Positions 1 to 64,000 of a DNA stretch of 64,000 nucleotides are shown in pieces. The notes beneath the pieces are model-generated. The model was not told where the DNA came from. It searched no databases and saw only the letters and a list, made by a program, of their open reading frames with translations. A program made the translations under genes and the position numbers. The number at the start of each line of letters is the position of its first letter. Position 1 is the stretch's first letter. Source of the stretch: Gekko japonicus (Eukaryota); the NCBI RefSeq assembly GCF_001447785.1, contig NW_015167538.1, positions 62,001 through 126,000 on the forward strand, given 5' to 3'.

Positions 1-180
1 GATTTGGCACTGTCCCTCCACAGGATCACAGCTGGAGCATGCACACATCGAGTCAGGAGCTTTGACTGTTCTTGCAGTGGCCATAATGGGGAGGGAGCAT
101 GCCCGTGTGCACCTCCCTTGCATACAGACGCTGTGTTCGTGAAGGGGTGATCACATGGAGGCAAACAGCAGGGCCAGGGT

Positions 181-387
181 CAAGGCTCCCTCTAAGCTGT
201 GGAGTCCTGTGAGCAGAAATGCTACTTGGTGAGCTCCTGGCATTAAAGTTGTGAGCGAGCGATTTGGCTGCTGCATAAATTAGTTTGGTCTGGAGCCATC
301 CTTCCTGAGCAAAGGCAAAAACTGTGTGAGCCAGAGGCTAGAAAACTGTGAGCTAGCTCACACTAACTCAGTTTAGAGGGAACACTG
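181..387 (+). mobile_element. hAT MITE family A (about 207 bp), copy 1
   Basis: Terminal inverted repeats (TIRs) CAAGGCTCCCTCTAAGCTG...CAGTTTAGAGGGAACACTG; TSD gccagggt/gtcagggt. Confidence 0.85.
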
Positions 388-397
388 GTCAGGGTGC

Positions 398-852
398 CAG
401 GGGTCGTTTCGTAGAAAAAGAGCTAGGGGAACTCATTAGCATAACTTATTAGCATATGCCACACCCCTGACATCACCGGAAGTGTGTCATAAGGCCACAC
501 CCCCTGACATCACCGGAAGTGTGTCATAAGGCCACACACCCCGTCCCCAACGGTCCTGGCTGCCGCCGCCGGCCTTGCAGCTCCACTGCCGAGCCCCATG
601 AGGGGCTTGGCGATAGACCTGCAAGGCTGGCGGGAGTGCAAGGAAGCCCCGCGAAGGCCCTCCCTGGCCCCAGGCAGGCAGGGGTGGGGAGAGGCAGGGA
701 GGAAGCAACTTACCTTCCCTCTTCTCCTGCCTCCTCCTGGCTGAATGAGGGCCGGAAGCGGGGCGGCCGGAAGCGGGGGGCGGGGCTTCGTCATGTGCCC
801 CACCCCCACACCTCACCCGGGGGAACTGCGATCCCCCCCGAAATGACCTCTG
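398..852 (+). mobile_element. hAT non-autonomous element family C (ATTAGCAT/CCACACCC repeats, GC-rich core)
   Basis: TIRs CAGGGGTCGTTTCG...CGAAATGACCTCTG; perfect TSD CAGGGTGC; internal tandem duplication of about 37 bp. Confidence 0.88.
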
Positions 853-2569
853 CAGGGTGCTATTGCCTGCTCTCCACAGGCTGACTGAAAATGGGGAGGG
901 GTTTTATGTAGATGGCTTATGTGGTGGTTGCCACTAGCTTCAAAAGGGATTCAGACCCTCTCTGCCACAGTCTAGTTTCAGCACGAGTCCGCAGAGAACC
1001 ACCAGCCTGTGAAACTGCTCGAATGCTAAAATGTTAACGTGTGTCTAAATCTGAGGCTCTCTTAGAGTTTGAGGAGCAGGCCAAAAGGCCCTCCTGCCTC
1101 TCCATTGTCCTCGAGGGGTTTCGACAAAATGCATTTCCACAGCTGCTAACGGGACCTCCACGTTCCGAACCGACTTTGTCTCTGAGGACCAGATGCTGAG
1201 AAAAAAAAACAAACCTCGCTTGTGGACTTCCTTCCAGAGGACTTTGGCTGGCCATTGTGGGAGAACAGACAGTGAGCAAGACAGCCTCTTGGTCAGGGCT
1301 CATGCGAGGGCCTTCATGTTTGTCCAGCACCCTCCCCTACAGGTTCCGTGTTTGAGTCCCAGCATTGAAAACCACTCCGGGGCCAACTCTATCCCATCCC
1401 CAAAAGGCTAGGCTGTGACCCTCCCCGCCAGCCACTCCAGCCTGCTTCCCTCGAGGACCTCGGCCAGGTGCAGAACAAAAGGCACCTCCCGCTTTCATTC
1501 CAGTACTACGGCACCTTTGAAGGTCAGCGCTGGCTTGTTGCTTTGTCTGGCCAAGCAGGGCCTGCCTTCTGTCCGCCCTGCCTGCAGGCCCTCAGCGCCA
1601 AGCATTGCGGCAGGAGCAGCCCTTCGCAAAGGCTGCCTTGGGAGCGGGAAGATGAAAAAAGAGTCACCCTGCTAATGTAATAGCTGATGGCCTCTCCAGT
1701 GCCGTTTGAACTGTTTACAGACTGAGTTAACGATTACAGGCAATGTGTACCTTGGCCGCCTGCCCGAAATTCTTACCCGCCCGTCAGATATTATCAAAGA
1801 AACCTTCCTTGCTCGCCTGGAGTCCTTCCAACACACCTCAGAGAGATGCCGACACCAAAGGCGGAGCCAGAGTTGGCACTCGGACTGCAGAGGCCCAAGC
1901 AAGAGTGACTCTCTCAGCCAGGGAAGGGAGTCCCATTTGGCTGGCCTGGGGGCTCCAAGTGGTTCAGGCACACTTAGAAGGAAGAGAGGATTATTTGGGA
2001 TACCATTCCAAGGCCCAAAAGGGCCTCAGAGGTAGAAAGGACGGTCAGTGGAAGGAATACCAGGATGAACTTGGGTTCAAGTCCTCATTCTTTCCTGGTC
2101 CCATGAGGCCTTGAGATGATGACCACGGGCTTCGATGGCTTTCCAAGGAGGGTAGACAACTCTGTGGAGGTCAGTCCATCAGTGGTGAAAATACGACAGT
2201 TTAAATAATTCTATAGCCAATCATAAGGGGACCGGGTCTCTCACTATAGAGGAAGAGACTTCCCAGAACACCTGGGTGCCCATTACCACTCAGTAGAGCT
2301 GTCGGGGAATAATGAAGGGGAATAGGCACCGCCACGATGTCACTTCTGGTGCAAAATTGGAAGTGATTGCATAATGTTGTGACGCTCTAGGATTCCTCAT
2401 CACTGTGATGTGATGATGTCATTTCTGCTTTGTGCTGCAAGTGACAGTGCTGTGTTGCCGCAACACCTGTTTCCCACCATTTGCATGTTTCCACCCTCTA
2501 AGCCTCATGCCACCCTCTAAACCTCTTACTGAAAGCTGGCAAGCCGAGTTGCGGCAAAATTAAACAGGA

Positions 2570-2693
2570 GTCCAGGGGCATGTTAAAGACTAACAGTGTC
2601 TATTCCAGCATAAACTTTCGTGAGTCAGAGTTCACATCGTCAGATACACATGGACGTAATGAATTTGTGTTAGTCTTTAAGGTGCCCCTGGAC
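2570..2693 (-). mobile_element. Penelope-like fragment with 26-bp inverted repeats and a hammerhead-like core
   Basis: Inverted repeats at 2570-2595 and 2668-2693 (2 mismatches); minus strand GTATCTGACGATGTGAACTCTGACTCACGAAAGTTTATGC at 2647-2608. Confidence 0.7.
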
Positions 2694-2821
2694 AGTATAC
2701 CACTACATACAGGGGCCTTCATGCCTTGCTTGTTAGCTTTTCATTGGAATCTCTAGATGGAAATGGGTTGTTGGACCTTTGGTGTGCTGCAGCAGACTGC
2801 TTTATAATTATTCATAATAAG

Positions 2822-3216
2822 CAGGGCTATTTCTGGGCAGGAACACACAGGAACGGAGTTCCGGCTGGCTCCCGAGCTGGCCACGCCCAGCAGGAACTCA
2901 TTAGCATAATAGGCCACACACAACAGCAGAAACGCATTAGGATTGGCTACATTAGGGGTGTGTGGCCTAACATGCAAAGGAGTTCCTGATACAAAAAAGC
3001 CCTGGGTTTGGACAACAAACAAGGTAAACAGAATAAGAAGCAAAAGGTGGGTGTGGCTGGATGACCACACTTCTGGTAACATGGGGCTGCGGCCTAATGT
3101 GCTAAGGAGCTGTGCTGTCAGGGGTGTGGCCTAATATGCTAATGAGTTTCAGCTATTGGGTGTGGCCTATTATGCTAACGAGTTCCTGCTGGGCTTTTTC
3201 TACAAAAAGAGCCCTG
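2822..3216. mobile_element. Compound hAT element (C-related; one left end and two right ends)
   Basis: CAGGGCTATTT start, internal AAAAAAGCCCTG ending at 3004, terminal AAAAAGAGCCCTG ending at 3216; same architecture as 34738-36606. Confidence 0.75.
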
Positions 3217-4541
3217 AAAGCATAATTACAATAATAAGCATTTTAAAAGCACATTACAATGTACACAAGTTTTGCATACATTGTCTCAGGAACCTAAGAG
3301 CAACCCTCTATTATTATTGTGTGTGGAGGGGTGAAGCATTCTGTACATGCTCAGAGGCACAGCTCTCTCTCTCACAAACATACCTTTTCCAGAAGCTCAG
3401 TCTAGGGATAGAAAACAAATTCCCGGCTGGTCCAAATTAAGTTCCCAGGCCATTATAAGACAGCCCATATCCCTTTGGGCAGTGTGTTGGGTCTCTTTAA
3501 GCAGCCCTCCCTTGTCCATCCCTAGCCAACCGGCATGCAATCCCCAAATCACTCGCAATGCCGCAACTGAGTCACAAGTCCAAGCATCTTCTGGGATTTG
3601 GCAGCAGGATCCTGGGATTGCCTGACTCTTGGCTTCCTTGATGACCCTCAAAAATAAAAGTCCTGGGCTGGCTCCTGAAGCCCCTGGCCCTTTTCAGGGC
3701 CCTGCTCCCCATAATAAAGGCCCTAAAATACAGAGCAAATGCAGATGGTGGCGCAGAGTGCCTGGTGCAGACAGGCAGAGATGTGTGTGTGTGTGTGGGG
3801 TTGTCTCTGGTAACATGTGCACCTTGGATCTGGGGGGTGTGTGGCTTCCCCCAGCAGGTGCGCTGAGTGGAGTTGATGGTGCTCTCGCTAGAAATCTTGG
3901 GAGTCTGCTGTTGGCAGAGGCCCCGAACCTCCTGTGCTGTGGCTGTGGGCCATTTGCTTGCTTCTTCAGCTCCTGCAGCTTGTACAGACAGGCCTGCCTT
4001 GCTCAGAGAGGGAGGAATCGGATTCTCACCCCCAGGGGCTTGCTAAGTAACTTGCCCGCACTTCAAAGGAGTCCTTTATTTTGCCTTGGTGATCACACCC
4101 TGCAAAAATTTCCCACCGACAAAAGAAATCGTTTTATAGGCAAACGGGGGATTGGAATGTCTCTCCGCAACCCTGATGAAGGAAGGAAGGCCCAGAGCAC
4201 GCCCAGAAGGAGCCAGGGAATGGAGGCCTCCCCCCATCTCTGCAGTAAGAGGTGCAGGGGGCACAGAGGCTACCTTTCAGGCACACCTCTGACCCTCGAA
4301 AGCTTTGACCTGAATCCCAGATGAATTTTTTCAGTGTAGAGGGAGAGATACTCGGTTCTTTGTGGGCTTTCAGGGCTCTGCTTTATTGCATTATACATTT
4401 TGGGGACGGCTCCAGAATCCAAACCAAGCCCTAATAACTTGGTCAAGTTCAGCGCGTTCCAATTGCCAACACAGATGCCATGGTTTCTGCACATAGCAGG
4501 GGACAACAGAGACCATACCCCCTATCTTCCATAATTGTGCT

Positions 4542-4748
4542 CAGTGCTCCCTCTAAGCTGAGTCAGTGTGAGCTAGCTCACAGTTTTTTAGCCTCCGGCT
4601 CACACATTTTTGCCTTAGCTCAGGAAGGAGGGCTCCAGAGCAAACTAATTTACACAGCAGCCAAATCGCTCGCTCGCAACTTTAATGCCCGTAGCTCACA
4701 AAAGTAGAATTTTTACTCACAAGACTCCACAACTTAGAGGGAACATTG
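4542..4748 (-). mobile_element. hAT MITE family A, copy 2
   Basis: Same TIRs, opposite orientation; perfect TSD ATTGTGCT. Confidence 0.92.
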
Positions 4749-5472
4749 ATTGTGCTTATTTAACAGAGATAGACCACAGTATCTGGCTTGGTATAGGTTG
4801 GTACACAGTGGAGTGTGATCCAAACAATATATCTTGGGATCCTTTGCAACAAGCACGGAGCAGTGCCAACATCAAGAGGTTGCTCCAACAAGACAGCGAC
4901 CCTCTCTTTTTCTTTTTAGACCAACTGGCACCAGTGAGGCTCAAAGAAAGTAACATTTTGCTCCCTGCAAGGTAGTTATGGTTTTTGGAAGAAGACGGCT
5001 GCGATTTGGGGGAGAGGTGGTGTTGAATGATGAGGGGAACAGGGTTGGAGGGGATTTACCCATGGTTGGGAGGAGAGTTAGGGAGCTGTGAAGGAAGGAT
5101 CCACATTGTGCCCAAGGGCCTCTAAAGATCAAGACTGAATGCTGGGTTGCATGCAGATAGCTGCAGCCCAACATCCTCTGGGAAAGTGGAAGGGATCCTG
5201 GATCACACCGCTGGGCGCAGCTGCTTGGCAAAGCGCCTTGGCCAGCTTCCTTCTTCAGATCTTGCTTCTTTTCATTACCCTGAGACCAGATTTGACCACA
5301 CAAGCATGCAGCGATTTGCAAAAAAGCTAGAGGTTTTCTCGTTAAGGCTGTGGATTAACCATCATTTAAGTAATGACTATAATATAAAAATCCGTTTATG
5401 ATCTTCCACTCTACCCCTTGCCAGTCCTCCTTACAGCAGCTCTTTTTCAGATAGGGAGCCGAGGCTACGGAG

Positions 5473-5880
5473 TATGGTGGAAACTGCCATCAAGTCACCG
5501 ATGACACTGGCAGGGTTTTTGAGGCAAGAGACCTCCAGAGGTGGTTTTCCATGGCCTTCCTCTGCGTCGGGACCTTGGTATTCCTTGGAGGTCTCCCATC
5601 CAAATACTAGCCAGAGCCAACCAATGTTCCCTCTAAGCTGTAGAGTCTTGTGAGCAGAAATTCTACTTTGTGAGCTACCGGCATTAAAATTGTGAGCAAG
5701 TGATTTGGCTACTGCATAAATTAGTTTGCTCTGTAGCCATCCTTCCTGAGCTGAGACAAAAATGTGTGCGCCGGAGGCTAAAAAAATGTGAGCTAGCTCA
5801 CACTAACTCAGCTTAGAGGGAACATTGGAGCCAACCCTGCTTAGCTTTTGAGACCTGACGAGATCAGGCTAGCCTGGTCC
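5473..5880 (-). mobile_element. 5S rRNA-derived SINE (5S-Sauria-like), split by MITE A
   Basis: Minus strand reads ...GATCTCGTCAGGTCTCAAAAGCTAAGCAGGG...TGGATGGGAGACC... (5S A/C boxes), followed by a non-5S tail. Confidence 0.8.
5622..5827 (+). mobile_element. hAT MITE family A, copy 3, inserted in a 5S-derived SINE
   Basis: Perfect TSD GAGCCAAC; SINE sequence continues on both sides. Confidence 0.92.
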
Positions 5881-6604
5881 CAGTGTGGGGAGGTATAATT
5901 CACACACCACTTTCCCAGTAAACATCACGCACGTCTGGCCTCCCTGGCCAAAGGCACAGTAGGATTCCAGAACCCTAAGAAATGCACCATGATGCAATTG
6001 CTTGCCTGCATTATTTACGATCTGATATTTAATTGAAACAGTGGCTTTAATAAAAAAAACCCAACCAACCTATTCATGGAGAGTTACATGCAACTTGAAA
6101 GAAACACTGTTAATTCCAAATCTCCATCACACCAAATTAGTGGGGAGAGGGGAGAATGTGTCTGATTCTGCTTAGAGTGGGTGTTCAGAGACCTTGCATA
6201 GCCAAGGATCAGTCTTTCCCAGCATCCTGCTTCCAGCTGTGGCGAGGCAGATGTTCCTGGGAAAGCACAAAAGCAGGGCTTTCGCACATGAAGGTGTCTC
6301 GGACCACTGATATATCAAGTTGGTAATGTCTGGCAGTAGCTCTCCAGGGTCTCCAGGGACTTTCATGACACTTGCTGCCTGATTCTTTTCATTGGAGATG
6401 CTGAGGACTAAACCTGGGACCTTCTCATCATCAGCATCTTGAACCGCTCCAGAAGCCTGTCCTGAATTAAGTTCCATTGGGTGACCAAATTCTAGTATTC
6501 CAAGAGAAGAAGACAGAAGTTCTCCATACCTACTTTTGGCCACAGTAAGCACCATTTTAGAATCCCCACCAGTCTCTATTTAGCTTTTCCCTAGACTGAG
6601 AAGC

Positions 6605-6941
6605 TGCGGTGGCTCAAGTGGTTAAGACGCTGAACTGCAGGCTGTGGAAGGTCAGTAGTTCAGCAGTTCGAGACCCGGGTGCCGCATGACGGAGTGAGCT
6701 CCTATCTCTAGTTCCAGCTCCTGCCAACCTAGCAATTCGAAAGCAAGAAATTGCAAGTAGATAAATAGGGACCACTTTGGTGGGAAGGTAACAGCGTTCC
6801 GTGCGCCTTGGCGTTTAGTCATGCCGGCCACAAACGTCTTCGGACAGCGCTGGCTCTTCGGCTTTGAAACGGAGATGAGCACCGCAACCCTAGAGTCAGA
6901 TTTGACTGGCTTTCGAGCAAGGGAACCTTTACCTTTACCTT
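6605..6941 (+). mobile_element. Sauria SINE (Squam1), near full length
   Basis: tRNA-like A/B boxes (TGGCTCAAGTGG, GTTCGAGAC), Sauria body (GCCAACCTAGCAATTCGAAAGC), (ACCTTT)n tail, 13-bp TSD TAGACTGAGAAGC. Confidence 0.9.
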
Positions 6942-7235
6942 TAGACTGAGAAGCCCCAAGTGTTTCAGCCTTTCACCATAGGGAATATGCTCCACTCCCT
7001 TGATCTTTTGGGCTGCCCTTTTCTATACCCCCTCAGGGATAGTAAAAATCCAAAAACCTTTTACTTGGACATAAGTCTCACTGGATTCAGGGGCATTTAC
7101 ATCCCAGTAAGCCTCTGGACTGAAACCTCACAGGCTGGCCCTGTGCATGAACTAACTGGGATTTACCCTCCAGGAAGTAGGCACAGGACTGGGAAGTGCC
7201 GTCAAGTTGCCACTGATTAATGGCCACCCCATAGG

Positions 7236-7421
7236 TAGGGTTGCCAGGTCCAAGCTGGGAAAGGAGGGTGGGGGGGGAGGGGAGGGGCTTCAGTGGGGTA
7301 TAATACCACAAAGCTCACTTTCCAGGCAGCCATTTTCTCCAGGTGAACTGATTCCTGTCACACGGAGATCAGTTGTCATTCCAGGAGATCCCCAGGCACC
7401 ACCTGGAGGCTGGCAACCCTG
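7236..7421. mobile_element. hAT MITE family E (TIR TAGGGTTGCCA)
   Basis: Perfect TSD CCCATAGG. Degenerate relatives lie near 8750-9440, 10140-10345, 10922-11112, 30340-30550, 32095-32287 and 41135-41346. Confidence 0.85.
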
Positions 7422-8795
7422 CCCATAGGTTTTTGAAGGCAAGAGGCAAACAGAGGGGGTCTGCCTTTGCCTGTCTCGGTGTAAGGACCCTCGCTGTGCT
7501 CAGCCTTCCGATGGGCAAGCGTGTTCAGTCTCTTGCTGATCTTGCAAAACGCAAATGCACTGCGTGTTCAGACATTCTTTGGCCCGTTGGTTTTTGTGCA
7601 CTTCGGTATTTGCAAAAGCAGCTGGAAATCTAACTCGGAGCCGCAGTTCTAGTCTCGAAAGAGGACTTGTTACACGAGAGCAGGAAAAAAATGTGAGGAA
7701 TATTTGCACCTGCCCGTTCATGCTCTTCCAGCGGCAGCACTGCTTTCCTTTGAAAATGGGCTCCGGTGTTCTGTGGCGAGGTGTGAGCTGCCTGCTAGGC
7801 CAGACCTCTCCTCCCGTTGCACTTTTGGTCTGCTCTCCTGTTTTACAGCAAGCCGAGGAAGGTGCGGGGGGGGGGGTTCTGGAGGTTGTTTTATTTTGGA
7901 CATGAGTGCAGAGCTGAGGAGCAGCAAACCGGAAGCAGCCAGTCCTGTGCGGTTTTGAACAGCACAAGGGAGGGAGGGAGGCAACGGGCTGCAATGGAGT
8001 CCTCGGTATTGTGTGGAAAGTGAAGATAAGGAAATCAGGTCACACATATTTGCGGGTGATGGACGCTTGGTTTTTATGACTGAGGAGAACGCATTCGGGC
8101 GGGTGGCAGAAACGCTGGCCACACGCGGGACACTGCCCAAACGATGTCTCTGTCAAGGAGCTCAGGGCACGATCTGCTACCAAGTCCTCCTGCATAACAG
8201 TGTTCTTGCTCAGATCCTGCACACTGCCAAGCAGGCAGATTGGGTCCCACGTCTGACGATCCCCCTTATGGTCTTCAATAACAATGCAGATTATTTGTTG
8301 CGCTCATAGCCTCTGAGGAACTCAGGGCAAGGTAGGCATCTCATTGCAGAGCTCACAACAATCTTACGAGGTAGGGGAGATAGCAACACTCCTGTGGTCA
8401 CCCAGCAAGCTTCTTGGCTGAGCAAGGATTCAGTCCCTCCGGGCCCCCGGTACAGTACAAATAGCCCTCATGCCACACACCTCGTGTGTTAACAGATACT
8501 GTTAACGCATATGGAAGGAGGGGAAGGTGAGAAGCCATCGGTTGGCTTCCCGATACATTTTGAGTGCTTCTTGCTTGGGCATTAGAGATCCTGTCTGTAG
8601 AGCTGAAAGCTCCGTTTTTCGGTTTTTCAGTTTTTCAGTTTTTTGTGATCTTGACTGAAGACTCTTGAGATGAAGATTGGGAGATATGTTGTTAAATAAA
8701 TAATTTTTTAAAAAGTAAAGTGGATACACACACACACACGCAAACAGTAGTATGGTTGCCATTGTGTGGGTCTGGGTTTTCCCCCCTGGAACTAA

Positions 8796-9286
8796 GAGTG
8801 CGTTCAGATGGACAGCTAATCCCACCATTATGCCGGCTCAAATTTGATCCGGCGCGCTGCTTCCGCTGTGGATTGTCTAGATGGGGTTCACTGAAGGAGG
8901 CACACGCAGTGGGGTTTTTACAAACTTTTTGCACATGCACATATGCATGATATCGCAGTCTTGTTTATCTGCGCATGCGCAGAATCAAGATTTTTTTAAA
9001 AAAAAATTGTGCCCGTTGAGGATGGTCTGACGTCAGACCACCCCAAACGGGTGCCATTTTTAATTGCACGCTGGAACGATCAGACGGGGGGAAATCCGCG
9101 AGTGGCCCGTCAGAACCGAAAACTCCAGATTGAAAGTGGTATCTTTTTAGTACGGCTCCAAGGTGCAGCAAAACGGGATGCTCACGGAAGACGGACGTTT
9201 CCCAGATGTTGATGTCTGGACGTTACACTTAAATCTATGAGGCACCTGTGCCTCGCGCGGATCTAAAGAGCCGTCAGAACGCACCC
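8796..9286. mobile_element. PIF/Harbinger-like MITE nested in a family E element
   Basis: TIRs GAGTGCGTTCAGATGG / CCGTCAGAACGCACCC; 3-bp TAA TSD; CpG-rich. Confidence 0.75.
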
Positions 9287-9574
9287 TAAAACTGATCTCC
9301 AGATTGCAGAGTCAGTTCCCTGGGAGGAAATGGTGACTTTGGGGGTGATCTCTATGGTATTTCATTCCTCCAGAGCCCCCTCCCTAATCACCACCCTCAG
9401 ATCTCCAAGATTTTTTGCAAGCTGGGGCTGGCAGCTCTACGCAGTCGGGTGGTAAGGAGAGAGGGGTGAAGGTGTTTGGGAGACCAGGGAAGGAAGGGAA
9501 AACATCACACAGGGCACAGGGGAGCCCTGCGCCAAAGCCATCCAGTCTCTCTGAGGGGGACCATCTAGTTTAAT

Positions 9575-9782
9575 GGGTGGCAGTGGAAAGTACCGTCAAG
9601 CCACAGCCAATTTATGGTGACCCTGGAGGGTTTTTCAAGGCAAGAGACGTTTCAGAGGTGGTCCGCCATTGCCATTCTCTGCATAGCAACCCTGGTGGTC
9701 TCCCATCCAAGCACTAACCAGGGCCGACCCTCCTTAGCTTCCGAGATCTGACAAGATTGGGCTAGCCTGGGCCATCCAGGTC
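9575..9782 (-). mobile_element. 5S rRNA-derived SINE
   Basis: Same 5S-like head and tail as 5473-5880. Confidence 0.8.
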
Positions 9783-12425
9783 TCATGGTCACCAGCCCAG
9801 AATCAAGAGGAGCTTGTGGAAGTAGCAGGGGCTTTGAACCCAGGATTCAAAAGACTGTCATCTTCAGGTTGCGTGGAGGACATACTTCCTCCCCCCAGTG
9901 GTGTTCCAGTAACAGTAATTGCTAACCATCAGGGGGTCCATGCATTATCACGACAGGAATGAACATGCCAAGAAAACCAGAGCAGAGAAACCAAAGCAAG
10001 ACCTCAGAGGCATGCACAGAGTTGTCCAGGAGGGGACCTAATTTTCAAACCTGAATCCTCAAAGGGAGTTTAGGAGCCTGTCTGGTTTAACCTAGGTTGG
10101 TGGTGAGTGACAGTGGTGTACAATACCATAACCAGGCACTGGCTTGCCAAATCCAGCTGGAGAAATTCCTAAAGATTTGGGGGAGGATCCTGGGGAAGGC
10201 AAAGTTGGGGGCAATTAGGGACCTCAGCAGAGATTTGATGCAATAGAGTCTACCCTCCAACCTTGCCATCTCCTGCACAGGAACTGTAGTCTGAAGATCA
10301 GTTGTAATTCTGAGAGAACTCTCTACCTGGAGGATGGTAGCCCGAAATCCAGACATTCAAGGCTGGCTCCATTGCCTGTCTGCACCAGGCCCAAGGAGAA
10401 GGCAGGACATTGGATTCTGGGTATAATCAAATTCCATCACCTCCCACTTTTTAATTTAACAAATACTGACACTATTGTCATAAATAGCTTTGGATTAAGA
10501 GCGCTTAGCCAGGTATGAAGATCCGAGACTGGTAGAGGCCTCTGTTGTTATGTCAGTGCAACCTGAGAGTGAACTGCAAGCCAAAGAAACTCAAAGGGCC
10601 ATTTTGGTGACCTCCCAAGGACAGCCCTGCTACATTCCCCCCAGCAGTTTTGCTTTATTTTTAACCTAGTGTTTCTTACTTTTCATTCCCCCCTTCTACT
10701 CCCATAGTCCAAGCTCTCTTCTTTGCACAACCTACAGGCTCATCTCTCAGTCATTCCCCCTCCCCTATTTCTTCTTTGAGTTTTTCTCTCCTTCTTACCC
10801 CTACTTGCTGGATTCTCTAGCAACAGCACACAAGACTTTCACTTTCCCAGCAACCTGCACACCAGGGCTGTTGCTGAGTGGCTGCAAGAGGCTGCGGAAG
10901 AACTGGTGTCAATCCTACTGATAGGGTTACCAGCCTCCATGTTCTCCCAGAATTACAGCTGATCTCCAAGTTACAGAGATGGGTTCCCTCGGAAGAAATG
11001 GCAGTTTTGGAAGGTGGACTTTGTGACTTCACATTCCTGCTGAGCTCCATCCTCTCCCCAAGCACTGCCCCTAAATCTCCAGGAACTTCCTGAGCCAGAG
11101 TTGGCAATCTTAGAAATATCTCTGAATCCAGGGAGCTGAGGAGCATTCTGCCATCCCCATTGTCGATGGGCCTATGAGGGGTGCACATGTCCCCACAAAG
11201 AGGAGGGAATGGGCTGTGTAAATAAGGAGTGGCTGGAATCCTCAAGGGGGGCAAGGATAGTTAGGGGATTGGCTCCTGAGCCTTTCATGTTACCTTTTCA
11301 TTTGAAGCTCTTATTATGGAGATTTGACCCGAATTAACCATCATGCCCCCCCCCCAATGAGGAAAGGAATGAAACTTCATACGGATCAACATTCCTGAGC
11401 AGCAAACTGGATCTGGAGCCATGAAGTAAAAGTATTTGCCAGGCTCTTGAATTTCTTGCTAATCATTTCAGACTGGAAGCAAACTTTATCGGATCGAGTG
11501 TCTCGCTCTGACCCGAGGTCTGCGGGGTGGGTTGGCAGAGCAGTGCCCTGAAGTATCCACAGACTATTGCAAGATCCCTTGGGCTGAATCCAGACAAGCT
11601 GGGAGCTGATGGAGGGCTTGAGCCGTCCTGCAGTGAGGTGCCTGTCGCAGTCCCTGCCTCTTGGGAAGAGATGGCTGGAAACTGAAGGGAGCCACAGCCT
11701 GCGCTCGACTAGAGACGGGTGTCCAATGGAGTTGGGATGCATCTTACTCTCTCAAGACTCAACCGGGGAGTTGAGGAGAGGCATTTGCAGTGGCAGATTA
11801 TTCTGGAGCAGCACATTCTGAATCTGGGGAGGAGGACAGGGCCACTTCCCAAGGTGAGAAAGATGTCCCAGTCTCTCGGGGCTCTTCTTGAACACTGAAG
11901 GGAGGTTCTCAAGGATGCTCTGGGTGCTGCCTCCTGGGATTGTTCCGGGTCTGAAGCCTCCTCTGAGCCTTTAGATTCTTTCTCTGACAAGGAGGAGCCG
12001 AAGCCTGACAAACAGACCTGGTTCAAATGTACAAGAATGAGATGGTAGAGTTCTCAGGTGGGGACTGTAACTAAACATTTAGCACTGAAGCGCTCTCTCT
12101 CTCTCGCTCTCCCTCTCTGTCTTTGACATAATGACATCAGGATAACATCAGGGCCCTGCGGGACCTTTTACAGTTCTGCAGGGCCTGTAAAACGGAGCTC
12201 TTCCACCAGGCTTTTGACGAGGGTGCTGCCTCCCAATATTGTGGCCCTGGCCCCAACATCAGCACTAACGTCATAACTAACAACCTGGCAAGAACTCAGT
12301 CTATGTGGCAGCTGATTAGTTGGATGCCAAGAGAATGCCACCACCGTTTATCAGCACTTATGTTACTGGCACCTATGATTTTATGCTGTGTGTTTTATTT
12401 AAATTTTGTGTTTTAATCATATCCT

Positions 12426-12515
12426 GCTCTTCGGCTTGGAAACGGAGATGGGCACCACATCCCTAAAGTGGGATTTGGCTGGCTTTTGAGCAAGGGGAAC
12501 CTTTACCTCTTACTA
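12426..12515 (+). mobile_element. Sauria SINE 3' fragment
   Basis: Matches the 3' end of 6605-6941, including the ACCTTT tail. Confidence 0.8.
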
Positions 12516-13429
12516 CACACACACACATGCACGCACGCACGCACACATGTTCCATAAGCCATCCTGAGCCTGCTTGTGCAGGGAGGGCGGGATATTAAAT
12601 AAATAAATAAATTTGTGTGTGTGTATGTTCAGATTATATGAGTGTGAACTGTGTTAAATAATTGGTTGGCACACAGCCCCCATTTTGTTTCTCTCGGGGC
12701 TCAGTTCAAAAGGTCAGAGAGACCTGTGTGAGAGGAAGAACTGTCTGGCTGCCTCTCTACCACATAACGGTTCCACACTTAGGGCAGACGTGCAAGGGGT
12801 TCTTTGGTGGCCGAGCCAATGTGGGGCACTATCCCAGAAGATTAACAATGTCCAGGATCTATAGACCGACAGGGTACTAACAGAATGCTGGGCTGAGCAC
12901 ATTCTGCCACAGAACCAACACAGAAAAAGCACACCATATTGGATGAGCTGCAGGATTCCACCCCCTAAGGTCTTCAGTCTCATTCAAGCCATGGCGACCT
13001 AACCAGTGAGGGGATCATAATTGGACTGAAGATAGGATGGACTCTTTATCTGGTCCACAGTGTCCTGTCTGACTGCTGGTGGGAACAATTTGGAGGTATA
13101 GGTGGGAACGATGTAGGCCGCTTTGGGTTCCTACTGAGGTATAAATGAAGTTAAATAAATAAATAAGGTATACAAATAATCATGTATAGGTTTTTATATA
13201 TGATAGGGTTTTATGGTACAGAATTGAGGGGGGGGGGAAGATGTTTTTAGGGTGGAAGGCACTCATCCCAGAGATCCGGAACACTGGAAGCAATGTCGAG
13301 ATTTGATCGGAGGAAACGTCCTTGAACTAGGGGAAAGGGGCTGTAGGGGATACCTACAACTTTTTTTTCACCTAAAAAGAGATCAAACACATTCCTTGCC
13401 TGCAGAGTAAATGTGCCATTGATCCGGAG

Positions 13430-13843
13430 CAGGCCCAGCCTGGTGGAACTCTCTTCTGAGTGAGATCCGGGCCCTGAGGGACTTGGCTCAGTTCCTGAGA
13501 TGTTCCACCAGGCATATATGGTCGATAGAGAGATATCTGTGACCTCCCGGGTTTCTCCCCCCCCCACACACACTTTATTCAGCACTCTCGCCTGGTTAAG
13601 ATCTTCCCTTGGAGTGGAATATGGACTGTATGCCAGCCATCCCAGCTGTCTGTGAGATGGATGTAAGCCACCATCAAACAGTACATCTAATGACTGAATG
13701 GTACTGAAGTTTAATTGTATATATGTATCTTATTAATAGTATTGCATTTATTTTATTATGTACTGATGTATGTTATATGTTGTACGCCGCCCTGAGTCCT
13801 GCTTGCGGTAAATGGAGTGGGATAGAAATTTCATAATAATAAT
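13430..13843 (+). mobile_element. L2 LINE 3' fragment
   Basis: Degenerate ORF2 end (PAWWNSLLSEIRAL...EMFHQAY), AT-rich 3'UTR and a GCCGCCCTGAG...GGGATAGAAAT tail. Confidence 0.7.
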
Positions 13844-14066
13844 ATGTTCAGTGCAGGATTTACTTCAACCCAGAGGTCAGGATCCACAGGCACAGGTCAC
13901 AGAGCTCCACCTGCTAGGCCAGAGCTGCCATATTGCTGCTGCCTTTTAGAAGGTCCTGCTGCCAACGTATAGCATCAACACAGAAAGAAAGATGTGAGGC
14001 GAGGTCACTCAGTGGTGGTTTCCTCCACCACTCTGACCCTTGGGCTTGCTTGGCACTACAGTATAC

Positions 14067-14274
14067 CAGGGGTCATTTCGTAGAAAAAGAGCTAGGGGGA
14101 CTCATTAGCATAACTCGTTAGCATATGCCACACCCCCTGACATCACCGGAAGTGTGTCCTCCCCACAGCCGGCGGCGACCTCCAGCGGGCACCAGCAGGG
14201 AGCTCCAGGCCCCGCCCTCCCGCACCTCACCCGGGGGGATGGCGTCCCCCCGCGTCCCCCCCAAATGACCCCTG
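14067..14274 (+). mobile_element. hAT family C, short internally deleted copy
   Basis: TIRs CAGGGGTCATTT...AAATGACCCCTG; perfect TSD CAGTATAC. Confidence 0.9.
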
Positions 14275-14974
14275 CAGTATACCCTCCTCAGACCCAGCCT
14301 GCCTATCCCGTCCCCAGCTTGCCCACGCTCCCGTCCTTGAAACTACTGAGTTCAGAACTCTGCCTCTCACTCTTGTGTCATATGACTTGAATGCCATATG
14401 ATGTTGCACGCTTGCAGCTTAGTGGGTCATTGAAGACCACTGGTTGATTTGACAGAGGGCTCATCCTTTTTTTCCTTACCACAATTAAAACTTTCAGAGT
14501 AATGACCAGCCTCTCTGGTTTTATGAATCGCTTGCTCCCACTGATCTCTGTTTTATCACTCCTCTTATTAAAACAGTGTTTAGAGAATGGTTATTTTGAT
14601 GTAATGTATCATCAGTTGATACTGCTGGATAAGATCATCCCTCTTTGGCTTTTTTTTTTTAAAGTTCTTAACCCATAGCTTAACTGATTAACAAGGAAAG
14701 CCATCCCATGAAAGGCTGTTCTTCTGATCTATAGATACCAAGAATGAATTAGTGAATTAGGCTCTTCCAACACTGGGTCCCTAGGAGTCTGATGGTACCC
14801 GTCTCCAAACCAATGAATGATCTTCCACAGGGAGCTAATTATAGACATTAAACAATACCATGGACAAAGTATGATCCTGCAGAATAATTCCCAAGCACAC
14901 AAGACCAGTCAGACTACACTGTGCTGTGGAACTGCCCCGTCCAGAAGAAAGGAGGTATTTGTGAATTTCCTGAA

Positions 14975-15033
14975 TTGTGCAGGGGTAGGACTAGATGATC
15001 CTGGAGATCCCTTCCAACTCTATGATTCTATGA
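14975..15033 (+). mobile_element. CR1 extreme 3' end
   Basis: GGACTAGATGATCCTGGAGATCCCTTCCAACTCTATGATTCTATGA. Confidence 0.75.
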
Positions 15034-17049
15034 AAACAGAACCAGGGGAAAACAGTCCCCCCACAACATCTCTTGAGATGATCCAGAAGGAGACTCAACA
15101 AACCCTCAAACTCTGCCGGGAGTCCCAGGTAATCAAAGGTCACACTTCTTCTGCTCACTTCTAGGTGCATATGGTTGACCAGGAACACCAAACCAAGCCA
15201 TGGTCCAGAATGCTTGGAACACATTCAGCACCACCAGACACTTTGACTGTCTTACAAATGGTTAAAGGAGTTAAACTTTCTACCCACCATCTCCTTGGTA
15301 CAGAAGCTTGGGCTATCCAGCCCTCCCCTCCATCTGTTCCAGTGACTCTACAGAAGCACAGCCCTTTCCACTGATCAGCCCAGCTTATGGCTGGGGCATC
15401 ATTCAGTGTGACGGCATAAATAACCATTGTATTTTGTTGGTGGAGTCAAGATCCACCTCTTCCAGGTCTCTGCCTTACATTCTCAGTTACGTACATATAA
15501 AACAACTGCTGATCACACATGTTGGTACAGAAAAGAGGATCTTCTCCACCTGGGACTTTAGTCCCACTGCAATAAAGATGTGCGTTCCTTTAAAAATCCA
15601 CAAAAGTCCTTGATTTTGAACCCTACTGTTCTGGAGTGCCCCATTGTTTTTCTTTAATATGTTTTGATGGTTACACAGTTGGAAGGAACACCATTCTGAT
15701 TTGTTCCTTCAGGTGGTGCTTTAGTAGAATGTCCTTAATATTTCTTGCAAAAGTAGTGTGGATACTAATAAATCATGGTGACCTCACAATACTAAGAGAA
15801 TACCAATTGAGCAGCTGACCTCTGCTGCCACTAAAATTTCATTTGACCTGATATTTAAATACCTCCTAATTGTCCCAAACCCAACGGGTCATAAACTTTT
15901 AAATGGATATCTTTCACTTCCCATGTCCATTGTCTGCATTTCCTTACTGCCAACCTGTATAATTATTAACCCATAAGTGGGTTTTCTGGCACAAAGTACA
16001 ATTGGCCTTCGGAACCCTTTCAAATGGACATTGTGAAGGCCGGCCAATTGTCCAGCCTTAAACTCGCATACAGATATTGTATGGGCTAATCCAGCAGAAT
16101 TGCAAAACTTACTGAGGCCACACAAAGACCATGGACTGCAAGGGATAACAGCTATAAAGTGTTCACCTTCATTTGCACTGGGAACAGAAAAGGGATGTAA
16201 ATAAGTATGGAATCCTGGAAGTGTCCTTGTAACATGGTGTGTGGGTGCAAAAGACTGCATGTGTTTCAAGGCAGTAAGATAATTTTTATTAATGACAATA
16301 TATTCTTTCTCTGCTGGTAGGGAAACCACACCACTTAGCTGTGGGGACCATCAGAGTTCAGTTGTTCCTCTGCCACCTTTCCCCACTCCTCAGCTCTGAA
16401 GAGGAGATTCTCACAGCAGTGGGAGGCATGCATTCAACACCAAATGGGGATCAGCTTGATGGATGGAGATGGAAAGAAATTTCACAATCACCAGCATGTA
16501 TCAATGAGGGGATGTCTCTCCCAGTAGCACGTGACTTGGATTGCTTACCCGAGCCATCTACATTTCTTTGCTCAGCTAAATCCTTTCTACAGCATACCTC
16601 CTCTTTCCTCTCTCTATCACTCTGCACCAGAGGCCTGGTTTGTTTTTGTTGCTTTATGGCTGACTGTCCCATTCACAGCTCAAGCATTACACAGGGACCC
16701 TGGACCCAACCTGTGCACTCCGCAATGCGTGAATCCACCTTTCACAGTGACAATCTTGCTTTTGATGATCAGGCAAAATCCTAGGGTATATACATTTATT
16801 TACCTCTGTCAGGTAAGATCATCATAAGACCCGTTTTAGATAGTGGGAACTGAATGGAAGTGATTTGCCCAAAGCAACCTCCTGAGTCCATAAGCAAGGA
16901 TCTGAATCCAGGGACAGCATGTTAACCATCAGGCACCATGTTGTTATGACATTCATGGTTTACAGAAATTAGCATGAGATCTCCATCCAGCATAGACTGT
17001 GAACAAGGAGGAAATGTGCCAGATGAGATTACAAGAGATAGCTCAGGTG

Positions 17050-17255
17050 CAATGCTCCCTCTAAGCTGTGGAGTCTTGTATGCAAAAATTCTACTTTGTG
17101 AGCTACCAGCATTTAGGTTGTGAGCGAGCGATTTGGCTACTGCATAAATTAGTTTGGAGCCATCCTTCCTGAGCTAAGACAATAATGTGTGAGCCAGAGG
17201 CTAAAAAACTGTGAGCTAGCTCACACTAACTCAACTTAGAGGGAACAGAACACTG
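17050..17255 (+). mobile_element. hAT MITE family A, copy 4
   Basis: Perfect TSD CTCAGGTG; the right TIR carries a GAACA duplication. Confidence 0.9.
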
Positions 17256-17389
17256 CTCAGGTGTTTCTCCATCTTTTCCATCCTTCCCATATTGTCAAAT
17301 AAAATCATCTAATATCTGAAGCAGCCTTATGCTGAGCGGGTTCATATAGACCAGTATTGTCCACACTGACTGAAGACAGGGTCTCAGGC

Positions 17390-17601
17390 ACATGAACACA
17401 TGAAGCTGCCTTATACTGAATCAGACCATTGGTCCATCAAGGTCAGTATTGTCTATTCAAACTGGCAGCGGCTCTACAGGATTTCTAGTAGAGGTCTTTC
17501 ACATCCCCTACTACCTTACCCCCCCCCCCTGGAGATGCCGGGGATTGAATCTGGGACCTTGCACATGCCAAGGAACTGCTCTACCACTGAACCATGGCCC
17601 C
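17390..17601 (-). mobile_element. tRNA-derived SINE (Squam2-like)
   Basis: Head GGTTCAGTGGTAGAGCA...GATTCAATCCCCGGCATCTCC; tail TATAAGGCAGCTTCATGTGTTCATG. Confidence 0.75.
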
Positions 17602-18408
17602 CGTCAACAGCAGTTCCTCTCCCATTCCCTGCTACCTGAGCTTTAAAATGGGAAATGTTCCTGGGATCTTCTGCAAACAAAGCACATGATCAATCAGTGA
17701 GCTGTGGGTCCTTCCCAAAAGAAGAGGCCACCAACCGTGCAACCCTAAGAAGAGCTACACTCTTCTAAGTCTACTGTAGTCTATTTTCCAAGGCCAAGTT
17801 AAATCTTTGTAAGAAACCGCAACAGATTACATCCACTTTCTCCTGTTCTTGGTGAGTTGCAGTCTTAGCCCTCCTGCCCCTAGATCCCAATGTTGACCCA
17901 TAGTGCCATGTAGTAAGAAATAAACTCCATGATTAACACACACCCCATTTGAAGATTTTAGTTGTTGCAAGTGAGTTACTATTTCAGGCCAACCAACATG
18001 GCTGCTGCAGGCAATTTGCAACTTGAAAACAGTTCCAAACTGAAATTGGTAGAAAGAAAGAAAGAAAGTGGCATTGATTGGGCTTTGTGTTTCTCGGCTG
18101 GAGAACAATTAACTCAAGTCATGTGAGGACCCTGCGAGGTGAGTCACAGGTTGCAAAGCAAGATGGCACACGTAGACAACCCAGCAGCTGCGCTTGATCA
18201 CAATAAATTGAACTCCACAAGAGATGATGAGTGGCATTGGATTACCTGACTGGCTCTTGCTCTTACGGCCTGTGGGAAGCTCACCAGAGCAACTTTCTCT
18301 TGCTCATCTCCACAATGAAAGACCCCATGACTGAAGTTAATGTCTCATGGAAACACAGAATTGAAAGATGCCTGGCCATCAATTTTGGGAAATGGCTCTT
18401 GGGGTAAA

Positions 18409-18612
18409 CATGAAGCTGTCTTCTACTGAGTCAGACCCTTGGCCTATCAAAGCCAGGGATTGTCTACTCTGACCGGCAGCAGCTCTCGAGGGTCTGAGGC
18501 AGAGGCATTTCACATCACCTACTATCTGACCATTCTAAATGGAGATGCCAGGAACTGAATGTGGGACCTTCTGCATGCAAAGCAGACGCTCTGCCACTGA
18601 GCCATGACCCCA
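18409..18612 (-). mobile_element. tRNA-derived SINE (Squam2-like)
   Basis: Same family as 17390-17601. Confidence 0.75.
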
Positions 18613-19045
18613 CAACATATATGTCTACGGGACAGGGAAAAATCAATAAGATTTAAAGTGAGAATTTGGGCACAGTTTTTACATCTTAAAAAAACAACAG
18701 AGAAAAGTGATTTTTGAATATGACAGGCATGGAGGGGGACCCCAAATAAATAGTCTAACAGAGAATACCTGTTATTCAGTGCCTTTACACTTCACTCACA
18801 GAGAGGAATGTGAACAGTCACCTTGGGAGCCCCTGTGCCGATTGATGCTCACTCAGCAGTCACAAGAGTAATAATTTAAAGAGGCAACACATATATTTTA
18901 AAGACTCTCAGAAACAATCCTGCCAAACAGCCCAGGCAGGCAGCTGCCGGCGAAAGAAAAGCCTTCGACATTTAGTTACCCATGTGCCCTGAAAGACTGT
19001 TGCGATCTGGAAGCCAACCCCGGGAGAGAATAAAGCACCTCTTAC

Positions 19046-19282
19046 CTGCAGAAGCTTCCCTTCTGCTGGGGTCACGTCCGCCACGCTGGCGAAGACTCCT
19101 TCCAGCATGAGGGGCTCCAGCTTGAAAGGGACCACCCGAATTATTGCCTTCTGGGCCAGCGATCGGTCGGCTTCCACGGCGGCCGCCAGGGCCAGTCCAG
19201 AGTAGCCCAGTCGTACCTGCAGCGTAGCCATAAGCAGCCAAGGCCAGAGGACTGCCAACTGTAGCTGGGGGCCAACACTCAT
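19046..19282 (-). CDS. RNF43: RNF43 first coding exon (signal peptide and start of PA domain); the remaining exons lie beyond position 1
   Basis: ATG at 19282 gives [79 protein letters not shown], closely matching the recalled RNF43 N-terminus. Ends at CAG|GTAAGA (phase 0, 79 codons). Syntenic with HSF5 and MTMR4. Confidence 0.96.
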
Positions 19283-22148
19283 GCTCCCAGCTGCAGCAGT
19301 GCGCTCCGGCCACACATACTGCTCAGGAATGCGTCCTCACCCCGACAGCAGGTTCCAACACAAGTCAAAAGGGCTGAAGATTAAAGCCCTCCTTGGGCCG
19401 ATGAGAAGCAGGGCAGAGTCACCTGGATTGCCTTCCTCCAGGTTCTCCTCGCTTCCTCTCGCTGTTTGTTTGCGCCACGTGCAAACCTCAAGAATCAGAA
19501 GCCACACCAGATTAGGTCCTTCTCCTCCTCCAGATGAATTCAGACATTGTTAGTGGAACGAAGGGGGCACGGACAGCATATGGGCCTAAAAGCTTTTCAG
19601 TCCTTCTGGGAAGAGCGCCAGAGCTGTTCAGAGGGAGACAGTTCCCCATGGAAGACAAACTCTGTTTTCCCCAATCCACTCCAGTGTTTGTATCCTAGCA
19701 GGGTCTGTCCCCGGATATCAGGCGGCCTTTCTGATGTCCGATCAGTGAGCTGTTGTTCCCATTTATCCCTCAAAGCAGGAGTTTTTTTGGGTAATGCGAA
19801 CTAATTTCTTTCTTTCCTCTATTGAATCCACATACCAAAATCCATGGCGAGTGAGAAGAGAGTCCCATTCAGTAATTATCACAACCAACCAGTTTTTAGT
19901 TTTTTAAAAAATCAGACAATAGTCTTCGGATTAAAAACAAAATTCTGCCCACCTCAAATGCCAATATTACACTCACCTGGTTGCAGACGTGAAAATATAT
20001 TTTCTAGCCTGGAATTTTCCATCCATGTGTCATTTTAATACAACTCGTAACTCCCAAAATTCATTAAACTAACAAGACGTTCTTTTTAAAAAAATTTCTC
20101 TGAAGTTAAAAAGACCCAAACAGGAAAAACAACTACAGATGTACACCTGTGTGTGTCATTCCATTCCTGGGCAAAACAATGGAACTCATATCTCTGTTTT
20201 TAGAGGCACATTACTAAAAATGTAAATGAAGGGTATCCCAATCATCAAACATAAAATATGTTTCACGAAGGATTTCCGTAACCATAGAAAAATCACCACC
20301 AGTTATCGGCTGAAGGGGTTGTTCGATCAAGGAAGAAAAAAGATAATTTTCAAAGCTACAGTTGATAGATTGACCGCAAGAAGCCGCAGGGGCTAGGTTA
20401 ACAGCTGGACATTTCCCTGCAAAGGCTAACTAAAAAACTTGTTCAGTAATCAATCAAAATATGGGCTGAGTCTTACCTATGGGTTACTGGGGGAAGGGGA
20501 GAGACTCACAGAAACCCCCTGTACAGGTAAATGTGAAATCCCACAGTCTAAATCGGGGGAAATGTACTCCAGACTGAAAGCTTGTGGGCCAGGCGTGGCT
20601 GAAATGTAGTTTCCCCAAGCAACCTAGAAAGGCTTGCTAGGAATCCAGGAGCTTAGCTGAGGGCTCCTTTCGAGTTGAAGCAGAACGCTCTCCCTTTTTC
20701 CCAGCAAAGACAAGCGGCAAGCCATCTAAACAGGCAGTGGGAGAGAAGTTGTTTGAAAACCGCAGATCTCCAGCAGCGGCAGCAGCAGCAAACTCAGAAG
20801 CAAGCCTTGGAAGCCTGCTTCAACAGGGAATGTAACCGTCCTTCAGTGACCAGGGTGCTGAAGTGGCCTTGGAAGGTTCTGCAGATGCCGTGGAAGAGCT
20901 TTCTTTCCAGAAAGGAAGCCAAAAAAATAAAACAAACACGCTCTCTAAAACCTGGGAGTAGTGGACGCTTGTGCTCTCTGCCTCCCTCCCCTGGGACTGC
21001 AAGCTCTTTCTACCTGCTGACAAAAGTGAGGGTGGAGCTGCCCAAGGCAACCACCCCACCCCCTCAGTCTGGTTCTCAGAGCTCCTAGTCTCCCTCTCCT
21101 GAGCCACGGCTAAACTGCATTTAAGCACAGCCCTCACTTAACTTCTTCTGTCTCAGATGCAAATCAGGATCCCGCATGGATCCTGAAAAACAATGGGGCA
21201 GAACGCAGTGAGGGATGGAAATGAAAAGCTACAGAGAGCTGAAGGGGGGAAAAAAGGAAACCAAAGATCGCAATCTTGGCCTTTGTCCCAGGCTGGCGGT
21301 GGCACTTTAAGTGGCACTGAGCCAGTGTCTAAAAGTAACTTCCCCGCTGGAGCAGCGACTGATTCACTGCTGTGTTATGTCTTGGGCTGTGGGAAGGACA
21401 ATGCGCCTCCATGGCTTGACTTCAACTCTTGCTCCTTTAGTTTTAGGAGGGCCCCCCCCCCCAGTCATTTCAAGAAAGATTTCAGGTCAGGCTGATGTCA
21501 GAGACCTGGAATTCAGCTATCAATCCTCATCTGACATCACTTAGGTGAGTAACGCTCTCAGGTCAGACTTCAGAGAGCAAGACTGCAAACTGAAGTCGCA
21601 ACTTGGCATGTGGTGGATCGATAATATATGTAGCCCATGCCTTATGCGTGTTTGGAAGTAAACCCCACTCATTTCGATGGGTTTACTCCCAAGTAAGTGT
21701 GCTCATGACTGCACCTCAGAGCCTTAAACAGTGCGTTCTGTGATGTACAGAAGCTCTATGACAACATCCCAATATTCCAGTATAATTCAGGTTTTTGGAG
21801 GATTGCTTCATCTAGGATAACAGAAGGAACTTGCCATCAAAAACTTGCTAAGTGCCAAACATTCAGCCATCTCCCTTGCACCATGTCAGCGTGTCAGTTA
21901 CAGATTTGTTAGCTATAAAGGCTCTTTCATTATACCCACTGTAACAGAAACTTAGTGCATCTTATAAGACATTTTAACACATTTTCTATGTCACTTAACA
22001 CCTTCTTTGCCGGAGGAGGAAATATCAAACAACACACAACATTCACCATTTCACTTCAGCAGAACCGCACTCTGTGTAAATGAAACGGGTCCCTCTAGCC
22101 TTGGGATTAATAAATGAGACAAACAATGTGCTTGGATGGAGCAGTCTC

Positions 22149-22154
22149 TTTATT
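22149..22154 (-). terminator. Candidate HSF5 polyadenylation signal (3'UTR about 1.6 kb)
   Basis: AATAAA on the minus strand followed by a GT/T-rich tract (CATTGTTTGTCT). Not confirmed by transcripts. Confidence 0.45.
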
Positions 22155-23753
22155 GTGTACTGACTACCTACATACATTTGGGCTAAAACGGCAGAAACAC
22201 TAAGAAGGTGCATCCATTTCATGCAATACTGTACAGATTCCTTTAGTCAGTGTGAATGTCTGGTGAATGTCCTTTCCTTTTTAACTGTGGCTCTAAATGC
22301 TCAAGAGTCAGTAAAGTCAAGCCACTACGGCAGGAGATCCAGCTCCTTGGCCTCTTATTTTATGGAAAGCCAATATATGCTGCCATTTCCTAATGAAGCT
22401 TTAAAACTGCAGTCCTAGTCCCAAAACTCTTGCTTATCATTCAGAAAGGACTAAACTAGTATAACCCTGTGCAAGTATGACCAAGGCGAAACTTCTCTAT
22501 GTTTCAATTCATGTGGATAATTCTCAGTCACAGGTTCAAACTTTTCACAAATCTATTTTGAGGCAGGACAGCACTCAATCTGAGCCTTTCAGAGACCCAG
22601 CAAAAGAACATTGTCTCTAAATGTGGCAACATATTTTACATTGAGAGCATGCTGAATGTCTGCCTTTTCTAGAGGGACAAACAAAGCCTCAGAAGATTGA
22701 CTGAGGATGATCTTAAAATATTTAGCAATCTCTGGTCCAGCTCTCCTGCATGAAACTATGGCCCAATTTGCAGCTGTGACTTTGGTTCATCCTACCATTC
22801 ATGGGTGTACTGGGAAATGATGAATGTAACTGAACTATAAGATGCAGAAAGATGACAGGGATAACAGATCTGACCATTCTCTCCACTTTTCCAAGTGTTC
22901 CCTTACCCATTTTTCCCCACAGTTGTGGTAATCTGACTCTGAAAAGACGAGTGAGCAAGTTGGAAGCACATTCTCATTAAGCTACATCATTCACACATAT
23001 CCTTGCCATACAAATAAGTATGAGTACAAAACTATTGTTCTTTAAAATCTATTGTCAATAAATACAGTTATAACAAACAAGTTAAAAGAGCCCATGAAAA
23101 CGTATTTAAGCTAAGAGAGTAAACAAGAAATGCCTTAATTTCTTATAAAGCATCTCTAGAGTAAGGAAATTATTAAAACACAAGAATGCTCCATTAACAT
23201 AAAATATCCAGCACCGGTTTTCTTAGATGGGACAATATTTATCATTGGGGGGGGGGGGAGAATAAATACAAGAAAGAAGCAATTTTTCTGTGTAAACATC
23301 TAGAAAATGAGCTCATCTTTCCCAGGGTGTCTTTCCCGGAACTGATGACCCATTCAGCCCACAGATCTTGTGACCTTCAAATGCATTTGTTTTTGCAAAG
23401 ATCCTCCTTCAAATGGTCCCCAAATGAACTGTGAACAGTCCCCACTCCTGGCTGCTCCTTGCAGTGCCAAACAAGAAACATCCTGTAGTTGGGACATCTT
23501 CCTAACAAAGTTAGGATTTCTCGTTTGCCAGGTTCCCTTTTGACTTATGAATCATTTGGGCAAAATAATTATTACAGTTTGACCAGAAAAAGTATATAGA
23601 CCTACTAAAGAGGGGCAGTAAAAACAATGGGTGGGACTGATATCAGTGGAACACAAATGAGCAGAGGTGAAGAGCATTTGGTTAGCAAGTTCCCAAAGTG
23701 TTCCTGGCAGGAAAGGCACTGCTCACTGTTTGCACAGATTGGTCACCAAGTTC

Positions 23754-23824
23754 TCACTCCCTTAATTCTTCTTCCTTTGGAAAGTGCTCTTGTTTGCAAG
23801 CCACATCCACTAGCAGGTGTAGAT
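23754..23824 (-). CDS. HSF5: HSF5 last coding exon with stop codon
   Basis: Acceptor TTCTTCCTAG|AT; DLHLLVDVACKQEHFPKEEELRE-TGA, matching the recalled HSF5 C-terminus. Confidence 0.93.
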
Positions 23825-25030
23825 CTAGGAAGAATGGAAAGGGCATTTCAGTATTTGCCTTTTCCAGGAGGATTATGGACTTACATCTTACATTGCAGCC
23901 ACCTGTAAAAACAGCAACAACCACTTACCCCTTGTAAACAACCTTCAGGAGGGGACAAAGGGATGGGAGGGAAGGGAGCACTGAATTTCTCCCCAAACTG
24001 TCACTTGCCCGTTAAGGTGTTTTTTCTCCTGTAGGATTTCAGGCTTATGTTAGCGAGGAGTAATTTATTTATTTTATTTCATTAGATATTAGATTAAGTT
24101 CTTTACACCCTGCTTTCCCCAGTGGGGACCAAAAGTGGTTTGCAACATTGTTCTCCCTTCCTCCATTTATCCCAAGGCCACCCAGAAAGCTTCTTTGGCA
24201 GAAAGGCAATTTGAACCTTGGTCTCCTAGTTCCATGTCCAACACTCTAACCACTACACCATGATGGTTCCCAGCAAGAAAAAAATTAGACCCCTCCAGGT
24301 AATAGGAGGGGATTTTGTCACACACGGCTGCAGTGTATTGGGTAGCTTGCTCCAGTTCTTCATAGTAACCAGACCAATATCCTAAAGTTTATTCTCATAA
24401 CTGGGGATTCACAGAGCCAAGTACAGGCCCCTTAAGAATGATTACCAGTGAGTCATAAGATCCTCCACTCTCTCTTCTCTGATCTCCACATTCTCCCCCA
24501 AACTCCTTAATCTTGGTTATGTGCTATGCAGTAACCAGGGGGTAACTGTGGCTTGCTTTCTATCCTGCATTTATAATCAGTGTCAAACCCCAGTTAGCCA
24601 TGAACTCTGGTTAGCGTTAACAACCTACCTGAATCTATCATTAACACCAGTTGGCTTATTTGGAGTTGAGCAAATAAATCCAAATAAGCCAAATAACTGG
24701 AACTCCACATCAAAATCCAATGTCTTTAATGTCACCTATACCTGTTTTTTGTTTTTTTGTCAGCAGTTCAAATAGATTCAGGAGAAAGATGTAGATTTGG
24801 GACAGTGGTGTTGAGAAAACGTTTACAACTGTATCCCACAGCACAATGATCCAGATCCGAATCTGGGACCTCCACAACTGCTTGTAATTAAAATTAAAGA
24901 TGTCAAAAGATCTGCTTGTGGCTTTCCTACGTCCCTGTCTAGTTGCACCTCAGGGCAATCATGCATACTACTGGAGCACCCACGAGAAATAAATTAGCAT
25001 TAGCAGACTCAGAAAACCTGTCATTCTTAC

Positions 25031-25208
25031 CAGGAGATTTGCCCTTCTGTGAGTTGCTCCTTCTTTCTCTGCCTTTGCTTTGGACGGAGGAAACTGAATC
25101 TTTGACAGATTTGCTGAGGGGACCCACTTCAGAAATGAGGAATCCTATCTGCTCTGAAGACACCACTGTTCCTGATGGGCTTGTCTGACACTTGATGTTG
25201 GGATTGTC
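25031..25208 (-). CDS. HSF5: HSF5 coding exon 5
   Basis: Acceptor TTTTTTAAG|GAC; DNPNIKCQTSPSGTVVSSEQIGFLISEVGPLSK...RSNSQKGKSP; donor CCTG|GTAAGA (phase 1). Confidence 0.92.
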
Positions 25209-25582
25209 CTTAAAAAACAAACCATGACAGAAATTGATTTTAGGGCAGGGTGGAATGTTTATTTCATAAGATGTTTATGCAATGGCCTGTTCCAATATCC
25301 CTTTGAAGACCTTACTCTTCAGTAAAGAATGTCTCTCAACTAAGTCCAAGTGGTGGTCTAAATATTTGAATGGAATCTCATGATTCAAGCTATGAAATAG
25401 TTAAAACAATGTATGTGCTACTTCAAACTCCTGGAAAGCAACCACTGGACAGTGCTGTAAAATATGCTAATATATCAATGGTGAATCTGATACCAATTTA
25501 AGCACAGGCTTAAACAAAAGAATCTTTGGATGTGGCTTTCCTTGCAGAATGGTCTACAGCTATGTATCATCTTACTCCATAC

Positions 25583-26110
25583 CTGCTGCTGATTGAAGGG
25601 AAGTTCCTCCTGTACAAACACCATGGATGACTGCGCCGAAGTTTGGTTCAGTTGTTCCTTCAGTTTCACTTGTGTCTGCTGGGTGGCTGCACATTGTGGC
25701 ATCATCTGTGCAGAAGCATTCTCCACAGGTTCAGTGGTGTGGATCGTGTAAATAAACTCTGGAGACTGTGGTAGAGAGCAGGCTATCGCTTGATCAGATT
25801 CCACCACAAAGGACGTAATATCAGAGCTGACAGGAGTCAGAGGTTCAAGGTGGCTGGCTTGACTGGAAGGTGCCTCACTGTTCCCTGGATTGATGAGCAA
25901 CTGCTGGCCTCGGTTGGGCTGTGAGGCTGGACCATGGTTCTCCACTGGCTCCACCTTTACCATTTCCAGTTTGGGAGAGGAATGCATCTCATCCACAATC
26001 TGGAAGACGGCCTCCAAGTTGACTTCTGTCTTCTTGGTTTCATCAGAAGGGTTGCAGGGCCAATTTGAAGGCAAAAATTCAACTGGGTATGAAGACTGCA
26101 TTGGTGGATT
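25583..26110 (-). CDS. HSF5: HSF5 coding exon 4
   Basis: Acceptor CTCTCCAG|AAT; NPPMQSSYPVEFLPSNWPC...KTEVNLEAVFQIVDEMHSSPKLEMVKVEPVEN...QEELPFNQQQ; donor CAG|GTATGG; 528 nt, phase 0 to 0. Confidence 0.93.
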
Positions 26111-28692
26111 CTGGAGAGGCAAAAGACAATGGCGTGGAATAACAGTAATAATACTTGTTTTGCTCAGTTCTTCAAAAGCCTGCATTTTCCCAACAACCAG
26201 TTTCTCTGAGTTGTCCGTGTCCATTTTGGAACACCTTAAATCGTCACAACATTAGAAGCAGCTGACTCATTCATTATTCTTTACTCTAAAGCACTCTTTC
26301 CACTGTGTTCTACTATATTTTTTATTAAATAAAACAAGAAGGGGAACCAGAAGGACTTGTGGGGGAAGGGAACTCCTAATTATCCCCCACTGCGCCCCGC
26401 TTCTTCTTCTCTTACTCTGGCTGTGATTGCACACCCCACATGCCCAGCCACCAAATCATTATTACCATAATTCCTCAACTAATCACCAAGTTTCCCATCC
26501 TTTTCTCAATTTCTGTCTTTTCTGCCCACTTCTGCCCGATCTCCAGTTTTCTTCCTCCTTCCCCTTGACCAATTCCTACTATTAAAAATGTTTCTATGTT
26601 TTTCTCTCACACACATCTGTGAATGCAAAGATGCTGCAGGCTGCTTTTTGTGGGTTTCAAACCTCCAATGAGTTTTCAAAATAAGCTTTTATATTTTCCT
26701 GCAAACCTGGGGATTAACCCAGGATTGCAGAAATGTATACTCGGTTATGGTAGTTTCCCCTTCCTACTGTAGCAGACTCTAGTTCTGGGTGGCTCCCTTG
26801 TGGATTTTCTTGTGATCCACATGGAGGGGCCACCCATTGCTATCAGATATGATTCATCAGTAGGATGGAGGAGAAAAGGGGTGGAGGATCAAAGGGAGCC
26901 TGTGGGGTTCTTTGACATTCCTCAAGATCAGCACTGTTTTGTTTATTAAAGCCATGAACAAATTTGTTTTCTTACAAGCCAGCATTCTACATTATGTATA
27001 TGGCCTTGCTCTTTCAAGGTTTTGCTGAACAATGCATAATTTGTTATGTAGAAAGGAATATCTTTTACTTTCTTTTCAACGGTGTTTTTTCTTTAAACAG
27101 AAAGAAGCGCACTGTGTATTACCAACCCCTTAAATTCTGTAACGCTGTCCTTCCCCCAGTGATATGAGCATAAATAAATAAAGAGGAGGTTGTTCATTTG
27201 TTTCACTCTTTGCATTTTAATATTAGCTGTGCTATTTCAATCATTAATGCTGTAGCAGAGATTCCATTTGGACAGGACTGTTCCTCTCCCATTGGCTTTC
27301 CTGTGCGTGACAGACTGTGCGTGCCTAAAATGGCTGCCATTGCTTGTAATGCTCCATCTTCCTGTACAGGATATTTGCTCTAATAAATGACACAGGTGAA
27401 GCTGCTGTTATGAACGGAAGATCTTTAGCAGCTTTCCTGGCCTCAGTCTCCAATGAATTGTTGGCTGTGCCTGACATTTGGTGAGGCGGCACATGATGAG
27501 CCTTGTGTGGCACTGGGGCCTCTTGCACACAAGCCGCTGAGGAGACCCTTGGAGAACCTTCTGCCATGCTCTCTCTTCTTGGAAAATGGTCTGCTTTTGC
27601 CCAGTACTGACAGCTACAACAGTCAGGGGAAATGGCATTTTGTCACAGCTAGCCACCACCATTTGTAAACATGTCCAAAGTATAATGTGGTTGTGAGATT
27701 GCTGCAGACATCCCCCCCCCAGGATGTCCTTAAGAAATGGCAAGCAGTGCTCTCTCTCACACACACACACCAATGTAATTTTGTTAATTTTATACTTCTT
27801 TAGTGGCCACGCTTCAGTGTGGATGCCTTGCATTTGGTTGAGGCCTTAACTATAGCCACTGAGGTGGTGCTTCACCTTTGAGTTGTGGGCTTTGTTTGCA
27901 CCAGGGAGCAACAAATGCAATGATACTGAAGCAACACCTCACCTTTTCTCCTAATGAGGGAGGAATGGAGAGAATCAGAAGAGATGGGAAGTGGCTGAGG
28001 AGAAAGTGAGGGTGGGTTGAGAAAGGAGATAAGAAAGAAATTAGGCAAGAGAAATGTCTTTTTCTTTAAGGAACAACCCTTGATGGTAAAGGTTGAGACC
28101 AAAGAGCTAAACCTAGTGCTCTGCAGAGCTCGTGCGAAGAAAACTGGGAGATTAGTCCTCCAGTAAGAGATTGATTAAAGTTCAGTTAAGAATTTTAAGC
28201 CCTGCCTGCTATGAGCATATGAGAGGAGTAACCTGCATAAGTGATATCCTCCTCCACTGGTGGAGAATAACTATTTACATTAACTGAATTATGGATCTAT
28301 ATGAAATAAGAAGTTAAAAACAACCATTCTCTACAGTTGCGAATTAGACATTTTAAAATCCCTTTGCCAAAGAAGTATTTCCAGGATCTATTCATACTGT
28401 TCTGTAACTGTCAGGCAGGAAAATACAAATGATGACCCTTCTATTCATTGATTTCCCCCCCATCTCTCCATAGCTAGTTTCTAATGTATTGATGCAAATG
28501 ATATGAAGGTGAAACTTCCGCCTCACGATCCAAAGAACTGTGCAGCTTGTTCCATGCACCGGAGGAAGGTTTAGCCTTATGTTCCTAAATTTGCACTTCT
28601 ACCTTCCATGTCATATGGCGAACTACTTTTGAATTTGGGAGGAATTTCAAAAATAGTTTGAGATGACAGCGCCTTGTGCTTTTGAAAGGGAA

Positions 28693-29040
28693 GGACCTTG
28701 GCTCAGTGGCGCATGGCGCAGGGCAGCATGGGCGCGCCACGCACAGCAAGTTGGGGCTTTTGATGGTGGCGGGGGGCGGCAGCAGGGCAGTTCGGAGGCA
28801 CCCTCCTCCAGGGGCCCGCTCTAGGTGAAAGTCTAGTTCACCTAGCGGGTGAGCCGGCCCTGTCAGTAGTATAGCATCTGCTTGGCATGCAGAAGGTCTC
28901 AGGTTCAATCCGCAGCATCAGGTAGTAAGTGATGTGAAAGACCTCTGCCTGAGACCCTGGAAAGCCACTGCCAGTCTGAGTAGACAATACTGACCCTGAT
29001 GGACCAATGGTTGGATTCAGTATAAGACAGCTTCATGTAC
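28693..29040 (+). mobile_element. tRNA-derived SINE (Squam2-like) interrupted by a hAT D fragment
   Basis: A box GGCTCAGTGG at about 28700; resumes at 28863 with AGCATCTGCTTGGCATGCAGAAGGTCTCAGGTTCAATCC. Confidence 0.75.
28711..28862. mobile_element. hAT family D, one-ended copy inserted in the head of a tRNA-derived SINE
   Basis: Right end ...CTAGTTCACCTAGCGGGTGAGCCGGCCCTG matches 43543-43766; flanks tcagtggc/tcagtagt. Confidence 0.7.
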
Positions 29041-29128
29041 ATGTCATGTAAGAGGAGGCAAATCCCCCATTCAGCATACTGAAAACAGTTGATGGATCCC
29101 AGCCTTGTGTTCCACTTACTAGACTCAC

Positions 29129-29226
29129 CTGGAAATAGCTGCAATGTGTATAGGTTGAGGCTGTAGGGCTGGCACAACCACTTAAGGGATCCATATGGGT
29201 AGGTGGAGAGCAGCACTGTAATACAG
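29129..29226 (-). CDS. HSF5: HSF5 coding exon 3 (absent from the ORF track)
   Basis: Acceptor TTCTTTCCAG|CT; AVLQCCSPPTHMDPLSGCASPTASTYTHCSYFQ; donor CAG|GTGAGT; 98 nt, phase 1 to 0. Confidence 0.93.
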
Positions 29227-29684
29227 CTGGAAAGAACGAAAAAGATTAAAAAGTAAAAGGCCTTCCCAGGTATACCAAATTTCTGTATTTTTTCTTTAGC
29301 CCTGTATTTATACTAGTACTTGTGTAGCACGGAATACCAACAACCCTGCTTGTGATACCGCCTTTAAAAAAATCACAGAGATGCATGCCACAACATGGGA
29401 GTAAGAGAGCTTGCAAAGTAAAAAGCGAAAATACTTTTTAAAATGTTACCAGTGAAAAGGATAGGCTTGCTGATGTTTGCTACAATGTTCATTGGTCAAG
29501 GGCTTGATGAACATAACCGTGCTTCAGTTGGTCACTAAAAAATTACAAAATTCACAAAATTCTATTGGTGTGTGTATGTGTGAGCACTGCTTTTGAAGTT
29601 TTGGGCATCCTGACAAAAAGTGTCTGTGACAATCTTGCAACTACATTACAGATGTTTACAATGGTGGTGGCTAGATGGAGAGAG

Positions 29685-29735
29685 GGAGGAAGGAAGGAAG
29701 GAAGGAAGCAAGGAAGGAAGGAAGGAAGGAAGGGA
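29685..29735. repeat. (GGAA)n microsatellite
   Basis: Imperfect GGAA run. Confidence 0.9.
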
Positions 29736-30878
29736 GAGACATATCAGCTTCTGAAACAAATTAGTGATTACTCCACAGTTTGCCATAAACTGGTTATTGG
29801 GAAAATGAAATGATGGCTTATTTCCTAGAAACACTGGAAAACAGTTCACTACTGGAAATCCACACTATGATATGCTCCAAAGAAAACAGAAGGAAGTCAT
29901 GTGCCCCATGATAGAGGTACCTACAGAGCAAGGGAAAGGTTTTAATCAAATCAAATATTGATAGTCTTAATTAGCACACAAGCAATTTGCTTGCGGAACT
30001 AGCAAAAAAGACCCTCAAGGAAATTCCTTCAAAGCTCCAAATGTGTTGATCAGCTAGACTCTGAGAAGCTTCGGCCAATGCAAAACTGGACCTCGAAGAT
30101 CACACACTCTCAGCCTAACCTAACTCAAAGGATTGTTGTAGAGATAAAACAGAGGAGAGGAGAACAATGTCTGCAGCTGTGGATACCATTGGGGAGATAC
30201 CCTTGCCCAAATGTATTGGATATCTTTCAACTTGAACTTTTGAACTCCCTCCCCAGATCTCTCTCTCTCTCTCTGTCTTCCATCAATGGATTAAGACTTT
30301 TTTGTTTTGTTTAATGTACCCCAATTAAGTGTTACTGGTCAGACTGACAATTTTGGATTGGGAAATTACTTTCGGGGGCAGAGTCTGGGAGGGTGGGGTT
30401 TCGTGAGAGGAGGAACATAAACAGGGTAGAATGCCATAGAGCTCACCCTCCAAAGCAGCCATTATCTCCAGGAAAACTGATTTCTGCAGACTGAAAGTCA
30501 GTTGTAATTCAAGGAGATCTCCAGGCCCCACCTGGAAGTAGGCAACCATATCTACTGCTCCCCACTTGTTATGTTTAGATGTTTTCAGTTATTTGTCTCA
30601 TTCTTCTTCTTCTTCATGGTCTCTGTACAGCACACCCCACCTGAAGACTGGCAACCCTGTCCAAGTCACAGCAGATACAAGAAATTTTGTCTACAAAGTG
30701 CTTGGGCACACAATTGCAATTGGGCTGCAGAGTAGTCTGCCTCCTGCTATAGACCAGTTTCTACACATGGACTGAGTCTGAGAGCTAGCAACTTGCTCCA
30801 GCCATCTCAGTCACTGGGTGACCCGGCATTTGAATCCAGACTAGCAAGGGTTGAACACAGACCAGCCTAGTGTGCACA

Positions 30879-31054
30879 TAGGGTTGCCAGCTCTGGGTTG
30901 GGAAATACCTGGGGAAGGTCCTTGGCAGGTTATAATGCCATAGAGTCCACCCTCCAAAGAAGCCATTTTCTCCAGGGGGACGGATCTTGGTCGTCTGGAG
31001 ATCAACTGTAATAGCGGGAGATCTCCAGTCACCACCTGGAGACTGGCAACCCAA
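30879..31054. mobile_element. hAT MITE family E copy
   Basis: TAGGGTTGCCAG...CTGGCAACCCAA; TSD tgtgcaca/tgtgcatg. Confidence 0.8.
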
Positions 31055-33257
31055 TGTGCATGAAATGTATCTTACTGATGGACAAATGGAAAGCGAAAGA
31101 GCGAAGTGTGTCCCTCAGTGGAAAACAGACTCTGCTAAGAGCTCTAAATTATTTTACCCTATTGTAAGTGATATTTATCTTTACCAAATTCTCATTTTGC
31201 ATCTCTGCACGGTCAAATGTCAAGTATCCTACTGTTCATGTGCAACATATTCATATAGCCTCTATTAGCAGTCTGCTTGCTCTGTCGTGATAGGCTCTAC
31301 AAATGTATCCTGGCATACTTCTCAGTTGTAGCTAGCTTTCCCCCGTTGGGGAAGATGTAAGAGCACAGGGTCACCTTGCACTAGACAAACTGTGGAAGGC
31401 TGAAAATAGGCTTGCAGCCAAGAATTTCAGCTTAACTGGGTTCTGGAGACAGCCAAACAGATGCTGCTGGTACACTGTCACCCACTTCTTTCCTATCTGC
31501 GGTAATTTCTTGCTGGAATGTATGCTATTAGCAAAGTCTATTGGGGACAGCTTTTTATAGACAAAAACTTGCCCAGAGAAGGGTTTTCCCCCCATTCTCT
31601 TTCCCATGAAAAAGTTACTTTACTTCAGTAAACATACAGTAGTCTCACAACACTAAAGACGCAACAACACCTAGTTTATTTTTAAACTGTTTCATAAAAA
31701 CAGTTAAGGCTATGATGATTTAAAACATCAAAACCCTTTGAAATAATATATGAAACAGTAAAATTAAAAACAAAAAAACAAAAACAGAGTTGGAGGCCGA
31801 AAAAACCCGAAGTCTATGCAGCTTTTCTCATTCAGAAAAACAGTCTGATTGCATGTTTTCTACTCTTCATCACTAGAATATATAATTTGTTTGCTTCACA
31901 GGTTCTGGGAATAACCATGTCTGCACTGAAGGATTCCCAGACCAACACTGAACATTTTTGGCCAGGTGCCTGCTTGGGATGGTGGTAAAATAGGACAGTG
32001 CTCAATGGTGGGTTAATGCTTCATCTATACAGGTTTATTTGCTAAGGCAAAAGGCCTTAGGGCTGCAAGCTGAGTGAGTACATGTGAAAGATCCATGTTA
32101 TTGCCAATCTCTAGGTGGGGCCTGGAGACCTCCTGGAATTACAACTGATCTCCAGATGACAGATATCATTTCCCCTGGAGGAAATGGCTGCTTTGGAGGA
32201 TGGCCTCTATGGCATTATTCCCCAAACCCTGTCTTCCTCAGACTCCACCCCCAAAATCAACAGGTTATTTCCCAGTTGGCAACCCTGCATGTACCTGATA
32301 AAAGGGACAGTGTTTGAAGTATATGCATGTTATTATTTTTTTTTTATCATGAGTGCCAGGGAACCATTCAAGAGTATGCAGGAACCCACCACTGCTACCT
32401 ACGCCACGTATCTACAACTTACGCAAGCTTTCTAAAAGACAACTGCTATGCTTATAGTGGATACATAGCGCAGGCCTGTGAGTGATGTGGAACCTTGCAA
32501 AGTAGCCCTTAGGCATGAACCCTTAAGTTTAAACACAATACTTTTCTTATATAATTTAACATCATTAAAGGAATGTACCGGTTTATCAGGTATCATATTC
32601 AAGACCATCTAACTGCAAATGTGCTGTGAGACTGCAAGTATGCAGCAGCTACCACTGTCACTCTGTGATGAAAAGAAGAGAGAAAACTCTACAGAGGGAG
32701 CACAGACCTGTAATAGGACATCTGCTGTGCATGCAGGGAACCCTAAGTCCAATCCCTGGCATCTCTCTGCTTAAAATAAAGGACCTAAAGAAGCCTGAGA
32801 AAGACTTTTCTCCTCAGGTATCTGATTCTGAGGCCTTGGACAGCCATCGCCAATGATAGCAGACAACTGGATGGACCAAGAGCCTGAATTAGTGTAAGAC
32901 AACTTTGTAACTTCCCTTTGACAAATACAAAACTAAAGCAGTAAGATCTATTACAAATGGAATGGAACTTCTACCAAAAAAAAATCCATTATGAACCAGA
33001 CAACTGAACCCAATCTAACAGAAAGAAAACATGCTTAAGGTAACTGAAAGTTGTGAGTATAAGTGTCAGACAGTAGCCATAAAGTCTTCTGCAAAAAATG
33101 ACCATTCCTTTTGTCCTTTTCAAACTGGGTATTTGTTTTAGGCTTCAGGCCAGGGTGTTAAAAAGAAGAACAGCCTCTTCTGCTGTTTTAAAGCAATTTT
33201 CTTATTTCCATTTACTATATATTGAAATAAAAACACACTGCTGAAAAATACTGTTAC

Positions 33258-33626
33258 CTGTCGGGTAGTAGGCTTGGGAGTAGGGTGCCGAAGCTGCATA
33301 GCTGCCATACTTCTGAGAAGAGGTGGCCATCGTCTGGGGCCCTTGCTGTATGTGCACAGATGTAGTGCTGGGCTGCAGAGTGTAAGTGACCTCTGTCGGA
33401 AACCTCTGGAGCACAGGGAAGGGAACCCCTTTGTCTGAAAAAGTAGATGCCTCCACCTGCCCTGGGAGCATCCCAAGGGAGTTTGGCCATGTTCTGGGAG
33501 GAAGAGGAGTCCGATCTGATCCTTTCAATGGGAAAGCATTTTGGTTGTGCGACGGTGACAGGTAGGAGTACGGAGATAAGGTGTCCCGCCGAAAAGACCG
33601 GTGAAACTGCCCTAGAGTCAGTGATG
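33258..33626 (-). CDS. HSF5: HSF5 coding exon 2
   Basis: Acceptor TTTGTGCAG|CA; GQFHRSFRRDTLSPYS...DKGVPFPVLQRFPTEVTYTLQPSTTSVH...YSQAYYPT; donor ACAG|GTAACA (phase 1). Confidence 0.95.
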
Positions 33627-34935
33627 CTGCACAAAGAAACAGAGGGAAGGGAGGAAAGAGATTCAGTAGGCTATGAAATGCAAGGCCAGGGGCATACAAT
33701 CAGCACAGTCCCACCACTGATTCTAAGCACTGTGGCCTGAAACACAGTGACTACATTTTATAGCAAGCAATCCTAAAAATATAACTCTAGATGTGGGCTG
33801 TGAAGGGAAAATTACCCCCTTTGAGTCAGCAAGCACATTCTCCCAAGCTTATGGCCCTGGTCAGGATGTCCTTAATTGCCAGCCCGCTCGTGGTTTTGGC
33901 ATCAGATCACCCCCAAGATATAACCACAGAGCTAAGAAAAGTCTCTAGTGGCACACAGCCTGGAACTCCAGTTCAGAATCCAAAGATGCCATTTGACTGC
34001 AAGATCTGTAGATATACAAAGGAGATTCACTCTACCCTATACTTATGGGGCAAGCCCTCAGGAATCACCATTCAATGGGCCATGTTCAAATTGATACCAG
34101 AAGTACCCTGTCAGCCAGGGTTTAGGGAACTATTGGATCAGTGTGCTGTGGATGGAGCATACCACACAAGAGGGATGGCATCCCAAGAGCAAAGGGTCTA
34201 TTCACACAGATAATTTCTGTGCAGGGAAACTGCTCAGCTTATGCCAAGCAGGACAAGCTATTTTGCCACATTTGCTGGATTCCTGTCAAGGCTCCACAGA
34301 GCAAAACAGACATGTCTGCATTTATCATACAATACGCATGACGGTTTCCCACATGGATGTGACCTTTTGTGTATGAAAATCATCTTATACAGAGTCCCAA
34401 GTAAAGGTTGTTGCTAGAGAAGACAGCTGGCCAAGGCAAACACACGACTCTCCTACAGTGGGGACAGCCTTTATCTCCCTGGTTTCAGGGCCAGCTCCAA
34501 CAGGCATCATGGACATTTCTACCTTGGCTCCCTAACCACACACAAACAAAAACTGGAGGGAATATGCTTGGGGAATGGTTTACCAAGTGACCGTGCAGGA
34601 ATGTGTTGTGGACCTGTCCTAGTGTTCCTACCCATTTTCCTTTTTGTGTGACTCTCCTGGTGTTAACTGGCATGTGTCTTCCTTACATACAGGCACTTCT
34701 TTCTCTCAGGATTGTGGACTGTGTTTTGGAAGCTGGGCAGGGCTATTTTTGGGCAGGAACCGGAGTTCCGGCTGGCTTCCAAGTTGGCCACGCCCAGCAG
34801 GAACTCATTAGCATAATAGGCCACACCCAACATCAGAAACTCATTAGGATTGGCTACATTAGGGGTGTGTGGCCTACCATGCAAAGGAGTTCCTGCTACA
34901 AAAAAGCCCTGGGTTTTGACAACAAACAAGGTAAA

Positions 34936-36441
34936 TATTTATTTATTTATTTATTTATTTTTGGGACTTATATCCCGCCCTACACATTGTGTCTCAGGGC
35001 GGCTAACAATAGGGTATATATATATATATAAAAATTTGGCTTCCGGTCTGGCTCCCGCGAATGGCGGACGCATCCTTGGGTCGCTCCCGAGGGGCGTCTC
35101 GCCCGCCCGCGGTGGAGGAGGGAATCCGCACGAGCGGAGACCCGAACGAGCACCTCAGGATGTGAGGAGCTCGGATCCGGGGCGCTTTAGGGCGCTCGAG
35201 GGGGGGGTCTCTCTCTCAGCCGAGAGGTTGGAGACGAGGCTCCCGCCATGCCCTGCCCCTTTGGACCTTGCTGCGTGAGCGATCCCGTTTTTACGGGGTT
35301 TAGCGGGGCCACCGGACGTCACCGAGTGATAAAGCGACCATCCGAAAAAGTTGAAAAAGAAAAGATCGGCTTAACTGTGAGTTGTCAAAATGCAAAGAAA
35401 AAGATCTAAAACCGCTCCCCCCCCACCCAGCGAAAAAGGCGAGGAGGTTAACCCTCTAACTGCATAAGCGAAAAAGAAAAGGAGGGGGGGAATGGACTGA
35501 GCGAACAGCGGTGTTTTCCCTTGATGTATTTGAATTAAAGCGAGAAAAAGTTTTGTCTCTCTGGAGCACACTTTAAGAACTTTCTAAAAGTAAACAAAAA
35601 AGAAAAGATGTCGGAGCTGGGCAAAAACGAGCGGAGGAAGGGAGGGACTTCCGTCTGGGCGTTTGCTTGTGTGTGAGAGCCGGCTGTTTAGTGTTTTGGA
35701 CTGTTTATGGCTGTGAATCCGACGGGAGTTTTGTAAAACGGAAAAGTTTGAACTGTGACAGCGAGGAGTGCCTGGCAAGCGCTTATATACGTCAACAGTT
35801 TTGAGAAGGACCCAATAGAGAGTTTGGGAGCGGAAATAAAAGCGAAATTAAATTAATACCATTCTCAAAGCTGGGGACCTCCAAGGCATGAAAGGAAGAG
35901 GATTTATAATGCATGAACTGAGTGTGTTAACAGCAACCCGAAGGAGAATTTAACAAGCCGGAAGTAGAAGGCAACAGAGGAAACCCCTCCTTGTCAGCGA
36001 GTAAAAGTGCCCAACACGCAAAGAAGCGCAAAGAAGCGGTTTTGACTGTATCCAGAAGAGATATTCTTTTTTTTTATTAACAGAACTCAAGGGAACATTA
36101 CTAATATACTAACAGAGAATCACATGAGACCGGACTAAGAAAAGAAGTTTGACAACACACAGAAGAAGCCCAAGAAGATTAATTGGACATTACTAACAGT
36201 TTAATTTACCAGTTTATATATCACTCAGCTTTCTCTTTCTCCCACTGTCTACCTTTCCCTTTTTTCTTTTAAGCGAAATACCTCCCCTTTTTAGGGGAGC
36301 TAATAAAATCTTTATATATATAAAAAAAACAATAGGGTATAAAAATTTAAAACAGTAAGACAATGTTACGTACATGATAAAAATGGTGCTACAATAGTTT
36401 ACATAAAAATAACCAAGATGCGCAACAATTCACATTGGCGG
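34936..36441 (-). mobile_element. L2-type LINE 3' end, split by an inner insertion
   Basis: (TTTA)n followed by TATATCCCGCCC...CTCAGGGCGGCTAACA, the reverse complement of the squamate L2-type tail; resumes at 36349. Confidence 0.7.
35038..36327 (+). mobile_element. ORF-less L1-like retroelement (5'UTR promoter, 3' tail, poly-A) with TSD
   Basis: Starts GGCTTCCGG...AATGGCGG; CpG-rich 5' end; pyrimidine-rich 3' end with a hairpin, AATAAA at 36302 and an A tail; flanked by AACAATAGGGTATAAAAATTT duplicates. Confidence 0.7.
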
Positions 36442-38780
36442 CAGAATAAGAAGCAAAAGGTGGGTGGTAACATGGGGGTGTGGCCTAATATGCCAATGAG
36501 CTGTGATGTCAGGGGTGTGGCCTAATATGCCAATGAGTTTCTGCTGTTGGATGTGGCCTATTATGCTAATGAGTTCCTGCTGGGCTTTTTCTACAAAAAA
36601 GCCCTGAAGCTGGGTAACTACAAAACAGCACTGACTTTTGCATTTTCCCTTGTGAACAGTCCACAAATGGGTGAGTGCAGAAGCGAAAACTTTAAAATCT
36701 CACATGCTGCATTTATTCTAGTTGGATTGTAAGCCTGTCAGCAAGGCCTGTCCCTTTTAATTATTTTTGTGCAGTGCTGTTGTAGATGCTTTCCAGTAAA
36801 TAAGTATTAACGATTATTATTGGGACAGTGAGGAGTTGACCAGAAGGAACATGAGCCAATGGGTGAGATGAGAAATCTGTTTATCCCAAGTTGTTTTCTA
36901 TGAGATATTGCAGTTGAATGCTTCTTTAAAGATGCATTACACTTTTGCTTAGAAAAACCCAGCACCTATCAGATAAAACTGGTGTCTGGGTGAAGGTATA
37001 AAATGCAAACAGGGGCCACTGGTCTGCAGTATGTCATGAAGAATAGCATTGGCACAGGTATACCGAAAATGACAGAGAAGACAGTGTATTCAGGGGCACT
37101 GCAAATTTCAACTGGTTTAACTGTCTATTCCTCTCCAAAAGAACCTTGTGAATTACTATTCTGAGTGAGGAGTTCCAATTCTTCACAAAACTACAATTCC
37201 CAGTGTTCTTTGAGAAACTGAAGGCAGTTTAAACAGTTTGAAAAGGCACGGGATAGAAATGTGTTCTGCAAAATGATTGGACAGCATCAAGAGGTGGCGA
37301 CACTAGGCTGATAGCTGACTTGCTAGCAAGTCAGAAATGGAGGGGTGGGAACCTGTTAATAGAGGTGAGTCCTGCCTCATTTCCACATCAGAGACATGAT
37401 GTAAGAGTGGGAGGAGACTCTTAGCCAAGATGCTGCTGTGCTTAAGCACAGGGAACAGGAGGTGAAATGGAGCACTCTACTACTTTGAGAAGCTGCCCCT
37501 GGGATATACAATGTCCTTATAAACAGCCTTTAGCTTTGCTTGTTGTATGGCATGTGCTTAAAATCCCTGAGGAAGATGGTTATTCTGGTTTACTTTGGAG
37601 GGAAAATGTATGTTCACATATATGATAACTGAAAGCATGCCTTACTTCTGAATATATTTATTTGTAAAAAGATTCTACTGATTTCAGTACAATGTTTTCA
37701 GACCACAGAAACTGGGGATGGAGACTGCAGGTGACAGTTATGTGAATATGGGGTGTCAGGTGCTTTCTCCAAAGTTGCTTAAAAAGATGTAATGTATGGC
37801 AACAGTACAACTTAATTTCAGTGCCTGAACTCAGCAATGGAACAAGGGGAGGAGAGGAGCCAGTGCAGAGCGAGATGCCAGGAAACCTACACATCTTAAA
37901 GGAGGAACACAAAAGACCTATCTAAAAAGGGACAATGCAAACTTGCATTGTTGTATGGTCCCTCTGAACTGTGCTGTAATCACTCCGAGTTTGTTCTACT
38001 GATAAAAGATGTTCATTCTAACCTGCAATGTATTAACTAGTGGGAAAATGCATTCATAAAAGAAAGGAACTGGCAATGAAATGTATCCTGTACATGTTAA
38101 GGAGGCATGTGTATGCAACTATGGCCCCAGTGTTCAGCTCTGATTTCATTGGTCCAATGATATGCAGTAGGTCCCTGGTTCAATCACTGTTTGTCAGAAC
38201 AAACAAGGATGAGCTAGATGAGTTTAGGAAGACAGGAAAACTGCTTAGTGACAGAGCACCTGCTTGTATATAGACAATCCCTGGCATCTTCCATTTAAAA
38301 TGATTTCAAAAAGGATGGGAAAGCACTCTGTGTACCTAAGATTTCTGAAAGCCAGTGTCATTCAGAAGATGATACTGAGCTCAATAAACTAGCAGTCTGA
38401 GTCAGAAGGCAGCTTCCTTTATATATTCCCAACTCAGAGGGCCACTGCCACTTGTAGTATGCAGCACCGGGCTGGATAAACCAATAACCTGAACAGTTTC
38501 CTATGTTTGCTGATTCAACTGCCATTGGACAATTGAATCATTAACTCTGTTTTGCTCTTTACTACTGGTAATTAATCTCTTCTTAGGGATAGTATTGGGA
38601 ACTAATGCAGTATAGTGGTTAAGACTGTAGAGTGGACTTGGAGCAGGGAGACTGGAGTTTAAAGGCACAGAGAAGCTGAGGCAACCTCTCTTGCTCAGCC
38701 CAACCTACCTCTCAGGCACGCTGTGAAGATTAAATGTAAGGGAAAGGAGACACATGTATGCTACCTTGAACTTTTTGGAG

Positions 38781-38850
38781 GTATCTGAAGAAGTGAGCAG
38801 TGACTCATGAGATCTCATACCTTGCCACATATTTTTGTTAGTCTTTAACT
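38781..38850 (+). mobile_element. Penelope-like repeat remnant with a mutated hammerhead core
   Basis: GTATCTGAAGAAGTGAGCAGTGACTCATGAGATCTCATAC...TTGTTAGTCTTTA. Confidence 0.7.
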
Positions 38851-39241
38851 ACCCATCTTGACCTATCTTTTTGGAGGAAGGTGACAGATGGGACACATAT
38901 GATAAGATTTTTGACCCTTCTGGGTAACCTCTGCCCTCAGTTGCAGGAGGCACAAGTGGGTGGACAAGCAGCTTCAGTAGCTTTGGTTCCTGAGCAGCAT
39001 GTCACTCAGCATGTCAAAAGATCTCATTTGGGGGGAATACTGCTGGAGAACTCCCTGCAAGTCGAAAAGCAGCAGAGCAAGCAAAAAGGGGGCCGGGATC
39101 GGAGCCCTTCTGCCTTGCACGGAGCCTTCTTTGTGTGTGCGTGTTATGTTAAGGTTGCCTTCGGCTGCCTGCAGGCCGTCCTACCAGGCTCTCTGCCCAT
39201 GCTCAAAGGCGCCAACCCAGCCGGCTCTTGACGCCTCTCAC

Positions 39242-39602
39242 CGGGCTTGCTGTCGCTGCTTTTGGCCACGACCGTGGCGGCGGAAGCCGCGGGCTGCCCC
39301 TGTGGGGTCGCCTGGGGTTGGTGCTGGTGGGCCAGGAGGGCCTCGGTATTGGTGCCGCCGCCGTGAAGGGAGGTGCTGAGGAGGCGCTGGAAGCGGTTGG
39401 GCGGCCGGCTGGTGACTTCCAAGCCAGCCGCCAGCTTGGCCTTGTTGGCGCTGGTCAGGCGCTTGAGGTGGACCAGGAGATCGGGCCGGTCGCGGCGGAA
39501 GTGGGGGCTGTGGAAGTGGTGCAGCGGCCCGCCGGGAGAGGACGGCGGCGGCGGCGGCGAGAGCGACGAGGAGCCGCCGCCCCCTGCGCCGCCGCCGCCG
39601 CC
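39242..39602 (-). CDS. HSF5: HSF5 coding exon 1, visible 3' part (end of the HSF DNA-binding domain); the 5' part is in the assembly gap
   Basis: Translates ...GGPLHHFHSPHFRRDRPDLLVHLKRLTSANKAKLAAGLEVTSRPPNRFQRLL..., diagnostic of HSF5. Donor CCCG|GTGAGA is phase 1, matching the exon 2 acceptor. Confidence 0.92.
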
Positions 39603-39944
39603 NNNNNNNNNNNNNNNNNNNNNNNNNNNNNNNNNNNNNNNNNNNNNNNNNNNNNNNNNNNNNNNNNNNNNNNNNNNNNNNNNNNNNNNNNNNNNNNNNN
39701 NNNNNNNNNNNNNNNNNNNNNNNNNNNNNNNNNNNNNNNNNNNNNNNNNNNNNNNNNNNNNNNNNNNNNNNNNNNNNNNNNNNNNNNNNNNNNNNNNNNN
39801 NNNNNNNNNNNNNNNNNNNNNNNNNNNNNNNNNNNNNNNNNNNNNNNNNNNNNNNNNNNNNNNNNNNNNNNNNNNNNNNNNNNNNNNNNNNNNNNNNNNN
39901 NNNNNNNNNNNNNNNNNNNNNNNNNNNNNNNNNNNNNNNNNNNN
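39603..39944. other. Assembly gap (342 N) covering the HSF5 start codon and most of the DNA-binding domain
   Basis: Run of N flanked by (GCC)n and poly-C in a CpG island. Confidence 0.97.
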
Positions 39945-40045
39945 CCCCCCCCAACGGACGGTTGAGGCCGGCCGGCTTCTCCAACGGACGCCGCCGTCAA
40001 TCATCGCCTTCGAGGCCGCGCGCTCTCTCTCTCTCTCTCTCTCCT
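39945..40045 (-). promoter_or_regulatory. HSF5 CpG-island promoter/5' region with three MYB consensus sites
   Basis: CCAACGGACG at 39951 and 39981, and CGGTTG at 39959, in a CpG-rich context next to HSF5 exon 1. Confidence 0.55.
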
Positions 40046-40074
40046 GCCTGAAAACCTTTTATCTGACTGAAATG

Positions 40075-40622
40075 GTAGGCGAGAGCAAGAGTCCTCGTAG
40101 CTCACCTTAAAGACTAATAAAAGATGTGGCGGGGGGGGTGAGGTTTCGTGAGTCACTGCTCACTTCTTCAGATACAGTTCGAATGGGAGTCCAATCTAAC
40201 GGGGGTTTAATTCAATCAGACCTTCTGTTGTCATTTGCCTGTAATGTCATTCGGCATCTGAACTCGCTGCACCTTTCCAATATATAGGACAGGTGAGCTC
40301 ACATTCTAGCTGTATCTGACGAAGTGAGCAGTGACTCACAAAAGCTCATACCCTGTCACACATTTTGTTAGTCATGAAGGTGCTCCTGGACTCTGGCTCT
40401 TTCCTGCTGCTACAGACAGACAGACTAACAGGGTCGAAGGGACCACATTTAGCCTTACAAAATGGAAATCCATCAACCTTGTGATATCAGGACAGATGGA
40501 CTCACATTCTAGCTATATCTGACGAAGTGAGCAGTGACTCACAAAAGCTCAGACCCTACCACATATTTTGTTAGTCTTTAAGGTGCTACTGGACTCTTGC
40601 TCTTTTCTACTGCTACAGATAG
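40075..40622. mobile_element. Penelope-like element terminal repeats: one inverted and two tandem copies, each with a hammerhead-like motif
   Basis: Repeat unit GTATCTGANGAAGTGAGCAGTGACTCAC(G/A)AAA...TTGTTAGTCTTTAAGGTGCTACTGGACTC at 40136-40175 (-), 40312-40351 (+) and 40515-40554 (+); direct-repeat period 203 bp. Confidence 0.75.
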
Positions 40623-40639
40623 ATCAAGATGGTCATTCT

Positions 40640-40857
40640 TTCTTTCTACCTCTCTCTTAGACAAATAAATATCATTATCAATATCTGTCTTTACCCTTTT
40701 TGTTTTATTTTTGGCAGTCTCATTTAATGTTAGTAAAAAGCAAATTTGCATATTTTCCAATAAAAATGTGTGTAATATTTGTTTATGTCTTGTGGCTCCC
40801 AAACAACTGACGTTTATTCTATGTGGCTCTTAAGTTAAGCAAGTTTGGCCACCCCTG
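40640..40857. mobile_element. hAT terminal fragment
   Basis: Ends ...AAGTTTGGCCACCCCTG, a Charlie-type TIR; left boundary approximate. Confidence 0.55.
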
Positions 40858-42108
40858 AAATAGGGTGATGTTTGAATCTAAAAGCAAAGGTTCCTAGTGG
40901 GACAAAAAAAAAATGTAGCTGGGCTGGGGTTGTAGAGGGGGGGGGGGAACTCGAACAAATATTTGCTCAAGGACTACAGATGGAAAGATTACCCCAAATA
41001 AAAGTCATCTCCTGAGCTGAGCCATTACTCTGCAGCTTTGCTTTTCTTTGCTCACTTGAGAGGACCTCACCTAAAAAAAATTCTAGACGGTAATCTCAAA
41101 ACAGCTCATGCTGGAATTAGTGCCATCCTTTAAACAAGGTTGTCAGCTCAGGGATGGAAAATACCTGGAGACTTTGGGGGTGGATCTGGGAGAGGGTGGG
41201 GTTTGGGGAGGGGCCTCAGCATGGTACAATGCCATGGAGTCCACCTTTCAAAGCAGCCATTTTCTCCAAGGGAGCTGATCTGTCAGCTAGAGATCAGTTG
41301 TAAAAGCGGGGGATCTCCAGGCCCCACCTGGAGGCTGGCAACCCTATCTTTAAGGTGTCATTGGACTAAGTTTTATTTTACTATGATAGACTAACATGGC
41401 TAAACATCTTGTCCATAACACTGTCCTTTTAATCCTATACCTAAACTAAATATCCACACATACATACGCCTTTATTCTATTATTCCCTGACAGTCTTGCA
41501 GTCGAAAAATCCTTTTTAACCCTACAGATCCTTTTAAAAGATCTGACATCCCCAGCCCTGTAATTATGAAAATATTTGAAGTTTATGTACATGCTGTTTG
41601 ATAAATAACAAACGTACTTTTGAAGACAGACACGCTATCATCCCTTTTATCTCCCCACCACTACATTGGAAGTGCAGTAGTTCATCCCACACGTTTTGAA
41701 TCAACATTTATCAAAGCACCTCATATACCTGGTGCTTTTCTCAGTTTAATCATATGTATCACTAAAAAGGTTAAGGATCTGAAATATTTGGAACTTCTAT
41801 TAAAACCCACATATGTATGTAATGTTTCAATATCATGTAACGTAATAAACGAGCCTCTGAACAGGCATACTTTCCCCTCCCTTCGCTTAGTAGTAAGTTT
41901 TAAACTAGATATGACACTTGAAACCAGATGGGTCCGTGCATGTGACTTGCATGGGCTTAGACTCAAATATTCCTACTTTAAAACAAAGTTTGCAAATTCT
42001 TGGTGGGCGGGATCAGGAGCATGGGAAAAGATGGCTCCCTTGTGCCATTTTCTCAGGTTGAACCATGCCCACAATGGGGAAAGTAAGCAGCCGGCCAGTA
42101 GTTGCAGC

Positions 42109-42916
42109 CAGGGGTCTTTTGGGGCCGTGCGCTGCTCTGGGAGCCCAGGAGCTGGCACAAATGGCGGTGGCAGCAAGCCCTGCCTCCAGTTCTCTGCGCT
42201 GCGGTCTGTCGCCGGCTCCTGGGGACTGTGCCGGAGCGCTGTGGCCCCAGGGAGGCCCCAGGAGGGCCATCACCAGTTCCTTGGGGCCCGCGTCAGAACG
42301 CTGCGGCCCCAGGGAGGCCAGAGGATGCCCGTCACCGTCTCCCTGGGCCAGCACCGGAGCGCTGCAGCCCGGGGGAGGCCAGAAGACGCTCCCTGCCACC
42401 TCCCAGGGTAAGTGAGGGATCCGTGGGGGGTGGCAGAGGCTTGATTGGGGGGTGGGAGAGCCTGCCCCCTCCCCCATCTCTTTGCCCTCTTTCTTTCCCT
42501 CCCCTTTTCTTTCCCTTCTCTTCCTCTCTTTTCCTTCTTTCCTTCTCNNNNNNNNNNNNNNNNNNNNNNNNNNNNNNNNNNNNNNNNNNNNNNNNNNNNN
42601 NNNNNNNNNNNNNNNNNNNNNNNNNNNNNNNNNNNNNNNNNNNNNNNNNNNNNNNNNNNNNNNNNNNNNNNNNNNNNNNNNNNNNNNNNNNNNNNTTAAA
42701 GTTTAAACCCCTTCTCTCTTCGCTCCCCCCCCCCAGGGAAGGGGAGACTTTTGAAGATGCCTTCCCCCCCCTTTTGCTTCCCCTTCTGACATCACTTCCG
42801 GCGATGGCAGGGGCATTGCATATGCTAATGAGCTATTATGCTAATAGCCTAGTAGCTCATTAACATACCATATGCTAATGAGCTCCTGCAGCTCTCTTTC
42901 TACAAAAAGACCCCTG
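42109..42916 (-). mobile_element. hAT family C-related element(s) spanning a gap
   Basis: CAGGGGTCTTTT...AAAAAGACCCCTG ends with ATGCTAAT repeats. The flanks do not form a TSD, so this may be two elements. Confidence 0.6.
42548..42695. other. Assembly gap (148 N)
   Basis: Run of N after a CT-rich tract inside a repeat. Confidence 0.97.
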
Positions 42917-43046
42917 GACTTGCTGCTCAGAAAATGGCATGGGGAAAGGCTGATGCCTGCTCTCCCCTGGTGCTCCAGTTCCTGTCTTAATCTGGTATGG
43001 GTGCAGACTTCATTTAGAGACAGAAATGCTTTGCTGTAACTCATTA

Positions 43047-43362
43047 AGAGCTGGGTCGGAGGCCCCCCCAGCCTGAACTGGTGTCAAACATGCTGCACGC
43101 CAGAGGGGCCTACCGATCCGCTGCGAAAAGAGGACCGCCAGAAAAAGAGGAGCCAGAAGCCGCAGCTGAAAGACGATGGGAAAAAAGACCCGAGGAAAGA
43201 ACAACCCCCCCCCCTCCACTGGGTGCTGGTAGGGATGTCCCCACCCCTGATGAATTGTGGCCTTAGATAGGGATAATGGATAACTGTACAGCCGCTCAGA
43301 GACCCCTTCGGGGATTAGAGCGGGATAGTAAGACGAAAGTAATAAATAAATAAATAAATAAA
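43047..43362 (+). mobile_element. L2-type 3' fragment
   Basis: GCCGCTCAGAGACCCCTTCGGGGATTAGAGCGGGAT stem-loop tail plus (AAAT)n. Similar short tails occur at 12555-12610 (+), 55978-56060 (-) and 59270-59420 (-). Confidence 0.65.
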
Positions 43363-43542
43363 CATCTACTGTGGCCCTTAGTAACAAGCTCATACATACT
43401 TAAAATCATTAATCATTATTTATAAAAGCTCCTAATGTATCAGTACTTTGTTCAGTATCCCACTTAGGCATGTGTTTTAAGCTTATAACAGCGGTCGGCC
43501 AGTCTTTTCAACTGAGGCACCTCTGGCATGCACCACCATCAG

Positions 43543-43766
43543 CAGGGCCGGCCCCAGCTTATTTTGCACCCTAGGCGAGGATCCCTTCTGGCGCCCCCCT
43601 CCCCATGCACCCACCAATTTTCAAAAATAAATGCATTTTAGGAAGAATTAAAAACACAAATAATCAAGAAACTCCCCGAGTACGGGGCCGGGTGCAGCTT
43701 GGCGCCCCTAAGGGCCGGCCCGCTCTAGGCGATTGCCTAGTTCGCCTAGTGAGTGAGCCGGCCCTG
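43543..43766. mobile_element. hAT MITE family D (TIR CAGGGCCGGC)
   Basis: Perfect TSD ACCATCAG. Confidence 0.88.
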
Positions 43767-43808
43767 ACCATCAGCCACAGCAACCATCCTAATAAGGTGT
43801 GTCTCGGG

Positions 43809-44015
43809 CAGGCCCTCACAGGGGCAAAGAGAGGCCCGGGCCACTTCCATTTTTGAGGGCCCCCACTGAAAACGGGAGATTGGGAAGGCTAGTATTTCTG
43901 TGTCTGTAACTATAACCAAATGAAGAGTTAACACCAAAAGGGTAAATCTGAGGCCCCTCGAGAATGTGAGGGACAGGCCAAAAGGCCCTGCTGGCCCTCC
44001 CTCTCAGAGGCCCTG
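43809..44015. mobile_element. hAT MITE (ends CAGGCCCTC...GAGGCCCTG)
   Basis: TSD gtctcggg/gtctcagg; a related fragment lies near 1047-1100. Confidence 0.7.
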
Positions 44016-45551
44016 GTCTCAGGCCACCATCCAGTAGGCCTCCTACTTGTGACAAAATATGGCAGCTGTCCCATCACTAAGCCTCTCACCCACCCCCCCA
44101 TGGCCATTTTTGTTCCGTCAAAGGCTTTTTCTTTGGTGTAAATGGGAAAAAAGGTAATCTCCTGAATCCTGTTGATCTTTCAGCTCTCTACCTTTTTGTA
44201 AACCCCACACAAATCGTTTTTATACTATTTTTATAACAAAGTAGCCATGCCCCTTTTCCAAGAAAACTGGTATGAAATATTCTAGAACAGAGTACTCCTT
44301 ACTGTGTACAACATGCTTTTCTCCCACTCACTGCTGGGCAACTACAGCCGGTCATTGCACACTGTTGTGGTTTTGGCCATATTTGACTGGAAGCGAAGTT
44401 TAATAGGGTTTGCTCCCAAGGAAATGTGCACACGACTGTGTCCCTGAAAACAAGGTGCATGGCTTTCTTCGAGGACAGGAGGCAGGATTCTGAATGACAA
44501 GGCTAGTTTGCTTATATATCCTTGGGCTTTTTCTCTGTGTGTTCCATTGCCTTGCCTCTGTTTTTAAGAGACATTTTATAGTTTTGTGATATTAATGTGG
44601 TTTCTGGTGCAGCATCCTGAAGCAGGAGGCTGGCAGGATAAAAATCCCCCGCATGGTTTTCCCTATGTGGTCGTGCAAATAGACGTATCATGACTTGCTG
44701 AAGGGCACAAGGAGCAGGCTAGCTCAAACAGCGATTTCAGTTTGCACAGCTGCTCACACCCAGTGGCAGTGCTCACCAAAATTCAAGATGGGCCCAAGTC
44801 CCATGTGCCAGGGTCATTTTTCATGGCAGAAACGTGGAGGGGAAAGAGAAAGCGGGAACAGAAGCTTTCCCGGAATGGGGGTTGCCAGTTAATCAAAAGT
44901 GCCAGATCCTCCAGCATATTCGCTCTGCCCCTGCCTCTTCTCAGAGGAACCAGCAGTGCCCAACCCCCGCCCTGTTGGGGACCCCAAGGCAATAGCTCCC
45001 ACACCTGGTAAGACCCTTGCCCCTGAGCCATGGAGCCATGCTACCGAGCAAGCAGACTGGCCAGGACTGTCTGGTACAGCTGGCTCCTGCCAGCTCGAGG
45101 CAAACTAAGAGGGAAAGTGGTGCCTGAGGATGATGTCAACTGGCTGCACCGACTGTCAGAAACCCTGCAAGAACTTGGAGACATCAAACCGGTTGGCTGC
45201 AGAGGAGTAAGTGGGGAATGTGTGTGCCTGAAGATGCATGGGTATGGTGGCTGGAGCTTGCCCTCTCGTGGTGCCAAGTTAACTCCGCATTCTGGATAAT
45301 CAAGTGCCAATAACAAAGCTTGGGCTGTGGTTAAGGAGGCTTCTGTTAGCTTTTCATATGCTCTGCCACCACCCTATCCTTTTGAGTTTTATTTATCAAA
45401 AGCTGCAATTCACAGAAGCCAGTTTTTTGCCTAGAAAGGAACACAGCCCTAGTTATAGCCACAAAGGAAGGCCCAGCGGCAACCAGCCGTGAACGGAAGG
45501 AGGAAGAGCATTCAGGAATACAACTCAACAAAGCAGCACTAATATAGAGAT

Positions 45552-45557
45552 TTTATT
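45552..45557 (-). terminator. Likely MTMR4 polyadenylation signal (3'UTR about 1.95 kb)
   Basis: AATAAA on the minus strand followed by a GT-rich downstream element (TGCTTTGTTGAGTTGTATT). Confidence 0.6.
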
Positions 45558-47503
45558 CCACTGTATTGAATTTCTTACAGCACATTGTTTTGTCACAAAG
45601 CTATCGATCTGATTTTGGAGGGTGGGTTTTGTTTTTGTTTTGCCTGAAGACAGCGACACAAATTCATGAGAGCTGAAAGGAGTTCTGATTAACCACGGCT
45701 GACTTCTTTTCTCTCTTTTCTCTCCAGGTTTTTTGTTGTTGCAGTTTGTGCAAATGAGCTGAAAATCCAACCGGATCTGAACTCTCCTTCTTTCATACAT
45801 ATACACTTTTGTACAGATAAAAAGTTCAGAGCGTGGCAAATTAAAAGATCCCACCATTTACCGATAAGTAGTGACTCGCTCCCTGAAACGGGCCACGGGA
45901 GCAATTCAGGGAGGGATCCAGTGTCAAGAGGATGATACTGGCTTTTAGGCTCGAGACCGAAAGCAGGCTGAAATGTGGAAGGTAGCGAAATGGTAGAGAG
46001 AAACACTGAATCTGCTAACAACTTAAAAATCCAGCCAAGAGTGAGATGCTGGCACAAATTCACGCTCGGTCACGGAGGGGGTAGCATTTTCAAGTTCCTA
46101 TCGGGACAAGAGGACCTGCGCACCCTTCCAACATGGAGGGTCTAAGGACCCTTGGATTGGCGAAGAGGAATACATTTCGCCATCCTGTTTCTTCTACGCC
46201 CCTCAACTACAGATATATGCTGCAGGATAAAATGACCTGGGCCCTTCTCATGAAAACTGGTGCAAATGTCAGCAGAGTCTCTCTCTCTCTCTCCCCTTTC
46301 AGAAAGTGCCGGCTGATACTTGTTTGGATGGAAGTGAAAATATCCACTAGGGGAACAGCCAGATGGCAGGAGACCTATTTCCAAATGAGGAATTTACTGA
46401 CCTCAGAATGAGCCAAAGAACATTCTTGCGGGGATGGTTATGGTCTTTTTATTGTCCCTTGCACCATCTGCAGTGGCAGGAACAGGGAAAGGGTCCCCCG
46501 TTAGCCAGTGTTCTCCGTCTCCCGTTTATGAGATTGGCATCCCCTCCCCCCCCCACTTATTTTCCAGAGTACAGTTTTAAGTGCAGAGAAATAACATTAG
46601 CAGCATTTTGGACTGAGACCCTCAAGCACACTAAACAGCACGTTCCAGGAGGAAAAGAAAACCAGGTCGTCTGCCTGCCCTCCAGGCATCAGGTTTTCGG
46701 GATAAAGAGCAACCAGAAAGAGGGAGACACAAGTGCAGCAATAAGGGAGGGGAAGATACACCCGGTGGTGCGGATCCAGGGAGGCTCGAGGTGTCGCTCC
46801 TGTGAAGACACCCGGCTGGAACCAGCTGCCCGACACCCGCAGCGGGCGGATGGGAAGAGCAGCGAGCCACACTTGACTCTGCTTTCCGCATACAACAGCC
46901 CAGCTGCTGGGGGGCAAAGAGTCCGTTCCCTGAAAGATGACCGGGAATGTGCAGAGAGGCACTCTGCTTGATAAGAGAGTCCTTCCTCCTGCTTTTGGTA
47001 TTAGTGCTGGCCTTGAGCCCTCCAGGGAAGCGGCTGGCAAGCCAAACACTACTGAAATATTACTACTGCAGCCAGAGCTCTCCTGTAGATAGACCACCCA
47101 GTGGCTGCCTTCTGTCTTGCACAATTCAGCCTGCCTGCCTTTGTGAGGTGGGGCAAAGAGGGTCTCATTCTGGTCATGCCTTCCTATTGCTTTGGGGAAC
47201 AAGGCAGTATTTGCACCACATCACTTGCCAACCCTCTGAAGAAAGACACGGCGGTCTCCGATTCAGCCTCAGGTCTTCAGACCATACACGGTACCGTGAC
47301 GTGGGCCATATCACACTCTTTAATCCAATTTCCTCATCTCCAATACATGGGGCACCAAGTGGGGGAAAATCGCCAACAGTGCATACAAGGCTTGGTGGTC
47401 AAGCGCTGCGTTACCGACCTCCTCAGCTGCAGCAGAGGCAGCCCTTCCCTTCCAGTCTGCAGGTTGAAAAGGCCAGGCTTGGACAGGCTCCCTCTTCTGA
47501 CGT

Positions 47504-47681
47504 TCAGCTGGAAGCTGTGGCTATGGGCTTCTTCAGGTGCTGGCTCATCAGTTCCCTGGCACGGGATACCTGGATGTGATCGTAACAGGAATTGCAGACG
47601 AGGACTGGATCGTAGAGCTGCTGATCGGGAATGGGCAGCTTCAGGTGGCAGCAACCAGCACAGAACACATTCCCGCAGTTC
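47504..47681 (-). CDS. MTMR4: MTMR4 last coding exon (FYVE second half, stop codon)
   Basis: GCCCAG|G ... NCGNVFCAGCCHLKLPIPDQQLYDPVLVCNSCYDHIQVSRARELMSQHLKKPIATASS-TGA. Confidence 0.96.
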
Positions 47682-48896
47682 CTGGGCAAGGGACAGAAGA
47701 CGGATAAGAGTTCACCTTGGGCAAAATGAGGCTGGACTGTGGGGGATCTTGCATTAAGACAGGAGACTGGATTTAACCATGGCTGGCTCAGGGATGGATT
47801 GGTTGGTTGATATTGTGCTTTCGGTTGTGTTGCAGTACATGAGATCTAAAAAATGAACCTGCTGTGGGGACAGCGGAACCCGGGATGAATAAATGCAGTG
47901 TGGTATGGTGCTAGCTTTGCTTGCAGGTTAGAATGGCAGAAGAGTGGCTGCCTGTCTGCAAGATCCTTCTACAAGAGCTGGGCTGCTGTTCAGTCCTATC
48001 AGACCACCTTTCCCCCCCAGCACTTCCATCTCAGCCCTACTATTTTCCCGCTTGTAAAATTCAGTTCCAGTCCCATCTTTGTGACCTCTTGTAACCTGTA
48101 CTTGTTTTCTTTGTACAATGCCATTACCCCTTCTAACTCCCTTAGCAATTTTCTTTTGAGTAATACCAACCACCTGAATGCCGTGCCATATGCTCCCTTC
48201 ATATGCATTCCTATATCCTTACTGCTCATACATCCATTGTCTTCTCTCAGTCTCTGATGATCTCAACTGTATTCTAAGGCAGTAATTCTTAACCTGTGAT
48301 CTACAGATCACCAATTAAAAATATTAAAAATATTTAAATATTCAAATATTTAAAATATTGTGAGCTGCCCTCCATCACAAAATTCTGTTTTCCCATATAA
48401 CATAATGAATGATTGCTGTTCTAGAGACATACAATGTCCTGATTTTTCCCCCCTTGGAAATCCGAGTTTCCTTTGTAAATGTGTAACAACAGGGAACGGC
48501 AAATATATAGTAAGATATTGTAACACCAAAAGATATAACTGGCCTTGAGTGAGAAATAAGGCAAGATATACATGTCTAAACAAAGATTTTATTTAAAACA
48601 GTGATGTTTTGAACATCTTTGCTTTCCTGCCTGTATTCTAAATGGGAAACACCCCATAACCTTAAGTTATGCTAAACAATCAACAGTTAAGACTGCTCAT
48701 GGCAGCTTGCCATTGTTTGGCCAAATGCAATTACAAGGAGTTACCATGTCCTGCCAATTCCTTTCCCAACAGCGAAACATTCACGGTGCATTTTCATTTC
48801 CCCCAGTCCCCAATAAATATCTGGGATACAGTGATGAAGCGGGAAAGAACCACATGAAAGGAAGAAAGGGTAAGCATAACAATTGCTGAGTGTTAC

Positions 48897-48985
48897 CTGC
48901 AGTGGTGCCTGCGTTTGGCCAGCCAGAACTCACAATCACAGTTAAAGCAGTGTGAGGCCATGTGGTCTGGAACCCAGCGTGTGAC
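48897..48985 (-). CDS. MTMR4: MTMR4 FYVE domain, first half
   Basis: TTGCAG|GTC ... VTRWVPDHMASHCFNCDCEFWLAKRRHHC-AG|GTAACA; contains the WxxD and R(R/K)HHCR FYVE motifs. Confidence 0.96.
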
Positions 48986-49619
48986 CTGCAAAGAAACCAC
49001 CTTAACATTAGGGCCCACTCTGGCTCTGTTCATTACGTGGCTCAATGTTCTGACCCAGGTATGTTTAAAGGCTTGCTTGGAATCCTTTGGGGCAAGCAAG
49101 AACAAAGGGATGTTTGAAGAATTCAGAAGGGAACACTATAAAGGATGATGGAAGTGGGAAAAGACAAGATGTAGAAGGAACGTTTCACCCAGAGAAAGGG
49201 ACAACATGTTGAACATTTTCAAGCATCTGAAAAGAAGTCGGAAGGAGAACAACTATTCCCCGGAGTAAATAATAAGGAGCTGGGTTAGGCTTGGAACACT
49301 ACACCGTGACGAAATTCTTTATGCATCCAGATCTGACCACTGCCAGAGAAAGGATACTGAAGTGGATGAGACCCATTCACCTGAACTGGAGAATAGTTCT
49401 TGTTAAACGGAGCAAAAAAAGAGACAATCTGTTACACCTGGATTTGAGGAGAGATGGGAAAATAGAAATAACCCTTTGGAAACACACAGCCTATCCTACA
49501 TCGTATCATCCCGCCTCCCGTCTCATCCTACTCCTCTAAAATGGCATCACAGTTAACCCGACAGCACTGGCCACTCTCCAGCATCGCTGCTGGTCATTCC
49601 AAGCAAATGAATAACGTAC

Positions 49620-49730
49620 CTCAGTTTCCCTTTTATCAACAGGCTCCCAGCTGGCTTCAGACAGGCAGTCTTCACTGTGGTCAGAGTAGAAATCCTCATT
49701 TTCACTGCCATCAGATTCCTTGAGACAGGT
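49620..49730 (-). CDS. MTMR4: MTMR4 internal exon
   Basis: TTGCAG|ACC ... TCLKESDGSENEDFYSDHSEDCLSEASWEPVDKRETE|GTACGT; 37 codons. Confidence 0.94.
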
Positions 49731-50602
49731 CTGCAAGGAAGATGAGAATAGTCATTGGCTACTTATTACATGTAGCACATGTTCCCCTCTCTTCTGAACC
49801 TCAGGGCCAAACCACAGATTCAAGTTTTTGATGAGTTGGTGTCCACGGAACCTGGACCCGACTTGGGTTTCCTGCAGCCACACAGCAACTCAGGGAAATG
49901 GCTTGTGAAAAAGGAGAACCCAAACAGCCTTCAAACACTGCTGCCGGGGGAGGAAGGCCTCCTGTCTCCCCGCTCCCCCCCCCAGCCATTTTCCTCATAT
50001 GGAAACAGTGGGGTTTTTTTTGGAGGGGATTATTTCCCTGTTTTTGCTAGTTCACATGGAGTATTCTGTTTACATACAGTAGCATAAATGAGGGAACACC
50101 CCCCCCCCCAACGTTGTTTCAGCATAGGGGGAAAGCTTGGGGAGGGAGATAGGAGCCCACCCCCCAGTTGCATTCCAAGCTTGCCTGGCCTCCCTTTCAT
50201 TTTTTAAAAGCTATGCGCTCTGCCGCTGTTGCGTGGCTTCCGGGAACCTGGATCTACTTAGACAAAAACCCAAAGATGTAATTTGACTGTCAGTTTCCCC
50301 AGTAACCCAACCAGGAAAGACACTTCTCCAACCAACAGGACAGAAGAATGGGAGACAGCAAAAAAGATGCTGCCGTGTATCTTGGAAAATATGCACATGG
50401 TGAAGGAGGAGGAGGAGGAAAAAGTGCTCACAAACAGGAGGAACAGGGAGAAGGAAAGAACTAGGACCTGGCAACCTATATACCTGTCCTGCAGTGCAAG
50501 AAACCTGCATTATTCTAGACTGCGATGTGCTGCTTGCGACCATCAGAGGGGGAAGATTCAGCAGTTGCACACCCTTCCGTCATGCCTGGATCCAGCTGCA
50601 AC

Positions 50603-50808
50603 CAGTGTTCCCTCTAAGCTGAGTTGGTGTGAGCTAGCTCACAGTTTTTTAGCCTCTGGCTCACACATTTTTGTCTTAGCTCAGGAAGGATGGCTCCAGA
50701 GCTAACTGATTTATGCAGCAGACAAATCGCTTGCTCACAACTTTAATGCCGGTAGCTCACAAAGCAGACTTTTTGCTCACAAGACTCCACAGCTTAGAGG
50801 GAACATTG
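50603..50808 (-). mobile_element. hAT MITE family A, copy 5
   Basis: Perfect TSD GCTGCAAC. Confidence 0.92.
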
Positions 50809-51107
50809 GCTGCAACTGAGAACCCCACCACCCTGCCCTCCAGTCAGCAGCTGCCATCACTGTGGACATCAGAGGGAGGTGGGGATCGGCAGCCCAGCAC
50901 CTTTTCTTTGTGCCTGTCTCCAGGCCGTGCCGAGGACCTCCACGCCAAGCAACATTTGGCAGTTCTTTTTAACTAGCATTCATATTGGCTTTTAAGTGCT
51001 GCTGGTTATTTTGGAGGCAATTTTTGGCTGAAAAGCAGGATAAAAGTGCAGTCAATAAGTAAACGGGAGTGGATGGTGGATAAATAGTTTTACCTTTGGG
51101 GTGCATG

Positions 51108-51316
51108 CAGTGTTCCCACTAAGCTGAGTTAGTGTGAGCTAGCTCACAGTTTTTTTAGCCTCCGGCTCGCACGTTTTTTTCTCTTAACTCAGAAAGGATG
51201 GTTCCAGAGCAAACTAATTTATGCAGTAGCCAAATTGCTCACTCACAACTTTAATGCCAGTAGCTCACAAAGTACAATTTTTGCTCACAGGACTCCACAG
51301 CTTAGAGGGAGCATTG
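51108..51316 (-). mobile_element. hAT MITE family A, copy 6
   Basis: TIRs present; TSD ggtgcatg/ggcacatg. Confidence 0.88.
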
Positions 51317-51448
51317 GGCACATGTGTGTATGGAGATGGGCTGATAAGTCCTTTGGTCCTTTTAATCTATGATTCTAGGACTGACTGCCTTCGCTAAGCA
51401 AAACCCGGGGGGGGGGGGGGGGGCCCCCGGGGGGGGGCCTTCACTTAC

Positions 51449-52667
51449 GAAGTCGTCTTCATAGTCCATCGGTGGTTCAGCCGGAGGTGCGTAGCAATGG
51501 CGGATGTCCAGTCGCAGCTGCAACTCTCGCACCTGCCTGCGCAGCTGCTCCACCTCCTGCTTGTAGGTGGCTTCGATCTGCCGTAGCCGGTGCTGGATCA
51601 CATCCGTGGGGAAGGGGAGCCCGTCGTCGTCTAGGTAGAGGGGAGGCACTGGGGAAGGGCTGTTGGGAGGTGCGGGCTTGGTGCCGAGCGCCTGCTTCAA
51701 ATGGCAGGGGAGCCACAGCCTGCTGGATTTTGCGGCGAGGCCTGTGCAGTGTGTGCCAGAATGGCCTGAGCAGGCTGGGGGCTTTGCACCTTCTTTCACC
51801 GGCCACTGGCCACTGAGACACAGTCCAGACGTCCAGAAGGGCCTGCCAATCAGCCTCTTGTTACAGCAGCCGTAGGAGAAGAGCCGCCGAGGACCCGCGT
51901 CACCCCCAGGAAGTGAAGTCCCCATCCCCTGAAAACTGTCCCAGTTGGCTCCTAGAAGAGAGAATTCGCTGGTCTGGCTCTGCGAGATTCCTTTTCGCCA
52001 CCACTCCGGAGGAGTTTTCCCCATCTGGCTACCTTCTTCTCCATGCCTGGCACAGCTGCTTTTGCCGTCCTCCTCATTTTGGTACCCTGGAGCATCCTGT
52101 TTCGGGACGCTAGGGACTGGCGGGTTCCAAATGGGAGTACATGCTGAAGGCTGGAGGGAAGGTTCCGCCAAGTCCCAAGCACCATTGGATTCCAAGCCAA
52201 GGCCTTTCACATTGTTGCAGGGAGACGGCTCCGACTCCTCCTCTGTTCTGACCAAATCCTTCGAGAGTTTCTTTCGCCCCAAAGCACTTTGTGCTGGGCA
52301 GATGCCTTCTGCCACTGCTGGACTAGCTTCATTAACTGTTACCACCTCTGGAAAGATGCAGTTTGATTTCTGCGTCTCCCCATTCACCTGCAGCGTATGT
52401 GGCTGATCGATTCTGTCACTGTTGGAGCTGCAAGTCTCAGCTGGCTGTGGGGGATGGAGTTCCTGCTGCTCAGGCACCGGAGATGGCTCCTCTCTTGCGC
52501 TCTCGTTGCCCGCCGCTGCCTCCTCAGCATTAGGATGCCTGGGCTCCAATCCTACCCTGACATCTTGACAGTGGTTGTTAAGATTTGGATCACTCGATGT
52601 GCGGGTCAGCAGGCTGCCAGGATCACAGGCTGAGAGCAGGTCATCCATGGATCTTGTCTTTGGTAAC
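51449..52667 (-). CDS. MTMR4: MTMR4 large exon (linker, PPxY motif PPLY at 51635-51646, coiled coil)
   Basis: TTTTAG|G ... LPKTRSMDDLLSACD...RTSSDPNLNNHCQ...SPVPPLYLDDDGLPFPTDVIQHRLRQIEATYKQEVEQLRRQVRELQ...PPMDYEDDF|GTAAGT; 1219 nt. Confidence 0.95.
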
Positions 52668-53116
52668 CTAAAACCACAAGACATAGTTGAGGAGGTATCA
52701 CAGACTGGGCACTTACTCCCTAAGGAGGTCCTCACAGAGCCGAAACTGGGTGGCCACCATCACCCTCTAGATGCAGCCCTGCTAACTGGCTCCTGGTCTC
52801 AAAATAAATCTTCACAGCTGAAACAGCAGAACAGAACACAGCCTGACATGGCTGTGAAAGTCTAATATCACCTAGAGACCTCTTTCCCAGATGCAAATGC
52901 TCAGTACACCTGCAATTAAGGCCATGTGCCTCAAGATGAACAGGAAAAGCTCAGTATTACTGGAGAGGCCCTCCAGTCCATCTAATGTCATTTCAAAATG
53001 TGCATAACAAAGCCCCTTGTCCAAAACAAACCCAGCAGGCATCATGTGGCGGAGTGGGAAATCGAACTCCAGTTAGAATCTGCCTTAACCACTACACTGG
53101 CTTCTCAGTATCTCAG

Positions 53117-53410
53117 GAAGAAGAAGATGAAGAGAAGAAGAGATTGGATTTATACCCTGCTCTTCACTGCCCGAAGGAGTCTTAGAGCGGCTTACAAACT
53201 CTTTTCCCTTCCCCTCCCTGCAACAGACACCCTGTGAGGTAGGTGGGGCTGAGAGAGCTCTTTCGAGAACTGCTTGTGAGAGAACAGCTCTGAAAGAACT
53301 TATGACTGACCCAAGGTCACACTAGCAGCTGCATGTGGAGGAGTGGGGAATCAAACCTGGTTCTCCCAGATCAGAGTCCGCGCTCCTACCCACTGCACCA
53401 AACTGGCTCT
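53117..53410 (-). mobile_element. Squam3-like (MIR/Ther1-derived CORE) SINE
   Basis: tRNA head AGAGCCAGTTTGGTGCAGTGG...GGTTTGATTCCCC, CORE-like GTGACCTTGGGTCAGTCA, L2-like tail and (CTT)n end. Confidence 0.8.
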
Positions 53411-53442
53411 TGACTGACAAAATTGGGCTCACTTTCTCCTAC

Positions 53443-53597
53443 CTGTCAAGAGATCGGCTGCTAAATTCCTGGCATTGAGATCCAGAAGGCATGTAAAGGT
53501 CCATGCCCTCTTCTCCGAGAGGACACGGAGATGATGCTGGGAGATACACTGCTGTCCAGAGGTGCAGTGCACGCACATGGCACACTGGATGCAGCAC
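53443..53597 (-). CDS. MTMR4: MTMR4 internal exon (absent from the ORF track)
   Basis: GGCAG|GTG ... VLHPVCHVRALHLWTAVYLPASSPCPLGEEGMDLYMPSGSQCQEFSSRSLD-AG|GTAGGA; phase 0 to 2. Confidence 0.93.
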
Positions 53598-53685
53598 CTG
53601 CCATGGGAGGAGAACAGACTCAGAAACAGAGCAGAAAACCTTCCCCTTTTCTCAAGCCTTCCTCCATGGGTGGTGTACCACTCAC

Positions 53686-53856
53686 CTGCTCATTTCCAGG
53701 CATGTAGAGCAGATTGTGGAAATTCTTGTTGCCAGCTCTCAGAAGGGACCACACAGAACAGGTGCGCTTGGCAATGTTGTGCATCTCTCGCTCACAAGGG
53801 CTGTTTCCAAGGAAGGTCCCATAAAGGCAGGAGTACGTGTGTTGCACCAATTTCAC
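53686..53856 (-). CDS. MTMR4: MTMR4 internal exon
   Basis: CCGCAG|GTG ... VKLVQHTYSCLYGTFLGNSPCEREMHNIAKRTCSVWSLLRAGNKNFHNLLYMPGNEQ|GTGAGT; followed by an 88-bp intron. Confidence 0.95.
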
Positions 53857-54869
53857 CTGCGGAATCAAGAGAAATCACTTTAGGGCTTTGATGCAACTCC
53901 CATAAGAGTCTTTAAGAGTGCTTTTTTAACTTTCTGGTTTTAAAAATATTAACCACATAAGCCTTTGAACACAGTGGACACCAAATCAAACAAAAAATAC
54001 AAGAGATCATGAATGATTACTTTGGAAGCTTGCTGGATTATCGTTTATCTGAATTTATGCATAACAACAACATACTTAGGATTTATACAGCGCTTTCTCT
54101 GCCTGGTGATTCAGATACATTATAATGTTGTAATCGGTACACCAGCCCAGAAAAGTAGGCCACTATTTTTATTTGCATGTTTCAGACTGGTGATTAAGTG
54201 GGGATTGACCAGGAAGTGGCTTGCCTGAGGCCACCTGGTGAGTTCATGGCAGAGGTGACAGCTGAAGTAGTGGAACAATCACACCTGTGCTATTACAGCT
54301 CATGACCAAGGGCCTATCCTGAAACCGCATGCTGTTAAGTGCAATTTATATATGAAAAGAGAAGAAAGTGCAACATACTATTACACATAGTCTTGGGCTC
54401 TTGTTAATTATTGTGTGTGCTTAGCTCAATTAATACCTTCCTGTGGTCAATGGAATCACACACATTCCAGTGCACAGTTCTCTCTTGCCAAATCAATCCA
54501 GATATCTTACAGCAAAGCCTTTTTCATATTTTGATTCCAGGACCCAACAGTTTTGCTGTAGCCATCTTTGGCTGAGAGAGAACCTTAGGCCTCCGAAGAG
54601 CCTGTGGAGTACACACACACACAAACACCCAGATGGCACCTTTATTTCACACAACCAACAGAGGCCCACACAGGAACACTAGAGGCTGGCTGCAAGGAGA
54701 CAAAAGCTGAACTCACTGATTGAAGGAAAAGCAAACTACTGCAGAACATTTAACACCACCACAGTCACAGCAGTAGTCATGGTCAAGCTCTAGTCTCCAA
54801 AGGGAGCTGTTAGATGTCACGCCTGGTCTCCCACTAGAAAAGCCAGCCTCAGTGCAAGCTCGCTCTTAC

Positions 54870-55055
54870 CAAGAAAGCTTCGTTGAATTCAAAAAGGCAG
54901 GGGAATTGCTTGAGCAGCTGATGTACAGAATCCAGCCACTGCAGAAACACGGGGCACTGCTCGTTCTGATCTTCTGCCTTTTCCTGGTGGCCACAGCGAT
55001 CCCCAAACTTGTGGCCAAAATCCAGCCAGTCTGATTCAACCAACACCTGGAAACC
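54870..55055 (-). CDS. MTMR4: MTMR4 internal exon
   Basis: GGCAG|GGT ... GFQVLVESDWLDFGHKFGDRCGHQE...PVFLQWLDSVHQLLKQFPCLFEFNEAFL|GTAAGA; 62 codons. Confidence 0.96.
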
Positions 55056-55413
55056 CTGCCAGCAAAAGGAATTTAAGAAATTCAGCACCCTGTGCCCTTT
55101 GAGCATGCCATCACAGAAAAGGCTGGAGGCTTTATAGTTCCTTTAGAAGCATCTCTTCCCCTGCTCGGGTCATAAGACCTCAGATCCCTTCAGTGGACTC
55201 CCTGCACTTCTACAGCCAGCATAACTTGCCTTCTTTCTACCTTTAGAGCTCTCCACAGCCATGTCCTATTTTTCAGCCCTTCTTTTCCGTTACATCTTTG
55301 CCCATCTCCTCCATTCTTCCAGTTCAGTCACCCCAAGGCCCTTTCCTTTTTTAATACAATTACACCCATTCTCCCTAAGTGTAAGTAGTACCCTCCCTAT
55401 GTGTAAGTAGCAC

Positions 55414-55830
55414 CAGGGGTCATTTCCTGCAGGAGCGCACAGGAGCGGAGCTCCGGCAGTAAAGAGCTCAGGGGGCGGGCACATGCAACAAGCCCCGCCC
55501 CCTGCTCCCAGCAGCCCTCAGTTAGAGCAAGAAGCAGCCAGGTAAGTTTCAGAGCTCCCCCCGGCCCCCCAGTCCAAAACAGTCCAGTGGCACCTTTAAG
55601 ACCAAGTTTTATTCAGGTACAAGCTCTCCTTCCTCTGTGAGGACAGATCTGCACGTTCCCCCCCCCCCCAATAGCTAGCAATCCAAATCAGTCCAGTGGA
55701 GCCTGAGCGGTGGGTGTTGCCTTCTGACACACTTCCAGTGATGTCAGGGGGTGCGGCATATGCAAATAAGTTATGCTAATGAGTTATGCTAATGAGCTCC
55801 TGCACCTCTTTTTCTAGGAAATGACCCCTG
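55414..55830 (-). mobile_element. hAT family C copy
   Basis: TIRs CAGGGGTCATTTCCT...AGGAAATGACCCCTG; TSD agtagcac/agtagtac; ATGCTAAT repeats near the right end. Confidence 0.87.
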
Positions 55831-56116
55831 AGTAGTACCATCCTTCAAATCCTCTTCAAAACCCAACCTTTCTAAAAAGCCCTCTGGCTAACCCCCCCGT
55901 CCTCATCTCAGCTGCAACTGTATCACTGCCTCTACTTACACCCATCCTTCGTTATCTTCACCTTCCTTCCCTCCCCTGTTTATTTATTTCCATTTTATTT
56001 ATTTATTTATTGGGTTTCTATCCCGCCCTCCCCGCGAACGGGCTCAGGGCGGCTTACATTTAAAGGCACCATGTGCCAGAGTATTTTCTTCCAGGTGTTG
56101 TCTTCCCTAGTGTCTA

Positions 56117-56335
56117 CTGGTGGTGGAAAGTGCCATCAAGTCACCAATGACCTATGGTGACCCCGTAGGATTTCAAGGCAAGAGATGTTCAAGGTGGTTC
56201 GCCATGGCCTGCCTCCATGTCGCTACCCCGGTACTCCTTGGTGGTCCCCTAACCAAATGCTAGCCAGAGCCGACCCCCTACTTAGCTTCTGAGATCTGAC
56301 GAGATCGGGCTAGCCTGGGCCATCCAGGTCAGGGC
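56117..56335 (-). mobile_element. 5S rRNA-derived SINE
   Basis: GCCCTGACCTGGATGGCCCAGGCTAGCCCGATCTCGTCAGATCTCAGAAGCTAAG head plus the shared tail. Confidence 0.8.
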
Positions 56336-56598
56336 ACTGTCTATTAAGAGTCAGGAATTATTGCTGAAACAAACTTGATAAGCCAACCAAAGTCTATTTA
56401 AAAAAAAAACATGTGGCCTACTGCTTGTTCAGCTGAAAATCCCAAATGGAAAGGATGGTCATTCTTGCTTTACAGAAAGACACAGGCCTTTGCTAGAAGA
56501 TGAATACTCCCACCCTCCTACAAGGATCTGTTAAATTAGCCAGCACAGATGACATCCAAAGGGACAAGGAAGCAACATAAAAACAAGGAAGACTATAC

Positions 56599-56953
56599 CA
56601 GAGGTCCCCAGCATGGTACCCATGGGTGCCAACCTATTTTTCCTGGCAACTGTCTGTCCCCCAAAGCAAAGATTCCCCCATAACCAGCTTTCCTCCACAT
56701 CACTGGAGGAGTAGGTGCTTCAGAAGAGCCAAAGAGACATCATCTTCATGTCTGCAGGTTGTTCTCATTTGGAAACAGCTGCTTTCATTACAGAAGGATG
56801 CTTGGCTTGCAGGCTCCCATCATTTGGCTGCTGGACCCAGTCCCCATGGCAGCCATTTTGTCATTGGTCCCATGGCAGCCATTTTGTTGCAGCCCTCTTA
56901 TCTTGTTTTCAAAATTTAAAAAGTGTTCAAAGATTTGACAAAGTTGGAGACTC
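56599..56953. mobile_element. hAT-Charlie-like element
   Basis: CAGAGGTCCCCAGC...GTTGGAGACTC ends; internal duplication of CCCATGGCAGCCATTTTGT. Confidence 0.6.
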
Positions 56954-57159
56954 CCATGCTCCCTCTAAGCTAGTGGAGTCTTGTGAGCAAAAATCCTACT
57001 TTGTGAGCTACTGACAATAAAGTTGTGAGCGAGTGATTTGGCTACTGCATAAATTAGTTTGCTCTGGAGCCATCCTTCCTGAGCTAAGACAAAAATGTGT
57101 GAGAAGGAGGCTAAAAAACTGTGAGCTAGCTCACACTAACTCAGCTTGGGGGAACACTG
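56954..57159 (+). mobile_element. hAT MITE family A, copy 7, abutting another hAT-like element
   Basis: Body matches family A; left end degraded and no clean TSD. Confidence 0.8.
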
Positions 57160-57224
57160 GTATACACGCATACACACATAAGTTCTTTCAAACTGTCCAA
57201 TCCAATATGACAGTGGCACTCTAC

Positions 57225-57420
57225 CTCCATGGTCCTGTAATAAGGGTCCAGAAGAATCTTTGCCAGGGCAACGATCTGGGGAGTTCTGTCCCAGCCATCT
57301 GAGCAGTGGATAAGCACAGGGCGCCCTTCGCGGTCTACGGCGTTCGAGACCAACACAGCTGCTTTCAGCATGACAGAGAGGTGCTGCAGCCATTTGGTGC
57401 TCTCTAGAGCTGACAGCCAG
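57225..57420 (-). CDS. MTMR4: MTMR4 catalytic exon (CX5R motif HCSDGWDRT at 57282-57308)
   Basis: TTTCAG|C ... WLSALESTKWLQHLSVMLKAAVLVSNAVDREGRPVLIHCSDGWDRTPQIVALAKILLDPYYRTME|GTAGAG. Intact myotubularin active site. Confidence 0.97.
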
Positions 57421-58109
57421 CTGAAAGGTACACATGTGAAGGGGAGAACGTTAAGCCTGTGAATGACATAAGGAATCACTGAAGCCTTCAGAAGTGGAAA
57501 GAGAGGATTTCAGACCCAACTCTGGGTATAAAAGTCAACTGCACAGAAGGTTTTTACTTAGAGCGACAGACTATACTGTCTTCATTATTTTTTTCAGGGA
57601 GAAAAGAGATGTAACCCTTGTAACCATTTCAGTACCAAGTACCAACAAGTGCAAGGAGCCTAACACAACACAGGAAACTCCCTTCCAGCCCTTTAAATGA
57701 CCAGCCCTCAATAAGGTAGGAAAAAGCATTTCCATGGCAACCAGTGAAAAGAAGGGTGATGGGCTGAGGCAGGAAAAGGGCAGGGAGACAGCTGCTGACA
57801 GGGAAGTGGTCAACACAGGGGCGTCGCCAGCCTGTGTCAAATGTACATGTGAGAGGCGGACCGTGTTTGAAAAGGAATGAAGAGGAGGAGACAACAGAAG
57901 TTAGGCAAAACAGCATGTGGTGTAAAAGGCAGACCGGCAGAACTGGGCCAGTGAGAATTGGGTTCAAATCCTTGCGCCGCCGTTAAGTTCAAATAGGTAA
58001 CCTTGAGCCAGTCACAGTCTCAGGGTTGTTGTGCAGATAAATAGGGAAGAAATTACATGAACATCGTCCTGAAAAGAGGCAGTAGAAAATATTCTGAAAG
58101 TAAGTGGAT

Positions 58110-58530
58110 CCTTGCTGGGTCAGACCAAAGGCCCATCTAGTCCAGCATCCTGTTACCAGCAGTCACCAACTAGATGCCCCTGTTAAGTTCACGAGCAAGG
58201 CATGAAGGCAACAGTCCCACCCCCCCTCACAGAGGTTCCATTGAGCCATCATCGCTGATCACAGACCAGTGGTCTCCTGTGAATTTCTCTAATCCCCCTC
58301 TAAAGCCCCCTAAGCTAGCAGCCACAGCCTGCAGCAGTACATTCCATACATTCTTTTAAAAGAATTCATCTTGTCTGATCCAAACCTACTGCCTTCGGTT
58401 TCTTGGGATATCCCTGAGTTCCAGTTTTACAAGAGAGGAAGGGGGGGGGAAATCTCTCTATTCACTCCCTCCATGCCATTCATAACTTTATAAGACTTCA
58501 TTGTATTTCCAACCCTTAGCTGTCTTTTTT
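58110..58530 (-). mobile_element. Degenerate CR1 3' fragment
   Basis: TCAGACCAAAGGCCCATCTAGTCCAGCATCCTG is the reverse complement of a CR1 3'UTR; boundaries approximate. Confidence 0.6.
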
Positions 58531-58757
58531 AAATATGTAAAAACATTTCTGTACCTATCCAAAGCTTAAAGAGCACAGGCATGCTCTCCAGGCAGAATGG
58601 ATTCTTTGTTTACATTGAGATCCCCATTTTCTGAGTCCTGCCAGCAGGAAGGAATGCATGCTGAGAGTCCCATCCTGGCCAGGGCCCCCTGATCTGGAAG
58701 CAAGGGATCAGCCGACAGTGAAATGGGAACGCTGGCTGCAATGGTCTGCCCACTTAC

Positions 58758-58869
58758 TTGCTGGGATCTGGCATCTGACTGCAAACTGCCCGCAGGTACT
58801 GGAAGCTGTTTCGGATAGAGTGGATGTTGGCCATGCCCATGAACACCACTTCGCAGTTTGGGTAATACT
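58758..58869 (-). CDS. MTMR4: MTMR4 internal exon
   Basis: TTTCAG|AG ... EYYPNCEVVFMGMANIHSIRNSFQYLRAVCSQMPDPS ... AA|GTAAGT; phase 1 to 2. Confidence 0.95.
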
Positions 58870-59460
58870 CTGAAACACAACATGGATTGAGAGATAAGCC
58901 GGCTGCCAGCCTTTAGTGTCGGAGGGAGCATTTCGCGGCAGAACTTTAACCAGAAGTTAACGGACAGGCCCTCCGATCCCTGACTTGATCATGAGAAACA
59001 GCAGGACGCACGGTGCATGGGTGGTAAATAAGTGCATAGCTGCTTTATGAGAAGGAGTGGATAAGTTTCCTGAAAGGATGCCTTGCGGTACCTTTTAGTC
59101 CGATCACTCACAAACTTAAGAAGGCATCCCCTCTGAACCCTCAGCCCCCTAAATCGAGAAGCTCACAGAAGGAGGAAGTCGTAGGGTGGGGATACGAGAG
59201 TGAAGTGGCTGGGTTATTGTTCATGGCTCCACCCCTTATGTGCCCTTGGGGTCCAAGCAGGGTTATATATATTTTATTTATTTATTTATTTATTTGTTCA
59301 ACTTTTATCCCACCCTTCCACAGAAGCGGCTCAGGGCGGCTCACAACATTAATAAAACCAACATAGATATAACATTAATCCATAAACCAACTTACATAAA
59401 TACAATAAATATAAGTAAAAGCGGTTCGGTAAATCATTACGTGCACCATGAAACTTGTAC

Positions 59461-59589
59461 CTTCGCATTCGCAGCCTCCTCCCTTGGCTCTGTTGGCAAC
59501 AGCCGCTGTATAAGACCGGGCATCCAAGATCAACAGTTTTTGCGGCGTTGCTGAACTCTCCACACTTGAACCTGCTGTCAGTGATGAAT
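59461..59589 (-). CDS. MTMR4: MTMR4 internal exon
   Basis: TTGCAG|AT ... DSSLTAGSSVESSATPQKLLILDARSYTAAVANRAKGGGCECE ... G|GTACAA; phase 1 to 1. Confidence 0.94.
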
Positions 59590-59742
59590 CTGCAAAGAAA
59601 GAAGTCTGAATTCTCCAGTCCCTTGAATGAGTGCCGCGCTACAAAGTCTGTCCTGCAAGCAACACTCAACTCAGAGAACAGCTGAAGCAAACACAGGACT
59701 GAGAAGACCTGTGGAATAACTAGGATAACCCACATTATCTTA

Positions 59743-60264
59743 TAGGGCTCTTTAGCTTGGAGAAACGATGACTGAGGGGTGACATGATTGAGATTTATAA
59801 GATTATGCATGGGAAAGAGCAGGTAGAGAAAGAGGTACTTTTCTCCCTTTCTCACAATACAAGAAGTCGTGGGCACTCCATGAAATTGCCGAGCGGTCAG
59901 GTTAGAACGGATAAGAGGAAGTACTTCTTCACCCAAAGAGTGATTAACACTTGGAATTTACTGCCACAGGAAGTGGCGGCGGCTACAAGCATGGACGGCT
60001 TCAAAAGGGAATTAGCTAAGCATATGGAGCAGAGGTCCATCAGTGGCTATTAGCCATAAGGTATAGATAGGGACTCTGGGGCAAGTGATGCTCTGTCATC
60101 TTGGTGCTTGGGGGGGTCAACAGTGGGAGGGCTTCTAATGTCCTGGCCCCACTGGTGGATTTCCTGATGGCACTGGTATTTTTGGCCACTGTGTGATACA
60201 GAGTGTTGGACTGGATGGGCCTATGGCCTGATCCAACATTGGCATCTCTTATGTTCTTATGTTC
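59743..60264 (+). mobile_element. CR1 LINE 3' fragment
   Basis: ORF 59784-60053 (MIEIYKIMHG...TRSRGHSMKL...RKYFFTQRVINTWNLLPQEV) is a CR1 ORF2 C-terminus; the 3'UTR ends in (TTATGTTC)n. Confidence 0.88.
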
Positions 60265-61259
60265 ACATTAACTGAATTTGTAAAAACAGAATGAACTTGT
60301 AATAGCACTAAGCAAAGATAATGGAACACATATTTTTGCTGTTAGAATAGGAATACTGATCAGATACAACAGAAGTTCCCTCCCTCCCTTTCTTTGTTAT
60401 TGCTAGCTGCGCTGGAGTGTTCCAGATACTGCCTTAGCAGTGACATGTAAAAAGTGACCAATACTTCCCTATTTCTATTAGGGATAACAGAGAGCACCCA
60501 AGAGCAGCCTTTGCTTTCCCTGCAGTCATATTACTACAGCAAATGCATTAGGCAGGGCACCAGTAAGACCACATCCACAATACCACGTCCAATCTGGAGA
60601 ACCTGTGGCTCTGCAGTGAAGAAGTTCAATTGTAACAGGCATAATGAAGGGCAGTTTGAATGATTACAGAAGTGGACAACTGAGAAGGAATATTATTGCA
60701 AGTCACAATTTCACTATAACAACAGACGATGGTGAAGAGTGTATGCGCAACTGTTAACAGCCATGAATTGGCAATTAGCAATGTTTTAATAGTAAAGTTC
60801 TTTGTGCTCCCAACACAATTGTTCTAATTTCAGCAAATTTAGGGCAGAACTGGGAAAATGTATCATTCCCTGTCACCTTCTAAGTTGGGGTCAGGAAGGG
60901 GTCTTCCTTCCCCTTAGGAACATACATAGAGGGGGTTGGTTTGTAAGAACCTTTTGGTAGTATACTAGTCACTACTGCTTGTGGCTCACCGTGGTTTGGA
61001 ACTCAGGGGATGGGTGAACAGGCAGTCTTGCCTTGGGACAGGGGATTCACTTGGAAAGTATACTGGGGTCCCTTTTCATTTGATCCACGTCGCTGTAACT
61101 ATTTTTATTTAAAATGTTTATATCCCACTTTTCTCCGTACCAATGGAACTCAAATGAACCAGAGCTTAACATCACCCTGGCAAAGGGACCAAATTCTACC
61201 GGGGACAATATAGCCCCCGTGGAAAACAAGAGGCGGGGAACAAAGCCCATCTCACTTAC

Positions 61260-61456
61260 CGAACCCTGCGTGGCAAGCCTCGTTCCCATCGCTGAGCCCA
61301 GAATGCGGAGTCCCCCCAGCCACCCTCTGTCCAGGATTCAAGGCACAGGCTTTGGCAATGGAGGTCACCAGGTACTCATCGTCCGCATTGCGCCAGCCCC
61401 ACCAGCTTATTTCGGGCTGGCTGCAGCGGGCAATCACTGCCCCGTTGCGCAAGTGT
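61260..61456 (-). CDS. MTMR4: MTMR4 internal exon
   Basis: TTTCAG|A ... HLRNGAVIARCSQPEISWWGWRNADDEYLVTSIAKACAL ... G|GTAAGT; phase 2 to 1. Confidence 0.95.
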
Positions 61457-61877
61457 CTGAAAGAGAAACCAGGTTCAACTAGCCCTCAAATCCAGGGCTC
61501 TGTTCCAAAAAGCCAGTCACTGTATGACTTCATTTTCTTCGCTCAGAAAATCAAACCACCACTTTAAAACAGAGAGGCCTCTGGGCTAAGTGTACGCGAG
61601 CAATACAGGTTGGTCCATGTTACACCAGTAGGTCAAATTACACAATTTTGACGTTACATCAATATTGGAATCCACCAGAGACAGTCAGCCAGTATGGAGA
61701 TATATATATATTTGGCTGACAGGTTCTTGAGGGAAAATATTAAATCTTGCTTGGAAATGTCTTTACTAGAGGTGGGGTCTCTACACTTTGCCCCCCACAA
61801 GACTGTTAGCAGAATAAATTGTTAAAATGTTCCAAGGAAGGCAGATACTGTACAAGAAACAATGGAATACTGCCCAG

Positions 61878-62083
61878 CAATGTTCCCTCTAAGCTGTGGA
61901 GTCTTGTGAGCAAAAAATCTTCTTTGTGAGCTGCTGGCATTAAAGTTGTGAGCGAGCGATTTGGCTACTGCATAAATTAGTTTGCTCTGGAGCCATCCTT
62001 CCTGAGCTAAGACAAAAATCTGTGAGCCGGAGGCTAAAGAGCTGTGAGCTAGCTCACACTAACTCAGCTTAGAGGGAACACTG
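61878..62083 (+). mobile_element. hAT MITE family A, copy 8
   Basis: Perfect TSD CTGCCCAG. Confidence 0.92.
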
Positions 62084-62737
62084 CTGCCCAGGACTCTGTC
62101 CCACAATGGCCCTGTATATATGGGACTATGTCGAAAACTGGGGTGAACAGCAATAGGGGTACTCAGCACATAATCACAGACATGACCATGAACTCAATGG
62201 GCCATCTAGACCAGAATCTTGAACTTTTCCAGACCCCTGACCCCCCTTTTAACCAAACACGCAAGAGTGGACCCCCCCTTCTTAATTTCCCCCCTGAAAA
62301 TGTATAGGATGATAGTGCTGCTGCTGGGACCCACCTTTGGTTAGGCTGTGACCCAGTTGTGGGTCTTGACCCACCAGCTGAGGGTGAATGATCCTAGACA
62401 ACCTGCTCTGATGCAGGATACCCTATAGCTATGTACAGATATTGAGATGCCTGTAGGGTCTGATTTTGATCAAAAGGCAGACCAGGACTTTAAAAATAAA
62501 ACATCTGATAGACACTCATCCAATTTTATTCTGGGAATCTCCAAGGAAAGACAGTCCCCAGCCTTTCCAGACATATTGTTCCAGTTCTCAACTGCTCTTT
62601 TAAATTCCTAACATGTGTCCTAAATTTAATCTTCCTGGTTAAAAAGCTGCTGCTTTCTGATCTATTCTTGGTGGACAAAGTGAAGTGTGACTATCAGATA
62701 GAGCCCCTCGAGTGATGAGCCCTGAAAAGGTCTACAG

Positions 62738-63159
62738 CTGGGGTGTCAAACATAAGGCCTGGAACTGGCCCATCCAGGGCTCTTATGCGGCCAGCAAGCA
62801 ACCAGTGCAAGGGAGGGAACAGGAGACTGCTTCGGGGGGAGTGGGGGGAGCCACTCTGATTGTGGCTTCAGCATGGAGGGGCAACCTTAGCTACAGCAGT
62901 CAAGCAGCGTGGTAGCGTCTGCCCAGTGCTGCACCACTGGCTCTCCAGTCTGCCCGTATGGGTTTTCCCCCTCCCAGTCCATGAGGCCTTACAATGAGGA
63001 TACACCAACTCGGAGCTTACCAGCTGCTGCTCTTTATACAGTTTATTATATCTCCGGAACCTGGCATTACATTTTATGGCACACATGGCCCGGCCCGGCC
63101 CCACGAAGTGACATTTATGTCAGATCCGGCCCTCGTAACAAATAAGTTCGACACCTCTG
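62738..63159. mobile_element. hAT-Charlie-like non-autonomous element
   Basis: TIRs CTGGGGTGTCAAAC...GTTCGACACCTCTG; perfect TSD GTCTACAG. Confidence 0.87.
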
Positions 63160-63253
63160 GTCTACAGGTTCCAGCAACTCCACCAACACGTCCCTTCCCC
63201 TGTCCCTAAACTTGTGGTCTTCTACTGTATGTTTTCATGAAATGTTTTCATAC

Positions 63254-63367
63254 CTGTACACAACCACTGGAATCCTCTTCCAAGACCGAAAAGAAGCCAC
63301 GTTCTCCAGCTCCTTGTCAGTGATCCAGACGGGAACAAGGAGCTTCTGCGGATAGCTGGTACACAAC
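63254..63367 (-). CDS. MTMR4: MTMR4 internal exon (phosphatase domain); upstream exons lie beyond the window
   Basis: CCGTAG|G ... LCTSYPQKLLVPVWITDKELENVASFRSWKRIPVVVYR ... AG|GTATGA; phase 2 to 2. Confidence 0.94.
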
Positions 63368-63797
63368 CTACGGAGACAGGAGTAACTGCAATGACACCAG
63401 ACTTCAAACCCTTCTACTTTGCAATGGAATGCACATTGAGGGACCGTTGATAAGCACTTCTGACGTTTCCAGAACTGCTGTTTGAATGGAAAACAAGAGA
63501 CCTGGTGATCTTGATTGATGACAAGGTAGCTAACAGGTACTAAGAAAATGTGGTCGTTAAAAGGCAGTGCAGTTCAAGGATCTGTGTATGTAGCAAGACA
63601 AAGCAGGCTTGATTCTGCTTTTGGGGGGGGGGTCCCCAGGGACATGGAAAGGAGATTAGCTTCCACTCTGATGGTGACTCGTTATTTTGTTTTCTCCTAT
63701 AGGACTGAGTAGCAACTTTCTTGTGGTGTCTCCAGATGGAAAAATCTTAGTCTTGGAAATGTCTAATGTGCTTTCTCCATCAACAGAGCGGGTACTC

Positions 63798-63856
63798 TGC
63801 TCTCCCACCCAAGCCTGGTCCCACAAAATGTGCTCTCCCACCCAAGCCTGGCCCCA
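63798..63856. repeat. 33-bp-period tandem duplication
   Basis: TGCTCTCCCACCCAAGCCTGG(T/C)CCCA at 63798 and 63831. Confidence 0.9.
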
Positions 63857-64000
63857 TACTGAAAGGGATCCTGTGGAAATGGGGGAACAACATACAATGA
63901 TGCCCAGCGCCAGCCGGAGTTTTTGCAACACAGAACACACACACACATCCACATGATGAGGATAGCAATTCCTAAGGCTAGAGACAGAAGGGGCGGCAGC

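Follow-up and report, generated by a model that had tools for sequence, protein, structure and literature searches.

The HAL1 elements of mammals are non-autonomous derivatives of L1 that have kept the 5′-UTR and contain no ORF2, as outlined in passages of four papers (PMC5753468, PMC5786205, PMC8535693, PMC11260458). Bipartite non-autonomous LINEs are divided, in the section of PMC5786205 that deals with them, into ORF1-present elements, i.e. HAL1, HeT-A, and Ag-Sponge, and ORF-absent elements. The latter are reported there only from RTE, Ingi, Vingi, and R2, and the former are ruled out as sources of SINEs by their need for ORF1p. A passage of PMC6740152 adds CR1 as a source and calls ORF-absent bipartite elements rare; a passage of PMC7245038 describes them as common for RTE. 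A HAL1-like reporter required functional ORF1p, according to an excerpt of PMC11260458. The abstract of PMC2848041 describes Sadhu, a non-coding retroposon of Arabidopsis. For lizards, GACTTCCGGTG-N8-ATGGCG is given as the 5′ consensus of L1 clade 1 in a passage of PMC5381506. Lastly, an excerpt of PMC5135761 mentions 3′ stem-loops that have been proposed as recognition signals of L1, as well as conserved stem-loops in the 5′-UTR of human L1.

The locus that we compared with these systems lies in a window of 64,000 nt, i.e. the whole stretch of DNA that was analysed (Gekko japonicus, contig NW_015167538.1, positions 62,001 to 126,000), and all coordinates count from its first base. A preliminary description, based on the letters of the window, had read there an insert between target site duplications (TSDs), with a start motif, a GTGAGT and an AG as ends of a possible intron, a hairpin, and an AATAAA. 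All of these landmarks are present and are included in the following list of features.

35038..36327, plus strand: the whole element, ~1.3 kb (1290 nt), within intron 1 of HSF5
35005..35037, plus strand: left copy of the TSD, 33 nt with six extra TA units, read directly
36328..36348, plus strand: right copy of the TSD, 21 nt, read directly
35038..35066, plus strand: 5′ terminus GGCTTCCGGT-N13-ATGGCG, read directly and backed by genome matches to a relaxed motif; likely a Pol II initiation site with putative promoter activity
35038..35320, plus strand: conserved 5′ domain with a predicted RNA fold (shuffles, covariation, held-out matches)
35038..35607, plus strand: 5′-UTR from an ORF1-only parent (profile of 19 parent copies against element positions 1-650, E 2e-71)
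35377..35382, plus strand: donor-like GTGAGT motif, conserved and never seen spliced
35608..35830, plus strand: decayed remnant of the first ~75 ORF1 codons, start codon retained, frame closed after 22 codons
35830..35831, plus strand: junction of the founding deletion, with ~510 nt of ORF1 gone (roughly codons 76-247)
35831..36020 (end approximate), plus strand: decayed remnant of the ORF1 C-terminus (profile positions 1281-1795 against element positions 767-1270, E 6e-29)
36021..36307, plus strand: 3′-UTR from the parent, its last ~175 nt kept across lineages
36083, plus strand: AG at the end of the proposed intron, read directly
36282..36299, plus strand: terminal 7-bp hairpin, with pairing in 54 distinct ends
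36302..36327, plus strand: AATAAA (36302-36307) and A-rich tail, read directly; sister copies end alike
33628..39241 (ends approximate), minus strand: HSF5 intron 1, splice sites read, with the element antisense inside

The first 300 nt of the element have a GC content of 67% and contain 34 CpG at an observed/expected ratio of 1.01, in agreement with the CpG-rich start of ~300 bp noted earlier. No sense frame within the element exceeds 75 codons from stop to stop, so that the reported lack of a long sense ORF also holds. A tRNA search of the element found none, and an Rfam search returned only a chance match on the opposite strand (E 0.39). The element thus has no tRNA-, 7SL-, or 5S-derived head of the kind that defines a Pol III SINE, and it does not have the ORF1 and the ORF2 with endonuclease and reverse transcriptase that characterize an autonomous L1. 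Internal T runs argue against Pol III transcription, and the interior contains 11 runs of at least four T. Together with the missing head, they make Pol II the likely polymerase, as had been proposed.

A genome search with the element (40 candidates scored, 42 rows returned) yielded 35 rows that span at least 1277 of the 1290 nt with 92-100% identity, the own locus included. The exact 30-mer of the 5′ end occurs 183 times in the genome and an exact 3′ motif 815 times, whereas the reversed controls do not occur at all; a relaxed version of the 5′ terminus has 2151 matches. From raw DNA reads, we estimated ~250 copy-equivalents with at least 95% identity. Individual target duplications of 10-21 nt (median 17) were found in 35 of the 40 copies with both ends readable, compared with 2 of 1560 mismatched flank pairs used as a control, and 30 of the 35 start with A. 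Elements mobilised by L1 have duplications of 7-20 nt at A-rich sites and an A-tail, and the present family shows both. A solo LTR, as which the element might be taken at first sight, is ruled out by the A-tails and the 10-21-nt duplications.

The locus at 35038 differs from its own subfamily consensus at five positions in 1275 nt, indicating that this copy is very recent. The copies fall into several young branches with mean pairwise identities of 98.6% (9 copies), 99.2% (21 copies), and 98.1% (7 copies), and the closest pairs inside the branches are 99.6-99.8% identical, so that the lineage is divided into several recently active branches. The element is therefore a member of a young, multi-copy, non-coding family of L1-clade retroposons. 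In this respect, the preliminary description, which had postulated a young family of ~1.3 kb with individual duplications and L1-type insertion, turned out to be correct.

A related family of 1.79 kb in this genome came to light through an element at an L1 ORF1 locus whose 5′ landmarks are identical and whose frame is open from the homologous ATG. Its members have a 5′-UTR of ~550 nt, an ORF1 of 320 codons, and a 3′-UTR of ~280 nt, and they end in a hairpin and an A-tail. The protein encoded by its ORF1 has 128 matches in the genome, and we examined 50 of these loci, i.e. the 30 best and 20 chosen lower down. Forty-six continue straight into the 3′-UTR, the hairpin, and the A-tail, four stop inside the 3′-UTR, and none of the 50 shows an ORF2. 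In the PDB, the sole matches were human LINE-1 ORF1p, with an E value of ~0.1 for the protein alone and of 9e-12 for a joint profile with the L1 ORF1s of this genome. Pfam did not recognise the protein, and a protein search returned two unnamed relatives. An ORF of at least 300 codons has been kept in 20 of 45 full-length copies, and dN/dS is 0.15 over 167 deep pairs; the parental ORF1 was thus under purifying selection. By the definition given in a passage of PMC5753468, this family is of the HAL1 type.

The profile of 19 parent copies aligns with the gene-less family in two blocks, i.e. 1-780 and 1294-1795 for its least changed lineage (L067) and 1-647 and 1281-1795 for the present element (E 2e-71 and 6e-29, respectively). 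The missing stretch of ~510 nt aligns, in human ORF1p, to the end of the coiled coil, the RRM, and the beginning of the C-terminal domain. The start of the gap is common to 27 of 27 gene-less copies in the tree, which form one clade with successive subfamilies, and the expectation of an identical internal junction was thereby confirmed. The longest unbroken gap in the alignment has 411-412 nt, since the aligner scatters some bases. The homologous ATG is retained in 51 of 52 gene-less copies; the frame that starts from it has 22 codons here and 5-116 codons depending on the lineage (45 copies measured). The ORF1 remnants are full of stops and shifts, and the coding capacity has been lost. As judged from these alignments, one deletion of ~510 nt and decay of ORF1 are shown to have made the gene-less family from an ORF1-only parent. 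Two earlier claims have to be modified accordingly: both ORFs are absent in the sense that nothing can be encoded, yet decayed pieces of ORF1 remain, and the bipartite structure belongs to the L1 clade and has a shared junction, yet its parent is an ORF1-only element of the HAL1 type instead of an autonomous L1.

That the copies are retrocopies of a host lncRNA or repeated one-off deletions of HAL1 could be suspected from several copies with private internal deletions (five examined), which suggest that deletions arise often or are assembly artefacts, and is refuted by the single junction in 27 of 27 copies, their arrangement in one clade with successive subfamilies, their individual duplications, and the lack of any trace of removed introns.

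When 20 diverse 5′ ends were surveyed out of the 2151 matches, further ORF1-only families emerged, as did an ORF-less element of 1.5 kb. This second ORF-less family (L200:143-1640, L253-L272) was full length in 20 of 20 fetched copies, which are ~91% alike, and the longest ORF of its consensus has 52 codons. It shares the predicted 5′ fold and has a different 3′-UTR with its own terminal hairpin, from which we infer that it arose by an independent loss of ORF1. Several other relatives were observed. A candidate for a third ORF-less family (L216:126-1590, 1.47 kb, 13-nt duplication) contains only broken ORF1 remnants. A radiation of ORF1-only families (L201, L202, L203, L206, L207, L217, and L219, each from about base 130 on, L095:3600-5400, and L082:3530-4260) has lengths of 1.8-2.1 kb where complete; members with ends read have a short hairpin just before the A-tail, and the stem sequences differ. 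Two derivatives of SINE size, L205:146-396 (~250 nt) and L110:2512-2737 (~225 nt), consist of the two ends only, have their own duplications, and may be one-offs. In the HAL1 copies L122 and L123, one of which has its own duplication, the 3′ part is replaced in the same way by inverted L1 ORF2 sequence; they possibly represent a chimeric subfamily.

In comparisons of deep gene-less lineages, identity is 84-95% over the first 300 nt and 76-88% over the last 175 nt, whereas the region between 300 and 1100 has an identity of 35-62% with the lineage of the present copy; for the ORF1 remnant, drift has brought the identity between branches down to 35-60%. Conservation is strong over the initial ~300 nt and the final ~175 nt, which shows selection on both ends. 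For the 5′ domain, a fold was predicted that the preliminary description does not mention. It comprises an outer helix, a hairpin H1 (~35063-35103), an inner junction (~35104-35281) that bears two short hairpins and a long, interrupted one, and a hairpin H5 (~35282-35299). The first 303 nt have a folding z value of -5.69, and none of 100 shuffles was equally stable. The consensus structure from 11 gene-less and 10 parent sequences contains 86 pairs, 20 of which show compensatory changes on both sides, and 96% of the cells are paired, compared with 36-48% when the partners were slid.

A structure model of the inner domain gave 15 matches over 29 held-out loci. Thirteen of these were also found by a sequence-only model, and all 13 score more bits with the structure model, which additionally found the other two. 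In the 15 matches, 88.7% of the positions are paired and 37 of 53 pairs are changed on both sides, in an alignment that was fitted to the model. The covariation counts are biased in favour of the structure, since the structure itself came from the alignments or was fitted to them, and since the sequences share ancestry. The difference in folding energy between the sense and the antisense strand is modest (z -5.4 versus -3.0), and one window in the ORF1 remnant likewise folds (z -2.9).

At the 3′ end, the last 188 nt as a whole show no unusual folding (z -0.2). In the terminal hairpin, 98.1% of the cells are paired in 54 distinct ends, a set that left out six copies whose ends did not fit the search expression, and double changes occur at three of seven pairs; a change from T-A to C-G requires at least two events on the tree. 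In the parent, the AATAAA is located 5′ of the hairpin, in the present family 3′ of it, and the hairpin persisted through this move. With support from covariation, we therefore predict RNA folding of both the 5′ domain and the 3′ hairpin.

Would DNA signals be sufficient to explain the two ends? They could be only a promoter and poly(A) signals, with the folds as by-products of GC-rich palindromes, and the RNA would then be taken, as any mRNA could be, via its A-tail. The first 300 nt are indeed a CpG island with an L1-type start motif, and the position of the parental hairpin between AATAAA and tail would fit a role in 3′ processing. On the other hand, the long-range helices of the 5′ domain show double changes (pairs 68-252, 80-239, and 154-225), the slid controls reach less than half or about half of the observed pairing, and the hairpin outlasted the switch of AATAAA from one side to the other. 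We regard this explanation as rather unlikely.

Ends of the L1 type were also analysed for the 5′ fold (L209-L214, first 300 nt past the start motif). The four tested have z values of -4.3 to -6.8, and an alignment of five such ends, including two that continue into ORF1 and ORF2, predicts the same topology with compensatory changes in 26 of 93 pairs. The structure model did not detect the 5′ ends of ORF2-bearing L1s at a significant level (best for L211, E 0.068; none for L214). Homology of the folds in half-L1s and L1s is thus suggested by the common topology and is not firm.

Two further sets of conserved motifs were observed. All five consensuses contain three or four ACTAAY motifs, which we take to resemble branch points or sites of STAR proteins, at conserved distances of about -240, -210, and -120 from the 3′ end; the motifs are located at 36100-36240 of the window and in the 3′-UTRs of parents. 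The sequence AAGTAAACA at 35588-35612, just upstream of the old start codon, is presumably forkhead-like; it has been kept in 45 of 52 gene-less copies and is present in other HAL1 families too.

The preliminary description had also proposed an intron and predicted spliced copies of ~0.58 kb. Of 19 elements or family consensuses, 14 have GTGAGT at a distance of 273-360 nt from their start, with a chance expectation of 0.04-0.14 each and with the 19 not being independent. A search for spliced genomic copies, with a pattern of exon end plus non-G that excludes lineages D and E, gave three candidates, all of them point mutants in unspliced copies. No splice joint was found in 3001 and 2278 reads of two RNA runs; none of the seven joints listed has GT..AG ends, and neither do the private internal deletions of the five copies mentioned above. 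The T-rich acceptor is lineage-specific, and the parent has no AG at that position. The proposed intron is thus a pair of motifs with no sign of splicing in genomic copies or in the two RNA runs. The conservation of GTGAGT, which was never seen spliced, may reflect another role; we can only guess that it might bind U1 without splicing or might pair with the 5′ end, as in the consensus fold.

In three RNA runs, the tissue of which is not on record, reads on the family reach 0.10-0.55 of the DNA level per base, and no pile-up of read starts was seen at the 5′ end of the element. This low level without a 5′ pile-up fits passive read-through as well as the element's own transcription. Run X24 has a strand bias of ~3:1 in the middle of the element, with the strandedness of the library not on record and a bias of ~1.4:1 in a DNA run as well.

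The identification of the host gene was correct. A minus-strand exon 1 peptide is similar to human HSF5 (PDB 8zys, E 6e-11), and the exon 1 donor near 39241 is ~2.9 kb away from the 3′ end of the element, which is antisense to the gene. The preliminary description had suggested that the element could drive RNA antisense to HSF5 in germ cells; between the putative promoter and HSF5 exon 1, there is a poly(A) signal of the element itself. RNA depth is zero at 36694-38745 in three runs, in which HSF5 itself is barely covered. Joints that would represent an empty site (35004/36328 and 35008/36331) occur in DNA contigs with a depth of 183-675; at this depth, they stem from other copies of the host repeat and are uninformative about this locus. 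The unique flanks have a raw coverage of ~1x. The surroundings form a nest at 34739-36611 of the window: a very abundant short element, presumably of hAT type, whose ends are inverted and which has 36-nt repeats, contains a LINE-like 3′ tail (minus strand, ~34936-36441), presumably L2-like, which in turn is interrupted by the present element. HSF5 is flanked by minus-strand frames at 18908-19336 and 51362-52759 without database match, which we assume to resemble RNF43 and MTMR4.

None of 34 ORF2 3′ ends, a sample from a gapped assembly and not a full census, shares the 3′-UTR or the hairpin of the element, so that the L1 partner has to be deduced from the insertion marks only. No autonomous partner was found among 29 and 20 L1 ORF1 loci or among the 20 diverse 5′ ends, and a search for PF13966 is uninformative in this regard, as it returned nothing anywhere. 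A nearly intact L1 exists that has a sister fragment with 98% identity and few close copies, making recent L1 activity plausible. L080:1-5400 is a nearly intact L1 in which the 5′-UTR and ORF1 are duplicated in tandem.

Taken together, the family is a non-coding one that originated from a half-L1 by a deletion of ~510 nt and decay of ORF1, and it is probably moved as unspliced Pol II RNA by L1 ORF2p in trans. Pol II would start at the first base, driven by an internal promoter in the 5′ end. The unspliced, polyadenylated RNA would be captured in trans by the ORF2p of intact L1s, and target-primed reverse transcription would integrate it. As cis signals, the folded head and, at the other end, the hairpin with the A-tail would bring the RNA into the L1 particle without ORF1p from the same RNA, and they would substitute for the advantage that the parent had from ORF1p made in cis; ORF1p could be either borrowed or unneeded. 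The predicted folded head and the tail likely enable the element to borrow all needed proteins from intact LINE-1s. As a guess, retention of the start codon may serve to keep the RNA at ribosomes, the site of ORF2p synthesis. Alternative explanations partly overlap with this reading.

One of them has the same origin and a third tier, i.e. the element would need ORF1p of coding HAL1 relatives in addition to ORF2p of L1. Such a dependence would be in line with the ends shared with the HAL1 parent, the ORF of at least 300 codons in 20 of 45 full-length parent copies, the presence of several further ORF1-only families, and the ORF1p requirement of the HAL1-like reporter (in the excerpt of PMC11260458). 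However, the closest pair among the 45 parent copies is 96.6% alike, compared with 99.6-99.8% in the gene-less branches, so that the parent looks older in this sample, which was seeded from arbitrary copies and from which a younger coding branch may be absent. Overall, the need for HAL1-encoded ORF1p appears improbable.

Far less room is left for direct descent from an autonomous L1 that shares both ends, joined by a 5′ plus 3′ deletion. The 5′ terminus does resemble those of ORF2-bearing L1s here and in the anole, and the sample comprised just 34 ORF2 ends of a gapped assembly. However, 50 of 50 ORF1 relatives examined have no ORF2, and the 3′ half consists of the ORF1 C-terminus and a HAL1 3′-UTR with no ORF2 remnant. 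Furthermore, 20 of the 183 exact 5′ ends were taken with 7 kb downstream: 18 of these arrive at the 3′ end within ~1.4 kb, and none of the 20 runs into coding frames for the element's ORF1 or ORF2. The ORF1s of ORF2-bearing L1s are merely 24-37% identical. Direct descent is thus largely refuted.

The element has several features of HAL1, as described in passages of the four papers cited at the outset: it is L1-derived, as seen from the profile alignment and the similarity of the parental ORF1 to human LINE-1 ORF1p, it is non-autonomous, has a 5′-UTR and no ORF2, and is mobile as one unit that has poly(A) and target duplications. In contrast to HAL1 and to its own parent family, it encodes no ORF1p and still multiplies. 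It also resembles the SIDEs, i.e. Bov-A, RIME, NARTc, RTESINE, the R2 SIDE, and Persaeus, in which, according to passages of PMC5786205, PMC7245038, and PMC6740152, an internal deletion has likewise brought together a 5′ and a 3′ portion of a LINE, and which are non-coding, without a Pol III head, and presumably transcribed by Pol II. One internal deletion joining a 5′ and a 3′ part was found here in all 27 copies, together with the lack of coding capacity and of a small-RNA head. However, the SIDE examples with lengths stated in these passages have ~0.2-0.3 kb and an autonomous partner that shares their ends, whereas the element has 1.3 kb, is of the L1 clade and two steps removed via HAL1, shares its ends with HAL1 instead of any of the 34 ORF2 ends, and has only a short 5′ motif in common with the sampled autonomous L1s. 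On this sample, it is therefore not a SIDE with an end-sharing autonomous partner.

SVA (in an excerpt of PMC11260458) and Sadhu (in the abstract of PMC2848041) are, like the element, non-coding retroposons that exceed SINEs in length and depend in trans on the machinery of L1 or LINEs. An assembly of L1 5′-UTR, ORF1 remnant, and 3′-UTR is found in neither; for Sadhu, the abstract does not state the origin. The composition of SVA is reflected in its name. L1 clade 1 of lizards has a similar start, a pyrimidine-rich 3′-UTR, AATAAA, and poly(A), but is autonomous with two ORFs and has a shorter terminal spacer (N8 versus N13), according to passages of PMC5381506. A word search of that paper gave no HAL1, non-autonomous elements, or hairpins, and its passages contain no folded 5′-UTR domain. 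In the literature found, neither an ORF-less HAL1 derivative nor the present 5′ fold was described; the comparison covered papers, so that an entry in Repbase or Dfam may exist.

In the passages cited above, ORF-free bipartite elements are listed for RTE, Ingi, Vingi, R2, and CR1 only, and here a half-element of the L1 clade has lost ORF1. The gene-less lineage had several recent bursts after this loss, and the second family likewise multiplied. Free drift of the middle has delimited the parts required in the RNA: the 5′-terminal ~300 nt and the 3′-terminal ~175 nt, each of which contains covarying pairs. It thereby becomes a testable question what, apart from poly(A), permits a Pol II RNA lacking ORF1p of its own to recruit L1 ORF2p in trans. 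A tentative generalization, which we regard as possible, would be that half-L1s of this lineage repeatedly become protein-free Pol II retroposons via a hitherto unrecognised RNA fold of ~280 nt in the L1 5′-UTR, which would dock on the L1 machinery like the SRP-derived head of Alu and would share its topology with autonomous L1s. If true, SINE-like parasites would have a further, new route of origin, and L1 would have a new cis element. Irrespective of this generalization, the element works like a bipartite non-autonomous LINE and is neither a HAL1 nor a Pol III SINE.
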